From: Candidatus Norongarragalinales archaeon
GTDB lineage: Archaea > Micrarchaeota > Micrarchaeia > Norongarragalinales > Norongarragalinaceae
DNA: 64,000 nucleotides
Assembly (NCBI GenBank): GCA_038884755.1
Contig: JAWABJ010000002.1
Span: 31,157 to 95,156 of the forward strand
Reading direction: 5' to 3'
The translations under genes were made by a program, and so were the position numbers. This document shows positions 1-64,000 of the stretch, one piece after another; the stretch's first letter is position 1; the number at the start of each line of letters is the position of its first letter. The notes beneath the pieces are model-generated. The model saw only the letters and a list, made by a program, of their open reading frames with translations, ran no database searches and was not told where the DNA came from.

Positions 1-480
1 TACGGCGCGTTGCAGGGGCTGAACAAGGCGGAAACTGCTGCGAAGTACGGCGAAGCGCAGGTGAAACTCTGGCGTCGGGATTATTCAGCCCGCCCGCCAG
101 CGTTAAGCGAGAGAGAGCGTTTGAAGCAAGCCGAGAATTCTTTGTTCGCTTCGATTCCTAAAAGCGAGCTTCCCGCAAGCGAGTCTTTGAAAGACACTTA
201 CGCGCGAGTGGTGCCTTACTGGAAGAAGGAAATCGCGCCGGCGATAAAAAACGGAAAGCGCGTTTTGGTTTCCGCTCACGGCAACAGCCTTCGCGCTTTG
301 GTAAAATACCTCAACGGCGTGAGCGACGAGGACATTTCTGAATTGAATATTCCCACGGGAGTGCCGTTGGTGTACGAACTGGACGATTCGCTAAAGCCTT
401 TGCGGCGTTATTACTTGGGTGACGCTGACGCGATTAAGAAAAAAATGAACGCGGTGAAAAACCAAGCTCGCGCGAGGTAA
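1..480 (+). CDS. gpmA: 2,3-bisphosphoglycerate-dependent phosphoglycerate mutase (5' end outside window)
   Basis: In frame from base 1: YGALQGLNK, ESLKDT, VSAHGNSLRAL and LNIPTGVPLVYELD are dPGM motifs. Confidence 0.95.
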   Translation, partial: YGALQGLNKAETAAKYGEAQVKLWRRDYSARPPALSERERLKQAENSLFASIPKSELPASESLKDTYARVVPYWKKEIAPAIKNGKRVLVSAHGNSLRALVKYLNGVSDEDISELNIPTGVPLVYELDDSLKPLRRYYLGDADAIKKKMNAVKNQARAR

Positions 481-483
481 AGG

Positions 484-1680
484 CTATTCCACTTGTTCGG
501 CTATACGCAGGAGTTGGTTGTACTTTGAAGTCCGCTCGCCCCTGCACGGCGCGCCGATTTTCGCGAAATCCGCTTCTAACGCGCAGGCGAAATCCGCAAT
601 GAATGCGTCTTCCGTTTCTCCAGAGCGGTGGGAAACGACAACCGCCCATTTTGCGTTCCGCGCGGCAACGAACGCCTCGAGCGTTTCCGTAATGGTTCCC
701 GCTTGGTTGGGCTTGAGGATGACGCCGGAACAGGCTTTTTTTTCTATCGCAACTTTAATGCGCTTGGTGTTGGTTACAGTCAAATCGTCCCCCACCACCA
801 ATGCAGTTCCACGAATTTTCTTCGTAAAAGCGGCGAAGGAATTGAAGTCTTCTTCGTAGAACGGGTCTTCGAAATACGCTATGCGAAAGGTTTTCTGCAA
901 ACGCACGTAGTGGTCTGCTAGAGCGTCGGCATGGTGCTTCGCCCCGTCGAGGTAGTAGTGGTTGTCCTTGTAGAATTGCGTGGCTGCGCAGTCCAAACCA
1001 AGCGAAACCTGCTTTTCATAGCCGCACTCGCGAACTGCTTTTGCAATAAAATCCAGCGCGTCGTGGGTGCTGCGCAGGGGGGGTGCAAAGCCGCCCTCGT
1101 CACCCACTCCCACACCCAAGCCGTGTTTTTGCAAGTCGGTCTTGAGTTGGTGGTAGATTTCTGAAACCGCCCTGACGCGGCCGCTCGTGGTCTTGAGGCC
1201 TTCGGGAATTATCATGAATTCTTGGATTGAAAGCCCGTTCTGGGCGTGCGCTCCGCCGTTTATCACGTTGGCGATGGGAACGGGAATTTTCCGCGGTTTT
1301 TTGAAAAACGCCCACGTGGGGGTGTGCCGTTGAAACGCGAGTGCCTTGAAAAAGGCAGTGCTGCACGCGACCAGAGTGTTTGCCCCCAACCGGCGTTTGT
1401 TTTTGGTCGAATCTTGTTTAAGGAGGAACGAATCGTATGACGCTTGGGTTTCAAAAACTCGTTCCTCGGCTTTTTTCAGCATGCTCGCGGCTTGCGAAAC
1501 TGCTTTTGTGGTTCCCTTGCCGTGGTAGCGGCTTCCACCGTCGCGCAATTCCACCGCCTCGTGCGCGCCCGTGCTGGCCCCAGAAGGCGCAATCGCTTTT
1601 TGGCCGTTTATTTCTACTTCAACAGTCGGATTGCCGCGTGAGTCCAGGACTTCGCGGGCTGTAAAGGAGGTTATTTTCAT
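484..1680 (-). CDS. eno: Enolase
   Basis: DSRGNPTVEV, PSGASTG, GDEGGFAP, VSHRSGETED, KYNQLLRI. Confidence 0.97.
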   Translation of the reverse strand: MKITSFTAREVLDSRGNPTVEVEINGQKAIAPSGASTGAHEAVELRDGGSRYHGKGTTKAVSQAASMLKKAEERVFETQASYDSFLLKQDSTKNKRRLGANTLVACSTAFFKALAFQRHTPTWAFFKKPRKIPVPIANVINGGAHAQNGLSIQEFMIIPEGLKTTSGRVRAVSEIYHQLKTDLQKHGLGVGVGDEGGFAPPLRSTHDALDFIAKAVRECGYEKQVSLGLDCAATQFYKDNHYYLDGAKHHADALADHYVRLQKTFRIAYFEDPFYEEDFNSFAAFTKKIRGTALVVGDDLTVTNTKRIKVAIEKKACSGVILKPNQAGTITETLEAFVAARNAKWAVVVSHRSGETEDAFIADFACALEADFAKIGAPCRGERTSKYNQLLRIAEQVE

Positions 1681-1719
1681 TTTACTACCACAGACACCAT
1701 CATTCCACTATTCGCCTGG

Positions 1720-2238
1720 TTAAATTCTTGTTTGGCGGGCGAAAACGCCCGCGTGTTTTTGCCTTCCAGTTATTTGCTCGAAAATTACTTGGCATATTTT
1801 CAAGCCGGGTTTCAACGCTATTTTAGAAGGGGAAAGGTTAGCTATTTCCAAAACTTGCCTGTTTTCAACGCCAGGTTGTATGAGGCTCGAAGAAACGTGG
1901 ACCAACAAACCCATTCTAGCCAACCTACTCCTTCCCTGCAACCAACCGCATAAATAAGGCGGCATTTTGATTTTTTCCCCAGTCAAGCCCAGGACGAGCG
2001 CGTTCGGCTTCAAAACAAGCAATTCCCCCCTCTTCAAAACAATTTTTTTCGTTTGTTCTTCCCACAAGAACGGCTTTTCTGTTATTTTCAAGTGTTTTTT
2101 CTTTTTTTTGAAAACACGGAATTCGTTTGAAAGCGTCAAATCCACAGAACACTCTCCAACATTTTGCCTTTCGAAAGGTGTTATTTTCAACTCTCCTTTC
2201 GTGATTTCCTTGAGAATCATGGTTTTGTCGAGAATCAT
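1720..2238 (-). CDS. dcd: dCTP deaminase
   Basis: SVDLTL, GRSRLARMGL, LEIAN, ICQVIF trimeric dUTPase/dCTP deaminase motifs. Confidence 0.85.
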   Translation of the reverse strand: MILDKTMILKEITKGELKITPFERQNVGECSVDLTLSNEFRVFKKKKKHLKITEKPFLWEEQTKKIVLKRGELLVLKPNALVLGLTGEKIKMPPYLCGWLQGRSRLARMGLLVHVSSSLIQPGVENRQVLEIANLSPSKIALKPGLKICQVIFEQITGRQKHAGVFARQTRI

Positions 2239-2338
2239 TTTTGCCCAACGCCAGCCCGCCGAAAGTGCGTTTAGTGGAAGTTCGGGGGGTGGGTATATTA
2301 TTGTTTTTTTTTAATAAAGCATTGCGGGTGGGTTTGCT

Positions 2339-2731
2339 TTGCGTTCGGGCAAAACAAGGGAACACTATTTGAAGCAGAAAAACCAGGCTTTTGCCTACTT
2401 TCGCGTGCGCAAGGAAGACGCCCCTGCCGTTTCCTCGGGCCAGTTTACGATTTTCGACTTCATTTCCAATTGCTTTTCTTTTTCAACGGCGCGCAAGCAA
2501 GTTGCCGCAGACGTTTTGACCGAACTCAAGGCGAGTGAGCTGACGTTCAAACAACTGCAGGAGAAACTGGGGACGCCGAAAAGCACGCTTTTCCTAGTGG
2601 TTTTGGCGCTCGAGCGGGCGGGTTTGGTGGAAAAACAGGGTAAGACGCGGCCTTTGCGCCTGTCTTCCGTTTTTTCTTCTGGTTTGGAGGCTTATGCTTC
2701 TTGGTGGCGCGGTTGGGCTGGCAAACGCTAA
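2339..2731 (+). CDS. Winged helix-turn-helix protein
   Basis: LTFKQLQEKLGTPKSTLFLVVLALERAGLVEK resembles a wHTH; GGTGG upstream of TTG start. Confidence 0.6.
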   Translation: MRSGKTREHYLKQKNQAFAYFRVRKEDAPAVSSGQFTIFDFISNCFSFSTARKQVAADVLTELKASELTFKQLQEKLGTPKSTLFLVVLALERAGLVEKQGKTRPLRLSSVFSSGLEAYASWWRGWAGKR

Positions 2732-2772
2732 CTTAATAATTTCTCTCGTGTTTAGAGCTTTGGTTTTTTTAA

Positions 2773-3177
2773 ATGGGCTTTTTCGACTCTTTATTCGGGA
2801 AGAAGGAAGTTGTTTCCCCCTTCCTTTATACGCTGGAGTGCTCGTTGCACCCGTTCCGCCTTGCAGCATTCAAGAACGATACTGTTGACTTGGAGGTGTG
2901 CGTGCGCAACAACTCCGACCGGCCGCTTTTGACTTCAATCGTAACCGTCTGTTCGAAGGCAATCGGGTTCGACACTATTGGCCTGCAACAGCAGCACGAG
3001 TCGCGCTTGGGCGAGCTGAAGCCGGGTGAAACTCGCTTTCTCAAGATTCCCGTGCATTCCACGCCCAAAAGCCAGCCGGGAAACTACAAAATCGCGGTTT
3101 TCGCGATTTCTCACTACCGCGATTACGCGCACATACTCAACGAAGTCAAGCGCACGCTTGAAGTTAGGGTGGCTTGA
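2773..3177 (+). CDS. Hypothetical protein, probable Ig-like beta-sandwich
   Basis: VRNNSD, LGELKPGET, PGNYKI pattern of Ig-like folds. Confidence 0.55.
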   Translation: MGFFDSLFGKKEVVSPFLYTLECSLHPFRLAAFKNDTVDLEVCVRNNSDRPLLTSIVTVCSKAIGFDTIGLQQQHESRLGELKPGETRFLKIPVHSTPKSQPGNYKIAVFAISHYRDYAHILNEVKRTLEVRVA

Positions 3178-3296
3178 GCGTCCTGAAATGCGGGCTTTGG
3201 CTTCCCCCTGCATACGTTTTTAAATTACTCGCAGAATAATACTCTTCACCGAGCGCGCACGTTCAAAAAGAGGCGTTTGAGGGGAGTTGATTTTTC

Positions 3297-3620
3297 ATGA
3301 CCGTAAGAGTTTCGCAGTTGATGGGAATGGACGTTTACACCGACACCGCTCAAATGGTCGGCCGGGTTTACGACGTGATTATAGATTTGCAAAAAGGCGA
3401 GGTAGTGCGCTTGACTCTCGAGCCAATCCGCGCGGCCAGCAAAGAGGAAGCAAAGCGCGTTTTCCGCGAAAAAACCATAATGTACAAGTCGGTCAAGGCG
3501 GTTGAGAAAATCATAATAATTTCTCCCAACGCAATCAAGGAGGCCGAAGAGCCGGAGCCGGCCGAGCCGCAAAAGCCCCTGCCTTACTCCTACCGCTACC
3601 GCCGGCCGTTGAGCAAGTAA
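3297..3620 (+). CDS. PRC-barrel domain protein (CdpB-like)
   Basis: VSQLMGMDVYTDTAQMVGRVYDVIID and SVKAVEKIIII are PRC-barrel signatures. Confidence 0.8.
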   Translation: MTVRVSQLMGMDVYTDTAQMVGRVYDVIIDLQKGEVVRLTLEPIRAASKEEAKRVFREKTIMYKSVKAVEKIIIISPNAIKEAEEPEPAEPQKPLPYSYRYRRPLSK

Positions 3621-3735
3621 CCCGTGCTCGTTTTTTTTTGTTTCCCCGCCTTTTTTAGTGTTAACGCGGTGTTTTGTTGCGCAACGCCGGTTTAAACTTA
3701 TTTTAGAGTAGCTTTTACAATGCTAGAAAAAGAGA

Positions 3736-3866
3736 TAGCGGGGGGAGGATTTCCATGCCTTTCGGCGTTTTGGACCTCCGATCTCCGGGTTATGAGCCCA
3801 GCGGGCACTCCTGGCTACCCTTGAGGCAAAAAATCCCTTAAGAAAAGAATTTCTTGTTACCCCGCT
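3736..3866 (-). tRNA. Initiator tRNA-Met(CAT) with two introns: 3821-3857 (position 9/10, 37 nt) and 3750-3768 (position 59/60, 19 nt)
   Basis: Removing both inserts gives AGCGGGG-TA-GGGTAGCCAGGAGTGCCC-G-CTGGG-CTCATAA-CCCGG-AGATC-GGAGG-TCCAAAT-CCTCC-CCCCGCT-A; A1-U72 pair and three G-C pairs in the anticodon stem; BHB-like junctions. Confidence 0.9.
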
Positions 3867-3903
3867 ACTAAGCCAGGACAACAACTAATGCCCGCCGAGG
3901 GTT

Positions 3904-4455
3904 TTAAGAATATTGTTCCGGCGGGGTTTCGCCGAGTTTCATTAAAACCGTTTCGGCCAGTTCCAGCCTTTTCCTGTAGTCGCCCAAAATCTTGCCGTTG
4001 TCGACCGCATTCATTTTTCCACTGCACTTTGGGCACTTGAACTGGTTTTCCATCGCAGTGTCGAAAGCCATTTTCCTGCAGTCTTTGCTGCAGCTGTAGA
4101 ACATCGTGTTTTCTTCCGCGGAAATGCGTTGGCGCAAGTCCGCGTACTCGCGTTTTTTGAGGGTGATGAAGTTTTTGAATGCGCGGTCGGTGTTCACGCG
4201 CCAAGTATAGGTAAACCAGCCCGTTTGCAGGTTCTTCTCGCGGTTGTATTCCACGATGCCGTGCTCGTGAAGCTGGTTGAGCAAAGCGCGAATTTCAGCC
4301 ATTTTGAACTTAGTCTTGTCTTCGATTTGCTCGTCGGTCGCGCCGTCGCCGATGCTTTCTACTACCTTGAGCCCTTTCATGCCAACAACGTCTTTGACGA
4401 ACGGAGTAATGCGTTTTACCCCCTCGCCAACCCCCCTGTTCTTCCGTGAAGGCAT
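3904..4455 (-). CDS. tfe: Transcription factor E (TFIIE alpha)
   Basis: TDEQI, GWFTYTW, zinc ribbon FYSC..C and FKCPKC. Confidence 0.92.
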   Translation of the reverse strand: MPSRKNRGVGEGVKRITPFVKDVVGMKGLKVVESIGDGATDEQIEDKTKFKMAEIRALLNQLHEHGIVEYNREKNLQTGWFTYTWRVNTDRAFKNFITLKKREYADLRQRISAEENTMFYSCSKDCRKMAFDTAMENQFKCPKCSGKMNAVDNGKILGDYRKRLELAETVLMKLGETPPEQYS

Positions 4456-4480
4456 GCAATTCTATTCGCAGTGAAAGCTT

Positions 4481-4993
4481 TTATAGTTTCGTTACTACTT
4501 TCTTCGAATTTTTTTGCGGGATTATTTTCATTTTCGCGTTCTTTCTTTTTTCCCAAAGTTTTTTTTCGCCTAGTATTTTCAGTAAAAACACTGCAAGCGC
4601 GGCGACTTCAGAGTGCGGTTGGCTGCCTATCGCGATGTTGAAGTCGCAAAGCTTGTAAACTTCGGCTGGAACTTTTTCCGCGCCTATCACGACGAGCAGG
4701 TTTTTAGTCTTCTTAAGGGCTTTCGCGTCCGCTTTAGTTCCGTACATGGTCAAGTGCGCCTTCAGTCCCTTGAAATTGCTTATGGTTTTCTTCCAGTCTT
4801 CGCGGTATTCTATTTCGAACGGCCCGCCCCACCTTTCAACCGCGTCGCGCACGCTTTTGAGCACGGTTTCGTCTTTTTCGCCGCTCAAAACGATTTTCCT
4901 GGCGCCGAACGCGCGCGCTACGAGCGCGCAGTGGGTCGTAATGCGCTTGTCTCTTTCCTTCCTGTGCCCCAAGCGGAGGACGGTAACGTTCGT
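4481..4993 (-). CDS. trm56: tRNA (cytidine(56)-2'-O)-methyltransferase; conserved N-terminus extends upstream of the called TTG to an in-frame ACG
   Basis: VTVLRLGHRKERDKRITTHCALVARAFGA, HLTMYG, IGAEKVP, QPHSEVAALAVFL. Confidence 0.92.
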   Translation of the reverse strand, partial: TNVTVLRLGHRKERDKRITTHCALVARAFGARKIVLSGEKDETVLKSVRDAVERWGGPFEIEYREDWKKTISNFKGLKAHLTMYGTKADAKALKKTKNLLVVIGAEKVPAEVYKLCDFNIAIGSQPHSEVAALAVFLLKILGEKKLWEKRKNAKMKIIPQKNSKKVVTKL

Positions 4994-5100
4994 TTTTTAC
5001 CACCAGAAAACAATTTTATAAGGCACGCGCAACCAAATTAATTCTTGCCTAGTAGCGATGGCGAAAGCAAGCCGCTTTCGCTAGTTGGCGAAGGCAGGGT

Positions 5101-5217
5101 GGGCCTGTAGCTCAGTTTGGCAGAGCACTCGGCTCTTAATCTTCCGGGTTTTTAGTGTTGAACCCTTAGAAGCGGGGAGCCACCGAGGAGTCAGGGGTTC
5201 AAATCCCCTCAGGCCCG
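5101..5217 (+). tRNA. tRNA-Lys(CTT) with canonical 37/38 intron (5139-5181, 43 nt)
   Basis: GGGCCTG/CAGGCCC acceptor, CTCGG/CCGAG anticodon stem, TTCAAAT T-loop; BHB with central helix CTCT/GGAG and bulges TAA, CCA. Confidence 0.95.
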
Positions 5218-5389
5218 CTTAATTGCTAGGGCTCAAACCCGAGCTTTCACGAGGTAGCGAAGGCACCAGCCCCCAGCTGTTGCTGGTTAGTGATTGTGAC
5301 GGCGTTAGCCACTCCGCCGGGGACTTAAAAACCCGCAATGCTTTTATTGGGCGGGTGCGTTTGTAGTATGCGGATTCTGTGAAGGTGGG

Positions 5390-5498
5390 TTGAACTGGTC
5401 GACTGCCGGCATTGCTGCTGGCCTTCTTCTCTTTTTTTGACCAGTTCTTTTCAATGGTTTTAGCGGCAGCTTTAATTGCCGCCTTCCTTAATCGTTGA
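5390..5498 (+). CDS. Possible ~35-aa membrane peptide interrupted at a T7 run
   Basis: GGTGG then TTG; removing one T gives MNWSTAGIAAGLLLFFDQFFSMVLAAALIAAFLNR, whose stop abuts the next ATG (TGAATG). Confidence 0.35.
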
Positions 5499-6284
5499 AT
5501 GAAGTTTGCTGCGACCCTGCTTTTGGTTTTTGCGGTCGTATTTCCGTACTACCTGCTTTCCAACGGCACGTTCTACCTTCCAGACGAAGCCATCGACGGC
5601 CTTTCTTTCGGGGCGGACGCTTCGCTGCAAAACTACTTCACCCACTTGTTCACGCACGTGGGGTTACAGCATTTGGTGGCGAATTTGCTTCCGCTCGTTT
5701 TCTTCGGGCTGTTGTTCGAAACCGCGGCAGGGTTTGTGCACGTCGTCGCCGTCTTCCTCCTTGCTGGAATTCTTTCTTCAGTGGTTTTTACCGCGCTGAA
5801 CCCGCTGGTAGTTTTGGTCGGCGCGAGCACGGGCGTTTCCGGCCTGATGGTCGCCGCGACGGCGTTGCGCCCAAAGAAAGGGCTGGCGCTGCTTTTGGCG
5901 ACGTTCCTGCTGTTGAGCGTTTCCCCCCAGCTAGTCTCCCTTTACAACGATTACCAATTGCAAAAGCTTTCGCAGGAGAAGGCACAACTGCAGCAGAATG
6001 TCGAATCGCTTTTGGCCCAGAACAAGACCTACGAGGCGATGGCCGTGCGCAAGACGCTCGGAGGAGTTGAAAACACACTATTGCAGACCACTTCCGGAAT
6101 AACGCGCGAGCGCGAAACTCCAACAGACTTGTTTGTCCATCTTTTGGGAGCAGTGTTTGGCGGCGCGTACGTTTTCGTTTTCTTGCGGAAAAAACTCGCC
6201 GGCGGGCTGGAAGAGTTTGCCGAAGTCGGGGAATTCATTTTCGACAAGGCCAGCTTCGTCCGCAAACGCAAAAACAAGAGTTAA
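5499..6284 (+). CDS. Rhomboid family intramembrane serine protease with a coiled-coil insert
   Basis: HLFTH..HLVAN, GASTG catalytic Ser, FVHLLG catalytic His, multiple TM helices. Confidence 0.85.
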   Translation: MKFAATLLLVFAVVFPYYLLSNGTFYLPDEAIDGLSFGADASLQNYFTHLFTHVGLQHLVANLLPLVFFGLLFETAAGFVHVVAVFLLAGILSSVVFTALNPLVVLVGASTGVSGLMVAATALRPKKGLALLLATFLLLSVSPQLVSLYNDYQLQKLSQEKAQLQQNVESLLAQNKTYEAMAVRKTLGGVENTLLQTTSGITRERETPTDLFVHLLGAVFGGAYVFVFLRKKLAGGLEEFAEVGEFIFDKASFVRKRKNKS

Positions 6285-6313
6285 ATTCTTTCGCCAACGA
6301 TTTTTTACTACGC

Positions 6314-6500
6314 GCGGGGTTGGCAGAGCAGCTATGCGTCCGACTGCAGGCCTGGCTTTTTCTTTAGAAAAGAAAAAGCCCGGTGCGGCAAAAAGAAACA
6401 ATAATTTTTCTTTGGCGCGGTACAACCACACCTTTCTTTTGAGAAAAGAAAGGGGTAAGGCAGCAATCGGAATAGACGAGTGCAACTCTCGTACCCCGCT
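6314..6500 (+). tRNA. tRNA-Cys(GCA) with a 116-nt 37/38 intron (6350-6465)
   Basis: GCGGGGT/ACCCCGC acceptor, U73, TCCGA/TCGGA anticodon stem, spliced loop CTGCAGA, ACGAG-TGCAACT-CTCGT T-arm; central helix CTGC/GCAG with bulges AGG, CAA. Confidence 0.9.
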
Positions 6501-6528
6501 TTATGGTTTGGTGTGTCCGGTGAAGTTA

Positions 6529-6939
6529 ATGTTTGAGAAGATTGAATTGCCGGTTCTTTCTCGCAGGTTGCTTCCAACAGAAAAAAAAGCGGTCATCGTT
6601 CGTTTGAACCGCGTGTTTAAGGAAAAGCCCGAGAAAGTGGGCGTTTCCGCGACGGCCGAAGAGTTGCTCGCCGCCCAAGAGGGTTCGACATTGCATCTCT
6701 TGAAAACTTTTTTTGAAGAACGCCGAATTCCAGTAATTCCAGTGTTGACGCGGGAGATTAGCGCAAAGCACGCCCGCGCGCTTAAGGCTTTCGAGCCACA
6801 CGCCGCGTTCCACGGTTCCCGGCGTTATAACGAAGCGTATTCCGCCCTTCAACGCGTTTTGCGGGAGAAGTCGATTTTTGCCTTGAACCAAACAGAAAAA
6901 CACGGGTTGAAGCACGTGTTTTTCGACATTCCGTTCTAA
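6529..6939 (+). CDS. Hypothetical K/R-rich protein
   Basis: ATG at 6529 preceded by GGTGA; the upstream part of ORF 6133-6939 overlaps the rhomboid gene and the tRNA. Confidence 0.55.
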   Translation: MFEKIELPVLSRRLLPTEKKAVIVRLNRVFKEKPEKVGVSATAEELLAAQEGSTLHLLKTFFEERRIPVIPVLTREISAKHARALKAFEPHAAFHGSRRYNEAYSALQRVLREKSIFALNQTEKHGLKHVFFDIPF

Positions 6940-7301
6940 GCCTTTTCTTTAACCGCGTTTTTCAACGCTTTCAAGCCGAGGAAAGCGCACTTGAGCCTGG
7001 CAGGCGAGATTTTCCCCCCCAGCATTTTCAAAACGGCCTTTTCGCCTGTCTTTTTCACTTCCGAAAGCTTCTTGCCTTCCAGAGACTCCAAAAGCATTGA
7101 TGCGGAGGCTTGGCTTACGGCGCAGCCTTGCCCGTCGAAAGACGCCTTTTCCACAACCCCGTTCTTGATTTTCAAATAAACCGTGACTTCGTCTCCGCAC
7201 AACGGGTTGTCCAAATGGCCTTGCGTGTCGGCGTCGTGCATCTTGCTCTTGTTGGGCGGCTTTTCGTAATAACGCAACACCGCTTCCGAATACATTTCCA
7301 T
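6936..7301 (-). CDS. sufU: SufU/IscU-type Fe-S scaffold or sulfur-transfer protein
   Basis: NPLCGD, GCAVSQASASM, RLKCA. Confidence 0.9.
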   Translation of the reverse strand: MEMYSEAVLRYYEKPPNKSKMHDADTQGHLDNPLCGDEVTVYLKIKNGVVEKASFDGQGCAVSQASASMLLESLEGKKLSEVKKTGEKAVLKMLGGKISPARLKCAFLGLKALKNAVKEKA

Positions 7302-7305
7302 GCTC

Positions 7306-8532
7306 TCAGCGCACTCCGAAAATCCTTTCCGCGTTCTTCAAAGCTTCCTCGAAACGTTCGACTTCGCCAGGCGTGTTGTAAGCGTAAAAGCTCGCGCGGC
7401 TGCTTGCGGCTACGCCTAGCGTTTGGTGTAACGGCATTGCGCAATGGTGGCCGGAGCGTATGGCTATTCCGTGTTCGTTCATGACGCTTGCAATGTCGTG
7501 CGGGTGGATTTTGTCATGGGTGAAAGCAACAGCTCCGACCTTTCTCTTTGCGTTCGCCGGACCCAGAATGCGCACGCGTTTGAACCTTTCTAGCGTGGAA
7601 AGCGTTTTTTCGGTGAGTTTTTCCTCGTGTTTCTTCACGCTTTCCAAACCCAGCTTCTGGAGGTAAGCCATCGCGGCCTTCAGGCCTACCGCGCCTTCGA
7701 CGTTCGGAGTTCCGGCTTCGAACTTCCAAGGCACTTCGTTCCATTCTGCCTTTTGCCTTTCCACCCTGCGAATCATGTCTCCGCCGCCCAAAAACGGGGG
7801 CATGGTTTCAAGCAATTCCCTCCGCCCGTAAACGACGCCTATGCCCATGGGCGCGAGCATCTTGTGCCCCGAAAAAACGTAGAAATCGCAGCCTATTTTC
7901 TTTACATCTACCTTCAAGTGCGGAACCGCTTGAGCGCCGTCGATTACCGTCGTGCACCCTTCGTCTCTCGCGGTTTTGCAAATTTCGCGAACGTCGTTTA
8001 CCGTGCCGAGTACGTTGGATGCGTGGGTTACGCTCACGATTTTCGTTTTTTTCGTTATTCTCCGCTCCCAATTTTCTTCGAGCTTGCCGTCGGGAGAGAT
8101 TTCAATGTAATCCAATCCCGTCCCGCGTTTTTGCTTGAGCAAGAGCCAAGGAACTATGTTGGCGTGGTGCTCCATTGCCGTTATCAAAACCCGGTCGCCT
8201 TTCTTGAGCGTGCTTTCGGCGAAAGAAGCGTTGATTAAATTCATGCCCTCGGTCGCGTTGCGCACGAAGATTATTTCGCCGGCGTCGGCTCCGATGAATT
8301 CCGCCGCGGCTTTCCTGGCGCTTTCGTACTCTTCGGTCGCATTTTCGCTAAGCTCGTAAATGCCGCGGTGCGGGTTCGCATTATGGCGTTCGTAATACTC
8401 TTCAATAGCGTTCAAAACTTGGGCCGGCTTTTGGGTCGTCGCGGCGTTGTCCAAATACGCGAGCGGCTTTCCCTTCCTGTTTTTTTTCTTGAGGAACGGG
8501 AAATCCCTTCGCACTTTCTCGGGGTCAAGCAT
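7306..8532 (-). CDS. sufS: Cysteine desulfurase, SufS type
   Basis: YLDNAATTQKP, FSGHKM, RSGHHCA. Confidence 0.96.
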   Translation of the reverse strand: MLDPEKVRRDFPFLKKKNRKGKPLAYLDNAATTQKPAQVLNAIEEYYERHNANPHRGIYELSENATEEYESARKAAAEFIGADAGEIIFVRNATEGMNLINASFAESTLKKGDRVLITAMEHHANIVPWLLLKQKRGTGLDYIEISPDGKLEENWERRITKKTKIVSVTHASNVLGTVNDVREICKTARDEGCTTVIDGAQAVPHLKVDVKKIGCDFYVFSGHKMLAPMGIGVVYGRRELLETMPPFLGGGDMIRRVERQKAEWNEVPWKFEAGTPNVEGAVGLKAAMAYLQKLGLESVKKHEEKLTEKTLSTLERFKRVRILGPANAKRKVGAVAFTHDKIHPHDIASVMNEHGIAIRSGHHCAMPLHQTLGVAASSRASFYAYNTPGEVERFEEALKNAERIFGVR

Positions 8533-9640
8533 TTCGCACCAGCTCCGAAAGCGCCTCTTGTTCTTCTTTCAACGCGAGGCCCGTCGTCTTTTGAAGCGCT
8601 TCCCCCACGAAGCCTTCGACTATAGTTTGTACTGCTTTTTGCTTGTTAAAACCGCGCGTTTCTAGGTAGAAAATCTTTTCCGCGTCGATTTGTTCCACCG
8701 TGGCGCCGTGCCTGCTTTGCACGTCGTTGGTAAAGATTTCGAGGCTGGGCACGCTGTTGGCTTTCGCCTTGTCGCTCAATAGCAAAGCGTGGCCGTTGAG
8801 AAAACAGTTCGTGTTTCGCGCGTTTTTGGCTATGTGAATCAAACCGCGGTAAGTGCTTTTCGCTTCACCAGTTAGAACTCCTTTGCTCAACAGGTTTCCT
8901 TTAGTGTTTGGGGTCAAATGAAACGAGTTGGTGGAAATGTCGTACGATTGGTTTTCCCTTCCGAAATAAGCGTTGTAGTTTTCCGCGTTCGAGCCTTCCC
9001 CTGCGAGTTTCGAATCTATCGTAGCAATGGCCGTTTTGCCTCCGAATATTCCGCTATTCCAGACGAGTTTCGCGTTTTTCTCGAGAACCGCGCGTTTGGC
9101 GGTGAAAAGAGCAGAATCCAAGCTTGCCTTTTGCACGTAATCGAACTCGAGCGAAGCGCCTTCTTCGCAGAAAACCTCGGTCGCTTCAGCAACCAACGCC
9201 TTTCGCCCTTCTTGTTTCTGGTAAACGCGCGCGTAAGAGTTTTTCCCCGCTATTATTACGCCGTGGACTCCCGCCGCGCCTTTCGAACTGCAGGCTATTT
9301 CTATTTCGCCCGTGCCGTTTTCAGGAACGCGCACTAAAAACGCCGAATTCAACAGCGCGTTTTTGAGCGCTAGCATCTTGTGCTCGGCCGAGGAAATTAT
9401 TTTGCCGAACTTGCTTTTGAACAACTCTGACTCTTTTTTCCCGCTGCCTAGTTCTACTGCAACAACGTCGCCCGTTGTCTTGAGTTTTACTCCCGCGTTT
9501 CCTTTGCCGTAGTTTTCGGGTTTGAAGTCTTCGTTTTTCGTATAGTTTTTTTCTGTAGGCGAATCGGCTTCAGGCGGCCACGTTTGCCTCGCGTAGCTTT
9601 CCGCGCCTTGTTTTCTTGTCGCCGCAAGCCATTCTTGCAT
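8525..9640 (-). CDS. sufD: Fe-S assembly protein SufD
   Basis: PSLEIFTNDVQSRHGATV, FYLETRG; operon context. Confidence 0.88.
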   Translation of the reverse strand: MQEWLAATRKQGAESYARQTWPPEADSPTEKNYTKNEDFKPENYGKGNAGVKLKTTGDVVAVELGSGKKESELFKSKFGKIISSAEHKMLALKNALLNSAFLVRVPENGTGEIEIACSSKGAAGVHGVIIAGKNSYARVYQKQEGRKALVAEATEVFCEEGASLEFDYVQKASLDSALFTAKRAVLEKNAKLVWNSGIFGGKTAIATIDSKLAGEGSNAENYNAYFGRENQSYDISTNSFHLTPNTKGNLLSKGVLTGEAKSTYRGLIHIAKNARNTNCFLNGHALLLSDKAKANSVPSLEIFTNDVQSRHGATVEQIDAEKIFYLETRGFNKQKAVQTIVEGFVGEALQKTTGLALKEEQEALSELVRNA

Positions 9641-11047
9641 TCAACCCACCGCGCCCATTTTGCTGAATTCCAGCTTCACAAGCCGGTTGAACTCCACCGC
9701 GTACTCGAAAGGAATTTCCTTGAGAACTTCATCCAAAAATCCAAGCACGATCATGCTTTTCGCCTCGCTTTCTTTAAGCCCGCGGTTCATTAGATAAAAA
9801 ACCTGGTCTTCGCTTATTTTTCCCACGCTTGCCTCGTGCCCGAACGAAGCCGTCGTTTCGTAGATTTCGTTGTGCGGGTAAGTGTCGGTTCGCGAAATGT
9901 TGTCGAGAATAAGCGCGTCGCATTGAACATGGCTTTTCGAGTATTTAGCTCCGGGGTTTATTCTAAGCAACCCCCTGTACGCCGCAACCCCGCCGTTCAT
10001 GCTTATGCTCTTCGCGACTACCTTGCTGGTAGTGTAGGGCGCGGCGTGAACCACCTTTGCGCCCGTGTCTTTCCAACTTCCTTCGCTCGAGAAAGTCATG
10101 TTGTAGTTGCTCGTGCTCGCGCCTTCGCCTTTCAAAATGCTCATGGGATAAAGCATGGTCACTTTGCTTCCTAAGCTGCCGTCGATCCACTGCATTTTCG
10201 CGTTTTTTTCCACGATAGCGCGTTTGGTGTTCATGTTGTAAACGTTTTTGCTCCAGTTTTGCACGCTCGAATACGCAGCGTCTGCGTTTTCCCCTACGAA
10301 AATCTCTATTACCGCGCTGTGCACCGACGCTTCCTCGTAACGCGGTGCGCTGCAACCTTCAATGTAGTGCGCTTTCGCCCCGTCGCCTACGATTATCATG
10401 GTGTGCTCGAACATTCCTTCTTTTCCGGAGTTCATTCTGAAATAGTTTTGCAGCGGCAAATCCACTTTTACGCCGTTGGGCACGTACAAGAACGTCCCCC
10501 CGCTCCATACCGCGTAGTGCAGTGCGGCGAGCTTGTTGTCTGAAAAAGGAACCGCCCGCATGAAGTGTTTTCTCACGATTTCCGGGTGTTGCTTCAAGGC
10601 AGTGTCCATGTCCGTGAAAATAACGCCATTTTCTTCCCATTGCTTTTTCAAATTGTAATAAACCCCTTCGCTTTTGAACTGCGCGATGCTTCCCGCAAGG
10701 TATTTCCTTTCTGCTTCCGGCACTCCCAGTTTTTCGAACGTTTCCTTGATTTCCTTGGGAACTTCATTCCAGTTTCTCGCTTTGTTTTGGATTTCGGGTT
10801 TAGCGTAGTACGCTATTTCATCAAAGTTTATCCCACTCAAGTCTGCACCCCAAGCCGGCGTAGGCCTACGCAGGAACTCTTTGAACGCCTTCAACCGCAA
10901 TTCCAGCATCCACGCCGGCTCTTTCTTGTAATCTGAAATCTCGCGAACGGTTTTTTCGCTTAACCCTTCTTCAAATTTCACGGCAAGCTTTTCGGTAGTG
11001 CGGAAATCGTATTTAGAACGGTTTACGTCGGCAATCGCTTCATTCAT
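9641..11047 (-). CDS. sufB: Fe-S assembly protein SufB
   Basis: AVWSGGTF, YIEGCSAP, CDALILD, HEASVGKI. Confidence 0.95.
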   Translation of the reverse strand: MNEAIADVNRSKYDFRTTEKLAVKFEEGLSEKTVREISDYKKEPAWMLELRLKAFKEFLRRPTPAWGADLSGINFDEIAYYAKPEIQNKARNWNEVPKEIKETFEKLGVPEAERKYLAGSIAQFKSEGVYYNLKKQWEENGVIFTDMDTALKQHPEIVRKHFMRAVPFSDNKLAALHYAVWSGGTFLYVPNGVKVDLPLQNYFRMNSGKEGMFEHTMIIVGDGAKAHYIEGCSAPRYEEASVHSAVIEIFVGENADAAYSSVQNWSKNVYNMNTKRAIVEKNAKMQWIDGSLGSKVTMLYPMSILKGEGASTSNYNMTFSSEGSWKDTGAKVVHAAPYTTSKVVAKSISMNGGVAAYRGLLRINPGAKYSKSHVQCDALILDNISRTDTYPHNEIYETTASFGHEASVGKISEDQVFYLMNRGLKESEAKSMIVLGFLDEVLKEIPFEYAVEFNRLVKLEFSKMGAVG

Positions 11048-11819
11048 TTTCTGCCACCATTCTTTGAAACTCTACGCCCATTTCCTTGAGGCATTGCGCA
11101 TAGCCTTTTTCTTCCAATTCCGCTGCAAGCTCGCGCCCCCCGCTTTTTACAATCCGCCCGTCAACCATGACGTGCACGAAATCGGGGTTCAAGTGCTTGA
11201 GAATTCGCTGGTAGTGCGTGATTACGACCATGCCCGTTTCTCCAGCCTGGCTTTTGACCGCCTTAGCGACGGTTTTCAACGCGTCTATGTCCAAGCCCGA
11301 GTCAATTTCGTCCAAGAAGGCGATTCGCGGCTTTAGCATTTTAAGCTGCAAAACTTCGTTGCGCTTTTTCTCCCCGCCCGAGAACCCGGCGTTCAACGCC
11401 CGTTTCGAAAAATCTTCACCCAAACCCACGCCTTCAAGGTTTTTCTTGAGCAATGCCGGAAAGTTTTTTGCGGCGCTAGAGCCGTTGTTTTTATGCAGCG
11501 AAGCGTAAGCGTTGAACAAAAACTTGCTTATGCTCAAGCCGGGAATTTCGACGGGGTGTTGGAACGCGAGAAAAAGGCCTTTGCGGGCGCGTTCGTCTGG
11601 CGTCATTTGCAATACGCTTTCCCCGTCAAGCAAAACTTCGCCTTTAGTGACGTTGTATTTAGGGTGCCCAGCGATTACGAGAGAAAGCGTGCTTTTTCCA
11701 CTGCCGTTTGGACCCATTATGGAATGGATTTCGCCCGTCTTGGCGGTAAGCGTAACGCCATTGAGGATTTGCTTTCCGTCAACGCTAGCGTGCAGATTCC
11801 TGACTTTCAAAACGGACAT
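11040..11819 (-). CDS. sufC: Fe-S assembly ATPase SufC
   Basis: GPNGSGKST, GFSGGEKKR, LDEIDSGLDID, ITHYQRIL. Confidence 0.96.
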   Translation of the reverse strand: MSVLKVRNLHASVDGKQILNGVTLTAKTGEIHSIMGPNGSGKSTLSLVIAGHPKYNVTKGEVLLDGESVLQMTPDERARKGLFLAFQHPVEIPGLSISKFLFNAYASLHKNNGSSAAKNFPALLKKNLEGVGLGEDFSKRALNAGFSGGEKKRNEVLQLKMLKPRIAFLDEIDSGLDIDALKTVAKAVKSQAGETGMVVITHYQRILKHLNPDFVHVMVDGRIVKSGGRELAAELEEKGYAQCLKEMGVEFQRMVAENE

Positions 11820-11831
11820 TGCGAGACACCT

Positions 11832-12206
11832 TTAAACGCGAACTGGGCTGACTGCCTTGGCTTTCTCGAAGCCGTCGAGCAAATTGCAAGACAACAGCTC
11901 GTAATTGAACTGAGTGCAAGTGGAGCAAATGGCGTTGGTGACGTGCTTGCTGGTCCAACGCCCTTTGGAAACCTTGTCGGCTATCTCCTCGCAAGCTTTA
12001 TCGAGAACAGCATTGTCTTCGACCTTGCGAATTTCCTTGCCATACGCATTAGACAAGTATTTGCTTACTGCCGCTTGCGTGAGCCCCAGCTCTCTAGCTA
12101 TCCGCTCTTGCTTCAAGCCCTTGCGGTATAGCTTTTTAGCTATGCTCGCGCGCATTGCAGGCAAGTATTTGCGAACGATTTCCTCGCAGGGAAAAAGAGT
12201 TTTCAT
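11832..12206 (-). CDS. HTH transcriptional regulator with Cys-containing C-terminus, first gene of the suf operon
   Basis: PCEEIVRKYLPAMRASIAKKL and QERIARELGLTQAAVSKYLS (COG2522-like); C-terminal CSTC..C. Confidence 0.8.
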   Translation of the reverse strand: MKTLFPCEEIVRKYLPAMRASIAKKLYRKGLKQERIARELGLTQAAVSKYLSNAYGKEIRKVEDNAVLDKACEEIADKVSKGRWTSKHVTNAICSTCTQFNYELLSCNLLDGFEKAKAVSPVRV

Positions 12207-12241
12207 AACGATAAAATAAGCGTATAACTGGGTTATAAACG

Positions 12242-13822
12242 CTATTGGTTCTGCAACCAGGCTATGGCGTTGCCCAGCAGATTGGCTCGTGCAGATTCGT
12301 TTTGAACTGCGCTTATGGCGAACGCAAAATAGATTTTTTTGGGTGCGTTTGCGCGAGCCACGATTGAATAATTGCCGTCGGGCCATTTTGCAATCCCCTG
12401 CGCATTTGTGAGCGCCAGTTTGTCCGGATAGCGGCTTTTTGAGCCGTTTATTTCGATGTTTTCTATTCCGTAAAGGATTGGATGGTTTAACAGAGTCAGA
12501 GGCGTGATGGTACCGTTCAAGTCCAAATCGCCTTTGAACCCGACCCCGAAGAAATCAAGCACGGAATCGTTCTGGTGGTCGAAGCCGACATCCGCTCCTT
12601 CCAACAAAATCGGTCCAGAATAGTTTGACAACGCGTTGAAATCTCCTTCGTTTAAAACAACGCCGTTGTTGTTTCCGGCACTCCAAACAACCAGCCTGTA
12701 GTTGGTTAAATTGTTTGAGTAAACCTGCCCTTGAGTTTGTTCGCTCCAATAATCCACGCAATAAGCCTGCTTTCGCAATTGCAATTCCAACAATCTTGCC
12801 GAACTAGATTCCTCCGCAAACTCTACGTCCGAATCTTCCACCACGAGCGTTTTGCCCGGTTTATTGCAGTAGTAAACCGTTTCATTCAAAGAGTTGTCCG
12901 TGTAATTGAAATCGCCTTGATTTTCCAACCAAGCTTCGACTTGATTTGCTCCTGGCGTAAGCCGAACGAAAAACCCGACGGTCTTTTTCTGTCCTGGGTA
13001 AAGCAGAACCGTTTGGTTGCTCGTGGAATTGCCGCCTATCCGGACGAAAAGCTTTGCGCTGCTCGTGTTGCCCCCGTTGTTGTAGACGTTCACGTTAAGA
13101 CGCTGGAATGTCGTAGCATTTATTTGGCTTGAGTTTACTATGCTCGCGTTGATTAGGGTAAAGTTTCCTCCAGAGCCGCCGCTTCCGCTTGCGTTTTGGC
13201 TGCTGCTTTTAGCCAGTTCAATCGAGTCTACGCGCAAGTCGGCTTGCGACGGAGCCGTTTTGAATACGATAGTTTTCGAGTTGTTTGCATAATCGAGTTC
13301 TTGCCTTGCAAAATCGTCGTTAACCACGACAGTCAAATTGTGTATTCCGAAAGGCAAAGTCAACACGAAAGAGGCGTTTGGCAAGGAAGAATTTTGTGAA
13401 AACAAGTGCTGGCCGTCCGCGAAAACGCCATAGGAAAACTCGCTTGGCGCGGCGAAAGAAACGTTGGCTGCGAAAGGGGTGTTGTTTGTTGAATATGCAT
13501 TTTTGACGTCAAGAACTGCAAAATCGCCGCCGTATTCTTGCACCAACCACAAAGCGGTTTTCCTTGCGAATTCCGTTCGCTTGTTTTCTTCCAATCCCTT
13601 CAAGCAGAACGACGCGAGAATGGCTTTGGAGGCCACCGAAGCGGCTGCGGCAACATGCTCGTCATTCCATTCTACAATTGCGGTTGCGTTGTTCAAAAGC
13701 AAGTTTTGCGGAAAACCGCACGCACTATTGTTGAATGCTGAAACGCCGAGGCCGTTGCAAGTGCCTTGTCTGGTAAAAGTTTCACGGGTTGTCCTTTGAG
13801 CATAATGCCATTTTGGTCGAGG
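12242..13822 (-). pseudogene. 5'-truncated remnant of a large extracellular protein with CARDB/Ig-like repeats
   Basis: ELDYANNS, ADLRV, DFNYTDNS CARDB-like ends and many N-x-S/T sequons; frame stays open ~120 nt upstream of the called TTG with no start or signal peptide. Confidence 0.6.
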
Positions 13823-14598
13823 CTAAAGCCCGAGTTAAAATCCACTTTCGCGCTCACTCCCTGCGCTTCTAGGTTTATTTCCCCGTTTTCGTTTGAAACG
13901 GTTGCTTTCCTTTCACCACCAGCAAACGAGAGAATCACTTCGATTTTTTGAGCCGAAACTTTCTCGACAATCGTGTCGTTGTCCGCGCTGGAATTTTTTG
14001 CAGTGTCCAAATTTTCAATTGAAACTTTTTCGGGTGTTGGCGTAGGTGTTGAGGTGGGCACTGCTGTCGAAGCCGCGGTTTTGGTCGTGTTCGGTAACGG
14101 GACTGGCGGCAACGGTTCGCGGTCGCTTGGAACTATTGACACGCCGTAAAACCTCGCAGCATCTCCCACCTTGGCGGCGGGAATCAAAACGTATGCTCCA
14201 CCTTCAAATTCCGGCCCTTCTTTTAGTGCCCCCCACTCTCCAAACATTCCTTCAGGCCCGCTTTTCGTGGTTTTGGTAGCGTCAATCAAAAACTTTAAGT
14301 GTAGCATCATGTCTGGGCGCTCGCCATAGTATTCCAATACGCGCACAATTTTAGGATCTATATTGTCAGTAAAACGCTTGTGGGGCGGTTCTGGCCACAG
14401 CGCGTCAACTTGCGTATAGTTATCCCACTGCGAATAGGTTGTTCCTCCCAGCACCGCTTCTACCGCGCGCTTGATGTTTTTCTCGTCAATATATGCAATT
14501 TCAACGTCGTTTACCCAAACGCTTTCTCCGCCAACTTCCCATGCCCGCGCCTTCGCGGCGTCTGAAATGCTTTTTTCTTTTCTCCAGATGTGGTAGTT
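13693..14598 (-). pseudogene. Remnant of a surface protein with a Pro/Thr linker, truncated at both ends
   Basis: Frame open back to TAA at ~14600 with no start codon upstream of 14454; PTSTPTPTP linker; C-terminus runs out of frame into the neighbouring remnant. Confidence 0.55.
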
Positions 14599-14600
14599 TT

Positions 14601-14707
14601 AATGCGGGAGGTCAACTTGCAACGAGAGGGTTGCAACATCTTTTGAAAAGAAAGGGGCGTCTCCTTGGGGTTCCTGATTCTCCCTTTCTCGCCTCCCGCA
14701 TTTTTTT
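14601..14707 (+). ncRNA. Structured element closed by an 11-bp inverted repeat and followed by a T-tract
   Basis: AATGCGGGAGG (14601-14611) pairs with CCTCCCGCATT (14692-14702); inner hairpins TTGCAAC/GTTGCAA and TCTTT/AAAGA. Confidence 0.55.
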
Positions 14708-14713
14708 GAATAG

Positions 14714-15268
14714 CTACTTCTTAGGCTTGATTATTATCTCGCAGAATGCGCTTCCTGTTGTACTGCACTTAGTTTCTTCTCCATTCAATTCTTTTCCGTA
14801 CATTTCCTCGAAAACGCCCGTAAGCATTCCTGTGAGGTATTCGTCTACGTTTTCCGGGCTTTTTTGTTTCTTGGCGGAATAGTGTTTTGCAAAAGAAGAC
14901 TCAAGTTGGATTAGTACTTTCCCGCCTTCTTTCGGGTCTATCACTTTTATTTTGGCAAGGCCGCTTAGCTCGATAATGTTTTTCCAAAAATTGGCGGACT
15001 CCAAGCCTTCTAGCTTGAATTTTTCTTTGTAGTTTTTGGCTACTTCCTTTCCCGTTTGCTTTCCTACTTCGTAAATGTCTGTAAGCCCGCCGTTTCCATG
15101 CTTTTGTTTTTCGAATTCGCGCCAGTAAAAGTAATGGCTTAAGGAGTGCATGCTGAATTTAGTTTCGAGGATCTCGATGTCTCCCTCGGCAAATTCCAGT
15201 TGCCGTCCCATCAACAGTCGTTTGAAAAAACTAGATAGCATTTTTTTATCGGTGCCCCGCACTTTCAC
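14714..15268 (-). CDS. Stand-alone V4R-domain protein (start probably ATG at 15241)
   Basis: IYEVGKQTG, SGLAKI, GMLTGVF, EETKCSTTGSAFCEIII. Confidence 0.85.
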   Translation of the reverse strand: MKVRGTDKKMLSSFFKRLLMGRQLEFAEGDIEILETKFSMHSLSHYFYWREFEKQKHGNGGLTDIYEVGKQTGKEVAKNYKEKFKLEGLESANFWKNIIELSGLAKIKVIDPKEGGKVLIQLESSFAKHYSAKKQKSPENVDEYLTGMLTGVFEEMYGKELNGEETKCSTTGSAFCEIIIKPKK

Positions 15269-15737
15269 GTATGCTTCTGAGTTTCTCCCACTTTTCGAAG
15301 CTCAACCGGCTCGTCTCGTCCTCACTAACCTCTACCGCACTTAAGAGAATAGTTTTCGCTTTTTCGTTAGTCAACTGTTTTCGGATCGTTTCCTTGAGAG
15401 CTTTGGCAAACTTTTCAGCCCTGGCTTTAGTCGTAAAATGCGCGCTTATGACTGCCGGAACTCCAGTCATGACCTCGAGAAACCCATTTTTTTCGAATAG
15501 AAATCGCTTGTAAAACTTTTCGCCGATTATGTCGTCGCCAATGAACGCGCAATCTTCCCCGAACTTTTTGACCATTTGGGCAACGAATTTCATTAGTTTT
15601 TGGTCTGCTTCCGCTTCCATCTTGGCGTCTTTGTCCATGTCTTCAAATTTGCTTGAAGGCGTGAAAGAGAAAGGCAACGCCTCGGGCAAGTCTAGAAGGG
15701 TTACATAAAAGTGCTTCAGCATTTTTTTTCTCACCAA
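15246..15737 (-). CDS. Hypothetical protein
   Basis: 163-aa ORF co-oriented in the operon and abutting the V4R gene. Confidence 0.7.
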   Translation of the reverse strand: MVRKKMLKHFYVTLLDLPEALPFSFTPSSKFEDMDKDAKMEAEADQKLMKFVAQMVKKFGEDCAFIGDDIIGEKFYKRFLFEKNGFLEVMTGVPAVISAHFTTKARAEKFAKALKETIRKQLTNEKAKTILLSAVEVSEDETSRLSFEKWEKLRSIRESAGHR

Positions 15738-15768
15738 ATCAATTACTAACTCGTTTTAAATACTCTCC

Positions 15769-17232
15769 TCAAGAGCAGCGGTGTATTTGCGGCTGCATCA
15801 ACTTGTGGAAGTAGTCGTTTCCCTCGTGGAAGAGCAAGTCTACTTCAGTAGTGTGCCTCATTCTCCTAACGTGGTGCGCGTGAGTATAACTTTTCAAGAC
15901 TTTTTCCCCGTCGTGGGAGAAGATGCTTACTGCCAACCTTTTCAGAGGTCCGGCGCTCTCGTTGGCTTCAACCAATGCTTCTTCAAACGAGTTGCATTTT
16001 TTCATGGTTAGAATGTACGTGGAAAATTCTGTGTTCAAGAATTCAGAGTTTTTGTCTTTTGTTTCTAGAAGCATCGGCGTAGCTTGGGTTTCGCTTTTCT
16101 TTTCCCCTGTTTTGACTTCTATCAAGCCTAATTTTTTCAAATCCCCTATCCTTCCCCAAACGTGGTTTAAGAGTTTTGGTGAAGTAAAGCCGACCTTAGT
16201 TTTCGTATTCATGGGGTCGCCCGTGTGCTTTCCAATTTCTTCGAATTTTTCTTTCAACAGATGCCCTAATTCTTTGCTTTCTTTGGAGGCGTCAAAAAGC
16301 ATTTTGAGCGAATTGCAACCTATGGGCCAGCGTAGTGACGATTCGACTATCATTTCCGCGATTTGCTTCGGCTCTATTTCTTTATCGCAGATGCCTGCAG
16401 CACGTCCGGTTGCGTGTCTCAAGACTATTTTATCTGAAAAATGGTCTATGACGTGGCCGTTTTCTTTTTCTTCAAAACGCAGCAGCGTGTCGACTGTTTT
16501 GTCATCTCCGTACGCCCAAATTACTTTTGCCGCGTCTGCAAGTTCGAAATTGAGTTTTGAGTTTTCTTGTTTTCCAGTATCCCAACATAAAACACTTAGC
16601 GCTCCCGCGGGATACCCTGCCTCAACGATTGCCCTGACGCTTTTTTGTGCTGTTACCAGGTCGTTCTTAGAGCATTTTATGATTCCGGGAAGCCCAAGAG
16701 AAACAAGCCAGCTAGCTATGAATGCCGTAACCCGAATGTCGTTTCCCGGCGTTACCCCGTAAACTATGCCGTTTACCGGCTCGAAAAAAGCGTATAACTG
16801 CGGTTCTTTGGAAATATCGTGCCCGAATTTTCCGTGCTTGGTGCCGATTCTTTTTTCTATTAGTGCAGGTATGACCTGGTTCATTTGCTTGATTTCTAAT
16901 CCCAACTCTTGAACTACTGAAATAGGCATTCCCGTGTTTTTGACTATGTATTCGAGCTCGTCTTTTTTGAAGGAAAACTTTTCGGAAGCGCGCTTCAGAA
17001 TTTTTACGCGCTCGTCAAAAGGTATTTTTCTACATTCCAAAACCGCGTTTTTTGCTTTGGATATTGCGGTTTTTATGTCGAACAAGCAGGACTCTGGCGC
17101 ATTAATCCTGTAATCCGGGTAAAACTCACTTTCTACAACAAAATTTTTCCCGGAAAACAGTATGTCTTTTCCTCCGACGTAGTTTTTGAATTCCATAGCA
17201 AAATTCATAAGCTCACCTAGCCGATACAGCAA
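15769..17232 (-). CDS. Aldehyde dehydrogenase-fold protein, LuxC-like acyl reductase (start probably 17208 or 17196)
   Basis: PFDERVKIL, VTPGN, IIKCS, WAYGDDKTV, candidate catalytic Cys in IGCNS, TEFS. Confidence 0.75.
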   Translation of the reverse strand: MLYRLGELMNFAMEFKNYVGGKDILFSGKNFVVESEFYPDYRINAPESCLFDIKTAISKAKNAVLECRKIPFDERVKILKRASEKFSFKKDELEYIVKNTGMPISVVQELGLEIKQMNQVIPALIEKRIGTKHGKFGHDISKEPQLYAFFEPVNGIVYGVTPGNDIRVTAFIASWLVSLGLPGIIKCSKNDLVTAQKSVRAIVEAGYPAGALSVLCWDTGKQENSKLNFELADAAKVIWAYGDDKTVDTLLRFEEKENGHVIDHFSDKIVLRHATGRAAGICDKEIEPKQIAEMIVESSLRWPIGCNSLKMLFDASKESKELGHLLKEKFEEIGKHTGDPMNTKTKVGFTSPKLLNHVWGRIGDLKKLGLIEVKTGEKKSETQATPMLLETKDKNSEFLNTEFSTYILTMKKCNSFEEALVEANESAGPLKRLAVSIFSHDGEKVLKSYTHAHHVRRMRHTTEVDLLFHEGNDYFHKLMQPQIHRCS

Positions 17233-18383
17233 CCCGCCGCTATGGTGTCTTCAGGAATATCGATTCTCCGAATATCCGAAATTATTGGCGTTTTTATTCC
17301 GCAGTCGCACTCGCCGCCATTGGCCACCAGTTTGGCCGAGTCTCCCGGTGCGTAGCGGATGTAGATGGTGCCTTCGCGTGCGATCGTCGTGTAAGCCAAA
17401 ATTCCTATTTCTCCTCGTTTAACGGGTACTAGCTGTTTAGACTCTTGTTTTAATATTTCAACATAGTGTGTGCCGTTGATTAAATGCTGATTATTGTATT
17501 TGCATATTCCGCCTGGAATGGTGCTTGTTGATTGAGGGATTGCTTCCGTGGAGCCTAACACTGTCGCTAACTTTTTTTCGTGTGTTTCGGCCCAAGAAAC
17601 GAGTTCTGGAATTAGTGTGTAGCCCGTAATAAATAGTGTTTGTAGTTTATCTTCGAGAATATCTTGGCCAACTTCTATAAGTGATAGAAAATCAACCCCC
17701 CCTCCTTTTTTGGTTTTATCCCCTTCGTTTAAGGGGCCCTGCACCGATGCCAAGACGGTTATTCCATAGTCATCTATGGTGTCTACTATCTCTTTAGCTG
17801 TATCTGTAGTCCTTCGTGGTATTATTCGTAATCCTATCATCAACATAGCATTTCGAATACACTGCCCACCCTTATGCGTGGGATTGTACATGTTCAAGAC
17901 AGTGTCCTTCTGGCTAATGCCCATATACTCAAAACATTTTTTTAGGCCCTGAGCTTCTACCTTTTCATCCCACTCAGTAATGAATGTTGGGGTTGCAACA
18001 CCTCTAGTTCCACCCGATTTGTAAATAGTTAATCCAGTTGAGATGTCGGCTGGTTGCATAATATATGGATTTCTCTCAATTTTTTCTCTTAATCCTAATA
18101 AATTGTTGGTAGTGTCTTTCACTAGAGCGGGGATTTTTTCTAGGTCGTTAAATTCTGTAAGTTTAATTTTTCTTTCAGAGTAAGGTTTGTATACCGCTGG
18201 CATGGTTTTTTTTGCTCGCTCAAATTGGAAATTTAAAAAAGGAAAAAGTATTTCTTCCGTTTCACTTTTTTTGAGCTGTTCCCAGTTTGTTGAAGCCCAA
18301 ATCTTTGTCGAGGCCATTTTTGGATCTAGCTGATTAGTATGGGCCGTTTTTTCCTTGAGTATTTCAAATTTTTCTATTGTCAT
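17217..18383 (-). CDS. Adenylate-forming ligase, PaaK/LuxE-like
   Basis: P-loop YKSGGTRG, LGSTEA, IRYAPGD, CDCGIKTP; ends in GCCIG without the PaaK C-terminal subdomain; ATGA overlap with the upstream gene. Confidence 0.8.
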   Translation of the reverse strand: MTIEKFEILKEKTAHTNQLDPKMASTKIWASTNWEQLKKSETEEILFPFLNFQFERAKKTMPAVYKPYSERKIKLTEFNDLEKIPALVKDTTNNLLGLREKIERNPYIMQPADISTGLTIYKSGGTRGVATPTFITEWDEKVEAQGLKKCFEYMGISQKDTVLNMYNPTHKGGQCIRNAMLMIGLRIIPRRTTDTAKEIVDTIDDYGITVLASVQGPLNEGDKTKKGGGVDFLSLIEVGQDILEDKLQTLFITGYTLIPELVSWAETHEKKLATVLGSTEAIPQSTSTIPGGICKYNNQHLINGTHYVEILKQESKQLVPVKRGEIGILAYTTIAREGTIYIRYAPGDSAKLVANGGECDCGIKTPIISDIRRIDIPEDTIAAGCCIG

Positions 18384-19960
18384 CTTTTTATCCTCAAACC
18401 ACCAAGTTCGTGAGCGAAAACCCAACCGCAAACGTCTCCAATTTTAAACTCCATTGGCTTTCCGCCACCCTGTGCTTCTGAATATTTTGTTAGCCAGGTG
18501 AGCCATTTCTTCCAGTTTCTTGATCTTAGGTCTACCCAGCCTACGTTTGCCCATTTTTCAATTTCTTTTATCGTTGCATATTTTTTTTTTGTAGCTGGAA
18601 CCATGATGTTTGGTCCTGTTAGTATCTTTCCATTTGGCAGCAGGATTGGAATGCCTATAGATATTATTTTAGCTCGAAGTTCCTTGTTTGAAGAAATTAT
18701 TTCTAATGCTTTTTTTTCTATTTCGCCGGGCTTTTCTTTAGGCCGAGTTGGAACCTCTCTCATTATTTTTTTTAAGATTGTTGCCTCCCATAAAATTTTT
18801 GCCGTCAGCGGACCCAACGTTTGAATGCTTGCAACTTCATTACTATCGAGGCGTTCGAGTCTTTCTAACGCTATTTTTCTTTTAGCAGTTCCCTTTAATG
18901 TTGGTCCCAGGCTTGCGCTATCCAGTGCTCTAATAATTTCTTTTCCCGTGTCTTCCCCCTTTACTTCCCTGATAACTTCTTCTGCAATCTCCTCTGGAGT
19001 TATTAATTCCATACCGTCGGCCGCGGTGATTGCTGCAAACATCTCTTTTGTAAAAACATCATTTTCCCCCGTGTCAATCCACGGTCCCTCTAAATATCGT
19101 CCAAGCCTAACTGCATTCATGCCCTGCAGGCCTTTTCCTATAGGCTGGGCCTTTTCTATCGGGCAATCGTATAGTTCTATTTCGCCATCCTTTGTCCTAA
19201 TTTTTCCGCTGCCTATATTTCTCCATCCGATTAGTGCAGTTACTTTGATTTCTTTTATAACCGGCGCTCCAGGTGTTCGGCCTAGCACCCATAACAGCAT
19301 CGTTTGTGCTCCAGCTACTGCCGTTTTACCCATGAGTAATCTTGATGGTACCTCTCTTTCTCCATGATTGAACGGAAGTGTAAAGCCCAAGCCCCCACTT
19401 CCGCTGGTGCCTATCTTTAAGTATTGTTCAGTTTTTACCTTTCTAAGGCTATGAAATAGTATTTGCGTGTGTCGTACGAGGTGGGGGATTGACATTGATA
19501 GGGCTATCCTAAGCCATTTTTTGCTGTCGTTTTCGTGCATGACTTGTGCATACGGATCCAAATAAGCTAAGGCCGTTGCAGTATTAATCGCGTCTATAAC
19601 GATTTTGGGGTTGTGTTTTTCCATTATTTGAAATAAGAACGAATTTTTGACTGTTTCATCGTTAAATTCCCCAAAAACATCCTGAATCAGTTTTTCCTGA
19701 GATTCTGGGTTTTTTATTATTTCTCCGTTTATTTTTTCTTTTAATTCTGTTCTTACAAAAATATTACCCCATTCTCCGGTTAGAATTGTTTTTTCATTTA
19801 TATTTTTTAGTTCCCGTATGCCCCTTTCAACCTTTTTTTTTGTCAAATCTGCCAAAACTATTTTTGTTGGGTTTTCTCGCAGTAGCTGTTTGCATATTTC
19901 AAACCCAACCTGTCCCGCCCCCCCTAGGACTAGTATTGTTGATCCCTTGATCGTGCTCAT
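18380..19960 (-). CDS. Large Rossmann-fold (SDR-like) oxidoreductase of unknown function
   Basis: ILVLGGAGQVG dinucleotide-binding motif; DAINTATA, KIGTSGSGGLG, IDTGEN. Confidence 0.7.
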   Translation of the reverse strand: MSTIKGSTILVLGGAGQVGFEICKQLLRENPTKIVLADLTKKKVERGIRELKNINEKTILTGEWGNIFVRTELKEKINGEIIKNPESQEKLIQDVFGEFNDETVKNSFLFQIMEKHNPKIVIDAINTATALAYLDPYAQVMHENDSKKWLRIALSMSIPHLVRHTQILFHSLRKVKTEQYLKIGTSGSGGLGFTLPFNHGEREVPSRLLMGKTAVAGAQTMLLWVLGRTPGAPVIKEIKVTALIGWRNIGSGKIRTKDGEIELYDCPIEKAQPIGKGLQGMNAVRLGRYLEGPWIDTGENDVFTKEMFAAITAADGMELITPEEIAEEVIREVKGEDTGKEIIRALDSASLGPTLKGTAKRKIALERLERLDSNEVASIQTLGPLTAKILWEATILKKIMREVPTRPKEKPGEIEKKALEIISSNKELRAKIISIGIPILLPNGKILTGPNIMVPATKKKYATIKEIEKWANVGWVDLRSRNWKKWLTWLTKYSEAQGGGKPMEFKIGDVCGWVFAHELGGLRIKR

Positions 19961-19972
19961 ATGCTTTCACTA

Positions 19973-21271
19973 TTAATTTTTGACTTGGTGCAGAAGTTTA
20001 TCGTACAGGGTTAGCAGTGTCGTGGCTTCGTGTTGTACTGTTGTTGGCACGCCTTCCTTAGATCCAATCTCTGTGAAAGAAGAGAAGCCTATGAGTGGCG
20101 CGCCCCCAAGATTTTTCTTCAAATCCTTGAGATTTTGTGTGACTCCTTTTTCTCCTTCTACTACCCTGCAAGACGCACAGATTATTGCTAGTGCTAAAGC
20201 TGGTTTGTTTTCGTTCGTGTTCTTGTATAAATCTTCAACAACTTTTTGTGGGGCAGTTGCCATGCTTTTAGGAGTAGATTCCATTATGTATACTGGCCAC
20301 CCCTCTTCAAATGTTACTGTAAACGCCAGATTTTCTCCAGCTGGTACGCCGCCTGCGCGAATTATGTATCCTCCATAATTATCGGGTATTCCTAATGGGT
20401 GTTGTTGTGTAAGCACTAGCGATTTTTTAACAAATTCCTCTTTCTTTATTCCTAATTGTTCGCAGTACCACTCTACGGGGTTTTTACCGGATATTCCCGT
20501 TATAATATACCCCCCGCCCGTAACTCCCGAAATAAATCCTATTTTATTAGTTCTCTCAGTGCCGTGGACAAGTGATTCCCCGTACATTAAGCTGGTCGAA
20601 TTTACTGCTATTATGAGCCCGTCCTTTAATACTTTCCCCGAATGCAGCAAGTATATTTCGTATGGTTTTTGTTCAAAAAGTTTTTCGAGGTGAACGCCCA
20701 TGCTTCCTCCCCAAATAGGTACGTTAAACCCAACCTCTTCAGTTATTCCTTGAATTATTTTAGTTTCCTCACCCATTTGAGGAAGCTTCATTCCTTTTGC
20801 AAAAACCGTGATGTAAAATGACGGCTTCTTAACCATCCATTTTACATTTCCACTCCTCATTCTTGTAAATTGCAGATATGGATCTATATACTTATCAATT
20901 GAAATTTTACTTAGTGCTTCAGACGTAACTTTTTTTGACAAACCTTTAGGATCCTTTGAAATTCCTTCTATTGATGAAATTCCAACGTGTAAATATTCGC
21001 TGTATACACTGGCCACAACAACTCCCGTGCGTTCTATTTTATCTTCGAAGAAAACAGCATCTGCGGTTCCACCAATAAATTCCGTTTTTCCAAGCGTTTC
21101 TTTTAATCCATCACTTATTTTTTGAGGGTCATAGTCTCCAGCAAAGAACACATATGATATTGTTGGTTTTTTTCCTTTCAATCCTCTTAGTGCTTTTTTA
21201 CCTGCTTCCCGTGCAGCTTTCTTTGGGTCTCCGTTTGCCGAAAAGCCATTACCTACTAGTACATTAAACAT
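19973..21271 (-). CDS. Stand-alone FIST (FIST_N + FIST_C) sensory protein
   Basis: AAREAGKKAL, FIGGTA, PIWGGS, QHPLG, ICASCR, PLIGFSSFTEIG. Confidence 0.88.
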   Translation of the reverse strand: MFNVLVGNGFSANGDPKKAAREAGKKALRGLKGKKPTISYVFFAGDYDPQKISDGLKETLGKTEFIGGTADAVFFEDKIERTGVVVASVYSEYLHVGISSIEGISKDPKGLSKKVTSEALSKISIDKYIDPYLQFTRMRSGNVKWMVKKPSFYITVFAKGMKLPQMGEETKIIQGITEEVGFNVPIWGGSMGVHLEKLFEQKPYEIYLLHSGKVLKDGLIIAVNSTSLMYGESLVHGTERTNKIGFISGVTGGGYIITGISGKNPVEWYCEQLGIKKEEFVKKSLVLTQQHPLGIPDNYGGYIIRAGGVPAGENLAFTVTFEEGWPVYIMESTPKSMATAPQKVVEDLYKNTNENKPALALAIICASCRVVEGEKGVTQNLKDLKKNLGGAPLIGFSSFTEIGSKEGVPTTVQHEATTLLTLYDKLLHQVKN

Positions 21272-21286
21272 CCCTATCGCCTCTTT

Positions 21287-21571
21287 TTACATCTCAAAAA
21301 TGTCGTGTATTACCCTCATTCTTTCCATTTCGCTCGGCCAGGCGACGAGCGCCATGCCGATTTTCTTTACTTTTATCTTTCCTTCCCGGGCCAATTGGTC
21401 GAAGTGGTATTTCAAGTGTGCCAGAACTTGCTTTCGTTCTTTCGCGCTTGATTGTTTGGCGAGCAAGTGCATTGCTTCCGCCACTTCAGTCACGTGCGCC
21501 GGCCACTTTCTTTTTATTATTGCGTAAACTTCCTCTCGGTTGATTTTTCGTGAAGGTCTCCCTTTTTTCAT
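21287..21571 (-). CDS. Small winged-helix DNA-binding protein
   Basis: HVTEVAEAM..LKYHFDQLAREGKIKVKKIG. Confidence 0.7.
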   Translation of the reverse strand: MKKGRPSRKINREEVYAIIKRKWPAHVTEVAEAMHLLAKQSSAKERKQVLAHLKYHFDQLAREGKIKVKKIGMALVAWPSEMERMRVIHDIFEM

Positions 21572-21598
21572 TATTTCCCTCCGACTACTTAACGCTTG

Positions 21599-21735
21599 TG
21601 CTGCATATCCTTATTAGATATGCATAAACTCAAAGCTTTTTCCTTACGAAATTGAGGTTTTTAACTCTAACGACCCTATCTTTATGGATATGCCTAAACT
21701 TTCCCGGTATTTTGCTGCATATTGTTGGATATGCC
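21599..21735. promoter_or_regulatory. Three GCATAT(C)/GATATGC operator-like sites in the divergent intergenic region
   Basis: TGCATATC-N7-GATATGCA (21602-21624), TATC-N6-GATATGC (21677-21693), TGCATAT-N5-GATATGC (21716-21734). Confidence 0.6.
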
Positions 21736-21884
21736 GTTATTTCGCTGGAAATGGGTTTTTTCTTGCGTCTACGATTTTTAGCCTGTAAGGCGCATAATTG
21801 TCCGCAGCCCGCCGGCGGTATGAAACGTTTAGTTGATTTTTAGTCAACTCAAGGAATTTAGCGTTCGCTTGTCGGGTTTATCTT

Positions 21885-23150
21885 GTGTATATTTTCAAAG
21901 CCGTACGTGGCGAAGGAGTTTACCTGTTTGACGAAAACGGCAAGAAATACTTAGATGCTGCTGCTGGCACTTTCAACTTAAGCCTGGGTTATTCTCATCC
22001 TGCCCTAATTGCTGCCGCCAAAGAGCAGTTGGAAATATTAGCTTACGCTTCTTCTAGTTTTTCAACAGACGCTGTTGCTGCCCTTTCAGAAAAACTATTA
22101 TCCGTGAGTCCAATCAGTTCCGGGTTTGTACATCTTAAAGTGACGGGTGGCTCAACTGCGAACGAAGTAGCCATTAGGATGGCTTTAAAATATACTGGTA
22201 AGCCTGGCATAATTTCTTTGGCGCGGAGCCATTTAGGCCAAACTTTATTTATGCACGAAGTATCTGATTTTCCTTTCAAAAAAGTGCTATCTTATCGGTA
22301 TCCAGGAATAATCCGAGTTCCTTCTGCTTATTGCTATAGGTGTCCTTTGGGCTTGCGTTTTCCTTCTTGCGGAATTGCTTGTGCCAATGAAATTCGAAAA
22401 TTAGTTTCTAGTGCTAAAGAAAAACCCGCATGTTTGATAATGGAGCCGATACTTGGGAACGGAGGCAACATAATGCCGCCAGTTCAGTACTTTAAAGAAA
22501 TGCGAGAAATTTGTGATGAATTAGAGATAGCGCTTATTTTTGATGAAGTTCAAACCGGCATTGGGCGTACGGGCGAAATGTTTGCCGCCCAAACTTTCAA
22601 GGTTAAGCCTGATATAATAACTGTTGCGAAAGGACTCGGAGGTATTGGTTTCAATGTTGCCGCAGTTATCGCTGAAAAAAGATTTGATTGTCTTGAGAAA
22701 TATGAAAAATCTTTTACTTCTGGTGCGTCGGCATTGCCTTGTGCTGTCGCAACTAAAATTATAGATATAATTCGACAGAAGCCTTTCCTTCAAAATGTTA
22801 AGGCTTCTGGGAATCTGATTAGAAAAAGGCTGAATGAATTGCAAGAAAAATTCAATTTTATAGGGGATGTTCGCGGTGTCGGTCTTATGCTTGGGGTTGA
22901 GTTTGTGAACTTGAAGGGCGGTCCAGATTCAAAGATAACGAACTTAATAGCCGCAAAAGCACTTGGAAATGGCTTGATATTAAGGACTTCCCAGTATGGT
23001 CTAGGAAATGTAATCAAAATTAAGCCGCCTTTAATATTAACTTTGGAGGAGGCAAATGAGGTTTGCGATAAATTCGAAAAGACGCTTAAACAGGTGAATG
23101 CCCATGTACCGAGAGGATTCATTAAAACTGGCGGAAACAGTATTCCGTAA
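21885..23150 (+). CDS. Class III PLP-dependent aminotransferase
   Basis: GKKYLD, LGYSHP, MEPILGNGG, FDEVQTGIGRTG, VAKGLGG, DVRGVGLMLG, IKPPL. Confidence 0.92.
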   Translation: MYIFKAVRGEGVYLFDENGKKYLDAAAGTFNLSLGYSHPALIAAAKEQLEILAYASSSFSTDAVAALSEKLLSVSPISSGFVHLKVTGGSTANEVAIRMALKYTGKPGIISLARSHLGQTLFMHEVSDFPFKKVLSYRYPGIIRVPSAYCYRCPLGLRFPSCGIACANEIRKLVSSAKEKPACLIMEPILGNGGNIMPPVQYFKEMREICDELEIALIFDEVQTGIGRTGEMFAAQTFKVKPDIITVAKGLGGIGFNVAAVIAEKRFDCLEKYEKSFTSGASALPCAVATKIIDIIRQKPFLQNVKASGNLIRKRLNELQEKFNFIGDVRGVGLMLGVEFVNLKGGPDSKITNLIAAKALGNGLILRTSQYGLGNVIKIKPPLILTLEEANEVCDKFEKTLKQVNAHVPRGFIKTGGNSIP

Positions 23151-24042
23151 CATTCAGCAATATTCGAATTTAACGAAAAGAAAATTCCTGCTAGCTAAAA
23201 GTCCAGGCGGCGACCAACAATTTGGAATCGATAAAGTAGCCGAGCGAGCAGTATTTGAGATTCTAAAGAAATCAAAAGAGGATGTTGCTTATTACTCTGA
23301 AGGTCGCGGGTTAGTGAATTTAAGTAAAAAACCCGAATACCTGTTTGTAATTGATCCGATTGACGGGACGAGGCCTTCAGCCGCTGGTTTGGAGTCTTGT
23401 ACAGTTTCAATAGCCGTTGCTAAATACTCTAAGGATGCTGCGCTTAAAGACGTCATTTTTGCTTTAGTAAAAGAACTTAAAACAGGCGATTATTTCGTAG
23501 CCGAAGAAAACAAGCCCATAAAATTCTTTCGAGATGGTGTGGCCGTCAAAACTACCTTATCGCAAAACGACTCTATCGAAAAAATGTTTTGGAGCATTGA
23601 ATTCAACGGGCACCCTTCTAAATTGATGACTAGCGCTTATGGCCATCTTATTGATGCTTCAGCTAATACCGGCGGAATATTTGTGTTTAATAGCGCTTCG
23701 TTTTCAATTACGCGGATAGTTTCCGGACAATTAGATGCCTATGTAGATGTTGGAAATAGGCTTCTTAGAGAGCACCCCTTACTGGAGGATAATTTTAAAA
23801 ATGCGGGGAAGGGCGGAATACTGCACCTTTTTCCTTATGATATTGCTGCCGCGTGGTTTATAGCTACTAAAAAGGGAGTCAAAATAACTGACGGGTTTGG
23901 TGAAGATCTAGGCGATACTCTGCTAACCGATTTAAGCTTTGAAAATCAACGGTCTTGCATAGCTGCAGCAAATAATTCTCTTCACAAGCAAATAATTAAA
24001 AAAATAAACTGGGATGCAATTGAATTTAAGAGAAAACTTTAG
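23098..24042 (+). CDS. Inositol monophosphatase-family phosphatase
   Basis: IDKVAE, SEG, VIDPIDGT, PYDIAA. Confidence 0.88.
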   Translation: MPMYREDSLKLAETVFRNIQQYSNLTKRKFLLAKSPGGDQQFGIDKVAERAVFEILKKSKEDVAYYSEGRGLVNLSKKPEYLFVIDPIDGTRPSAAGLESCTVSIAVAKYSKDAALKDVIFALVKELKTGDYFVAEENKPIKFFRDGVAVKTTLSQNDSIEKMFWSIEFNGHPSKLMTSAYGHLIDASANTGGIFVFNSASFSITRIVSGQLDAYVDVGNRLLREHPLLEDNFKNAGKGGILHLFPYDIAAAWFIATKKGVKITDGFGEDLGDTLLTDLSFENQRSCIAAANNSLHKQIIKKINWDAIEFKRKL

Positions 24043-25057
24043 GCGTTCGCTGTCTGTGTATTCACATTCTGCTCCACATGATGTTGCTGTAGCCGGCGAC
24101 TTATGCGTCGATCTTGTTTTTCCAAAGTCTCACCGCCTTCCTAAACCAGGTGGCGAGCTTAGCACAACGTCAGCAGAAAAACGTGTTGGTGGTTCTTCAG
24201 GTATTACTGCAATGCAACTGGCTACTTTAGGCAATAATGTTGTTTTAATTGGCAATATTGGTGAAGATCAGGAGGGGCGGTGGCTTAAATCGAATTTTGA
24301 GTCCGCCGGCGTTGATACTTCCAAAATAAACCAGCACCCTGGCGTTGATACTGGCAAGAGTTTTGTTGTACCGCTTAAAAATGATCGTAGTTTCATAACT
24401 GTAATTGGTGCAAACGCTCGTCCGATTCGACTTGCTTCCTTAAAGGCTCATGCGCTTATTGTTACCGCGTTCTTTCAAGCGCCAGGCCTTCATGCGGGCG
24501 CCTTTGCCAAAGATCTTGAACGATTCAAGTCAGCTGGCGGAATAGTTGCATTAGACTGCAATCATGATTCTTCTGGTGTTTGGTTTAAGAAAATCAAGCC
24601 GGTTTTAGCCGCAACTGATGTTTTTTATCCGAACCAAAAGGAGTTTGATAAATTAATGCGAACTTCTGATTCTAGCCCGTGGAACTGGGGGCCTAAAACT
24701 ATTGTTGTAAAAGAACAGCAGAATGGTGCAACTTTGTTTGACCTTTCTGCGCCCAAAAAGCGACGGTTGCCCTTAGGTGTTATACCCTATCTTGCTTTGC
24801 GTGCAATGCGCAAGCCTGCAGTTTTAGGTTCTCAAAAAACCAAAGTCTACGGTGTTCCCGTGGGTCGTTTTGTAGATTCAAACGGTGCTGGTGACGTTTG
24901 GGGCGCCACTTATGTTGATGCTTTGCTTAAAACCGGCGACAAACATTTTGCAGTATTAGCTGCTAACGTTGCCGGTGCCATTTCTACAACTAGAACGCGT
25001 AAAGTAGTAACCCGCGAAGAGATAATCCAAAAAATAGCTGAGCTAATGTCGACCTAG
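24014..25057 (+). CDS. PfkB/ribokinase-family kinase
   Basis: GDLCVD, GGSSG..A..LATLG, GNIGED, PNQKE, DSNGAGD. Confidence 0.88.
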   Translation: MQLNLRENFRRSLSVYSHSAPHDVAVAGDLCVDLVFPKSHRLPKPGGELSTTSAEKRVGGSSGITAMQLATLGNNVVLIGNIGEDQEGRWLKSNFESAGVDTSKINQHPGVDTGKSFVVPLKNDRSFITVIGANARPIRLASLKAHALIVTAFFQAPGLHAGAFAKDLERFKSAGGIVALDCNHDSSGVWFKKIKPVLAATDVFYPNQKEFDKLMRTSDSSPWNWGPKTIVVKEQQNGATLFDLSAPKKRRLPLGVIPYLALRAMRKPAVLGSQKTKVYGVPVGRFVDSNGAGDVWGATYVDALLKTGDKHFAVLAANVAGAISTTRTRKVVTREEIIQKIAELMST

Positions 25058-25070
25058 ATTTTTTCATTTT

Positions 25071-25832
25071 TCACTTGAAAACGTCTTCGGTTTTCTTTAC
25101 TTGAAGCCCGTGTTCGGTAATCGCGAAAGGGTGGAATGCAAGCGAATGTTTCGTTCCGCGCATTTTTCTTATGTATGCCGTGCGGTTTTCGCTCGAGCCT
25201 ATGCTTAGCATGTTCAACAGTATTACTCCGTCTGCAACGTATTCTTCCACGCCGTACTTGCTGAATTTGAGAGAGCCGGTTTTGCTCGCGTCTTGTTCTT
25301 CGATTTCGGAAGTGAGGATCGATGTGATGCCTGATTTTCCGAGCGTATAGGAAAGCTTGAGGATGTTTTTTCGGATGTCGCCTTCTTTTTCTAGCAGTTG
25401 TCCCATTGCGGGAATGCTGTCTACTACCAGTCTTTTGGCGCCTACTTTGCGGGCTGTTGCGAGCATTTCGACGAGCAGTTTGTTAAAATCAAGTCCGGGC
25501 ATGAGCAAATGTTCTTCGTCGCTTGGAGCGCCGATTTTCGCGCTCGAACCGTCTAGAATCGCAATTTTGTCGTGTTTTTCTTCTTCGGCAATGTTCCAGC
25601 CGAAGCGGAGCATGTCTTGGCGGATTTTGTCGGGGTGTTCGTCGAAAGTGACGAAAACGCCGGGTTCGTTGTATTCCGTGGCGCCTTTGTAAAGGAATTC
25701 CATGCCGAAAATGCTTTTTCCCGTTCCTGACGCTCCTGAAACGAGCACGGTTCTACCGCGGGGTATGCCTCCTTCTATCAGTTCATCAAGCCCTTTGATG
25801 CCTGTTTTTACGCGGTCGAACCCGTCTGCCAT
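25071..25832 (-). CDS. Single-domain KaiC/RAD55-like ATPase
   Basis: TGIKGLDELIEGGIP, GASGTGKS, RLVVDS, EEYVADGVI, IRKMRGTKH. Confidence 0.92.
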   Translation of the reverse strand: MADGFDRVKTGIKGLDELIEGGIPRGRTVLVSGASGTGKSIFGMEFLYKGATEYNEPGVFVTFDEHPDKIRQDMLRFGWNIAEEEKHDKIAILDGSSAKIGAPSDEEHLLMPGLDFNKLLVEMLATARKVGAKRLVVDSIPAMGQLLEKEGDIRKNILKLSYTLGKSGITSILTSEIEEQDASKTGSLKFSKYGVEEYVADGVILLNMLSIGSSENRTAYIRKMRGTKHSLAFHPFAITEHGLQVKKTEDVFK

Positions 25833-25909
25833 GTTTTTCTTACTCCGCGCGGCTTTAAAACCGTTTTTTTAATTGCAAACGTGCTTATTTTTACTGTAGG
25901 CTGGTTGGT

Positions 25910-27163
25910 TTGGCTATACGTTTTGCTCACATGTCGGACGTTCACTTGGGCGCGTTTCGCGAGAAGGAATTGCGCGAGTTGAACATACGCGCGTTCGAAA
26001 AGGCGGTCGACGTTTGCGTCGAAAAGAACGCAGATTTCGTCGTTATTGCGGGAGACTTTTTCGACATTGCATTGCCGGAAATGGGCGTTATCGACAGGGC
26101 GGTGCGCAAGATGCGCGAAGCGCAAGCGCGGGGAATGCGGTTTTATTTGGTTTACGGCTCTCACGATTACTCGCCTACCGAAACGAGCGTGATAGACGTT
26201 TTGTGTTCGGCGGGGGTTTTAGTGAAAGTTTCGGGTGAAGAAACTGGCGCTGATGGCGTGAAAACGCTCAAGGTTTTCAAGGACGAAAAGACGGGCGTTA
26301 GCTTTGCCGGAGTCTCCGCGAGGGCTCGCGGCTTGGAGGAAGCAGAGTTCCAAAAAATCGATTTTTCTGTGCTCGAAAGCGTGCCAAACCCGAAGATTTT
26401 CGTTTTTCATTCTGCGGTTTCCGAATATACTCGCGAGGAGTTTCACGGTTTTGCGGGCGGGGTTTCCGTAAATTCGCTTCCGAAGGGTTTCGATTATTAC
26501 GCGACGGGGCACGTGCACTTGCCGCAAGTGATTCGCGATCCAGCACTGCAAAACAAGCCGTTGGTTTTTCCTGGCCCGTTGTTTGCTTCTGATTATAGGG
26601 ATTTGGAGGCGCTTGCGAATGAAAAGCACGGTTTTTGGTTTTGCACTTTGGAAAGCGGAGCGTGCAACGTAGAGCGCGTTGAGCTTGACGCGTGTCGCGT
26701 GGTTTTCTTGCAGTACGATGCTTCTGGAAAAGATTCTTCTGTGGTGGAGGGAGATTTGCTGGAGTTGGTTTCTTCGCAGGATTTGCAGGGTAAAGTGGTT
26801 TTGCTGCGTGTTGCGGGGATTTTGTCGAGCGGTTCGCCCAAGGACGTCAACTTTTCGGCTCTGCGCGAGAAGGCGAACTCGCGAGGAGCTCTTGTTTTTT
26901 ATCTAAACCGCAATGCGCTAGAATCGAGAGAGCGGGAGGTGTTGGTCTCCAGTCCTGCGGACGCTTGGAATGTGGAGGAAGAGTTGTTCGCAAAGAGTTT
27001 GGAGTCGCTTTCGGGAGTTTCTCAAGAGCTCAAGGGTTCTGCCGGAATTCTAAAGTCGAAGGCGTTGCTTTCCGCGCTTAAGACCGAGCAAGCGGGCGGC
27101 GAGTCGAAAGCGGATTTTGACTTGAGGATAGCGCGCGTTTCGAAGGAAGTTTTGGGTGCGTGA
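25910..27163 (+). CDS. mre11: Mre11 nuclease
   Basis: SDVHLG, AGDFFD, GSHD, FHSA, GHVH; adjacent to rad50. Confidence 0.9.
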   Translation: MAIRFAHMSDVHLGAFREKELRELNIRAFEKAVDVCVEKNADFVVIAGDFFDIALPEMGVIDRAVRKMREAQARGMRFYLVYGSHDYSPTETSVIDVLCSAGVLVKVSGEETGADGVKTLKVFKDEKTGVSFAGVSARARGLEEAEFQKIDFSVLESVPNPKIFVFHSAVSEYTREEFHGFAGGVSVNSLPKGFDYYATGHVHLPQVIRDPALQNKPLVFPGPLFASDYRDLEALANEKHGFWFCTLESGACNVERVELDACRVVFLQYDASGKDSSVVEGDLLELVSSQDLQGKVVLLRVAGILSSGSPKDVNFSALREKANSRGALVFYLNRNALESREREVLVSSPADAWNVEEELFAKSLESLSGVSQELKGSAGILKSKALLSALKTEQAGGESKADFDLRIARVSKEVLGA

Positions 27164-27167
27164 AAAA

Positions 27168-29171
27168 ATGTTTTTGAAGAGGCTGGAATTGCAGAACATC
27201 CGAAGCTATTCGCGCGCGGAGGTCGCGTTCGGCGAGGGTGTGTTGCTTTTCGAGGGGGATGTGGGCTGCGGCAAGAGCAGCATTCTTTACGCGATAGAAT
27301 TCGCCTTGTTCGGGCTGGGTGATTTGAACGCGTCGTTTTTGCTTCGCAATTCGGCGCAGTCTGGCTTCGTTAGGCTTTGTTTTGAAGTGGGCGGGAGGGA
27401 GTACGAGGTTTTCCGCACTCTGGAAAAAAAGAAGACTTCTGTTCAGCAGGGCGAGTGTTTCATTATAGCGGACGGTAAGAAAACGCTTTATACCCCTTCG
27501 GAAATGAAGCCCGCCGTGTTGCAGATTCTAGGTTTTAAAGAGCCTTCCAATCCGCGTTCTCAGTCGATAATCTACCGTTACGCGGTATTCACTCCCCAGG
27601 AGGAGATGAAAAAGATTCTCGAGGAAAAGTCGGAAGAACGGCTGCAAACGCTTCGCAAGGCGTTTGGAGTTGAGGAATACCGGATTGCGAGGGACAATTC
27701 TGCAATAGTTTTGAAAGATTTGCGGGAGGAAGCGAGGTTTTTGGAAGGGCAGGCTGCCGATTTGCCCCAGCTTGAGGGAGAGCGCGTTTCGCTGGAGTCG
27801 CGCGTTGAACAGCTTGTTGTGGAAAGTGCAGGTGCTGCCGGGAAAGCTAAGGCGGCCGAGGAAGCGCTTGCGAATGCGAAAAAACAGTTTTTGGAAATAC
27901 AGTCGCAATTGTCTTCATTCAGGACGGTCAAGGCGGAATTGCCTTTGATTGAAAAAAGGTTGGAAGACCTGCGTTCGGCGTTGGGAGATGCATTGGAACA
28001 AACGGGTTTTCTTGAAAGCGAGGTTGCGGATTTTGAACAGCAGCTTTCGGAATTCAAGATAGTTGAAATCGATTACTCGAAAACGCAGGCGGAGTATAAG
28101 AAGGTGCGGGAGCAGAGCGCCGCGCTGGCGAACGAAATTGGCGCTTTGCAGGGAAAACAGAAGGATTACGCGTTGTTGAAGGAGAGGGGTGTTTGCCCCA
28201 CGTGCGGGCAGGCGATTTCGGGCGATTTCGAAAAGCACGCTTCGGAACTCGCGGCGCTAGTGGTAGAAAAGCAGGGTGTTTTGGAAAAATTGAAGGATGA
28301 AGAAGAGGATTTGGCCATGGTTTTGGAGAAAGCCGTGCAGCAGAATGCTTCGCTTCAGAGGAAAAAAGATTTGGAAAAGCGCGTGGAGAAAAACAGAGTT
28401 GACTTGCGTGCGCTTGCTCAAAAAACTTCTTTATTGCAGGAGGAGCTTCCCGTGTTGGAAAAAATGGTTGCGGAAAAGCGTTCTGCCCTCGCTTCCTTGG
28501 CGGGCGTAGAGGAGAACGCGCGTGCGTTGGAAAAAACCGTTTTGGCTGCCGAAGCGGAGTTCAAAACGGCTTTTTCGCAGAAAACGCGCTTGGAAACCCA
28601 GCTTGCCGAGGCGAAGCATAGGGCGGGGGAGATTGAAAAAAGGATTGTCGAAAAGCGGGTTTCTCTGGCGAAGCTTGCGGGGTTGAAGGAAAGGAAGGCA
28701 TGGCTGGAAGAGCATTTCATCCCTTCTCTTTCGGCGATCGAAACGCACGTTCTCGCTGGGCTCAACCGAGAGTTCGGGTTGTTGTTCAAGAAATGGTTTT
28801 CTTTGCTGGTCGAAAGCCAGGATTTGAACGTGGAAGCGGGAGAGCAGTTCGAGCCGCTGGTGGAAATAAACGGCTACGAGCATTCCTACCAAACGCTTTC
28901 TGGGGGCGAAAAAAGCGCGCTTGCGCTTGCTTACCGCCTTGCTTTGAATGCGTTGGTGAAGAGCGTGAGTGCGTCGATGCAGGAAAACCTTTTGATTCTC
29001 GACGAGCCTACGGATGGGTTTAGCAAAGAGCAGCTGGGGTGCATGCGTAGTGTTTTGAACGAGTTGAACTGCAAGCAGGTTTTGCTGGTTTCGCACGAGC
29101 GCGAGCTTGAGACGTTTGCGGACAAGGTGTTTCGCGTGGAAAAAAAAGATGGTGTGTCGGTCATTTTTTGA
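27168..29171 (+). CDS. rad50: Rad50 SMC-like ATPase
   Basis: NIRSY, GDVGCGKSS, coiled coil, CPTC zinc hook, LSGGE, LDEPT, VSH. Confidence 0.92.
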   Translation: MFLKRLELQNIRSYSRAEVAFGEGVLLFEGDVGCGKSSILYAIEFALFGLGDLNASFLLRNSAQSGFVRLCFEVGGREYEVFRTLEKKKTSVQQGECFIIADGKKTLYTPSEMKPAVLQILGFKEPSNPRSQSIIYRYAVFTPQEEMKKILEEKSEERLQTLRKAFGVEEYRIARDNSAIVLKDLREEARFLEGQAADLPQLEGERVSLESRVEQLVVESAGAAGKAKAAEEALANAKKQFLEIQSQLSSFRTVKAELPLIEKRLEDLRSALGDALEQTGFLESEVADFEQQLSEFKIVEIDYSKTQAEYKKVREQSAALANEIGALQGKQKDYALLKERGVCPTCGQAISGDFEKHASELAALVVEKQGVLEKLKDEEEDLAMVLEKAVQQNASLQRKKDLEKRVEKNRVDLRALAQKTSLLQEELPVLEKMVAEKRSALASLAGVEENARALEKTVLAAEAEFKTAFSQKTRLETQLAEAKHRAGEIEKRIVEKRVSLAKLAGLKERKAWLEEHFIPSLSAIETHVLAGLNREFGLLFKKWFSLLVESQDLNVEAGEQFEPLVEINGYEHSYQTLSGGEKSALALAYRLALNALVKSVSASMQENLLILDEPTDGFSKEQLGCMRSVLNELNCKQVLLVSHERELETFADKVFRVEKKDGVSVIF

Positions 29172-30810
29172 AGAACAAGACTCCTTTTTCCTTGCTTCCT
29201 TCTTTTTTCCTCGTTGAAGAGTAGAGCACGTACAACGCTATCGCTCCTGCGAACGTAAGGAGCACTATTTCTGCCTGTCCGGTTCCGCTTTGGAAAGAAG
29301 AGGCTATGAACGGGAGTATGAGCATGAAGACCGTGAGCGACACTACTCTCGAAAACCGTTCGACGCTTTTGGTTTGGGTTTTGGCCATCCACACTATGCT
29401 TTTTTGGATTCCGAAGGAAAATGCGAGTGCGGCGGCAAGCATTGCCAGTTGCGTGAGGGTAAACCCGACTATTTTCACGTCCGCAAGTGCTGGAGCGAAC
29501 CTGGCGACTGCGCCGAACACCAGCGCGATGATTCCTGCGGCCCAAAACCTCGAGTTTTGGCGTACTGCGCCGAAACTCGTTTTTCCGGCGGAGTCGATTG
29601 AAGAAATGGCTTCGGAAAATGCGAAAGATGCGTTGACCGCAGTGTTTCTCGCCGGCGTGGGAATGAGTTTTACGAACAGGTCGTTGAGGCGTTCGAACTT
29701 GTCGAGCCATAATGCGGTTGCAAGCGTTGAAAAGAAGACGGTAGCGGAAGTAAAGCCTATCAAGTCGAAGCCTACTGCCGCGTTGCCTTGCTTTGCTATC
29801 AGCAGGGAAAACTCTCCGACAGGCAGCATCGCGAGGCCGGAGAAGAACGATTGTCTTGAAGAGAAGCCGAACAAGTATGTCGAGGAATACGTTCCGGCGA
29901 ACTTGAACAGTAAGTTTGCCATGATGAGTATTGCTATCACGATGGCGTTTTGCTGGACTGAGGAAAAGTTGATAAGCATGCCTATGGAGAGAAAGAAAAT
30001 GCTTGAGAATGCGAGGACGAACGGGTGTATGCTTTTCTCGAGCAAACTGCCTTTCGGTAGAGAGGCTATCATGCTTCCTGCGAGAAAAGCGCCTATCGAC
30101 GGGGCGAGGCCTATCAATTGCGCAAAATAGCTGAATCCTACGCCTACCCCGAGCGCGAGGAGCGTTGTGGTTTCGGCGGCTTGGTATTTGATGAAGTAGT
30201 CCAAAACCCAGCCGAGTATTTTCATTACCACTACGTAAGCGGCTATGAGCGCCAGCACCGAAACGGTTATGGAGTAAGCGAGCGTGCGCGTGCTCACTCC
30301 CCCGTCTCCCAAGCCCGAAAACACCGCCAAAGCAAATACGGCGAACAGGTCTTCGATTATGAGCGTTGCTATGAGGATGGGCACTTCGCCGCGCGAAAGG
30401 TAGTTTTTCTGCTCTACTATCTTGATCATGAGCGCGGTGGAAGTGATGGCCAGGATGGCGCCGATGTACAGCGCGCCAACGTTGCTGAAGCCGAGGAGGG
30501 AAGCAAGTTGGAACGACAGAAAGAATATTATGGCGAGTTTTGCGACTGCAATGCCAAGCACGCGTATCCCCAGTTTTGCGAGTTTGGACATGCTGAATTC
30601 GACGCCGATGGCGAAAAGCAGCAGCGTCGCGCCGATTTCGGAAAACAATTCGACGGTTTCGCTTTGTGAAACCAGAGCGAGAAAGTTGGGTCCGACTATG
30701 GCGCCTATCAAAAGCAGCCCGAGCACGGGCGGTACGCGAAAGCGGTTTGCAATCACACCTGCAACCGTAGCGCACAAAACCAGTATTCCTACGTCGACCA
30801 AAACGGCCAT
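29161..30810 (-). CDS. CPA2-family cation:proton antiporter
   Basis: LLLFAIGVEFS, LIIEDL, IGAFLAG, IFFLSIG, GEFSLLIA. Confidence 0.9.
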   Translation of the reverse strand: MAVLVDVGILVLCATVAGVIANRFRVPPVLGLLLIGAIVGPNFLALVSQSETVELFSEIGATLLLFAIGVEFSMSKLAKLGIRVLGIAVAKLAIIFFLSFQLASLLGFSNVGALYIGAILAITSTALMIKIVEQKNYLSRGEVPILIATLIIEDLFAVFALAVFSGLGDGGVSTRTLAYSITVSVLALIAAYVVVMKILGWVLDYFIKYQAAETTTLLALGVGVGFSYFAQLIGLAPSIGAFLAGSMIASLPKGSLLEKSIHPFVLAFSSIFFLSIGMLINFSSVQQNAIVIAILIMANLLFKFAGTYSSTYLFGFSSRQSFFSGLAMLPVGEFSLLIAKQGNAAVGFDLIGFTSATVFFSTLATALWLDKFERLNDLFVKLIPTPARNTAVNASFAFSEAISSIDSAGKTSFGAVRQNSRFWAAGIIALVFGAVARFAPALADVKIVGFTLTQLAMLAAALAFSFGIQKSIVWMAKTQTKSVERFSRVVSLTVFMLILPFIASSFQSGTGQAEIVLLTFAGAIALYVLYSSTRKKEGSKEKGVLFFKK

Positions 30811-30860
30811 TGGAATTTTACTGCAATATTGTTTTTAACTGTGCTTTCGCTCAAAGTGTT

Positions 30861-31661
30861 ATGGCAGAAATAAAGAGGAGAGTCATCCAGAAGCTGTTCA
30901 CGCCAGCGAAAAACAGCCACAAGGGGCAGAACGGCGTTTTGTTCGTGATAGGCGGGAGTGAAAAGTACCACGGCGCCCCGCTTTTGGCAATCAAAGCCGC
31001 GTCGAGAATAGTCGATTTGGTTTACTTTCACTCTCCCGCGGTTTTGAACCACGCCGTTCTCGTTGCAATCAAGCGCAAGAGCGATTGTTTCATTGCGGTT
31101 CCGGGCGAAGAAGTTTTCGGTGCAGCCGAAAAGTGTGACTGCCTTCTCGTGGGCAACGGGTTGGAGTTGAATGGCGAAAACAAGGTTTTGGTCAACATGC
31201 TTTTGAAAATGTTTCCGCAAAAAAAGTTTGTTTTGGATGCTGGAGCTTTGCATTTGGTTGAGCGGAAGTTTTTGGGGCCCAACGTGCTGGTGACGCCTCA
31301 CCCGTTGGAGTTCAAGGCGCTGTTTGGGGCGGAGGCTTCGCCTTTGGAGGCGAAGCGGCAGGCGGCGAAGTACGGTTGCGTGGTTTTACTGAAGAAAATC
31401 TTTTGTTTTGTGACGGACGGGAAAACTCTTTTTCAAAACAAGAACGGAAACCAGGGTATGACCAAGGGAGGGACGGGTGACGTTCTGGCGGGGCTTGCGG
31501 CCGCGTTTGCCTGTAAAAACTCGTTGCTGCTTTCAGCGCAAGCGGCGGCGTTCTTAAACGGTTTTGCCGCCGATAGGCTGAAGAAAAGAAAGGGAATTTA
31601 TTATAATGCTGATGATTTGGTTGAGGAAATTCCTTTCGTGTTGAAGCAATTGAAAGGTTGA
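30861..31661 (+). CDS. nnrD: ADP-dependent NAD(P)H-hydrate dehydratase
   Basis: SHKGQNG, IGGSEKYHGAP, LDAGAL, VTPH..EF, GGTGDVLAG. Confidence 0.9.
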   Translation: MAEIKRRVIQKLFTPAKNSHKGQNGVLFVIGGSEKYHGAPLLAIKAASRIVDLVYFHSPAVLNHAVLVAIKRKSDCFIAVPGEEVFGAAEKCDCLLVGNGLELNGENKVLVNMLLKMFPQKKFVLDAGALHLVERKFLGPNVLVTPHPLEFKALFGAEASPLEAKRQAAKYGCVVLLKKIFCFVTDGKTLFQNKNGNQGMTKGGTGDVLAGLAAAFACKNSLLLSAQAAAFLNGFAADRLKKRKGIYYNADDLVEEIPFVLKQLKG

Positions 31662-31665
31662 CCGT

Positions 31666-31944
31666 ATGGCTGCAGAAGCGGTATTCGCACTTCCAAACTG
31701 GGTTTTCCTAACCGGAGGAATACTCCTGGTTTTGCTCGCGATAGCCGTGGTTTTCTTTCTCAAAAACTTTTTGGCGAACAGCCTTTTGGGCGTCGCGGCG
31801 CTATTGGTGATAAACTTTCTCGGAGCATCGTCCGGAATCAGCATTCCGCTAAACTTGCTTACTGTGGTAATATGCGGCGTGCTCGGTTTGGCTGGAGCTG
31901 GTCTGATTCTGCTTTTGTTTTTCTTTGGAATCAAGATTTACTAG
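31666..31944 (+). CDS. BofA-like small membrane protein
   Basis: NSLLG..LLVIN, IPLNLLTVVICGVLGLAG pattern. Confidence 0.7.
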   Translation: MAAEAVFALPNWVFLTGGILLVLLAIAVVFFLKNFLANSLLGVAALLVINFLGASSGISIPLNLLTVVICGVLGLAGAGLILLLFFFGIKIY

Positions 31945-32576
31945 CGCGCTTTGAATGCGGAGGGGCAAATGTCGTTCAAAACGCACTCGCCGCATTTGGG
32001 GTTTCGCGGGAGGCACGTTTTCTGCCCGTGCAATACGAGCAGGTTGTTGACGTCAATCCAATAGTTTTTCGGAATGTTCTTCATTAATTCGAACTCTGTT
32101 TTCTCTGGTGTTTTGGTTTTCACCCAGCCGAGGCGGTTGGAGATGCGGTGCACGTGCGTGTCGACTGGAATTGCGGGTTTGCGGAAGGCGTAAACCAAAA
32201 CGCATCCTGCGACCTTTCGCCCAACTCCGGGCAGCTGCATGAGTTCTTCCATCGTGTCGGGAACGCGCCCGCCGTAATCGTTCAAGAGCATTCGACTCAG
32301 GCGTTTGACGTAGCGGGCTTTGGTTTTGTAAAACCCTGCCGGTTTGATGAGTCGTTCTATGCTTTTCAAAGGCGCTTTCGCCAGCTTTTGTGCAGTGGAG
32401 TGTTTTGAGAAAAGCTGTGAAGATGCTTTGGCGGTGTTTGCGTCCTTCGTGCGCGCGCTCAGCACCGTTCCTACGAGACATTGGAAAGCGCTCATTTTCC
32501 TTCCGCTGAAAGCGGTTTCCTTCGCAAAAGCTTTTTGCAAGCGCTTCAAGACGGTTTTTACCGGTGCTTTTTTCAC
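31941..32576 (-). CDS. nth: Endonuclease III (HhH-GPD, 4Fe-4S); start probably GTG at 32576
   Basis: LSARTKD, LPGVGRKVA, VDTHVHRI, CLPRNPKCGECVLNDIC. Confidence 0.93.
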   Translation of the reverse strand: MKKAPVKTVLKRLQKAFAKETAFSGRKMSAFQCLVGTVLSARTKDANTAKASSQLFSKHSTAQKLAKAPLKSIERLIKPAGFYKTKARYVKRLSRMLLNDYGGRVPDTMEELMQLPGVGRKVAGCVLVYAFRKPAIPVDTHVHRISNRLGWVKTKTPEKTEFELMKNIPKNYWIDVNNLLVLHGQKTCLPRNPKCGECVLNDICPSAFKAR

Positions 32577-32650
32577 GAGTTTAAATTCGGTTTTAATGCT
32601 TTTATAGAATCGCAGGATGAAGCGTGTGGGGTTGGAGGCATATCCCAAAA

Positions 32651-32752
32651 ATGGGCAGTAGGTGGAAGTGTCCTTCATGCACGCAGCAGTACGACTATTG
32701 GAGTGAAGAGTGCTCGTCGTGCGGAGGCGTGGTGCTGGAACACCAGGATTGA
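32651..32752 (+). CDS. 33-aa zinc-finger microprotein (absent from ORF track)
   Basis: MGSRWKCPSCTQQYDYWSEECSSCGGVVLEHQD; GGAGG upstream. Confidence 0.65.
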   Translation: MGSRWKCPSCTQQYDYWSEECSSCGGVVLEHQD

Positions 32753-32818
32753 TTTAAGAAAAAGGAAAAAAGGAGGGCGTAGGAAGTTTCGTCATATGAT
32801 TTAGTTTTCACTCTTTCT

Positions 32819-33033
32819 TCACTTCACGAGTTTTACGAACTTCGCGCCTTTGGTTTCGCCTCTAGCCAGTCTTTCTATGGACTGTATTGGAGTGACGTAA
32901 AGCTCTCCGTTCAAGACTATGGTGGCCCCTCGTCTCGTTTTCGAGGCGTTGACCCAAATCTCGTCTTCCGGGTTTTTGCTCGCCGTCAGCCCCTTGCCTC
33001 CACCGTCCGAAGACAGTTTTTTTCTTTAGTCAT
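32819..33033 (-). CDS. ~71-aa hypothetical protein downstream of radA, frameshifted at an A7 run (absent from ORF track)
   Basis: GGTGA-N4-ATG; after the A7 run the -1 frame reads LSSDGGGKG..DEIWVNASKTRRGATIVLNGELYVTPIQSIERLARGETKGAKFVKLVK. Confidence 0.55.
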
Positions 33034-33081
33034 CTGTTCACCTTTTTGTTTTTTTTAGGGGTTCTGTTCGCAAAAAAAACT

Positions 33082-34146
33082 TCAGTCGCACAAGCCGCTT
33101 TCCGTGACGCGGAAAACGCATTCGGCGTCTGCGAGGTTGGGTGAGTCGACCATTCTCGCTATGCGCTTGTCTTCCTTGCTCCTGCGCAAGTAAATCCTGT
33201 ACGTGCTTATGTGCGCGAGAACGTGCCCGCCTATGGGCGTGGTCGGGTCTCCGAACATTATGCCAGGGTTGGCCATAACCTGGTTGGTGATGTAGACTGC
33301 AATGTTGTATTTTTCGGCCATGCGCAGCAGGTGGTGCAAGTGCTTGTTCAAAAGCTGCTGGCGGTTTGCGAGTGTTCCGCGTCCGACGTAATCCCCGCGG
33401 AAATGTCCGGTAACCGAATCAACCACGATGAGCTTCACGTTTTTTTCCTTGACGATTTCTTCCGCTTTCTCGGCCAAAAGCATTTGGTGGTCGCTGTTGT
33501 AAGCCCGTGCAACGAAAATGTTTTCCAAAACTTTTTCAGGATCCAAACCTTTCGCGACTGCCATTTGCTTTATTCTCTCGGGTCTGAACGTGCCTTCGCT
33601 GTCCAGGAAAATGACGCTTCCTTCCAACCCGCCTTTTTCCTTTGGCAGTTGGACGTTTACGCACAATTGGAATCCCAATTGCGATTTTCCGGAGCCGAAT
33701 TTGGCGTGGACTTCGGTGATTGCCTGCGTTTCTACGCCGCGCCCGCCGAGCAGTCCGTCCAGCTCTTTGCTTCCGGTTGTAATGCATTCGACTAACTCGC
33801 GTTTTCGCATGGCTTCAGTTCCGGTCTCGAAATCCATTTTCAGGGCTTTGCGGGCTGCGCCTATTGCTTTAATGGCAGTCGCATCGCCTATTCCTGCAGC
33901 CTCAATCAATTCCGCCGGCAAAGCATATGCTATCGTCTCAACTTCATCATAACCAGCTTCCTTGAGTTTCGCCGCAGTTGCGGCGCCTATTCCGGGCAAG
34001 TCTTTAATGTCTTTAACGTCGCTTTCGGCTGTTGCAGCAACCGCGTTTTTCCCGCGTTTTGCGGGTTTTACCCTTACTTCCTCGCCTGTCTTTTCCACTT
34101 CGAATTCCGCAGGAGCTTCCGTGACGGAAGCATTTTCGCTTTCCAT
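33082..34146 (-). CDS. radA: DNA repair and recombination protein RadA
   Basis: N-terminal Hh[42 protein letters not shown]. Confidence 0.97.
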
Positions 34147-34237
34147 TTGTACCACCCGTTCTATATCGTCGAAATATAGAGCATCAACGCTTTCGCTTCT
34201 ACAGTATTTAAACTTGAGCAGAGTGGCTTTCCAGTGC

Positions 34238-35224
34238 TCATGCTTTCATTTTCAAAGCTATGGCTAACGCTTGTCTTTTCTTTTCTTCGCTTACTTTCAC
34301 TAAAACCATTCCCTTGCCCGGCTGCCCGTAGCAAACCACGCTTTCCAGAGGGGCGAAAAGAACGGCGGGAAGCGTGAGCAAATCTTCCTCGCCGCGGACG
34401 TGCACCAGAATACGGTCGTGGTTTTTTGCTTCCACAGCCCTTTCCACCACCCGCGCGGCGTGCTTTCCGATGGTGCCGTGCTTGTTAGCAATGCGCAGGG
34501 TCTTGTGGAAGCGGCCGCTCGGCGTGAATGACGTTTTCTTCCTTCTTATCTTCCCGTCGACTACGACCACTGCCGCTTTTAACCCTTGGGTTTCGAAGAC
34601 TTTTGCCGTCTCGTCTCCCACGACTATTGTTTTGAAGGGGCTGAGCTTGCGCAATTCAGCAGACGCTTTTGCAGTCCGTACTAGTTTTCCGAACGGTTTT
34701 TTGAAAAAACGGTTTGTTTCCGGGGTCATGCGGAGGTTGCAGGTGAAAGACTTTTCGAACACGTGCCCCGCGCGGTCGATTTGCCCTTTGCGCATGCGGG
34801 TGGATGAAATGGGTTTGGCATCTTCGCTGTTGATGATTTTTACTATTGCAATGGGCAACGGTTTCAGCCGGTTTTTGCGCCTGCGTTTGTTTATTTCCCT
34901 AGCTCCTGCGAGCGTCTTGCGCGAAGTGACGATGCAATCGACCTTGCTTCCTTTTTCGACAGTAGGGCCGCTGACGTCGTTCAAAACAACTATTTTCGCC
35001 CTAGAAAGCCACCCGTGTTTTTTCAAAAACGCTTCAAGCTCTTTCTTGCGTTTGGCGTAAGGCTTCACGATTTCATGAAACTGTTTCGTCTTCCGCACCA
35101 TCGAGTCGCTAGTAAGGCCGATAAGCACTTTGTCTGCAACCGCAAACGCTTTTTTCAACAGCGCGTCATGCCCGTTGTGCAGCCTGTCGAATGTGCCTCC
35201 AGTGCAAGCGAAACGGAATTTCAC
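34238..35224 (-). CDS. coaD: Phosphopantetheine adenylyltransferase fused to DUF359 (GTP-dependent dephospho-CoA kinase)
   Basis: [11 protein letters not shown] and ISSTRMR, then [25 protein letters not shown]. Confidence 0.88.
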
Positions 35225-35235
35225 TTTTTTTTCCC

Positions 35236-35273
35236 TTTCTTTGATTAAACTTTCTTTGCGAAAGAAAGTTTAA
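35236..35273. repeat. Hairpin element in the tRNA-Arg 3' trailer
   Basis: TTAAACTTTCTTT-GCG-AAAGAAAGTTTAA; 35236-35257 is identical over 22 nt to 59503-59524. Confidence 0.8.
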
Positions 35274-35274
35274 G

Positions 35275-35537
35275 CGGGCCCGCCGGGATTTCCGTTGCCT
35301 TGCCCCTTTCTTTTAGAAAAAAGAACACATGCAGAACTTCGTTCTGCAGTGCCCTTCAGAAGCTTTTGCTTCTGAACGGGAGGTGTGGTGGCACCGCGCC
35401 AAAGAAAACGATTTTTCGTTTTGCGCGCCTCTCCGCCAGGAAGAGGTGTAGAGAGGAGAAACTTCGTTTCTCCTCCTTTCGGACCCGGATCTCAAGCTCC
35501 GCAAGCTCGCATTCTGTCCAGGTTATACTACGGGCCC
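35275..35537 (-). tRNA. tRNA-Arg(GCG) with a 189-nt intron at 59/60 (35289-35477)
   Basis: GGGCCCG/CGGGCCC acceptor, CGAGC-TTGCGGA-GCTTG anticodon arm, spliced T-arm CCGGG-TCCGAAT-CCCGG; central helix TCCG/CGGA with bulges AAA, AAT. Confidence 0.88.
35326..35380. repeat. Double-hairpin module, copy 1 (inside the tRNA-Arg intron)
   Basis: TGCAGAAC-ttc-GTTCTGCA then CCCTTCAGAAGC-tttt-GCTTCTGAACGGG; second copy at 59532-59587. Confidence 0.85.
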
Positions 35538-35806
35538 ACTTACGCATAATTTGCCTCGCAAAGTATAAAAGCACCCGCAAGCAGTATTCTTTTCTCTTCG
35601 CTCTGATGGTTTTAGAATGTTTAGCGGGTGGTTTTGCAAATGAAGGTTTGTTCGAACTGTGGAAGGCAAGTGCAGACTGCGACTGAATTCGACTGTCCCG
35701 GTTGCAGGAAAACGCGTGTAGTGCGTTGTGCGACCTGCAGGAAGGAAAAGAATTCCTACTCTTGCGCGGAATGCGGTTTTCAAGGCCCTTGAATGGCGGT
35801 GGCTTT

Positions 35807-36262
35807 ATGCGCAAAGTGCTCGTGTGCGGTGTCTTCGATTTGCTGCACTTGGGGCACTTGTGGTTTTTCAGGCAGGCTAGGCGTTTCGGAACGCATTTGA
35901 CCGTCCTAGTCGCAAGGGATTCGACCGTGCGAAAAGCAAAAAAACGCCTGCCTTTCTTTAAGGAAAAAGAGCGAATGGAATTGCTTTCTTCCTTGCGCAT
36001 AGTCGACCGAGTGGTTTTGGGCGACAAGAACAGCTTGTATTCCGGCGTAATAAGCGCGAAACCGGATGTTTTGGTTTTAGGCTATGACCAATTGAAAAGC
36101 GCGGGAAAGCTCTTGGGGCTTTCAAGCGTTTCTTCTGAAAAGGAAATCGAAAAGCGTTTTGCGGAAAAAGGACTGAAGCTGCGAGTCGTGCGTTTGAGTA
36201 AAAGCTGGATGCCCGAGCGGTTCAAAAGCAAGAACGTGAAGAAATACTTGAAAGTGAAATGA
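35807..36262 (+). CDS. ribL: Cytidylyltransferase-family protein, probable FAD synthase
   Basis: GVFDLLHLGH, VLVARD, KPDVLVLGYDQ. Confidence 0.8.
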   Translation: MRKVLVCGVFDLLHLGHLWFFRQARRFGTHLTVLVARDSTVRKAKKRLPFFKEKERMELLSSLRIVDRVVLGDKNSLYSGVISAKPDVLVLGYDQLKSAGKLLGLSSVSSEKEIEKRFAEKGLKLRVVRLSKSWMPERFKSKNVKKYLKVK

Positions 36263-36274
36263 GCGTGGTTTGCA

Positions 36275-36520
36275 ATGGGCAAGGTTATTTGCGTAATGAA
36301 GGTTTTTCCCGAGGAAGGGCAGGATTTGGAAGAATTGCTTTCGCGCGTGCAGGGCGTGGACGGCTGCAATACCGCAAAGATAATCGACTACGTTTTCGGC
36401 TCTAAAGTCATTCAAGCTTCTTTCATTACGGAAGACGGCAGCGGAAGGGATTTCGAGACGGAAGTTTCTTCGCTGCGGGGCGTGAGCAACGTGCAAGTCG
36501 AAGAAGTCGGGCTCATTTGA
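36275..36520 (+). CDS. ef1b: Translation elongation factor aEF-1 beta
   Basis: MGKVICVMKVFPE, YVFG, GVSNVQV. Confidence 0.8.
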   Translation: MGKVICVMKVFPEEGQDLEELLSRVQGVDGCNTAKIIDYVFGSKVIQASFITEDGSGRDFETEVSSLRGVSNVQVEEVGLI

Positions 36521-36878
36521 GCTTTCTTTTTTCGTTCCAGTCGGTTGCTATTTTTTTTAGTTTCAAGCTGGCTATCTCTTCCCTGAATTCAGTCCAGTGC
36601 CTGTTAGGCGTGTCGGGCTGTTCGAACGCATAGCCGCGAGGGTTTTGCAATTGCTTGGTTTTGATTCCCAGCGCTTCGGCCTGCGTTCTCGCACTGTCAA
36701 GCTCGGCATGAATTGCTTTATAATCGGCAAGACCTACCTCTTCCAACTTTGCTCCCCTTACTTCAACTCTAGCTATGGCTTGTACGGGCATTTGGAGAGG
36801 CTTGTATTTTATTCCAGGTTTTGGGTGTATAGTCACTTCCCCAAGCGGGAATACCTTGCGTGCGAGTTCTTTTGTCAT
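36513..36878 (-). CDS. Hypothetical protein
   Basis: 121-aa ATG ORF filling the gap; no recognisable motif. Confidence 0.6.
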   Translation of the reverse strand: MTKELARKVFPLGEVTIHPKPGIKYKPLQMPVQAIARVEVRGAKLEEVGLADYKAIHAELDSARTQAEALGIKTKQLQNPRGYAFEQPDTPNRHWTEFREEIASLKLKKIATDWNEKRKLK

Positions 36879-36891
36879 CGAATTCTTTTAC

Positions 36892-37389
36892 TCAATTCCC
36901 TTTTTCAATCATTTCCTTGTGCTTCAAAATCATGATTTCTTCCACTAGTCCGTTTACGAACGCTTCCCACTGTTCTGCAGAAAGCGTTCCTCTGCCTATT
37001 TCCACGTTGCGCGTCTGCCTCAGGTCCTTGTCTTTCATTCTGATGTTGCCTTTTTCGTCGGCGAGAACCAAGTTGGTTTTTGGCGTGAAATGAACGTCGA
37101 AGCCAAGCTCTTCCTTCAGCTTGAACAATCCTTTCTTCCAGTCCTGGTATTTTTGGAACATTTCGTCGGAAACGCGCAAGGGTTCTTTCATTCCAAAGTA
37201 GTTGCGCAGCGCGCTTTTGAGGAACGGGGGGTTGGCGTGTATTACGCCCACTGTTTCGTGCAGGTCGTACACGGGGTGCAGGTTCTCGCGAAGGGCAGAG
37301 TTGGGTGATGCTCTTCCTGTCCAAACCGTGCCGTGAAGCAGCCTCGCAGTGTCTTTTCCAGCTTTGTGGTACGCTTGCAGCATGCCCAT
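36892..37389 (-). CDS. Hypothetical protein
   Basis: 165-aa ATG ORF co-oriented with neighbours. Confidence 0.6.
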   Translation of the reverse strand: MGMLQAYHKAGKDTARLLHGTVWTGRASPNSALRENLHPVYDLHETVGVIHANPPFLKSALRNYFGMKEPLRVSDEMFQKYQDWKKGLFKLKEELGFDVHFTPKTNLVLADEKGNIRMKDKDLRQTRNVEIGRGTLSAEQWEAFVNGLVEEIMILKHKEMIEKGN

Positions 37390-37398
37390 AACCTTTTT

Positions 37399-37869
37399 TT
37401 ATCGTGTTTTTTTTAATCCCTTTAGTTTCGCCGTTATTTTCTTGAAGTGCGAGCCTTTCCAATACGCTTGTCCGCACTCGGTACAAGCCCAAAACCGTTT
37501 TTGTTGCTTGAAAACTCTAGGGAAAACCCTGTTTTCGACCTTCGCTTTTGCCGTGCGTTTTATTTTCCCGCCGCATTTGGGGCACAAGGCCAGCAAAGGC
37601 GCGTTTTTCGCTTTGAGCGAAAATTCTTTCATTACTGTTTGCAATTGCTCGAACGAATCGCCGGGTTTGAGCAAAAGCGTTTTGCAGTAGTCTGAGGCTT
37701 TTTTCGCCAACGCCTCGTCGCGGGTGAGGAGGATTGCGTTTTCCTTCACGGCTTTCTTGATGACTTCGTCGTCGCTCGCGTTGGAGAAAAAAACTTTCAC
37801 TCCAAGCAAGCGAAGCCATCGGGTGAGCTTTCCGAGCATGGCGTCCGCCACGAAAACGGGCTTTCGCGT
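37399..37869 (-). CDS. Mut7-C RNase (PIN-like + zinc ribbon); N-terminus extends to an in-frame ACG
   Basis: FVADAMLGKLTRWLRLLG, LLTRD, CPKC, CTECGQAYWKGSH. Confidence 0.88.
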   Translation of the reverse strand, partial: TRKPVFVADAMLGKLTRWLRLLGVKVFFSNASDDEVIKKAVKENAILLTRDEALAKKASDYCKTLLLKPGDSFEQLQTVMKEFSLKAKNAPLLALCPKCGGKIKRTAKAKVENRVFPRVFKQQKRFWACTECGQAYWKGSHFKKITAKLKGLKKTR

Positions 37870-37872
37870 TTT

Positions 37873-39201
37873 TCACCACCACGGTTCGCGTTTGAAGAAG
37901 TAGTCTTGCAATTCTTTCGCGCAATAAGGCCGGAACGCCTTTTCGTTCTCGTGCACGACTGCTTTTTTCAAGGGAGCGGCCAAATGCGAGGCCACGCCCC
38001 ATTTCGGGTTGTGCTTGAGCCCGCGCTCGAGGGTTTGGAATGCGTTTTCCTTCTTGCCTTTAACTTCCACAATTACCCTGCCTGCGTCGACGAAAGGCCC
38101 GCGCAAGGGTTTTTTGCCCTTCAAAAACCCCGCAACCGCCTTTTCGTGCCACGCGGGCGGGCCAGAAAGCCTTTCGACCTCTGGTTTTTCTATGCCGAAA
38201 AATTCGAAGAGGAGGAAGGCCTTGCTTCCGCAAACGAACGAGTGCGAGTCCAGCGCTGCGAATCCAGCTTCGCGCATGTGCTTTAGCGCGTGTTCCTGCG
38301 TTTTGCGCAGTTGGGGGATGAGAATGTCTTCCACCAAGTCGGGCGCCGCGAATTCGACGAGCGCTATTTGCGTGCCTCGCTTTTTCCACGCGGCTTTAAT
38401 TTCTGCAAGGCTTTTGTCCTTTGGGCGGGAGAAAAAGAATTTTTCGGAAGGGCTTCGCGCGTAAGCTTGGCATAGAGCTATGAATCGGGCTACGTTCGTT
38501 TCGCTTACGACTGCCGCGGCGTTGCGGTTTTTGTCTATCGCGTCGACGATGACCAGCGCCTCGTCGAACTGCTTTTCGGAAAGCCCTTCGATGTCGATGC
38601 GCACTTGCGGCTTCCATTTCGCCGCGTTTTTCACTAGTCCTTCGAAACTGCGGTAGTTGAGAATGAGGTATTCGCACACAAGGCCTGAAAAGCCGCGTGT
38701 TGCGAGTTCAGCGCCGTAAAGCCCGTTGTTTTTTAGGAATTGTTTTAGCAAGCGCACGTCTTCGCGTTGCTTGGGCGAAAGGCGTTTTTGAAGGTAGTCC
38801 ATGTGGAGCGGCGAGCGGTCGACCGCGCTTTTGATTCCCGCGTGCGGCAGAGTGGTGAAGCACGGAATTACTTCGACTTTGTACCCCCCGATTTTCGCCT
38901 GCAAGTAAGGGTGTTCGGCGTAGCGAACAATCCAATCCGCTTTCACGTGCTTGCGGGTGAATTCGAACGTTTTCTTTACTATGTAGTCTTTTTCCAGCGA
39001 AGGGGGGAATTGCACGAACAGGTCGATGTCCTTGTCGCCCTTCAAGCCAGTATCCCGCGCGGCGGAGCCGACGAAGGAAACTTTGTCAGCCCCAATTTTT
39101 TCCAGGATTTTCTTGAGTTCGAGCGCAAAGGCTTTTTCCGCGGCGGCTTCGGCGGGAGTGGGGCTTATTTTCGAGAGTGTTTTCTTTAGAGCGGCGTTCA
39201 T
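37873..39201 (-). CDS. cca: Archaeal CCA-adding enzyme
   Basis: VGSAARDTGLKGDKDIDLF, YAEHPY, SAVDRSPLH, GFSGLVCE. Confidence 0.95.
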   Translation of the reverse strand: MNAALKKTLSKISPTPAEAAAEKAFALELKKILEKIGADKVSFVGSAARDTGLKGDKDIDLFVQFPPSLEKDYIVKKTFEFTRKHVKADWIVRYAEHPYLQAKIGGYKVEVIPCFTTLPHAGIKSAVDRSPLHMDYLQKRLSPKQREDVRLLKQFLKNNGLYGAELATRGFSGLVCEYLILNYRSFEGLVKNAAKWKPQVRIDIEGLSEKQFDEALVIVDAIDKNRNAAAVVSETNVARFIALCQAYARSPSEKFFFSRPKDKSLAEIKAAWKKRGTQIALVEFAAPDLVEDILIPQLRKTQEHALKHMREAGFAALDSHSFVCGSKAFLLFEFFGIEKPEVERLSGPPAWHEKAVAGFLKGKKPLRGPFVDAGRVIVEVKGKKENAFQTLERGLKHNPKWGVASHLAAPLKKAVVHENEKAFRPYCAKELQDYFFKREPWW

Positions 39202-39297
39202 CGCAATCCCTTTACTAGTGGTTAGGCCTCTGCAGTCTTTAAAACAATATGGGGCTTTACGCTGGCTTTTTTATTGGCCTGGGCGTATGATTTTGTA

Positions 39298-40707
39298 ATG
39301 GTTAAAATAACGCAAGACTTTCCGTTCTTCGAGTACGCTTGCGAGGAGGAATTGTCTTCGGAAGAAAAGGCTTTGGTAAAAGCCGTTTTCGGGGTTTTGA
39401 CCGCGTCCGGAGATTTGGCTTCCGTCTGCCGCAAGTACGGAATCGACCAAAAGAAAATGCAGTCTTTCGCCGCTTCGGTGGACGTTTTGAACATAGGCAA
39501 GCCGGTGTCTTCCAAGGTGAGGAGCGAAATGGTTTCAGGGCTTTCGGAAATCCTTCCCGTTCCCAACGCAAAAGCGGTTTCCCTGGCGGTCGTCGACGCG
39601 CTGCACGGTTATTCGGTAATCCAGCCTTTGCTCAACGACGAGAACGTGGAGGAGATAACTTTCAACGGCGACGACCCGGTTTTCATTTACCACCGCGAGA
39701 AAGGCGTTTGCAAAACCAACTTGTCTTTCTCGAAGGAGGAATTGAACGCGTTTTTGGCTCAGCTTTCAATCCAATCCGACGAGGGGGTCGTCGAAACGCG
39801 GTTGGCCGACGGAAGCCGCGCGAGCATCCTGACTCCTCCCATAGTGGCGAATTATTCCGTTACAGTCCGCAAGTTCCGCGCCCACCCGTTGAGCATAATG
39901 GATTTGATTGAAAATAACACAGTGACTTTGGAACTGGCTGCGTTCTTGTGGACTGCGGTCGACGGGCTCATGGTGACGCCTTTCAACTTTCTCATCGTTG
40001 GAAGCACTTCGGCGGGGAAGACTAGCTTGCTCAACGCCTGTTCTGCTTTCATCCCGCCGTCTGAACGCATCGTGGTCATAGAAGACGTTCCAGAAATAAA
40101 CCTTTCTTCAAAGCAAAACTCGGTTCAGGCCACGGCTACGCCCGCGTTTGACATGCAGGCTTTGCTTAAAAGCTCTCTGCGCCTTCGCCCGGACAGGATT
40201 ATCGTCGGCGACATCAGGGGACGCGAGGCGGAAACCATGTTTACCGCCATGAACACCGGGCACAGGGGTGTCATGGGCACGCTGCACGCGAACAACGCCG
40301 CAGACGCAATGACTCGCTTGCAGAACGAGCCGATGAACGTGCCCCGCGGGCTCTTGCCCCTGTGCGATTTGATAATAGTGCAACAGCGCTTCAACGACAG
40401 GAAGAAAGGGATAATCCGCAGGGTGGTGCAGGTAGCCGAAGTTTCCAAAATCGAAGAGGAAATCATTGCGATGAACGACTTGTTCTTGTATGACCCGATT
40501 TCCGATTCGATAGAACGCACGCGATTCCAGAGCCTCGCGGTGGAAAAGCTTTCGAAAGCCATGAACGTGAGCATCAACGAAGTAAAGGCTTCGATAGACC
40601 AAAGGGTTGAAATACTAAAGGAATTGCAAAAGGAGGGCGTCCAGCAGAGTTCCGACGTCAACGCCTTCATGCTGAAGTACTACGAGCACTATTACCGCGG
40701 CTCTTGA
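39298..40707 (+). CDS. Type IV pilus/secretion ATPase (VirB11/CpaF family)
   Basis: RLADGSR, TVRKF, GSTSAGKT, IEDVPE, LRLRPDRIIVGDIRG, MNTGH, GTLHAN. Confidence 0.9.
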   Translation: MVKITQDFPFFEYACEEELSSEEKALVKAVFGVLTASGDLASVCRKYGIDQKKMQSFAASVDVLNIGKPVSSKVRSEMVSGLSEILPVPNAKAVSLAVVDALHGYSVIQPLLNDENVEEITFNGDDPVFIYHREKGVCKTNLSFSKEELNAFLAQLSIQSDEGVVETRLADGSRASILTPPIVANYSVTVRKFRAHPLSIMDLIENNTVTLELAAFLWTAVDGLMVTPFNFLIVGSTSAGKTSLLNACSAFIPPSERIVVIEDVPEINLSSKQNSVQATATPAFDMQALLKSSLRLRPDRIIVGDIRGREAETMFTAMNTGHRGVMGTLHANNAADAMTRLQNEPMNVPRGLLPLCDLIIVQQRFNDRKKGIIRRVVQVAEVSKIEEEIIAMNDLFLYDPISDSIERTRFQSLAVEKLSKAMNVSINEVKASIDQRVEILKELQKEGVQQSSDVNAFMLKYYEHYYRGS

Positions 40708-40733
40708 GCCGCGCGTTTCGGTTTGTGGGAGAA

Positions 40734-42044
40734 ATGGATTTGGGTTCTGGCATCAGGAAAGCTTTGGCCAAACTGACTGGCGCGAGTGCTGTCGACGAAA
40801 ACGCCGTCCGCGAGCTGGTCAAAGACCTCCAGCGAGTGCTCATTACCAACGATGTGAACGTAAAGCTGGTGTTCCAGCTTGCCAAGGCGATAGAAACCCG
40901 GGCTTTGGGTGAAAAGCCTTTGCCAGGCTTGAGCGTGAGAGAGCACGTGGTGCGCGTTGTTCACGACGAACTGCAAAAGGTTTTGGGCGGAAAATTCGAG
41001 CCGCGTTTGGGAAAGCAAAAAATCCTTTTGCTCGGGCTTTTCGGAAGCGGAAAGACCACGAGCGCGGCGAAACTCGCGAAATTCTACCAGTCTAAAGGGT
41101 TGAAGGTCGCGCTCATAGCTGCGGACGTGCACAGGCCCGCCGCGTTCGACCAGCTGCAACAGTTGTCCGAGCAAGTGAAGTGCGGGTTTTTCGGAGTAAA
41201 GGGGGAAAAAAACGCCTTGAAGATAACCGAAACCGCGCTCAAAGAGCTTGAAGGGAAATACGATGTTTTGATTCTCGATTCCGCAGGGCGCAGTGCTTTC
41301 GATTCAGAGTTGGCGGGAGAGTTGAAAAGCGTGGCTAAAGCCTTCGCGCCAGACGAAAAATTCTTGGTGGTAAGCGCTGACGTGGGGCAGGTTGCCGGCA
41401 AGCAAGCGCAGGAATTTCACAATACCGTTGGAATCACGGGCGTTATAGTCACGAAAATGGACGGCAGCGGCAAGGGCGGGGGTGCGTTGAGCAGCATTGC
41501 CGTCACTGGCGCGAAAGTAGCGTTCATCGGAACTGGCGAGAAAACCACGGACTTCAAGCCTTTCGACTCGACGAAGTTTGTCGCCGAATTAGTTGGCTTT
41601 CCAGACCTCCAATCGTTGCTGGAAAAATTGAAGGAGGCGAGCGACGAGGAATTGGTGCAAAAAGCGATTGCGGAAGGGAAGATGGATTTCGACTCGTTCT
41701 TGGCGCAAATGCGGGCTATGCGAAAGATGGGGCCCATGAAGCAAATAATGCAAATGCTCGGCGTTTACGACTTGCCCGAGGAAATGGTTAACCAAAGCGA
41801 AGAGAAGATGAAGGATTTCGAGGCGGCGGTGTTGAGCATGACTCCTGAAGAACGCAAGAACCCGGACTTGATGAAATCGAAAGCAAGGCAGGCGCGGGTG
41901 GCGAAGGGCGCGGGGCTGAGGGAGGAAGACGTGCGCGAGCTTATCAAAAACTTCGAGAAGAGCGTGAAGATGATGAAGCAATTCAAGGGAAACAAAGGAT
42001 TACTGAAAAAGTTCGGCAAGATGATGCCGAACTTCAAGATTTGA
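40734..42044 (+). CDS. srp54: Signal recognition particle protein SRP54
   Basis: GLFGSGKTT, DVHRPAA, DSAGR, TKMDGSGKGGGALS, Met-rich M domain. Confidence 0.96.
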   Translation: MDLGSGIRKALAKLTGASAVDENAVRELVKDLQRVLITNDVNVKLVFQLAKAIETRALGEKPLPGLSVREHVVRVVHDELQKVLGGKFEPRLGKQKILLLGLFGSGKTTSAAKLAKFYQSKGLKVALIAADVHRPAAFDQLQQLSEQVKCGFFGVKGEKNALKITETALKELEGKYDVLILDSAGRSAFDSELAGELKSVAKAFAPDEKFLVVSADVGQVAGKQAQEFHNTVGITGVIVTKMDGSGKGGGALSSIAVTGAKVAFIGTGEKTTDFKPFDSTKFVAELVGFPDLQSLLEKLKEASDEELVQKAIAEGKMDFDSFLAQMRAMRKMGPMKQIMQMLGVYDLPEEMVNQSEEKMKDFEAAVLSMTPEERKNPDLMKSKARQARVAKGAGLREEDVRELIKNFEKSVKMMKQFKGNKGLLKKFGKMMPNFKI

Positions 42045-42069
42045 GATTTTTGAGTTTGGTGTGGCGTAA

Positions 42070-42486
42070 GTGGAAAAACAGCGAGTTTTCGTGGGCCCTG
42101 CCGTCGCCGTATTCAAGGGCGGCCGGGTTTTGCTTGGACGAACTAACACCGTGGGGAAAGGAAAATGGTGTTTTTCTGGCGGGGCGGTTGAACCCGGAGA
42201 GCGGGCAGCCGAGGCGGCCAAGCGGGAGTTGAAAGAAGAGGCGGGATTGGACGCTTTGGAACTGGAGTTTACCGGATACGTAGACACGCCCTATCCGCCC
42301 AGCCAGTTTTGGCTCACGCTTTTTTTCAGGTGTTCGAACTTCGCCGGCGAGGTAAGCACGCCCGAACCACACAAGAACGACGGCCGGAGTTGGTTTGCGA
42401 AAGGCGCTTTGCCTTCGCCGTTGTTCGGGCACACGCAAGCCGCGTTCGAAAAAAAACTTGGTTTGGAAGGATTGAGCCATGCTTAA
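42070..42486 (+). CDS. NUDIX hydrolase
   Basis: GGAVEPGERAAEAAKRELKEEAGL Nudix box. Confidence 0.9.
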   Translation: MEKQRVFVGPAVAVFKGGRVLLGRTNTVGKGKWCFSGGAVEPGERAAEAAKRELKEEAGLDALELEFTGYVDTPYPPSQFWLTLFFRCSNFAGEVSTPEPHKNDGRSWFAKGALPSPLFGHTQAAFEKKLGLEGLSHA

Positions 42487-43318
42487 CTTCGAACTATTGC
42501 GCGTTGCAATTGCCGTAGTGTTTACTGCAATCGCCGCGTACCAGGACAACAAGACTTCTTACGTTGACGACAAGGTTTTGTATGCGCTGGTGGGCGCAGG
42601 GCTTCTGCTCAACGTACTTTCTTTCGACTTCGCGTTTTTCGTTTCCACGCTTCCCGCTGCGTTGTTCATAGGTGTTTTCGGTTTCGTTCTTTGGCGTCGC
42701 GGGAGTTTCGGGCAGGGCGACGTTTGGCTTTTCCTGGGGCTGCACTTGATTTTGCCGGAATACCCGTCTTTCGTGCAGCTGCCTTTGCCTTCACTCCCGT
42801 TCGTTGCAAGCGTTTTCCTCGCTTCAAGCGTTTTTTCGTTGTTCGGCTCTAGCGCTTTTTACGCGGCAAGGCTTACGCGTGCGAAGGCGTTCGACAAGCT
42901 TCGTTTCGCCTCGCTCGTCGCCTTAAGCGCTTCGTCCGTTTTTTTCCTTTACAAAACGCCTTTGCAGCCGCTGGCAAAGCTGTTTTTCTCGCTTTTCGTA
43001 ATTTCCAGCGTGTTTCTCGCTTTGTTCTACCGTACTATCAAAGAAAAAGTTTTGATACAATGGGTTTCTCTGAAGGGCGTGGAGGATGAAGATGTTTTAG
43101 CGTTGGAAAAATTACCGTCTTCGTTCGTTAAAAAGCACGGTTTGGAAAAAGTCGTTACGAAAAGCGTTTTTCAAAAGTTAAAAGCGTTAAGCAAAAGCGG
43201 AAGGATGAAGAAATTTCCAGTTTTCAAAAACTTGATTCGCTTCAACCCCTACGTTTTGGCCGGGCTTTTGGTTTGCCTTTACGCTGGCGATTTGCTCGTG
43301 TGGGTTTTGCTGGGCTAG
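42479..43318 (+). CDS. A24 prepilin/preflagellin peptidase
   Basis: AAYQD and FGQGD catalytic aspartates, multiple TM helices, C-terminal FNPYV. Confidence 0.8.
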   Translation: MLNFELLRVAIAVVFTAIAAYQDNKTSYVDDKVLYALVGAGLLLNVLSFDFAFFVSTLPAALFIGVFGFVLWRRGSFGQGDVWLFLGLHLILPEYPSFVQLPLPSLPFVASVFLASSVFSLFGSSAFYAARLTRAKAFDKLRFASLVALSASSVFFLYKTPLQPLAKLFFSLFVISSVFLALFYRTIKEKVLIQWVSLKGVEDEDVLALEKLPSSFVKKHGLEKVVTKSVFQKLKALSKSGRMKKFPVFKNLIRFNPYVLAGLLVCLYAGDLLVWVLLG

Positions 43319-44331
43319 AGCATGCCTTTTCCCTCCACTTCGACCGTTTCGGAAATAGAAAATTTCACTCCCAACAGCTTTTCGCATGCGCTGGCGTTTG
43401 AAAGCAAGTGTTCGGTTTTTTTCGCGCGAATGACGCTTTTGCCTTGAGCCAAAGCCGTGAGCGGAATAAGCTGGTCTCCCAAATGCTCATCGACCGCGTA
43501 GTCTGATGTTTGGAATTCCAAAAACTTTCTTGCGACCTCCTCGCCGACTCTCTCTGCCGGTTTTCCCTTCTCTCCCAGTGCGCTGAAGCCAGCATTACCG
43601 TGCTCGTAATTTGCCTGGAGGAAAACGTAAGTCCCCTGGCCTGAAGCATCAACCGTTTTACTTTGAATTTTCAGAGAAACGTTTTGAACTGCGAGCGTGT
43701 TCAGCGAACTTTTCTTCTGCCTCCCGGCAATTTCTATGGGCAAGTTTGCTACTGCAGAGATTCCCTCGATTGATTTCAACTTGCCCCGTTTCAAAAGCTC
43801 GACTGGCTTAAGCTGCTTGCAAGGGTGTACCGTTATTTCCACTACGCCCCCGCCTTGAGGGTAAAAACCGTGCTTTTTCAAAACGCACTCCGCGCGTACG
43901 CCGAACTTTGCGGCTGCTGGCAGGAAAACTTTTTCGAAATGCTCGAAAGGCGGCGACCAGGCGACGTGCGTCCCGCCCTTGATTTCAACCGTTCTTTTTG
44001 CGCCTGAGAAAGCGAGGGGAAGCAAAAGCGTTTGCATGACGAGCGTAATGCTTCCCGCAGTGCCGATGTCTATGTTGATTTTGCCGAAATCGATTTTTTC
44101 GGGCGGGTTGAAAATCATTTTTTGCGAGCCTATTGCTGCGTATTTGGTTTTCCCTCCCATTTTTTCCAACGCTTTTACTCCTGCAAGGTGTTGTGCTTGC
44201 AAACCCGGTTTTGGGCGAGAAGCGCGTATGTTGTCGAATTCTACTGGCGTTTTCAAAATAGTTGATAGCGCGAGTCCGGTTCTCAAAACCTGCCCGCCTC
44301 CGTTTGAACAATCGAGTTTCACCGCCCGCAT
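43315..44331 (-). CDS. rtcA: RNA 3'-terminal phosphate cyclase
   Basis: GGGQVLR, RPKPGLQAQH, TAGSITL, GGTHV, GFYPQGGG, DEHLGDQL. Confidence 0.95.
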   Translation of the reverse strand: MRAVKLDCSNGGGQVLRTGLALSTILKTPVEFDNIRASRPKPGLQAQHLAGVKALEKMGGKTKYAAIGSQKMIFNPPEKIDFGKINIDIGTAGSITLVMQTLLLPLAFSGAKRTVEIKGGTHVAWSPPFEHFEKVFLPAAAKFGVRAECVLKKHGFYPQGGGVVEITVHPCKQLKPVELLKRGKLKSIEGISAVANLPIEIAGRQKKSSLNTLAVQNVSLKIQSKTVDASGQGTYVFLQANYEHGNAGFSALGEKGKPAERVGEEVARKFLEFQTSDYAVDEHLGDQLIPLTALAQGKSVIRAKKTEHLLSNASACEKLLGVKFSISETVEVEGKGML

Positions 44332-44351
44332 AATGGCAAAACCTTTTTTTC

Positions 44352-45575
44352 TTACCAGTAGAGGTTGACCGCCAGGCCGGCGGCTCCGGCTGCCAGCAAA
44401 ACTGCACTTGTTTTTGCGGCTTGCGCCCATTTTTTTGTGGCTATTCCGGAAATGAACGTTTTTGCAGAGAGGGATGCGGCCAATGCGGCAAAAAGGCATA
44501 GCGCTGCGGTTTGCGTATTGACTAATCCGGCGTTGTACAACAATGCCAGTGATGCGAAGACTGAAGTCGAGCTCAAAAGCCCGCCTATGAAGCTTGACAA
44601 CACCATTCCGCTAGGCGCATTTTCGGCAGTCCAAGTGATTATCCAGCTCACGAGGAACAGCGCGAGGGAGAATTCGGTGATGAATTTGAGGGAAAGCGGG
44701 CGTTTGGACTGCTGCAATTCAAAGTTTTTCGCGTTTTTGGAGTAGAGCCAGCTTGCGGCTGTGAAAGCGGCGAGAAACGCCGCGATTGTCGGGAGGGTTG
44801 CGCCGAGCATTGCCGGCGAAACCACGGCGAGAAGGATGATGTCGCTTGCTATCGAGCCGGCGCTTGCCGACGCGAGGACGGAAAACACCGTTCGCGCGTG
44901 GCTTTTCGCCTTTTCAGCCATGACTGCGACGACTGCGACCGAGGAAACGAAGCCTCCGAAAAACGCGGCAAGCGACAGCGCTTGTTTTCCGACGTATTTG
45001 GTTAGAATGAAGCCTCCGAAGCTTATGGTGGTTATGGACACGACGATGGTCCAGAAGAACCGCAGGTTCAGCTGTTCCCCGAGCAGTTCGATGGGCTTTT
45101 CGGGCAGTTGCGGGTAGACTACAAACGCGATTATGGCGAACAAGAGCAAGTCGATAATCTCGTTTTTGGAAACCCGTTGCGTAATGTGGTGGACTTCGTG
45201 CTGTTCGACCAAGAGAAAGACCGCGATGACCGCAGCCAGCGCGGCTTCAACGAAAAACTCGGCTCCCGCCAGCGCGCCCAGCACGTACGTGGTGGGAAGC
45301 ATGATGGTGGTAGTAACTCCCCACGCGCCCGTGTGCCTGGCGCGTTGAACGTAGTATAACGCTGCTAGTGCGAAAACGCCTGCGAGCCCAAGCGCTACTG
45401 CGTAAGGGTTGTGCGTCATTGAAGTCAAGAGCATTCCGAGAAAGCCCGTGAGCGCGAAAGTCCTAAAACCTATAATATGGTGCTCGCGCTTTTCCCTTTC
45501 CAGCCCGATCAGCCCGCCTATCGCTATCGCAAGCAGGCTTTTCCAAACGAACGATTCGAAGCCAACGGAAACCAA
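44352..45575 (-). CDS. MgtC/SapB + DUF4010 membrane protein
   Basis: GGLIGLERE, GFRTFAL, GVTT, GGFVSS; TTG start after GGTG. Confidence 0.85.
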   Translation of the reverse strand: MVSVGFESFVWKSLLAIAIGGLIGLEREKREHHIIGFRTFALTGFLGMLLTSMTHNPYAVALGLAGVFALAALYYVQRARHTGAWGVTTTIMLPTTYVLGALAGAEFFVEAALAAVIAVFLLVEQHEVHHITQRVSKNEIIDLLLFAIIAFVVYPQLPEKPIELLGEQLNLRFFWTIVVSITTISFGGFILTKYVGKQALSLAAFFGGFVSSVAVVAVMAEKAKSHARTVFSVLASASAGSIASDIILLAVVSPAMLGATLPTIAAFLAAFTAASWLYSKNAKNFELQQSKRPLSLKFITEFSLALFLVSWIITWTAENAPSGMVLSSFIGGLLSSTSVFASLALLYNAGLVNTQTAALCLFAALAASLSAKTFISGIATKKWAQAAKTSAVLLAAGAAGLAVNLYW

Positions 45576-45592
45576 CAGGACACCCGAAAATT

Positions 45593-46363
45593 TCAAACGC
45601 GTTTCTTTCCTTCCTTTCGCACTGCAGAACTTATTTCCTTGATTTTCTTCGCGTCGACCTGCTCTTCGAAAGCATTGCCCACGTGAATGCCGTGCGCGCC
45701 TGCGGCAATGCACGCTGCCGCCTGTTCCGCAGTACGCACGCCGCCCGCGTTAAAGTAAAACAAGTCGTTCCCGACGGTTTTGGCGATGGCGGAAACCATT
45801 TCCGGGGGCGTTGGTTGGGGAGCCCCGCTTCCTGCATCAGTAATTAAGACGTGCGAGCCAGTGTATTTCGCCGCGAGCGCGCAAGCCGCGGCCAAGTCGC
45901 TCCTCTCGCGAGGGACTACGTTGGCGTTGCCCACCCACCCGACCGCGCGACCCGGCTCGATAATCAGGTAGGTCGTCGGTATCGCTTCAAGCCGCATTCT
46001 TGCCACGACCGGCGCGGCTTGGATTTGCGCGGTGGAAAGCCAGTAGATGTCTCGCGAGTTGAGCATGTGCATGAAGTAAATCGCGTCGGCATATTCGCTG
46101 ATGCCAGAAATGTTGCCAGGATATAATACGACGGGAATGCCGCCGCACCCTTCCTTGATGGCTTGCACCGTGTCGTCAAGGGCCTTTCCTTGCGCTCCGA
46201 TAGTGCCTCCTACGAGAATCACGTCCGCCCCGTTTTCGTAACTGCTTTTCGCAATCGCCTTGCCTTTTTCGAGCGAAAACTTGTCCGGGTCGATGAGCGA
46301 AAACAGCATCGCGCCTTGCGTTTCTATCTTTTCCTTGTAGTATTTTTCCACTTTCCCAATCAC
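45593..46363 (-). CDS. Geranylgeranylglyceryl phosphate synthase
   Basis: LIDPDK, LVGGT, LYPG, ADAIYF, AGSGA, GGVRT. Confidence 0.9.
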   Translation of the reverse strand: MIGKVEKYYKEKIETQGAMLFSLIDPDKFSLEKGKAIAKSSYENGADVILVGGTIGAQGKALDDTVQAIKEGCGGIPVVLYPGNISGISEYADAIYFMHMLNSRDIYWLSTAQIQAAPVVARMRLEAIPTTYLIIEPGRAVGWVGNANVVPRERSDLAAACALAAKYTGSHVLITDAGSGAPQPTPPEMVSAIAKTVGNDLFYFNAGGVRTAEQAAACIAAGAHGIHVGNAFEEQVDAKKIKEISSAVRKEGKKRV

Positions 46364-46491
46364 GAAACCACCTGTCGGAAAATAACCTTTGAAAGCAAAG
46401 AATTTTACTTTCGACCGCTTATTAATTCAGATGTAAAAACCTCCTGCCGAGGGCATATCTTTTTTAAGCTGTTTAAAGGGTTTGTTGAAGG

Positions 46492-47685
46492 ATGGACGAA
46501 GAAGGGCTTTTGAAGGAAAAACTGGGGGACTCGCTAGAACGGCGCATAAGCGAAAAGCAAAAGGCGTTCTCGGGGCTTTTAACGCGAGAAGGGGCGTTGA
46601 AGCTCGTGGCTTTGGACGAAGGGGTTGCGCGACAAACGCCCAGGCAGTCCGCTCTATCAAAGCTTTCACAAGCGCTTAACTTGCAGGAAGGTTCGTTCGC
46701 TTCGGTTGTCGTTCGAATAAAACAAGTCTACTGCGCGAGGGAGTTCGAGCGGGAAGGGCGCAAGGGCAGGGTGTGCAATGCAATCGTCGCGGACGAGACT
46801 GCAGAGGGAAAAATCGTGTTTTGGAACGGGGATGCGGATTTCGCCGAGAGAAAGCTCGAACGAAATGCGTGCGTAAAAGCGGAAGGCTTGGTGGTGAAGA
46901 ACGGCGAATTGCACAGCAACTTGTTTTCATCTTTTTCATTCGAAACCGCGCCGTTGGGCTATCCCGACTTCGCGCGCGAAGCGCAAAAACTTTCCATAGT
47001 AAGCGAGGGCGGAGATTTTTACGCGAGGGTTGCGGCGAAAGGCGTTTTGAGGGAGTTCGAGCGGAACGGAGAAAAGGGCGCGGTATTAAATCTAACGATC
47101 GAAGACGGTTCGGCGCAAAAAACTCTGGTGTGCTGGGGGCGGAACGCCGCAATAGCAAATTTTCTTAAGGAAGGCGACGTGGTGAAAGCGGAGGGCATAA
47201 GCGTGAAGAACGGCGAATTTCACGCTTCGTGGATGACGCACTTGATTCCGCACGCCAAAAAACATAATCTCAAGGAACTAGAGTTCAAGCCCTTCACTTC
47301 GCTTGTGCAAAATGAAACGGCTTTCGTGCGGGCGAGAATCGAAAGGCTTTTCGAAGCGCGTGTTTCGCGCAAGTGCGTTTCGTGCGGGGGAGCGGTCGGA
47401 GAAGGCAGTGAAAAGTGCGATTGCGGCGGGAGCCTACGCTCGATATTCTTCATAACCGCGCAGGCGGCGGACGTGCAAGACGAAACGCAAAAAGCGCGAA
47501 TGGTGTTTTTCGAAGACCAAGCGAAAGAACTCTTAGGATTAAAGCAAACGCTCGTCTCGCCGCAGACTCTTTTCGAGCTCAAGCGCGGGTTCGTGGAAGG
47601 CAAGGCGCTCAAGTTCAAGGTTTTGGTGCGGACGGGTCAAAACGGTGTTGTCGAAATGACTGTAAAGCAAATACGCTCTCTTTGA
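46492..47685 (+). CDS. Replication protein A-like OB-fold protein with zinc finger
   Basis: GLLTREGA N-terminus, repeated REFER..G.V..DET OB folds, CVSC..CDC. Confidence 0.82.
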   Translation: MDEEGLLKEKLGDSLERRISEKQKAFSGLLTREGALKLVALDEGVARQTPRQSALSKLSQALNLQEGSFASVVVRIKQVYCAREFEREGRKGRVCNAIVADETAEGKIVFWNGDADFAERKLERNACVKAEGLVVKNGELHSNLFSSFSFETAPLGYPDFAREAQKLSIVSEGGDFYARVAAKGVLREFERNGEKGAVLNLTIEDGSAQKTLVCWGRNAAIANFLKEGDVVKAEGISVKNGEFHASWMTHLIPHAKKHNLKELEFKPFTSLVQNETAFVRARIERLFEARVSRKCVSCGGAVGEGSEKCDCGGSLRSIFFITAQAADVQDETQKARMVFFEDQAKELLGLKQTLVSPQTLFELKRGFVEGKALKFKVLVRTGQNGVVEMTVKQIRSL

Positions 47686-47743
47686 ACGATTTTTATTGCT
47701 TTTATTCTGTTTTTTCGAAAGGTTTTCGGAAGGTGGTGTGGAA

Positions 47744-48034
47744 ATGGCGCAAGTTCCCCTAGAATCTTTTCAATTGAGGGTGGCTGCTGGAAAAGGGCAG
47801 TACGGCAAGATAGACATCAGCGTGTGGCAGGGAAAGCAAAAGGAAGGAAAAGCGTTGCCTTCTTCAATCTCGATTCGCTTTCAAGACTTGGAACGCGGTG
47901 TGGCGTACTTGAACCCTGAAGATGCGCTCAAGCTTTCGGCGATGCTGGAAAACTACGCCGTGCAAGTGATGCGCTTGGACACCGAACGAAGGCTTTTAGC
48001 GTGGCGCGAAAAACAGGACGTTGAATTCGTTTGA
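47744..48034 (+). CDS. Hypothetical protein downstream of the RPA-like gene
   Basis: GGTGTGG then ATG at 47744; beta-beta-beta-alpha pattern. Confidence 0.6.
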   Translation: MAQVPLESFQLRVAAGKGQYGKIDISVWQGKQKEGKALPSSISIRFQDLERGVAYLNPEDALKLSAMLENYAVQVMRLDTERRLLAWREKQDVEFV

Positions 48035-48112
48035 ATCCAACGCCCCCGCGTTTTCGCCTCGAGGCTTTTTCTTTCCTTGGGGTTGCCTTGAATTGCCTCT
48101 CGAGCTTTTTCT

Positions 48113-49522
48113 TCACACGTTCAAGTACAACTGGAATTCGTACGGGGTAGGACGCAGTTTGGCCTGGTTGTTTTCCTCCCTCTTCAATTCCAGGTATGCT
48201 TCTATCAAGCTCGGTGCGAACGTGGGCTTTAGGAAATCGTTATCCGCTTCGAGCTCGTTCAACGCTTCTTCCAGCGAGCCGGGCAGTTGCCTTATGCCCT
48301 TCTCCCGTTTCCTTTCGGTAGTCAAGTGCCAAATGTTTTCGTCCACGGGGTCGCCGCAGTCCACCTTGTGTTTTATCCCGTCCAGTCCCGCTAACGCCAT
48401 AGCCGCAAACGCGAGGTAAGGGTTGCACGACGGGTCGGGCGGCCGGTATTCCAAGCGTTTTGCGGCCGCGTGCTCGAAGTAAGTGGGAATGCGTATTGCG
48501 GCAGAGCGATTGCGTTTCGAATACGCTATGTTGACGGGCGCTTCAAAACCGGGCACCAATCGTCTGTAGGAGTTGATAGTGGGAGCGACTATGGCGCTTA
48601 AAGCGCGAGCGTGGTGCATCAATCCGCCCAGGTAATAGCGTGCGGTTTGGCTCAATCCTGCGTACTTGTCGCTGGCGTCGAAAAACGCGTTTTCGCTTCC
48701 CTTCCACAAGCTTTGGTGCACGTGCATTCCGCTTCCGTTGTCGCCGTAAATCGGCTTGGGCATGAACGTAGCGATTTTTCCGAATTGCTTGGCCACGTTC
48801 TTGACGACCATTTTGTAAGTCTGCACCTTGTCTGCCATTCGCACCAACGCGTCGTAACGCATGTCGATTTCGCACTGCCCGCCTGTCGCGACCTCGTGGT
48901 GGTGGGCTTCTATCGTAGTTCCGAAATACCCTTGCAGCATTTCGCACGTTTGCTTCCTCAGGTCTTGCAGTGTGTCCGCCGGAGGAACTGGATAATACCC
49001 TTCCTTGAAACCTATCGGGTGGTTTGTGCCAGCCGAACTCCAAGCTGCTTCCTGCGATTCTATGCTCACGCTCTGGTGGCGCTGCATGAAAGACGTATCG
49101 TATTTTACCGAATCGAAAACGAAAAACTCCAGTTCTGGCCCCCAATAGCTCACGAACCCCTGCTTTTCCAGCTCTTTTTCAACAGTCTGCGCGATATGCC
49201 TCGGATCACGTTCGAAGCGCGCGCCGTTAACCTCGTTCACGTCGCATATCAGCCTTGCAGTCTTTCCTTCCCAAGGCAGCAATGCGAAAGTCTGGGGGTC
49301 CGGAAGCAAGAGCATATCGCTCTCGTAAATAGCCTTGAATCCTTTTATTGAAGACCCGTCGAGCTTTCCCACGCCCGCGCTGAAGCTCTTTTCGTCCACT
49401 TCATCGCGGGGAATGGTGATGTGCTGGAATCCGCCCATAACATCCGTGAATTGCAGGTCAATCCACATGGTTCCGTTGCTGCGGATTTTTTCCAAAGCAC
49501 CCATTTGGATCTGGACTTCCAT
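48113..49522 (-). CDS. glnA: Glutamine synthetase type I
   Basis: DGSSIKGF, HHHEVA, ATFMPKP, NGSGMHVHQSL, RLVPGFEAP, NRSAAIRIP, EYRPPD. Confidence 0.97.
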   Translation of the reverse strand: MEVQIQMGALEKIRSNGTMWIDLQFTDVMGGFQHITIPRDEVDEKSFSAGVGKLDGSSIKGFKAIYESDMLLLPDPQTFALLPWEGKTARLICDVNEVNGARFERDPRHIAQTVEKELEKQGFVSYWGPELEFFVFDSVKYDTSFMQRHQSVSIESQEAAWSSAGTNHPIGFKEGYYPVPPADTLQDLRKQTCEMLQGYFGTTIEAHHHEVATGGQCEIDMRYDALVRMADKVQTYKMVVKNVAKQFGKIATFMPKPIYGDNGSGMHVHQSLWKGSENAFFDASDKYAGLSQTARYYLGGLMHHARALSAIVAPTINSYRRLVPGFEAPVNIAYSKRNRSAAIRIPTYFEHAAAKRLEYRPPDPSCNPYLAFAAMALAGLDGIKHKVDCGDPVDENIWHLTTERKREKGIRQLPGSLEEALNELEADNDFLKPTFAPSLIEAYLELKREENNQAKLRPTPYEFQLYLNV

Positions 49523-49662
49523 TTCAACCACCCCACAAAAAGACACGACTTCCACCACCCGCGCCAATATAAGCCTTTCCAGTGTTTTTGCAAACAAACT
49601 TTTCGTTAAAGACTTTGAAACGAAACAAATGTTTTAAAAACAATGTTTTCTTTCTGTTGGTT

Positions 49663-50112
49663 ATGGACAAAAGTTCGGATGGCCTGGACTGGAAAATCGT
49701 TTTCGCGCTTTCGGAAAACTCGCGGCTTTCGTTCCGCGAGCTGGGCAAAAAGCTGGGTGTTTCAACGTCCACCATAGCGCAGCACGTCAAGCGGCTGGAA
49801 TCGCAGAAAATCTTGAGAAGGTATTCGGTTGATTTGGATTGGGAAAAACTGGGCTTCGATTTAACTGCTTTGATAGAAATCACTATCCGCGGCCAGCCTT
49901 TGTTGAAAGTGCAGGCGGCGATAGCGAAAATGCCGCAAGTCGTTTCCGTATGGGACATTACGGGAGAATTTGACTCGATGGCATTAGTGCGCGTTAAGAA
50001 TCGAAGGGAACTTTCAGCGACGGTGAAAAAGATTCTCGACATCGAGGGCGTGGAGCATAGCGACACGCACTTGATTTTGAATACCGTGAAGGAAAATTAC
50101 TTGATTTTGTAG
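49663..50112 (+). CDS. Lrp/AsnC family regulator, divergent from glnA
   Basis: LDWKIV..NSRLSFRELGKKLGVS, ITGEFD. Confidence 0.92.
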   Translation: MDKSSDGLDWKIVFALSENSRLSFRELGKKLGVSTSTIAQHVKRLESQKILRRYSVDLDWEKLGFDLTALIEITIRGQPLLKVQAAIAKMPQVVSVWDITGEFDSMALVRVKNRRELSATVKKILDIEGVEHSDTHLILNTVKENYLIL

Positions 50113-50116
50113 GTTT

Positions 50117-51412
50117 TCACGGATACGCGCGGTTGATGACTCGCGGGAAGGGCACTGCATCACGAATATGCTCCAAATTTAGCAACCATTTTACGAAACG
50201 CTCTATGCCCAGGCCAAAACCGCTGTGAGGCACAGAGCCGTACTTGCGCAAATCGAGATACCACTCGTAATCTTTCAGCGGAAGCTTTTGCTCTTTCATT
50301 CTTTGTACCAATTTGTCGTACTCCCATATTCTTTCAGAACCGCCTATGATTTCCCCGTGCCCTTGAGGTGCAAGCAAATCCGCGTTTTTCACGTGCTCGC
50401 CGTCGCCCGCGAGCTCCATGTAGAACGGCTTTATTTTCGCGGGCCATTCGTAGACAAACAGTGGTTTTTTCAGTTCTTTCGTGAGCAGTTCTTCGTGTTC
50501 CACGCCAAAGTCGTCGCCCCATTCTATTTCGCTCCCCTTTTCCTGGAGTTTTTCAATTGCTTTATCATAACTCAATCGGTGGAACGGGGCTTTCACTTCC
50601 TTCAATTGCTCGGGAGTGCGGTTGAAGTGCTTCAACGCCGGGTTTTTAGCCAGGCGCTGCGCTACGAATTCTATCATTTGCTCCTGCAAAAGCATGTTGT
50701 CTTCGTTGTCGAAAAACGCCGCCTCCTCCTCGAAATGCCAGTATTCGGTCAAGTGTTTTATCGTTCTGGATTTTTCCGCGCGGAAGGAAGGCGCGAGGAT
50801 GTAGATTTTCTCCAACGCGGTAATGAATGCTTCGTTGTACAACTGCCCGCTTTGCGTGAGATATGCCTTCTGTCCGAAGTAGTCGAACTCGAAGAGCGTG
50901 GAGCCGCCTTCACACGCGCTGGTGGTAATAATGGGCGGTGCGACTTCGAAAAACCCGCGTTCGTCGTAAAACGCACGCAGGTCTTTTACGATTTCCGCGC
51001 GGGCTTTCATGACGTTGGTCAAGAGCGTCGAGCGGAGCCACAAGTGGCGCACGTCGAGAAGGAATTCGGTGCTCTGGTCTTTGCTTATGGGAAAGATTTC
51101 CGAAAAGTGGATGACGTGGAAGCTTTTTGCTTGTATTTCAAACCCGCCCGGTGCGCGTTCGTCTTTCTTTACTTCGCCCTTAACAAGCACGACCGACTCT
51201 ATCAACGCTTTTTCCGCATCTTTGAATTCCTTTTCGTTTACCGAGTCTTTTTTTACGGCTATTTGCATAACGCCGCTGGAGTCGCGCAACGAGAAGAAGA
51301 TGATGTTGCCTTGCACTCGCTTGCGGTGTATCCACCCGCGGAGAGTGATGGTTCCTTTAGCCTTTCCGTCCAAGACTTCCGAGATTTTAGAAATCGTTTC
51401 CTTCTCTTTCAC
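50117..51412 (-). CDS. asnS: Asparagine--tRNA ligase
   Basis: OB-fold, RHLWLR, YLTQSGQLY, SFRAEKSRT.KHLTE, WYLDLRKYGSVPHSGFGLGIER. Confidence 0.9.
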   Translation of the reverse strand: MKEKETISKISEVLDGKAKGTITLRGWIHRKRVQGNIIFFSLRDSSGVMQIAVKKDSVNEKEFKDAEKALIESVVLVKGEVKKDERAPGGFEIQAKSFHVIHFSEIFPISKDQSTEFLLDVRHLWLRSTLLTNVMKARAEIVKDLRAFYDERGFFEVAPPIITTSACEGGSTLFEFDYFGQKAYLTQSGQLYNEAFITALEKIYILAPSFRAEKSRTIKHLTEYWHFEEEAAFFDNEDNMLLQEQMIEFVAQRLAKNPALKHFNRTPEQLKEVKAPFHRLSYDKAIEKLQEKGSEIEWGDDFGVEHEELLTKELKKPLFVYEWPAKIKPFYMELAGDGEHVKNADLLAPQGHGEIIGGSERIWEYDKLVQRMKEQKLPLKDYEWYLDLRKYGSVPHSGFGLGIERFVKWLLNLEHIRDAVPFPRVINRAYP

Positions 51413-51479
51413 CGCAAGCACCTTCGTTTAGGAATTACTGGCGCGGTTCGTTTAAAGCGTTTGTCTTAGCATTGCTCCG

Positions 51480-52025
51480 TCACAGTAGCGACGGAGTTGC
51501 AGGTTTTTCGAGCTGTTTCAAGCCGTCCTCCGGCCTGCGCTTTCCCCCTGTCTTCCACACTTCGTACGCAAAGAATGTTTTGCTTGACGTTACGCCCTTG
51601 AGCGTGCGTATTTTCTGGATTGTATTCGAGAAATCCTGCCTGTCTCTCGTGCGGAAGAAAAGAACGCAGTCGACATCGCCGCTCACTGCGTAAACCGCCT
51701 CGGTCTCCGGCATTTTAGACAGCGCGTCGAGCACGCCGTAAAAATGCTCTGCGTCGATTTGGAGCGTTTGGTATGCGTTGAACTCAAACCCTATTTTGGC
51801 GAAGTTGATGTTTGCGGCGTATCCCGTAATCACGCCTTCACCTTCCAGAGTTTTTACCCTGTTCATCGCCGTAACGGGCGAAACCTTGAGTTTTCTTGCC
51901 AATTCCCTCCATGTCTGCTTGCAGTTTGCCCGTAATTCCCGTATTATTTCCAAATCCAGCTCGTCCAGTTCCTTTTTGTTAATTTTCGGTGCATTTTTTC
52001 CATTTTTTTCTTTAATTTTATTCAT
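51480..52025 (-). CDS. Lrp/AsnC family regulator
   Basis: LDELDLEII, RELARKLKVS, VSGDVD. Confidence 0.9.
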   Translation of the reverse strand: MNKIKEKNGKNAPKINKKELDELDLEIIRELRANCKQTWRELARKLKVSPVTAMNRVKTLEGEGVITGYAANINFAKIGFEFNAYQTLQIDAEHFYGVLDALSKMPETEAVYAVSGDVDCVLFFRTRDRQDFSNTIQKIRTLKGVTSSKTFFAYEVWKTGGKRRPEDGLKQLEKPATPSLL

Positions 52026-52135
52026 TTTTTCGACCTAAAATCTTATTTTGTTTAGAAAGAGGGGGGGGAACCTTATTAATTATTGGGTCAATTTCCTTTT
52101 CGGCTTTAAGGCGGGAAAAAGGCGGTTTTTTTCTC

Positions 52136-52381
52136 GTGCAACCCCAAGGAGGAAATTCCGCCGGAATCCCCCCCGAAGCCATCATGCCTCTACTAGGGCG
52201 CTTGATGGAAATGCACGTGTTTCCGAGCGGCTTTCAAAGCACGGAATCCTTGGTTTTGCTGGCCTTGCTCGCAGTAGGAACCCTTTCGGGAAGTGTTGCC
52301 TTAGTTTTTATTGCGCTTGCTTTCGCCATACTGCTTTACAGAAAGCGCGCGCCGCGGCCGGAAGACGAGTTCACCTACTGA
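52136..52381 (+). CDS. Small membrane protein
   Basis: Two hydrophobic segments; 81 aa. Confidence 0.5.
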   Translation: MQPQGGNSAGIPPEAIMPLLGRLMEMHVFPSGFQSTESLVLLALLAVGTLSGSVALVFIALAFAILLYRKRAPRPEDEFTY

Positions 52382-52421
52382 ACGGCAACTTTTTATTGTG
52401 GGATGCGGAAGAAGGCATTTA

Positions 52422-52562
52422 ATGCAAGTAATGTTCTTGGGGTTCAAAAACAACCTGGTGTTTTTGCTGTTCGCCTTGCTAACCTATTCTTTGGTAGCCA
52501 GGGACGGGGGGCTGGCGCTGGTCGCGCTTTTCCTCATGACTGCGTTCGCTTTCGCCAAATAG
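52422..52562 (+). CDS. Small membrane protein
   Basis: MQVMFLGFKNNLVFLLFALL..GGLALVALFLMTAFAFAK. Confidence 0.4.
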   Translation: MQVMFLGFKNNLVFLLFALLTYSLVARDGGLALVALFLMTAFAFAK

Positions 52563-52566
52563 ATTT

Positions 52567-52992
52567 TCACTCGACGTGCAATTCCCTTCCTTTAGCTTTA
52601 GCTGCTTTGGGAATTCGCACTTCCAAAACTCCGTTTTTGAACGTCGCCTTCGCTTTAGCCGCGTCCACCGGGACGGAGAAGGAAATGTATTCGCTGTAGC
52701 CTTTGAATCTGGCGGAGTACGCCCGATAGTGCATTCCCTTGCCTTTCTTTTCCTCTTCGTGCTTGCTTTTCTCTTCTACCTTTATGCTCAGCCCGTTTTC
52801 GTCAACTTTCAGTTTCACGTCTTCCTTCTTTACGCCGGGAAGCTCTGCCGTTATGACTATTTCGTCTTCTGTTTCGAAAGAGTCTATGAATGGACGGGAA
52901 AAGTCTTCCCAAAAGCGTTCCAGGCGCTTGGGCATTGGAATGTCGAAATCTAGCCAAAACCGCATTGGGTCGAAATACCTTTTTACATTCAT
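52567..52992 (-). CDS. Small heat-shock protein (Hsp20)
   Basis: AELPGVKKEDV, AKATFKNGVLEVRIPK. Confidence 0.95.
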   Translation of the reverse strand: MNVKRYFDPMRFWLDFDIPMPKRLERFWEDFSRPFIDSFETEDEIVITAELPGVKKEDVKLKVDENGLSIKVEEKSKHEEEKKGKGMHYRAYSARFKGYSEYISFSVPVDAAKAKATFKNGVLEVRIPKAAKAKGRELHVE

Positions 52993-53122
52993 CTTCTGTT
53001 CACCTCCTTCTTCAAAAAATGCTTTTCTTACTAGCGCGTTGGAAAATAAATTTTTTTCGTTTTCACCAGCCTTTTCCAGCCACCGTAAAAAGGCTTATTT
53101 TGTATGCCTTTCTTTTTTGTTC

Positions 53123-54034
53123 ATGCCTTTGAAGCCCCGCACGCCGCAAGTGCACTTGCTTTTCGACTTGGACGAGACTTTGATTACTGGGCCAGAGCAT
53201 TGGAAGCGTGCGGCAATGGCTGGAGTGCTTACCATGGCGCGCAAGCCAGGCGGGCTTGCAATTCGAAACCCGGATTATATAAGAAAATTCAATTTGTGGG
53301 TTGGCTGGAATGCCGAGGCTTTACGCAAGGAATTGTCTGAGGTGATGAATTCGCCTGTCAACATGCACGAAGCGTTTTTGTTTCATGTTTTGAGGGAAGA
53401 GATTTACCGCAAGAATCCGAACGACCGCAAGCAGTTCAACAAGCTGGTCAAGCTCGTTTCCCCCGGCACTGGCAGGGTTCAGGTGAAGAGCCTTGCTGAG
53501 GATGCGGCGCGGGCATATCGTTACATGCGCGACCGGAACGTCGAAAGTGGAATCCTCTCTGCAATGCCGCAAACTTCGCGGGCTTTCCAGACTGTTTTTG
53601 ATGAAGGACTGAATGTGGCAATACTTTCCAAAGGAGACCAGGACAAGCAAGAATGGAAAACGCAAAACCTGGTTCTGCCGAAAGTACGCCTCGCAAAACC
53701 CCTTCCGGTTTTCACCACCCAACGCAGGTTTTTGTGGTGGCGCCTCGCGCCTGGCCCCAAGACGCCGCGCGCCTTCCGCAATGCCATGAAAAAAATGGGC
53801 GTGAGGAAGGGAGACTTGGTAGTGTCGGTTGGCGACCGGCATTCAGACGACATAATCCCTGCAAAAAAGGCGGGCGTCCACTATTCGGTTTTGGTTCCCG
53901 GTAGGCGCGCTGAGGACAAGGCGTTTTTGAAAAACCCGGAAGGAAGCAAAGCGGACTTCGTGGCTAAGGATTTAAGCGAAGCCATGGAAAAAATAATGGA
54001 GCGGGTTGAGAAATTCAGGAGAGAGGGAAAATGA
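53123..54034 (+). CDS. HAD-superfamily hydrolase
   Basis: FDLDETL, ILSKG, PK, VGDRHSDDI. Confidence 0.85.
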   Translation: MPLKPRTPQVHLLFDLDETLITGPEHWKRAAMAGVLTMARKPGGLAIRNPDYIRKFNLWVGWNAEALRKELSEVMNSPVNMHEAFLFHVLREEIYRKNPNDRKQFNKLVKLVSPGTGRVQVKSLAEDAARAYRYMRDRNVESGILSAMPQTSRAFQTVFDEGLNVAILSKGDQDKQEWKTQNLVLPKVRLAKPLPVFTTQRRFLWWRLAPGPKTPRAFRNAMKKMGVRKGDLVVSVGDRHSDDIIPAKKAGVHYSVLVPGRRAEDKAFLKNPEGSKADFVAKDLSEAMEKIMERVEKFRREGK

Positions 54035-54369
54035 AGCAAGCTATCGTTTTGAATTCGGCGTTGAAAATGGGGAAAGGCAAAGCGGCCGCGCAAAGCGCTC
54101 ACGCTTCGCTGGAAGCGTCGCTCTTGGTTTCCAAAAGCGTTTTGGAAGAATGGCGCAGGGAAGGAATGGAGAAAGTCGTTCTCAAGGTTTCGGACGACAA
54201 AGAGCTTTTGGAGTTGCATGAAAAGGCGAAACGCCGAAAGCTTCCTTGCATTTTGATTCGCGATGCGGGGCGCACGCAGATTCCTGCAGGCAGTATTACC
54301 GCGTTGGCGATAGGCCCTGCCGAAGAGCGCGAGATAGACGAGATTACCGGGCGCTTGAAGCTATTGTGA
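54031..54369 (+). CDS. pth2: Peptidyl-tRNA hydrolase 2
   Basis: KMGKGK.AAQ.AHA, DAGRTQI, AIGP. Confidence 0.95.
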   Translation: MKQAIVLNSALKMGKGKAAAQSAHASLEASLLVSKSVLEEWRREGMEKVVLKVSDDKELLELHEKAKRRKLPCILIRDAGRTQIPAGSITALAIGPAEEREIDEITGRLKLL

Positions 54370-54370
54370 T

Positions 54371-54754
54371 TCAATCCACCAATTGTTCGAGCGTCATTCC
54401 GGTTTCGCTTTCCTTCAGGCTCAGGGAAAAGCCGAGTTCGGTTTCCTTCAGCACGAGCAAGGGGAAAAACCGCCATTCCTTGCGCGGAACTTTCCAAGCG
54501 AGATAAACAGGCATTCCCGTTATTTTCTCCCACTCTTGGTACGCAGTAACCGTGGGTTTGTCGAGGTAAATAGCGTTCTTCCACGCCTTGCATTCAATTC
54601 CGAACTTGTTCTTCTGTCCAGAACGCAACACAATCAAGTCGGGCGCGTCGCCCGCAACCCCACTTCCGGCCGCCCTTACGACGTAAAACCCCTTTTTTTC
54701 CAATAAGCTTTTGAGTTGGCGTTCGAAAAACGAGCCTTTGTCGTAGTGCGTCAT
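54371..54754 (-). CDS. hjc: Holliday junction resolvase
   Basis: KGSFFERQL, VVRAAGSG, PDLI, IECK. Confidence 0.9.
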   Translation of the reverse strand: MTHYDKGSFFERQLKSLLEKKGFYVVRAAGSGVAGDAPDLIVLRSGQKNKFGIECKAWKNAIYLDKPTVTAYQEWEKITGMPVYLAWKVPRKEWRFFPLLVLKETELGFSLSLKESETGMTLEQLVD

Positions 54755-54902
54755 TAATGCATAATTGCGTTCGAGCTAAAAAACCGCCCCATTGGAAAGA
54801 TTGCTTTCTTGTGAAAGCTCGTGCTTGAGCCCTCGCCATTTGCCGACATGTTTTTCGTTGCCCCCTCATGCTTTTAAACAGCAGCGCGGAAATTATTGTG
54901 CA

Positions 54903-55325
54903 ATGGATACAGGCATTAAAGTTGGAGATTGCATGAAGACCGCTTTAGTCACTATCGGCGGGAGTGCTTCGGTTTTCGAGGCAGCCAAGAAAATGGCGGG
55001 CCACAATATCGGAAGCCTGCTCGTCGAGAGTGGCGGGAAGATAACTGGCATAGTCACCGACTCGGATCTGGTGAAAAAATGCCTTGCCGCTGAGAACGTT
55101 AACCAAAAGATTTCGGATATAGCGAGCAAGCACTTGATCGGCATCGCGCCCGAAGCCGACTTGAGCGAAGCCGCGAAACTCATGGGGCAAAAGAAAGTTC
55201 AAAGACTGGCGGTTCAGAAAAGCGGTCGAGTCGTGGGAATAATTTCCCAGTCGGACATAGTGCGGATTTCTCCTTCTTTGTACGACCTGATAGCGCAGAA
55301 GCAGGCTTTGCAAGCCCGCACTTGA
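54903..55325 (+). CDS. CBS-domain pair protein
   Basis: Two CBS repeats (GIVTDSDL, GIISQSDI). Confidence 0.9.
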   Translation: MDTGIKVGDCMKTALVTIGGSASVFEAAKKMAGHNIGSLLVESGGKITGIVTDSDLVKKCLAAENVNQKISDIASKHLIGIAPEADLSEAAKLMGQKKVQRLAVQKSGRVVGIISQSDIVRISPSLYDLIAQKQALQART

Positions 55326-55478
55326 AAAACGCGTTTTGACGCGCTCCGGTATCTTTTGCGAAAAGCGTCCAGCTTAAAGCCCGCCCGCGCTCGGATGGCT
55401 CGCCTACCCGAAAGGGCATGATTGCGCAGTCAACAAAGCGCGGTAGGGCGAGTAAGCGAAAAGCCAGGTGCTGCAACA

Positions 55479-55859
55479 GTGAAGGACAGGATTTTCCAGG
55501 CGGAAAAAATGCTGCGTTCCATGGAAGGAGAGACCTTTCTCGTGGAGGGGAAGCACGACGTCCGCGCGTTGCGGGCGTTGGGAGTGCGCGCGCGGTTGGT
55601 CCAAGCAAACGGCCCGCCCCAGGCGATAGCCGAACGGATTCCGGCGCGCAAGGTTTTCCTGCTGCTGGATTTCGACAGGGAGGGTTTAAGGAAGCAAAGG
55701 TTTTTCAAAACCTTTCTGGAAGAGCAGGGGTTTTCGGTGGACGCAGTTTTCGCGAGAAAACTCAGGAGAGCACTGGGTTTCGCGAGGGTAGAAGAGATAG
55801 AAAGAAAGTATGCTGATTTGAAACAAAAAGGTGAATTGCATGGGAAAAACGTACGTTGA
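55479..55859 (+). CDS. Small stand-alone Toprim-domain protein
   Basis: LVEGKHD.RAL and LLDFDREG. Confidence 0.85.
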   Translation: MKDRIFQAEKMLRSMEGETFLVEGKHDVRALRALGVRARLVQANGPPQAIAERIPARKVFLLLDFDREGLRKQRFFKTFLEEQGFSVDAVFARKLRRALGFARVEEIERKYADLKQKGELHGKNVR

Positions 55860-57186
55860 TACAGTAAAGTACATGATAAAATCGAATTTCGAAATCGACG
55901 GTTTGGTGGAAAAGCCGGACATAGTCGGAGCGATTTTTGGGCAAACTGAGGGTTTGCTTGGAGACGAATTGGATTTGCGCGAATTGCAAAGGAACGGGCG
56001 GATAGGGCGAATAGAAGTGGACGCGCAGGTGCGCAAGGGAAAGACCGTAGGCACGATTTTGGTTCCTTCGAGCCTGGACATGGTAGAGACTAGTATCCTC
56101 GCGGCGGCGCTCGAGGTAGTAGACCGCGTGGGGCCGTGCGACGCGCGCATTAGCGTAATGCGCGTCGAGGACTCGCGCAACTTGAAGCGCAAGTCGGTGT
56201 TGGAGCGCGCGAAAGTCTTGCTCAAGACTTTGATGACGGAAGAGATTCCAGAAAGCAAGGAGTTGAGCGAAATGGTTCGCGACGACGTGAAGATTGCCGA
56301 CGTGGTTGCGTACGGCAAAGACCAGCTGCCCGCAGGCCCGGGAATCGAACGAAGCAACGAGATAATTGTCGTTGAAGGCCGCGCCGACGTGATAAACCTG
56401 CTCAAGAACGGCATAAAGAACGTGGTGGCGGTGGGCGGGGCGAACGTCGGGCAGACGATAACCGAGTTGTGCAGGCAGAAGGAAGTTACGGTGTTTCTGG
56501 ACGGAGACCGTGGAGGCGACATAATCCTCCGCGAGCTCGCCACTGCGACAGACATCGATTTCGTGGCGCGCGCTCCGGCCGGAAAGGAAGTGGAGGAACT
56601 CGCGCGCAAGGAAATAATCCAGTCGCTGCGCAGGAGGATTCCGCTTGACCAAGTCGCCGGGTTTGAGGAGAAAAAGCCCGTTGACAAGGGCATAGCCAAA
56701 GGCGAGTCGAGGGAAAACTTCGACTTCCGCGAGGAAAAGCCGCCGGTGGCTCAAAGGCCGCAGCAGTTTGAAAGGCCGAGGGAACGCCCTCATTTTGAAG
56801 AGCGGCCTCCACGCGAGCAATTCAGGGAACCACGCGAAGCCCCGCGCGTTGAAGTGTTCAAGCCCCCGCAGCCCGCGGCCGTGGAAATGAGCGGGGAAGA
56901 GAAGGCGCAGGCGGAACAGCTGCGTTCCGAGCTGAAGCAGCTGGAGGGCACGCTCAAGGCGAAACTGTTCAACAAAGACTTGAGTTTGAACAGCGAAGTG
57001 CCCATCCGCGAGATAATGTCTTCGCTTTCCGACGCGAGGGAAGTTTACGCGGTGGTTTTGGACGGGATAGTCACGCAGAGGCTCATCGACCTCGCCGAAC
57101 AAAAGCAGGCGAAGTTCCTCGTGGGCATACGCACGGGAAACGTGACGCGCAAGCCTGCGGGCGTGAAGATAATCGTTTCAGAATAA
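55840..57186 (+). CDS. dnaG: Archaeal DnaG (primase-like, exosome-associated)
   Basis: VEKPDIVGAIFGQTEGLLG, VVEGRADV, DGDRGG, DGIVTQRL. Confidence 0.95.
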   Translation: MGKTYVDTVKYMIKSNFEIDGLVEKPDIVGAIFGQTEGLLGDELDLRELQRNGRIGRIEVDAQVRKGKTVGTILVPSSLDMVETSILAAALEVVDRVGPCDARISVMRVEDSRNLKRKSVLERAKVLLKTLMTEEIPESKELSEMVRDDVKIADVVAYGKDQLPAGPGIERSNEIIVVEGRADVINLLKNGIKNVVAVGGANVGQTITELCRQKEVTVFLDGDRGGDIILRELATATDIDFVARAPAGKEVEELARKEIIQSLRRRIPLDQVAGFEEKKPVDKGIAKGESRENFDFREEKPPVAQRPQQFERPRERPHFEERPPREQFREPREAPRVEVFKPPQPAAVEMSGEEKAQAEQLRSELKQLEGTLKAKLFNKDLSLNSEVPIREIMSSLSDAREVYAVVLDGIVTQRLIDLAEQKQAKFLVGIRTGNVTRKPAGVKIIVSE

Positions 57187-57238
57187 GTTAAAAGCCGGGT
57201 TTAAATTTCCCGGCTGCCTTCTTTTTTTCGAAAGCGCA

Positions 57239-57547
57239 ATGAAAAAATTCACGCGTTCTTTGGAACGGCACAAGGGAATCGTTTTCGCAACCACCACGCC
57301 CCACGGCGTCGGCGCGCTGCACTTGCGCCACAAGGTTCCTTTGTACAAAATAATGCAGGTTGCCGATTCTCTGGGGCTCGCGGTTTATTCCGAGCATAAG
57401 CACAAGCACCACCTGCAATTCAGGAACAAGAAGAACGAGCTGGTGGGGACGCTCGTGAACTTCAACCTCCTTCTGCTCCCAAAGTTCGAGAAGACGAAAG
57501 CGCAGGCCGTTGAACTGGCGCAGGCTTTGCTGGAAAAAGTCCATTGA
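57239..57547 (+). CDS. Hypothetical His-rich protein
   Basis: 102-aa ATG ORF with EHKHKHHL; TTTAAA box upstream. Confidence 0.6.
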   Translation: MKKFTRSLERHKGIVFATTTPHGVGALHLRHKVPLYKIMQVADSLGLAVYSEHKHKHHLQFRNKKNELVGTLVNFNLLLLPKFEKTKAQAVELAQALLEKVH

Positions 57548-57598
57548 CCTTTTGCAGCCGTAAGCAATAGTTTTATGCTTTTTCGTCGTTCTATTTTC

Positions 57599-59020
57599 AT
57601 GCGCTTCAAGAGCACTTCGGAAATCCCGATTCCCAAAGACCCCTTAGCGCAGGTCATAGGCCAGGACGAGGCGGTGAAAATCGCCAAAGTCGCCGCCTCT
57701 CAAAAAAGGCACTTGCTTTTGGTGGGGCCTCCGGGAACCGGAAAATCCATGCTCGCGCAGGCTATAGCATTGCACTTGCCAAAGCCCACCGAGGAAATCG
57801 CAGTCCTTCACAATCCCGAGCAGCCCGAACGGCCTTTTGTCGAAGTGCGCAACATCGACCAAGTGCGCAAGGAAGAGAGAATGGCCGACACGCTGAAAGG
57901 TCGGGTTGTGACGGCGAGCGAAGTTCCCGCTTTCGTTTCCGAGCGACTGGGATTCCGCTGCAGGCGCTGCGGGCGCTTGAGCCGGGCCACGGAAACCTCG
58001 TGCCCCAACTGCGGCGCGGACAAGAAGTTCGAAAGCGTTTTCGGAAACATTCTCACCGACGTTTACGCGCCGGAAAAGCGCGGAAAGCGCTTGAGCACCA
58101 CCCGCGTGCTGGACGACGGGCGCGAGGAAGTGATAGTTTACGAGCGGCAGGGCGAGGAAATACGCATTCTCGACCAAAAGACCCTGGAAAAGCTCGACGC
58201 GCTGAAAAAGAAAAAACCGCGCAAAGTGATAGTCCCGTTCAACAGGAAGAATTTCGTTGTCGCGACTGGCGCGAGCGAGACTGAATTGCTGGGCGACGTG
58301 CGCCACGACCCGTACGGCGGGCACCAAGGCATAGGGACGCCGCCTTACATGCGCGTGGTGCCGGGCTCGATTCACGAATCCCACCAGGGCGTGTTGTTCA
58401 TAGACGAGATTTCTTCCATGCAATACTCGCAGAGGTATTTGTTCACGGCCATGCAGGAAAAGAAATACCCCATCGTCGGGCACAACCCGCAGAGCGCCGG
58501 GGCAAGCGTGCGCGTCGACGATGTTCCGTGCGATTTCATTTTAGTTGCAGCAACAAACATCAACGACCTGCCGGGAATCCTCCCGCCGCTGCGGTCGCGA
58601 ATCATAGGCAACGGCTACGAGGTTTTGCTCGAATCCTGGATGCCCGCGACTGCCGAGAGCGAAGAGAAGATAATCCAGTTCCTGGCGCAGGAAATCCGAA
58701 AGGACGGCAAAATACCGCACGCTTCCAAGGATGCGGTGGAAGAAATACTGGCTGAAGCGAAAAAACGGGCTAAACAATGGGACGGGCAGGACAACGCTTT
58801 CACGCTGAAACTGCGCGACTTGAGCGGCATAATCCGCCTGGCGGGCGATTTCGCTTACGCTCACAAGCACGATTTGATAACGCGCGAAGACGTTTTGCTC
58901 GCGATAAAGCGCGGGCGCAACGTCGAAGAGCAACTGCAGGACAAGTACGGAAGCGTTTGGAAGGCGGGCGCCAGCGAATTGGCCAGGGAAAAGAAAAACC
59001 CGCAGAAGGAAGTAAGCTGA
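57599..59020 (+). CDS. LonB-like AAA+ ATPase with zinc ribbon, lacking the protease domain
   Basis: QVIGQDEA, GPPGTGKS, CRRC..CPNC, LLGDVRHDPYG, GVLFIDEI, VPCDF, LRDLSGIIR; ends without a Ser-Lys protease domain. Confidence 0.85.
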   Translation: MRFKSTSEIPIPKDPLAQVIGQDEAVKIAKVAASQKRHLLLVGPPGTGKSMLAQAIALHLPKPTEEIAVLHNPEQPERPFVEVRNIDQVRKEERMADTLKGRVVTASEVPAFVSERLGFRCRRCGRLSRATETSCPNCGADKKFESVFGNILTDVYAPEKRGKRLSTTRVLDDGREEVIVYERQGEEIRILDQKTLEKLDALKKKKPRKVIVPFNRKNFVVATGASETELLGDVRHDPYGGHQGIGTPPYMRVVPGSIHESHQGVLFIDEISSMQYSQRYLFTAMQEKKYPIVGHNPQSAGASVRVDDVPCDFILVAATNINDLPGILPPLRSRIIGNGYEVLLESWMPATAESEEKIIQFLAQEIRKDGKIPHASKDAVEEILAEAKKRAKQWDGQDNAFTLKLRDLSGIIRLAGDFAYAHKHDLITREDVLLAIKRGRNVEEQLQDKYGSVWKAGASELAREKKNPQKEVS

Positions 59021-59021
59021 A

Positions 59022-59438
59022 TCAGCGCTTGGCCCTTCTTACCATTGATTGGAAAGCCTGCCTGTGCCTTTCTCCAAGAGTCTGCTCGTACTCTTCGATT
59101 GGGACTATGACTTTCCCGCTCTGGTATACTATAAGCGACATTACCGCTAGCCCAAGCCAGAACATGAACCACGCTATCGGCGCCAAAAGAATGCCGAGCG
59201 CGTCTTCGCTGGAAAACTCGCTTCGCCCGGCGCTCAAAGCCCAGCCGAACAGCTGTTCGGAAAGCTTGGGGTTGAGCGTGGCAGTGTTGATTTTATCCAC
59301 GGTAACAAAAACGTTGTACGCTGCATTTGCTACCATGAGCACCGAAAACAACACGAAAAACGCGCCTGCGAGCTTGAGCAAGTGCATCCTTTTTCCAGAA
59401 ATTGAAAGCCAAAAAATCCTGTGCATCGACATAATCAT
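59022..59438 (-). CDS. Hypothetical membrane protein
   Basis: Two TM segments. Confidence 0.65.
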   Translation of the reverse strand: MIMSMHRIFWLSISGKRMHLLKLAGAFFVLFSVLMVANAAYNVFVTVDKINTATLNPKLSEQLFGWALSAGRSEFSSEDALGILLAPIAWFMFWLGLAVMSLIVYQSGKVIVPIEEYEQTLGERHRQAFQSMVRRAKR

Positions 59439-59502
59439 ACCACCTTTCTTTTTTCTCTCAACCTATTACCCCAACACCGTATTTAAAGTTGATGCGCGCA
59501 GT

Positions 59503-59598
59503 TTTCTTTGATTAAACTTTCTTTTCCTAAACGCTTGCAGAACCTTTGGTTCTGCGGCGCCCTTCAGAAGCTTCGCTTCTGAACGGGAGAAAGTTTAA
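59503..59598. repeat. Hairpin element with nested double-hairpin module (copy 2, 59532-59587) forming the tRNA-Val 5' leader
   Basis: TTAAACTTTCT (59512) pairs with AGAAAGTTTAA (ends 59598), abutting tRNA base 1; shares parts with 35236-35273 and 35326-35380. Confidence 0.85.
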
Positions 59599-59671
59599 GG
59601 GCCCGTAGTCGAGTGGCTAAGACGGCTCGTTTACACCGAGCAGACCCGGAGTTCGATTCTCCGCGGGCCCA
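59599..59671 (+). tRNA. tRNA-Val(TAC)
   Basis: GGGCCCG/CGGGCCC, GCTCG-TTTACAC-CGAGC, CGGAG-TTCGATT-CTCCG. Confidence 0.96.
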
Positions 59672-59717
59672 CTGAAAACAATTTTAATTGCCCATCTTCT
59701 ACTTTTCCTTTGAAAGC

Positions 59718-60839
59718 ATGACCAACCTTAAACTTCATCCTAACTTCGCTGAAGCAGTCCTGGCGCTGCTCGTTATTCTTTCCGCATTTGCTGTTTGGCT
59801 CCCCTTTCTGCTAAATTTAAATTCTATAGCCGGCATCCAACTGGAAGAAACCGGAAGGCAAGTTTTAGACCGGTATCTAGACGGTCCGCTGTTCGTCGTG
59901 GTTAGCAAAACTTTTTACTCTCCCGAAAGCGGCTTGTACCCTCTCTTCGATTTGCCTGCCGAGTATTTTGCAAGCCACTTTCCGCTCTACCCTTTGTTAA
60001 TTCGGTTGTTTTCCTTCATGGGGTCCTTTAATTCCATGCTTTTGATTACTGTTTTAACCTCAATCGGCGCGGTTTTAGCGTTTTATTTTCTTTTAAGGGA
60101 CTTCAACCTAAGCAAAAAGCCTTTTTTACTAGCGGTTTTCTTCATTTTTTTCCCGTTTAGGTGGTTATTGTACCACAGCGTAGGCGCCAATGAGGCGCTT
60201 TTTGTTTTTCTTTCCCTGTCTTCATTCTATTTCTTCAGAAAACGAGATTTTGCTAAAGCGGGCGTCGTCGGTGCTTTAGCCACGCTTTCGCGCCCCATGG
60301 GAATTCTTCTTTTTCCAGCCTTCGTGGTCCACCTGTATTTCAAAAATAGAGCCGTTCTGAACTCTCTAGTCTGGACCCCGGTTTTACTGATCCCATTAAG
60401 CCTTTGTTTGCTGGTTTTATTTTTCACCACTAACTTTTCCGTTTTTGCCCCCTTTATTTCCGTAAATACTTTTTATTTCCAAGGTTTTTTGAGCGGAGTG
60501 ACTGCATACGCTGGAACGGTGGGCGGAGAATTTGTCGCACTTCTCCTTTTGTTTTACTCTCTCGGAACGCTTCGCTTGTTTGAACGAAAGCATTACGATT
60601 TTTTTGCCTATTCCTTATTGTATCTTCTACCGTTTTTATTTTTCTCGCATAATGATATAAGCCGTTATTTGATTCCAATCGCACCGTTTGCCTTGTTTAT
60701 AGGGTTTAGTGAATTATGGGAAAGCAGATACGCAAAATATGCCCTGCCTCTAGCGGCATTAGCTGGAATTTTTTACGCTTGGACTGCCCTTCCTACCAAC
60801 CTGATTTCAAAAAGTATCTACTTATCAATTTTTAGTTGA
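59718..60839 (+). CDS. GT-C fold membrane glycosyltransferase (PMT/PIG-V-like)
   Basis: YLDGPLF, HFPLYPLLI, NEALF, LSRPMG, SRYLIP; many TM helices. Confidence 0.78.
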   Translation: MTNLKLHPNFAEAVLALLVILSAFAVWLPFLLNLNSIAGIQLEETGRQVLDRYLDGPLFVVVSKTFYSPESGLYPLFDLPAEYFASHFPLYPLLIRLFSFMGSFNSMLLITVLTSIGAVLAFYFLLRDFNLSKKPFLLAVFFIFFPFRWLLYHSVGANEALFVFLSLSSFYFFRKRDFAKAGVVGALATLSRPMGILLFPAFVVHLYFKNRAVLNSLVWTPVLLIPLSLCLLVLFFTTNFSVFAPFISVNTFYFQGFLSGVTAYAGTVGGEFVALLLLFYSLGTLRLFERKHYDFFAYSLLYLLPFLFFSHNDISRYLIPIAPFALFIGFSELWESRYAKYALPLAALAGIFYAWTALPTNLISKSIYLSIFS

Positions 60840-60925
60840 ATAAAACTAAACTTAAGTAATATATTGCCCGCTTTCTCTCTGTTGTTGTAGTTCAACGGGA
60901 GGGGAGGTGGCCCCTTTCGCCCGCA

Positions 60926-61108
60926 ATGTCCGATTCCTCCTACTCAGTCCTGTTGACGGTTCACGAAGATAACGCCTTCAACCTTGTTCCCAAGATTTTG
61001 AACAAGACTACTCCCTCTTTCAGTTTTATTTTGAGGCGCGGTAACGGCGCGGTCTTGAATTGCGCCAACCAAAACACCAACGTCGACTGGCTGGTCGTGG
61101 ACAACTAG
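60926..61108 (+). CDS. Short ORF, possibly a remnant of a fibre/H-lectin-like C-terminal domain
   Basis: YSVLLT..ILNKTTPSF..VDWLV pattern; no clear promoter or signal peptide. Confidence 0.3.
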   Translation: MSDSSYSVLLTVHEDNAFNLVPKILNKTTPSFSFILRRGNGAVLNCANQNTNVDWLVVDN

Positions 61109-61166
61109 CCTTCTTTTCTTCTGCGTTTTTAACGGGCCCTTGCTTTAATAGTTAGCGAGGGATTTG

Positions 61167-63458
61167 ATGGCGAGAAAAGCCCAAGCTGCTTTCGAATACA
61201 TGATTTTGCTTGCTGGAGTTTTGCTTATTGCCGTCATTGGGCTTGTTGTGTTCAGGAGTTTTGTTTTTGCTCCAGCTGCGCAGAGTGTGGAGGCAACGAA
61301 TTGTTGGGCGCGTTTGGCTAAGGATTCCATTTGCTATACCGGTTCTCAATGGAACGCGTGCGGGCAGGTTGACCGTTCTAAATACGTTTTGCCTGACGGG
61401 AGTTTTTGCGCTTCTTTGGAAACGCCGCAGGGTTGTGTTGGTGATTTGCCTTCGGATAAGTTGTGGTGTGGGGAGGTTGGAATTCAAGTTCAAACGCAGG
61501 GTTCTCCTTCGCCTAGCGTTTCTCCGTCGGCTTCGCCCAGCGCATCGCCTTCCCCTTCCCCCAGCGTTTCTCCTTCGCCTTCCCCTTCTCCCAGTCCCTC
61601 GCCTTCTCCCAGTCCCTCCCCTTCGCCTGACGGTTCGCTTCTCGGCTATTGGTCTTTCGAAGACTATAACGCGACTGCCGTGTTCGACTCTTCGTTGTAC
61701 AACCGCACGGGCTACTTCAGCGCAGGCAACGCAGGGCAAAACATCGTTGCGGGCTTTGCAGGCAGCGGGCTAAAGACTAGCCATGCGGCCGGCGTCCAGC
61801 TGAACGTTCCTTACGCCGGCTTTTGGAGCGCGGGCGGGCCTTTCACGATAATGGCTTGGCTCAAGCACGATACCGACTTGACGGGCTTTTGGCCCGACTC
61901 TTCGTTCGGCGGGTTCGAAAAGAAAGACTACCGCGTAAGATTCAGCTGGAGCGGCTGGGGCCACGATTTCCTTTCAGAAGGCTGGGCTTGCAAAATCCTT
62001 TCCGGCGACGCCGGCCCGGAAATTAAAACTGGAATGTACGTTAATGCCGGCGAGTGGAGCCACGTTGCTTGTACTTACGACGGGAGCGTTTTCTCGTTGT
62101 ACGTGAACGGCACGAAAGTTGCTTCGAAAACAATCGGCGCGGTGAACTACGGCGGCTTGGGCGCCTTTGCAGTAGGCGAGTCGCGGGTCGGGCAAATCTG
62201 GAACGGGACTATGGACGAAGTGCGGCTTTACAACCGCTCGCTTTCGAACGACGAGCTTTTTTCTTTCATTCCCCAGTCTTCGCAAACGCTGCAGTTGCAG
62301 GAAACGGCGAAGAGCGCGGATTCTTTCGTTGATTTCATCGGCTTCAACCTCCACGACTACCCGAACTTCACCACAACCGTGGCTTCTCTCATCCGGAATT
62401 CGAGCGTTAGGCACGTGAGGGACGGGCTCAGCATTTCCGGCAACTCTTGGGACCAGACTAAAATGCGTTCCTTGATTCCTTACGGGGTGAAGTACGGCCT
62501 TCTGGCCGATTCCAGGAGCCTCACGCCTTTGGAAGCGCGGACCGTGGTAAAATACATAATCGCGAACCTTTCCCCGATTTACGGAAACGATTTCATAGAC
62601 TACGTGGAAGGCCCCAACGAGCCGGACAACTTCCAACGCAACCGCTCGGACATAATCAACGAAACGCGCAATTACACGCGCGACTTGCACGATTTGTTCA
62701 AAGCTGACGCGATGACGCAAAACATCGTTCTCGTTGGGCCGTCGATGTCCACCCTCGCCGGCTTGGAAGGCGTCGGCGACTTGAGCCCGTGGGTGGATTT
62801 CGGGAACGGGCACGCTTACAGCCCCGGCGCTTATCCCGGCTTCGCGCCCCTGCTGGACAGGGAATTGCAGTATTTTCAAATCCCGTTTCCGGGAAAGTAT
62901 TTGTTCATAACCGAAACCGGCGGTTATTACACGGGCAACGCTTCCGGCGCCCTTTCGGAATACGTCCAGGCGAAGTACAACCTGCGCCGGCTGTTCGAAA
63001 TTTTCAACCGCGGCGTGATAATGGCGCACCATTACGATTTCATGGACGACGGGTCGAACTCCAGCAATTTCTACCACAACCAAGGGTTAGTGTACGTAAA
63101 CGGGACGGTAAAGCGCTCTTACACCGCGCTGAAAAATATGGTGCAGATTCTCAAAGAGCCCGGCGCTTCCTTCACTCCCGCGCAACTGCAGTACAGCCTG
63201 ACAGTTAATTCGACTTACCTCCACCGCACGCTTTTGCAGAAGAGCGACGGGGCGTTTTACTTGGTGCTGTGGATGGAGGGAGACAGCACCGACACCGACA
63301 GGACTAAAACCGTGGTCATCGGCTTCAACACTACTTTCTCGCAAGCTGCCGTTTACTCCCCGCTCGAATCCCCGGATCCCATCGCAACTTACGCCAACGT
63401 TGCGCAGTTGACTCTCGACGTGCCGGACAAAACCTTCATAGTGAAACTCACGCCGTAA
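61167..63458 (+). CDS. Class III signal peptide surface protein: Cys-rich domain, Ser-Pro linker, LamG domain, clan GH-A glycoside hydrolase-like domain
   Basis: RKAQAAFEYMILL, (SP)n, LLGYWSFE..WSHVACTYDG..LYVNG..GTMDEVRLYNRSLS, EGPNEPD and ITETG. Confidence 0.85.
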   Translation: MARKAQAAFEYMILLAGVLLIAVIGLVVFRSFVFAPAAQSVEATNCWARLAKDSICYTGSQWNACGQVDRSKYVLPDGSFCASLETPQGCVGDLPSDKLWCGEVGIQVQTQGSPSPSVSPSASPSASPSPSPSVSPSPSPSPSPSPSPSPSPSPDGSLLGYWSFEDYNATAVFDSSLYNRTGYFSAGNAGQNIVAGFAGSGLKTSHAAGVQLNVPYAGFWSAGGPFTIMAWLKHDTDLTGFWPDSSFGGFEKKDYRVRFSWSGWGHDFLSEGWACKILSGDAGPEIKTGMYVNAGEWSHVACTYDGSVFSLYVNGTKVASKTIGAVNYGGLGAFAVGESRVGQIWNGTMDEVRLYNRSLSNDELFSFIPQSSQTLQLQETAKSADSFVDFIGFNLHDYPNFTTTVASLIRNSSVRHVRDGLSISGNSWDQTKMRSLIPYGVKYGLLADSRSLTPLEARTVVKYIIANLSPIYGNDFIDYVEGPNEPDNFQRNRSDIINETRNYTRDLHDLFKADAMTQNIVLVGPSMSTLAGLEGVGDLSPWVDFGNGHAYSPGAYPGFAPLLDRELQYFQIPFPGKYLFITETGGYYTGNASGALSEYVQAKYNLRRLFEIFNRGVIMAHHYDFMDDGSNSSNFYHNQGLVYVNGTVKRSYTALKNMVQILKEPGASFTPAQLQYSLTVNSTYLHRTLLQKSDGAFYLVLWMEGDSTDTDRTKTVVIGFNTTFSQAAVYSPLESPDPIATYANVAQLTLDVPDKTFIVKLTP
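61502..61628 (+). repeat. Coding low-complexity Ser-Pro repeat
   Basis: Degenerate 6-nt units encoding SPSPSVSPSASPS. Confidence 0.85.
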
Positions 63459-63502
63459 AAACGGTTTTTAATCAGCGTATGCAAATTGTTTTTCCTAATT
63501 TT

Positions 63503-63576
63503 GCCGCAGTAGCTCAGCCTGGGAGAGCGTTCGCCTGAAGAGCGATGTGTCACCAGTTCAAATCTGGTCTGCGGCA
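63503..63576 (+). tRNA. tRNA-Phe(GAA)
   Basis: GCCGCAG/CTGCGGC, anticodon loop CTGAAGA, ACCAG-TTCAAAT-CTGGT. Confidence 0.95.
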
Positions 63577-63660
63577 CTTTCTTTTTAAATCACTGGAAAG
63601 CCACTCTCTGTGAATGTTTAAAAACGAAATTCAACTCGACTTCTAGTGGTTTCCTTAGGG

Positions 63661-64000
63661 ATGTGGGATAAAAAACGAGGAGTTATTTATCCTCGTCATT
63701 ATTCAACAAAGTTGGCCGAACTTTTTGGCATTTACGCAGGCGACGGCTCCCTATCCGTGTACCGGCGAGGAACGACCGTAGAATATAGACTTACCATATC
63801 CGGAAGCATTGCTGACTATTCCTACCTGCAACACGTTGACTCTGTAATTCGAAGTTTATTCAATCTTGGTAGCAAAGTGCTTGTACGAATTTGGAAAAAC
63901 AAGCGTTGGACGGTGCTCGTATACCGTTCTAAAGCGGTTGTGACCTATTTCGAGGAAAATGGCTTCCCTCCCCGAAGAAAAGAACACCTCTTTATTCCCG
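63661..64000 (+). CDS. Free-standing LAGLIDADG homing-endonuclease-like protein (runs off window; absent from ORF track)
   Basis: Manual translation MWDKKRGVIYPRHYSTKLAELFGIYAGDGSL..IRSLFNL..YRSKAVV..GFP..K..LFIP. Confidence 0.8.
   Translation, partial: MWDKKRGVIYPRHYSTKLAELFGIYAGDGSLSVYRRGTTVEYRLTISGSIADYSYLQHVDSVIRSLFNLGSKVLVRIWKNKRWTVLVYRSKAVVTYFEENGFPPRRKEHLFIP

Follow-up and report, generated by a model that had tools for sequence, protein, structure and literature searches.

The window analysed here, a stretch of 64,000 nt from Candidatus Norongarragalinales archaeon (genome G000, a 927-kb assembly that is 93% complete), contains two tRNA genes interrupted by long introns, both of which proved to be placed as claimed in the initial annotation. 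The tRNA-Cys(GCA) gene (6314-6500, + strand) consists of a 5' exon that runs up to G37 (6314..6349), a 116-nt intron at position 37/38 (6350..6465) and a 3' exon (6466..6500). The tRNA-Arg(GCG) gene (35274-35537, - strand) consists of a 5' exon that runs up to A59 and carries C55 in the T loop (35478..35537), a 189-nt intron at position 59/60 (35289..35477) and a 3' exon (35274..35288). In silico removal of the introns yields a 71-base tRNA-Cys(GCA) and a 75-base tRNA-Arg(GCG), both of which ARAGORN folds into canonical cloverleafs, and no second exon copy of either tRNA was found in the 927-kb, 93% complete assembly. The two genes thus do not appear to be unspliced pseudogenes with intact copies elsewhere, a concern raised at the outset, but sole copies that become normal tRNAs once the introns are removed.

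The perfect 4-bp central helix and 3' bulge expected of a splice junction can be read directly from the sequence of both tRNAs: in tRNA-Cys, C32-C35 pair with GCAG, the last 4 nt of the intron, and in tRNA-Arg, T54-G57 pair with CGGA, within the last 8 nt. The intron-side helix of the strict hBHBh' motif is weak in tRNA-Cys and absent in tRNA-Arg; on this reading, the splice motifs are of the relaxed hBH type and not strict BHB. The EndA gene of this genome, located on contig C1, encodes a protein of 388 aa of the epsilon2 type that matches the ARMAN-2 enzyme 4FZ2 over its full length (E = 2e-125), and ARMAN-2 EndA is described as having cut a 59/60 intron with a relaxed hBH motif (PMC3239211). 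Both introns would accordingly be expected to be spliced by the epsilon2 EndA of the genome. One DNA sequencing run that contains this stretch covers it in short pieces and ends 20 nt into the tRNA-Cys intron; it speaks neither for nor against splicing. The non-canonical introns of ARMAN-2, as far as they are covered in the part of PMC3239211 available to us, resemble those described here in the 37/38 and 59/60 sites, the relaxed hBH motif and the EndA type, whereas the introns in the present lineage are 60-190 nt long and are mosaics of repeat modules.

The repeat described below explains why tRNA scanners overlook genes in these genomes: both Rfam and ARAGORN without intron mode miss the tRNA-Cys and tRNA-Arg genes of the window. 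A relaxed ARAGORN run produced 1202 calls, most of them false, and in a strict run the tRNA-Cys gene was mislabelled as Gly and a false Cys call, which we rejected, was made on contig C5. Several tRNAs of this lineage (Arg GCG, Arg TCT, Ser and Gly) have C in place of U at T-loop position 55 (window 35478-35490 on the - strand, C1 415237, and contig C3). Another tRNA gene of the window, tRNA-Lys(CTT) (5101-5217), contains an intron of 43-45 nt that is unrelated to the repeat.

A repeat shared by the two introns

The initial annotation proposed that the two introns share a homologous core (6382-6462 and 35296-35429) and the same series of hairpins. The common core is real, with a local alignment score of 60.5 compared to a mean of 21.4 and a maximum of 38.5 for 500 dinucleotide shuffles; its bounds, however, are to be corrected to 6405-6461 and 35297-35408, to which part of a second unit, its tail, is to be added. 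The shared core is one copy per intron of a DNA repeat of approximately 55 bases, denoted unit B, and is not an intron RNA. Unit B consists of a T-rich (pyrimidine) arm, a loop, an A-rich (purine) arm, a linker and an A-rich tail that is the mirror image of the purine arm. Unit B and the tail of the second unit are common to both introns, but the first hairpins of the tRNA-Cys and tRNA-Arg introns are different modules, so the series of hairpins agrees only in part.

The tRNA-Cys intron is a tail-to-tail doublet that consists of unit A in forward orientation (6354..6398, + strand), a hairpin followed by a mirror purine tail, then a 6-nt spacer, unit B in reverse (6405..6461, - strand) and the final 4 nt; the forward strand of this unit B copy is antisense to the tRNA, with the hairpin foot toward the 3' exon. 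The tRNA-Arg intron, in the direction of transcription, consists of module C (35439..35476, - strand), a GA-rich hairpin-plus-tail repeat with other copies located between protein genes on C1, the linker and tail of an A-type unit that lacks the hairpin (35413..35432, - strand), unit B (35297..35408) and the final 8 nt. The forward strand of unit B here is the + strand of the window, again antisense to the tRNA, and its loop encloses module D, a nested double hairpin of 55 nt (35326..35380, - strand). A free hairpin-plus-tail unit lies directly behind the tRNA-Arg gene (35234..35271, - strand), and a near copy of it trails tRNA-Arg(CCG) on C1. A second copy of module D (59537-59587) is found outside any intron, in the loop of a hairpin that precedes tRNA-Val(TAC) (59514..59596, + strand). 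The IS200-type end hairpins downstream of tnpA in two loci (L068, L070) likewise have a nested double hairpin in the loop, as module D is nested in unit B, with a different sequence.

Within this genome, the closest relative of the tRNA-Cys intron is not the tRNA-Arg(GCG) intron but the 37/38 intron of a tRNA-Arg(TCT) gene on C1 (80.5% identity over 113 nt), and the last four bases of the tRNA-Cys intron are those with which the 3' exon of this Arg(TCT) gene begins. This likeness is suggestive, and only that, of intron copying.

An Rfam search with the window, both introns and four repeat loci returned only sub-threshold chance matches, and no gathering score was reached on either intron. A group I or group II intron or a known ribozyme was rejected given that no covariance model matched. 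The absence of C/D boxes noted in the initial annotation holds: neither intron contains a C box, and the single CTGA in the tRNA-Arg intron is a chance occurrence; together with the lack of an Rfam match, this led us to reject a C/D-box guide intron of the tRNA-Trp type. The core thus matches no described Rfam family, but its layout, as opposed to its sequence, does match that of the known intrastrand triplex repeats.

Predicted fold and distribution of unit B

The order of domains that defines a class II intrastrand triplex (a pyrimidine arm, a complementary purine arm and a third purine domain that mirrors it) is present in unit B, which is therefore predicted to be an A-rich representative of this class, to which the BoxC/PIT elements belong; the complementary strand would fit class IV. 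The A-run on the linker side has the same length in the arm and in the tail in 74 of the 85 distinct combinations of linker and run, with runs of 3 to 6, and the exceptions come mostly from one subfamily in which the linker starts with A. For this genome alone, the mirror and direct-repeat readings yield 42 and 46 matches, respectively, at 7 nt, 31 and 25 at 8 nt, and 23 and 17 at 9 nt. The leader and the linker form an extended stem that covaries: the folding energy of 90 matched pairs was -11.2 kcal/mol, compared to -9.7 kcal/mol for re-paired ones, and none of 200 re-pairings was as low. With regard to which strand folds, the evidence points in opposite directions. Of 60 linkers, 41 have T-G on the forward strand in the self-hairpin and none has A-C, but the extended stem favours the reverse strand by 0.9 kcal/mol. 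For 58 copies aligned with MAFFT, RNAalifold predicted 3 consensus pairs and detected no two-sided change; this alignment is misregistered in the C/T runs and hence uninformative for the main stem.

A search of this genome and its relatives detected unit B in additional introns here and in 26 of the 68 genomes of the order. In this genome, BLAST and nhmmer identified further copies in introns of tRNA-Arg(TCT) (two), tRNA-Ser(TGA) and tRNA-Ala(GGC), and parts of the unit in tRNA-Thr(CGT) and tRNA-Ser(CGA). A more general scan for a hairpin followed by a mirror tail gave 42 matches in this genome compared to none in three shuffled versions; on manual reading, 25 of these are in tRNA introns, 8 in tRNA flanks, 4 in 16S rRNA, 23S rRNA and RNase P RNA genes and 4 between protein genes, and one is spurious. 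The inserts in the rRNA and RNase P RNA genes, which Rfam confirmed as such, are hairpin-plus-tail units in the sense of the transcript (C1, near 670718 in RNase P RNA, 681472 and 682976 in 23S rRNA and 686913 in 16S rRNA; L505-L507).

Beyond this genome, a strict unit B pattern matched 47 times in 185,579 species genomes; 44 of the matching entries are titled Micrarchaeota or Norongarragalinales, and the remaining 3 are archaea as well. The same pattern produced 42 matches in metagenome contigs and none in viral contigs. A looser pattern, for which the reversed control yielded no matches, is present in the 26 genomes mentioned above, from 5 families, and in 2 of the 4 congeners; many of the 68 genomes are incomplete, so that a miss means not found and not proven absence. 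The same 19-nt linkers recur in different families, though unit B was not found in two of the four congeners. Sites that are filled here are empty in congeners: the tRNA-Cys gene is without an intron in G003 and has a short unrelated one in G004, and the T loop of the syntenic tRNA-Arg(GCG) gene is intact in G001 and G012; the tRNA-Arg(GCG) gene in locus L104 contains the same unit B with a different 5' arm. When tRNA-Arg was sought in five relatives with a 12-base pattern, most of the matches were noise. Repeat-free introns are found in the same tRNA-Arg and tRNA-Cys genes of some relatives (L301 1387-1500, L006, L013, L018), so other sources of introns exist. Free-standing LAGLIDADG-like genes lie beside repeat-bearing tRNA loci in L004 (203-844, with a Pfam match) and L072 (475-1305); these could add homing of such regions.

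Insertion sites and duplications at the hairpin foot

We collected 126 contexts of unit B; as some of them are orthologous loci in related genomes, they do not represent independent events. A junction search called introns in 75 of them, 7 of which were dropped on inspection as end duplications. The resulting 68 intronic copies comprise 46 at position 59/60 and 22 at 37/38, with 30 in sense orientation (25 in the T loop and 5 in the anticodon loop) and 38 in antisense orientation (21 and 17, respectively); those at 37/38 interrupt tRNAs with 11 anticodons for 8 amino acids. Both positions fall after the sixth base of a 7-base tRNA loop. All six copies in this genome are intronic and antisense to the transcript, hence the single orientation apparent to the initial annotation. 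Some 13 further contexts, certain of them at other positions, appear intronic by eye and are outside the tally of 68. Unit B also occurs at other tRNA positions (approximately 31/32, and near the D arm) in L191, L193, L163 and L055, likewise outside the tallies. In L240 (1-330), close to a contig end, it lies between the 5' half of tRNA-Thr and a T arm and acceptor end that belong to another tRNA, possibly as a product of mixing between paralogues.

Among the 121 contexts with sufficient flanking sequence, 24 contain a direct duplication of 18-69 nt that ends within -2 to +6 nt of the hairpin foot, the second copy lying 0-110 nt beyond the tail (the tail-side spacer). In a cross-pair control, 3 of 600 comparisons passed, all of them between tRNA paralogues. 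When the same test was applied to the tail end, 9 contexts passed, 8 of which are the same foot duplications with a short spacer. Unit B has one constant end, at the foot of the hairpin, and another, past the tail, that varies. At two loci (L151, L179), the pattern occurs in series. What is duplicated is either the end of a tRNA or the opening or closing codons of a gene. We take the affected protein genes to include those for the large subunit of PolD, ProRS (in three genomes), NAC and RtcB.

In 16 coding duplicates, there are 60 synonymous and 15 non-synonymous codon differences, with 5 of the latter resulting from wrongly set frames, and 65 of the 84 base differences are at third codon positions. 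A dead local duplicate would drift at all codon positions; given the excess of silent changes, both copies are likely to be working gene ends of two lineages, that is, the duplicated coding ends are probably alleles of different origin, judging from their codon differences. None of the 40 arms with sufficient flanking sequence in this genome shows a foot duplication, so that the signature comes from the relatives and not from the window. Approximately 17 non-intronic copies of unit B have no duplication. For arms in viral contigs, the duplication was found in 7 of 167 cases compared to 2 of 499 controls; several of these are low-complexity or tandem sequences, and we do not count them as support. 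Two T-loop copies (L061, L237) end in an exact duplicate of the 7-base loop, possibly an early state that precedes selection for the helix.

Mode of spread and alternative explanations

Given these observations, we consider it rather probable that unit B is a non-coding repeat of approximately 55 bases that resides, in either direction, within tRNA introns and at the ends of genes in one order of Micrarchaeota. Its predicted fold is a hairpin held by a third strand, and it would move from lineage to lineage through one-ended recombination, with the conserved neighbour gene as the anchor. Under this model, a donor fragment would end a few bases before the hairpin foot and run through the tail into the adjoining gene, the fixed end being either cut by an enzyme or left where the fold halts nucleases or polymerases. 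The tail side of the donor would pair with the orthologous or a paralogous gene of the recipient, and the hairpin end would be joined without homology, leaving the recipient's own gene end as a remnant. If the junction comes to lie behind the sixth base of a tRNA loop of 7 nt (37/38 or 59/60) and the final 4-8 bases can pair with the first four bases of the loop, EndA could remove the insert, which would then persist as an intron, often closed by the pairing of two inverted arms. Repeated rounds, combined with the nesting of modules A, C and D, would give rise to the long mosaic introns of the window. The genes for tRNAs, rRNAs and housekeeping proteins would be hit most because they are conserved enough to anchor pairing across lineages, and one-ended integration would explain both why tRNA paralogues have trailers in common and how introns come to be copied between tRNAs.

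Of the two readings offered in the initial annotation, the one that sees a mobile structured element for which tRNA introns are a safe place is supported, and extended, by the filled and empty orthologous sites within one genus, the many isotypes involved and the gene-end copies with duplications. On a broader and more tentative view, which we regard as rather less likely than not, intrastrand-triplex repeats would be minimal selfish DNA without a gene of its own: the fold would set one end of the fragment, and host recombination would insert it beside or within conserved genes, swapping in a foreign gene end. Such repeats would be the engine of tRNA and rRNA intron gain in Micrarchaeota, and the same class would include the A-rich arms of bacterial prophage regions, of contigs that resemble virophages and of a giant virus.

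The main rival of the one-ended recombination model differs from it only in what makes the fixed end: the same repeat would be moved in trans by a dedicated enzyme, a DUF559/Vsr-like nuclease or an HUH transposase, encoded by an arm-framed gene in an unsampled genome, with the doublets as non-autonomous derivatives. We rate this as somewhat unlikely. The element end is sharp to within 8 nt, and the tail-inward doublets, which start with GCCTTG and end with CAAGGC, resemble the terminal inverted repeats of MITEs, but single arms insert as well and the length of the duplication varies from 18 to 69 nt. G-rich triplex arms are located within 300 bases of a DUF559 gene in all 6 bacterial records fetched out of 42 matches (5 by scan, that of E. 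coli by eye). A DUF559 gene framed by inverted BoxC-type arms is also found in a bacterial-looking stretch of a Micrarchaeota bin (L127, contig C25 of G022). The neighbours of that gene are presumably shikimate-kinase-like and DprA-like genes, and the stretch is probably contamination or a chimera. In contrast, A-rich arms do not frame a gene for a nuclease or transposase in any locus examined. DUF559 is missing from this genome, is present in only 8 of 401 genomes of the phylum (E<=1e-8), and has no arms beside it in the Micrarchaeota matches examined. The Y1 transposase (PF01797) is likewise missing here and is present in 9 of 41 relatives, with ends unlike the units; no Y1 gene among 15 loci is flanked by arms (one locus has a unit 1.2 kb away), and IS200/IS605 ends do not match modules A-D. 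Reverse transcriptase is encoded in 2 of 41 genomes, not including this one, and no GIY-YIG gene was found here, GIY-YIG matches being mostly long proteins without arms. Among the listed matches for ORFs between or beside arms in 62 loci there is no partner, four bacterial doublets of 300-470 bp contain no convincing ORF, and Pfam analysis of 104 ORFs beside A-rich arms in viral contigs (out of 121, after exclusion of 17 near-duplicates or doubtful frames) revealed no recurring nuclease family.

The other explanations dispense with transfer between lineages or place the movement or function at the RNA level. It is improbable, in our judgement, that the repeat merely stalls replication and arises or is copied within the genome by slippage and template switching, which would also make the duplications. 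Such a process is compatible with the in vitro block that PIT elements pose to DNA polymerase and the instability of TM loci, as stated in the part of PMC4666352 available to us, and with certain perfect duplications (L119, L219), the tandem tails in the tRNA-Thr(CGT) and tRNA-Leu(TAA) introns and the single trailer common to three tRNA-Ala paralogues. However, in a dead copy we would expect non-synonymous differences to be at least as numerous as synonymous ones, the opposite of the ratio observed, and the recurrence of the 19-nt linkers across families, combined with the failure to find unit B in two congeners, also argues against purely local origin. Still less probable is movement of excised introns by re-ligation into other tRNA loops and copying back by reverse transcription: 37 of the 42 matches in this genome are in stable-RNA genes, and near-whole introns are common to isotypes at the same site (Cys and Arg(TCT); Arg(GCG) and Lys in L086), but both orientations occur, copies located ahead of genes and tRNAs have upstream DNA duplicated, and reverse transcriptase has the sparse distribution given above. 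The second reading of the initial annotation, an unrecognised ncRNA released as a circular intron, is not supported. That the core is a conserved functional RNA, a stable and perhaps circular intron that possibly forms a U-A-U triple helix in the antisense orientation seen in the window, is very hard to credit: the six copies of this genome are all intronic and have the same orientation to the transcript, and the reverse strand fits the pyrimidine-motif (class IV) triplex that, according to the part of PMC4666352 at hand, RNA can form, but an RNA active after excision should hold one orientation, and unit B does not, with 30 of the 68 intronic copies oppositely oriented and many copies outside RNA genes. 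The absence of unit B from some congeners and the lack of an Rfam match point in the same direction, as does, weakly given the misregistered alignment, the lack of two-sided changes in RNAalifold.

MITEs, REP/REPIN elements with RAYT and ISCR elements with their one-ended transposition are short, non-coding and palindromic, occur as singlets and inverted doublets, and nest, as the present repeat does. Unlike these, unit B has no cognate transposase that we could find and no fixed-length target duplication, and it possesses a third-strand tail. We therefore rejected a MITE (duplications of 18-69 nt, often diverged, and no cognate transposase found; definitions of MITE and REP are given in PMC4666352) and a REP/REPIN with RAYT (no PF01797 in this genome and no arm-flanked Y1 gene among the 15 loci). 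Unit B is closer to BoxC/PIT/TMECO (Holder et al. 2015, PMC4666352), which, in the sections of that paper available to us, share the 5' pyrimidine arm, purine arm and mirror 3' tail, the patchy presence among close relatives, the occurrence as singles and inverted pairs, and unstable flanks. In contrast to these G-rich elements, unit B is A-rich (AAAGAAA), archaeal and equipped with a longer structured linker and a covarying leader, and it is found as introns or inserts within genes for tRNA, rRNA and RNase P RNA; those sections of PMC4666352 mention no polarised duplications with foreign alleles for BoxC/PIT/TMECO. We rejected membership of unit B in BoxC/TMECO itself, with its G/C-rich 9-nt stems and 3-nt second loop as opposed to the A-rich arms and 11-21-nt linker of unit B: it works alike without being a member.

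Transposition of tRNA introns in Thermoproteales was reportedly described by Fujishima et al. in 2010. In the present case, by comparison, the moving unit is a repeat that occurs outside tRNAs as well, in both orientations, and leaves footprints at the junctions. The transposition in Thermoproteales is summarised in PMC4090602 and in an October 2026 preprint on Asgard tRNAs (bioRxiv 10.64898/2026.10.13.758758); in the passages of these sources available to us, the review calls the mechanism by which archaeal tRNA introns arrive unknown and the preprint finds no general route of arrival. In the disruption of tRNA-Thr in Caldiarchaeum (PMC3293823, as far as the available text goes), intron gain and tRNA fragments are similarly ascribed to integration of mobile DNA and recombination, but that element is 1.8 kb long and encodes a recombinase, whereas the repeat described here comprises 55 non-coding bases. 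Homology-facilitated illegitimate recombination (PMC5361080, within the same limits) resembles the proposed mode of spread in the homologous anchor on one side, the non-homologous join on the other and the displaced remnants in series; it differs in that a short structured repeat here sets the non-homologous end and is itself the cargo.

Triplex repeats, relaxed-motif introns and the sharing of introns between tRNAs are already known, each separately. What is new is an A-rich archaeal variant of the triplex repeat, its role, a proposed mode of spread that can be tested and the duplication signature; in the open-access literature, we found no paper on the A-rich repeat, on triplex repeats as intron donors, on the duplication signature or on DUF559 together with triplex repeats, with the proviso that A-rich motifs may appear in the ITxF tables of PMC4666352. 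With a definable 55-base repeat as the intron donor, empty sites, both orientations and readable junctions, the question of intron arrival becomes testable, and the proposed spread would account for the arrival of new introns in archaea. A candidate mode of spread also emerges for the BoxC/PIT triplex repeats, which have long lacked an explanation.

The layout of an A-rich arm, loop, arm and mirror tail is also common in bacterial prophage-like contigs of IMG/VR (L305-L504), where ORF-less tail-inward doublets of 300-470 bases occur as well (L313, L318, L319, L332). The arm layout is further present in one giant-virus assembly, at approximately 15 loci, and directly in front of genes in a contig that encodes an A32 ATPase (L330, L344, L345).
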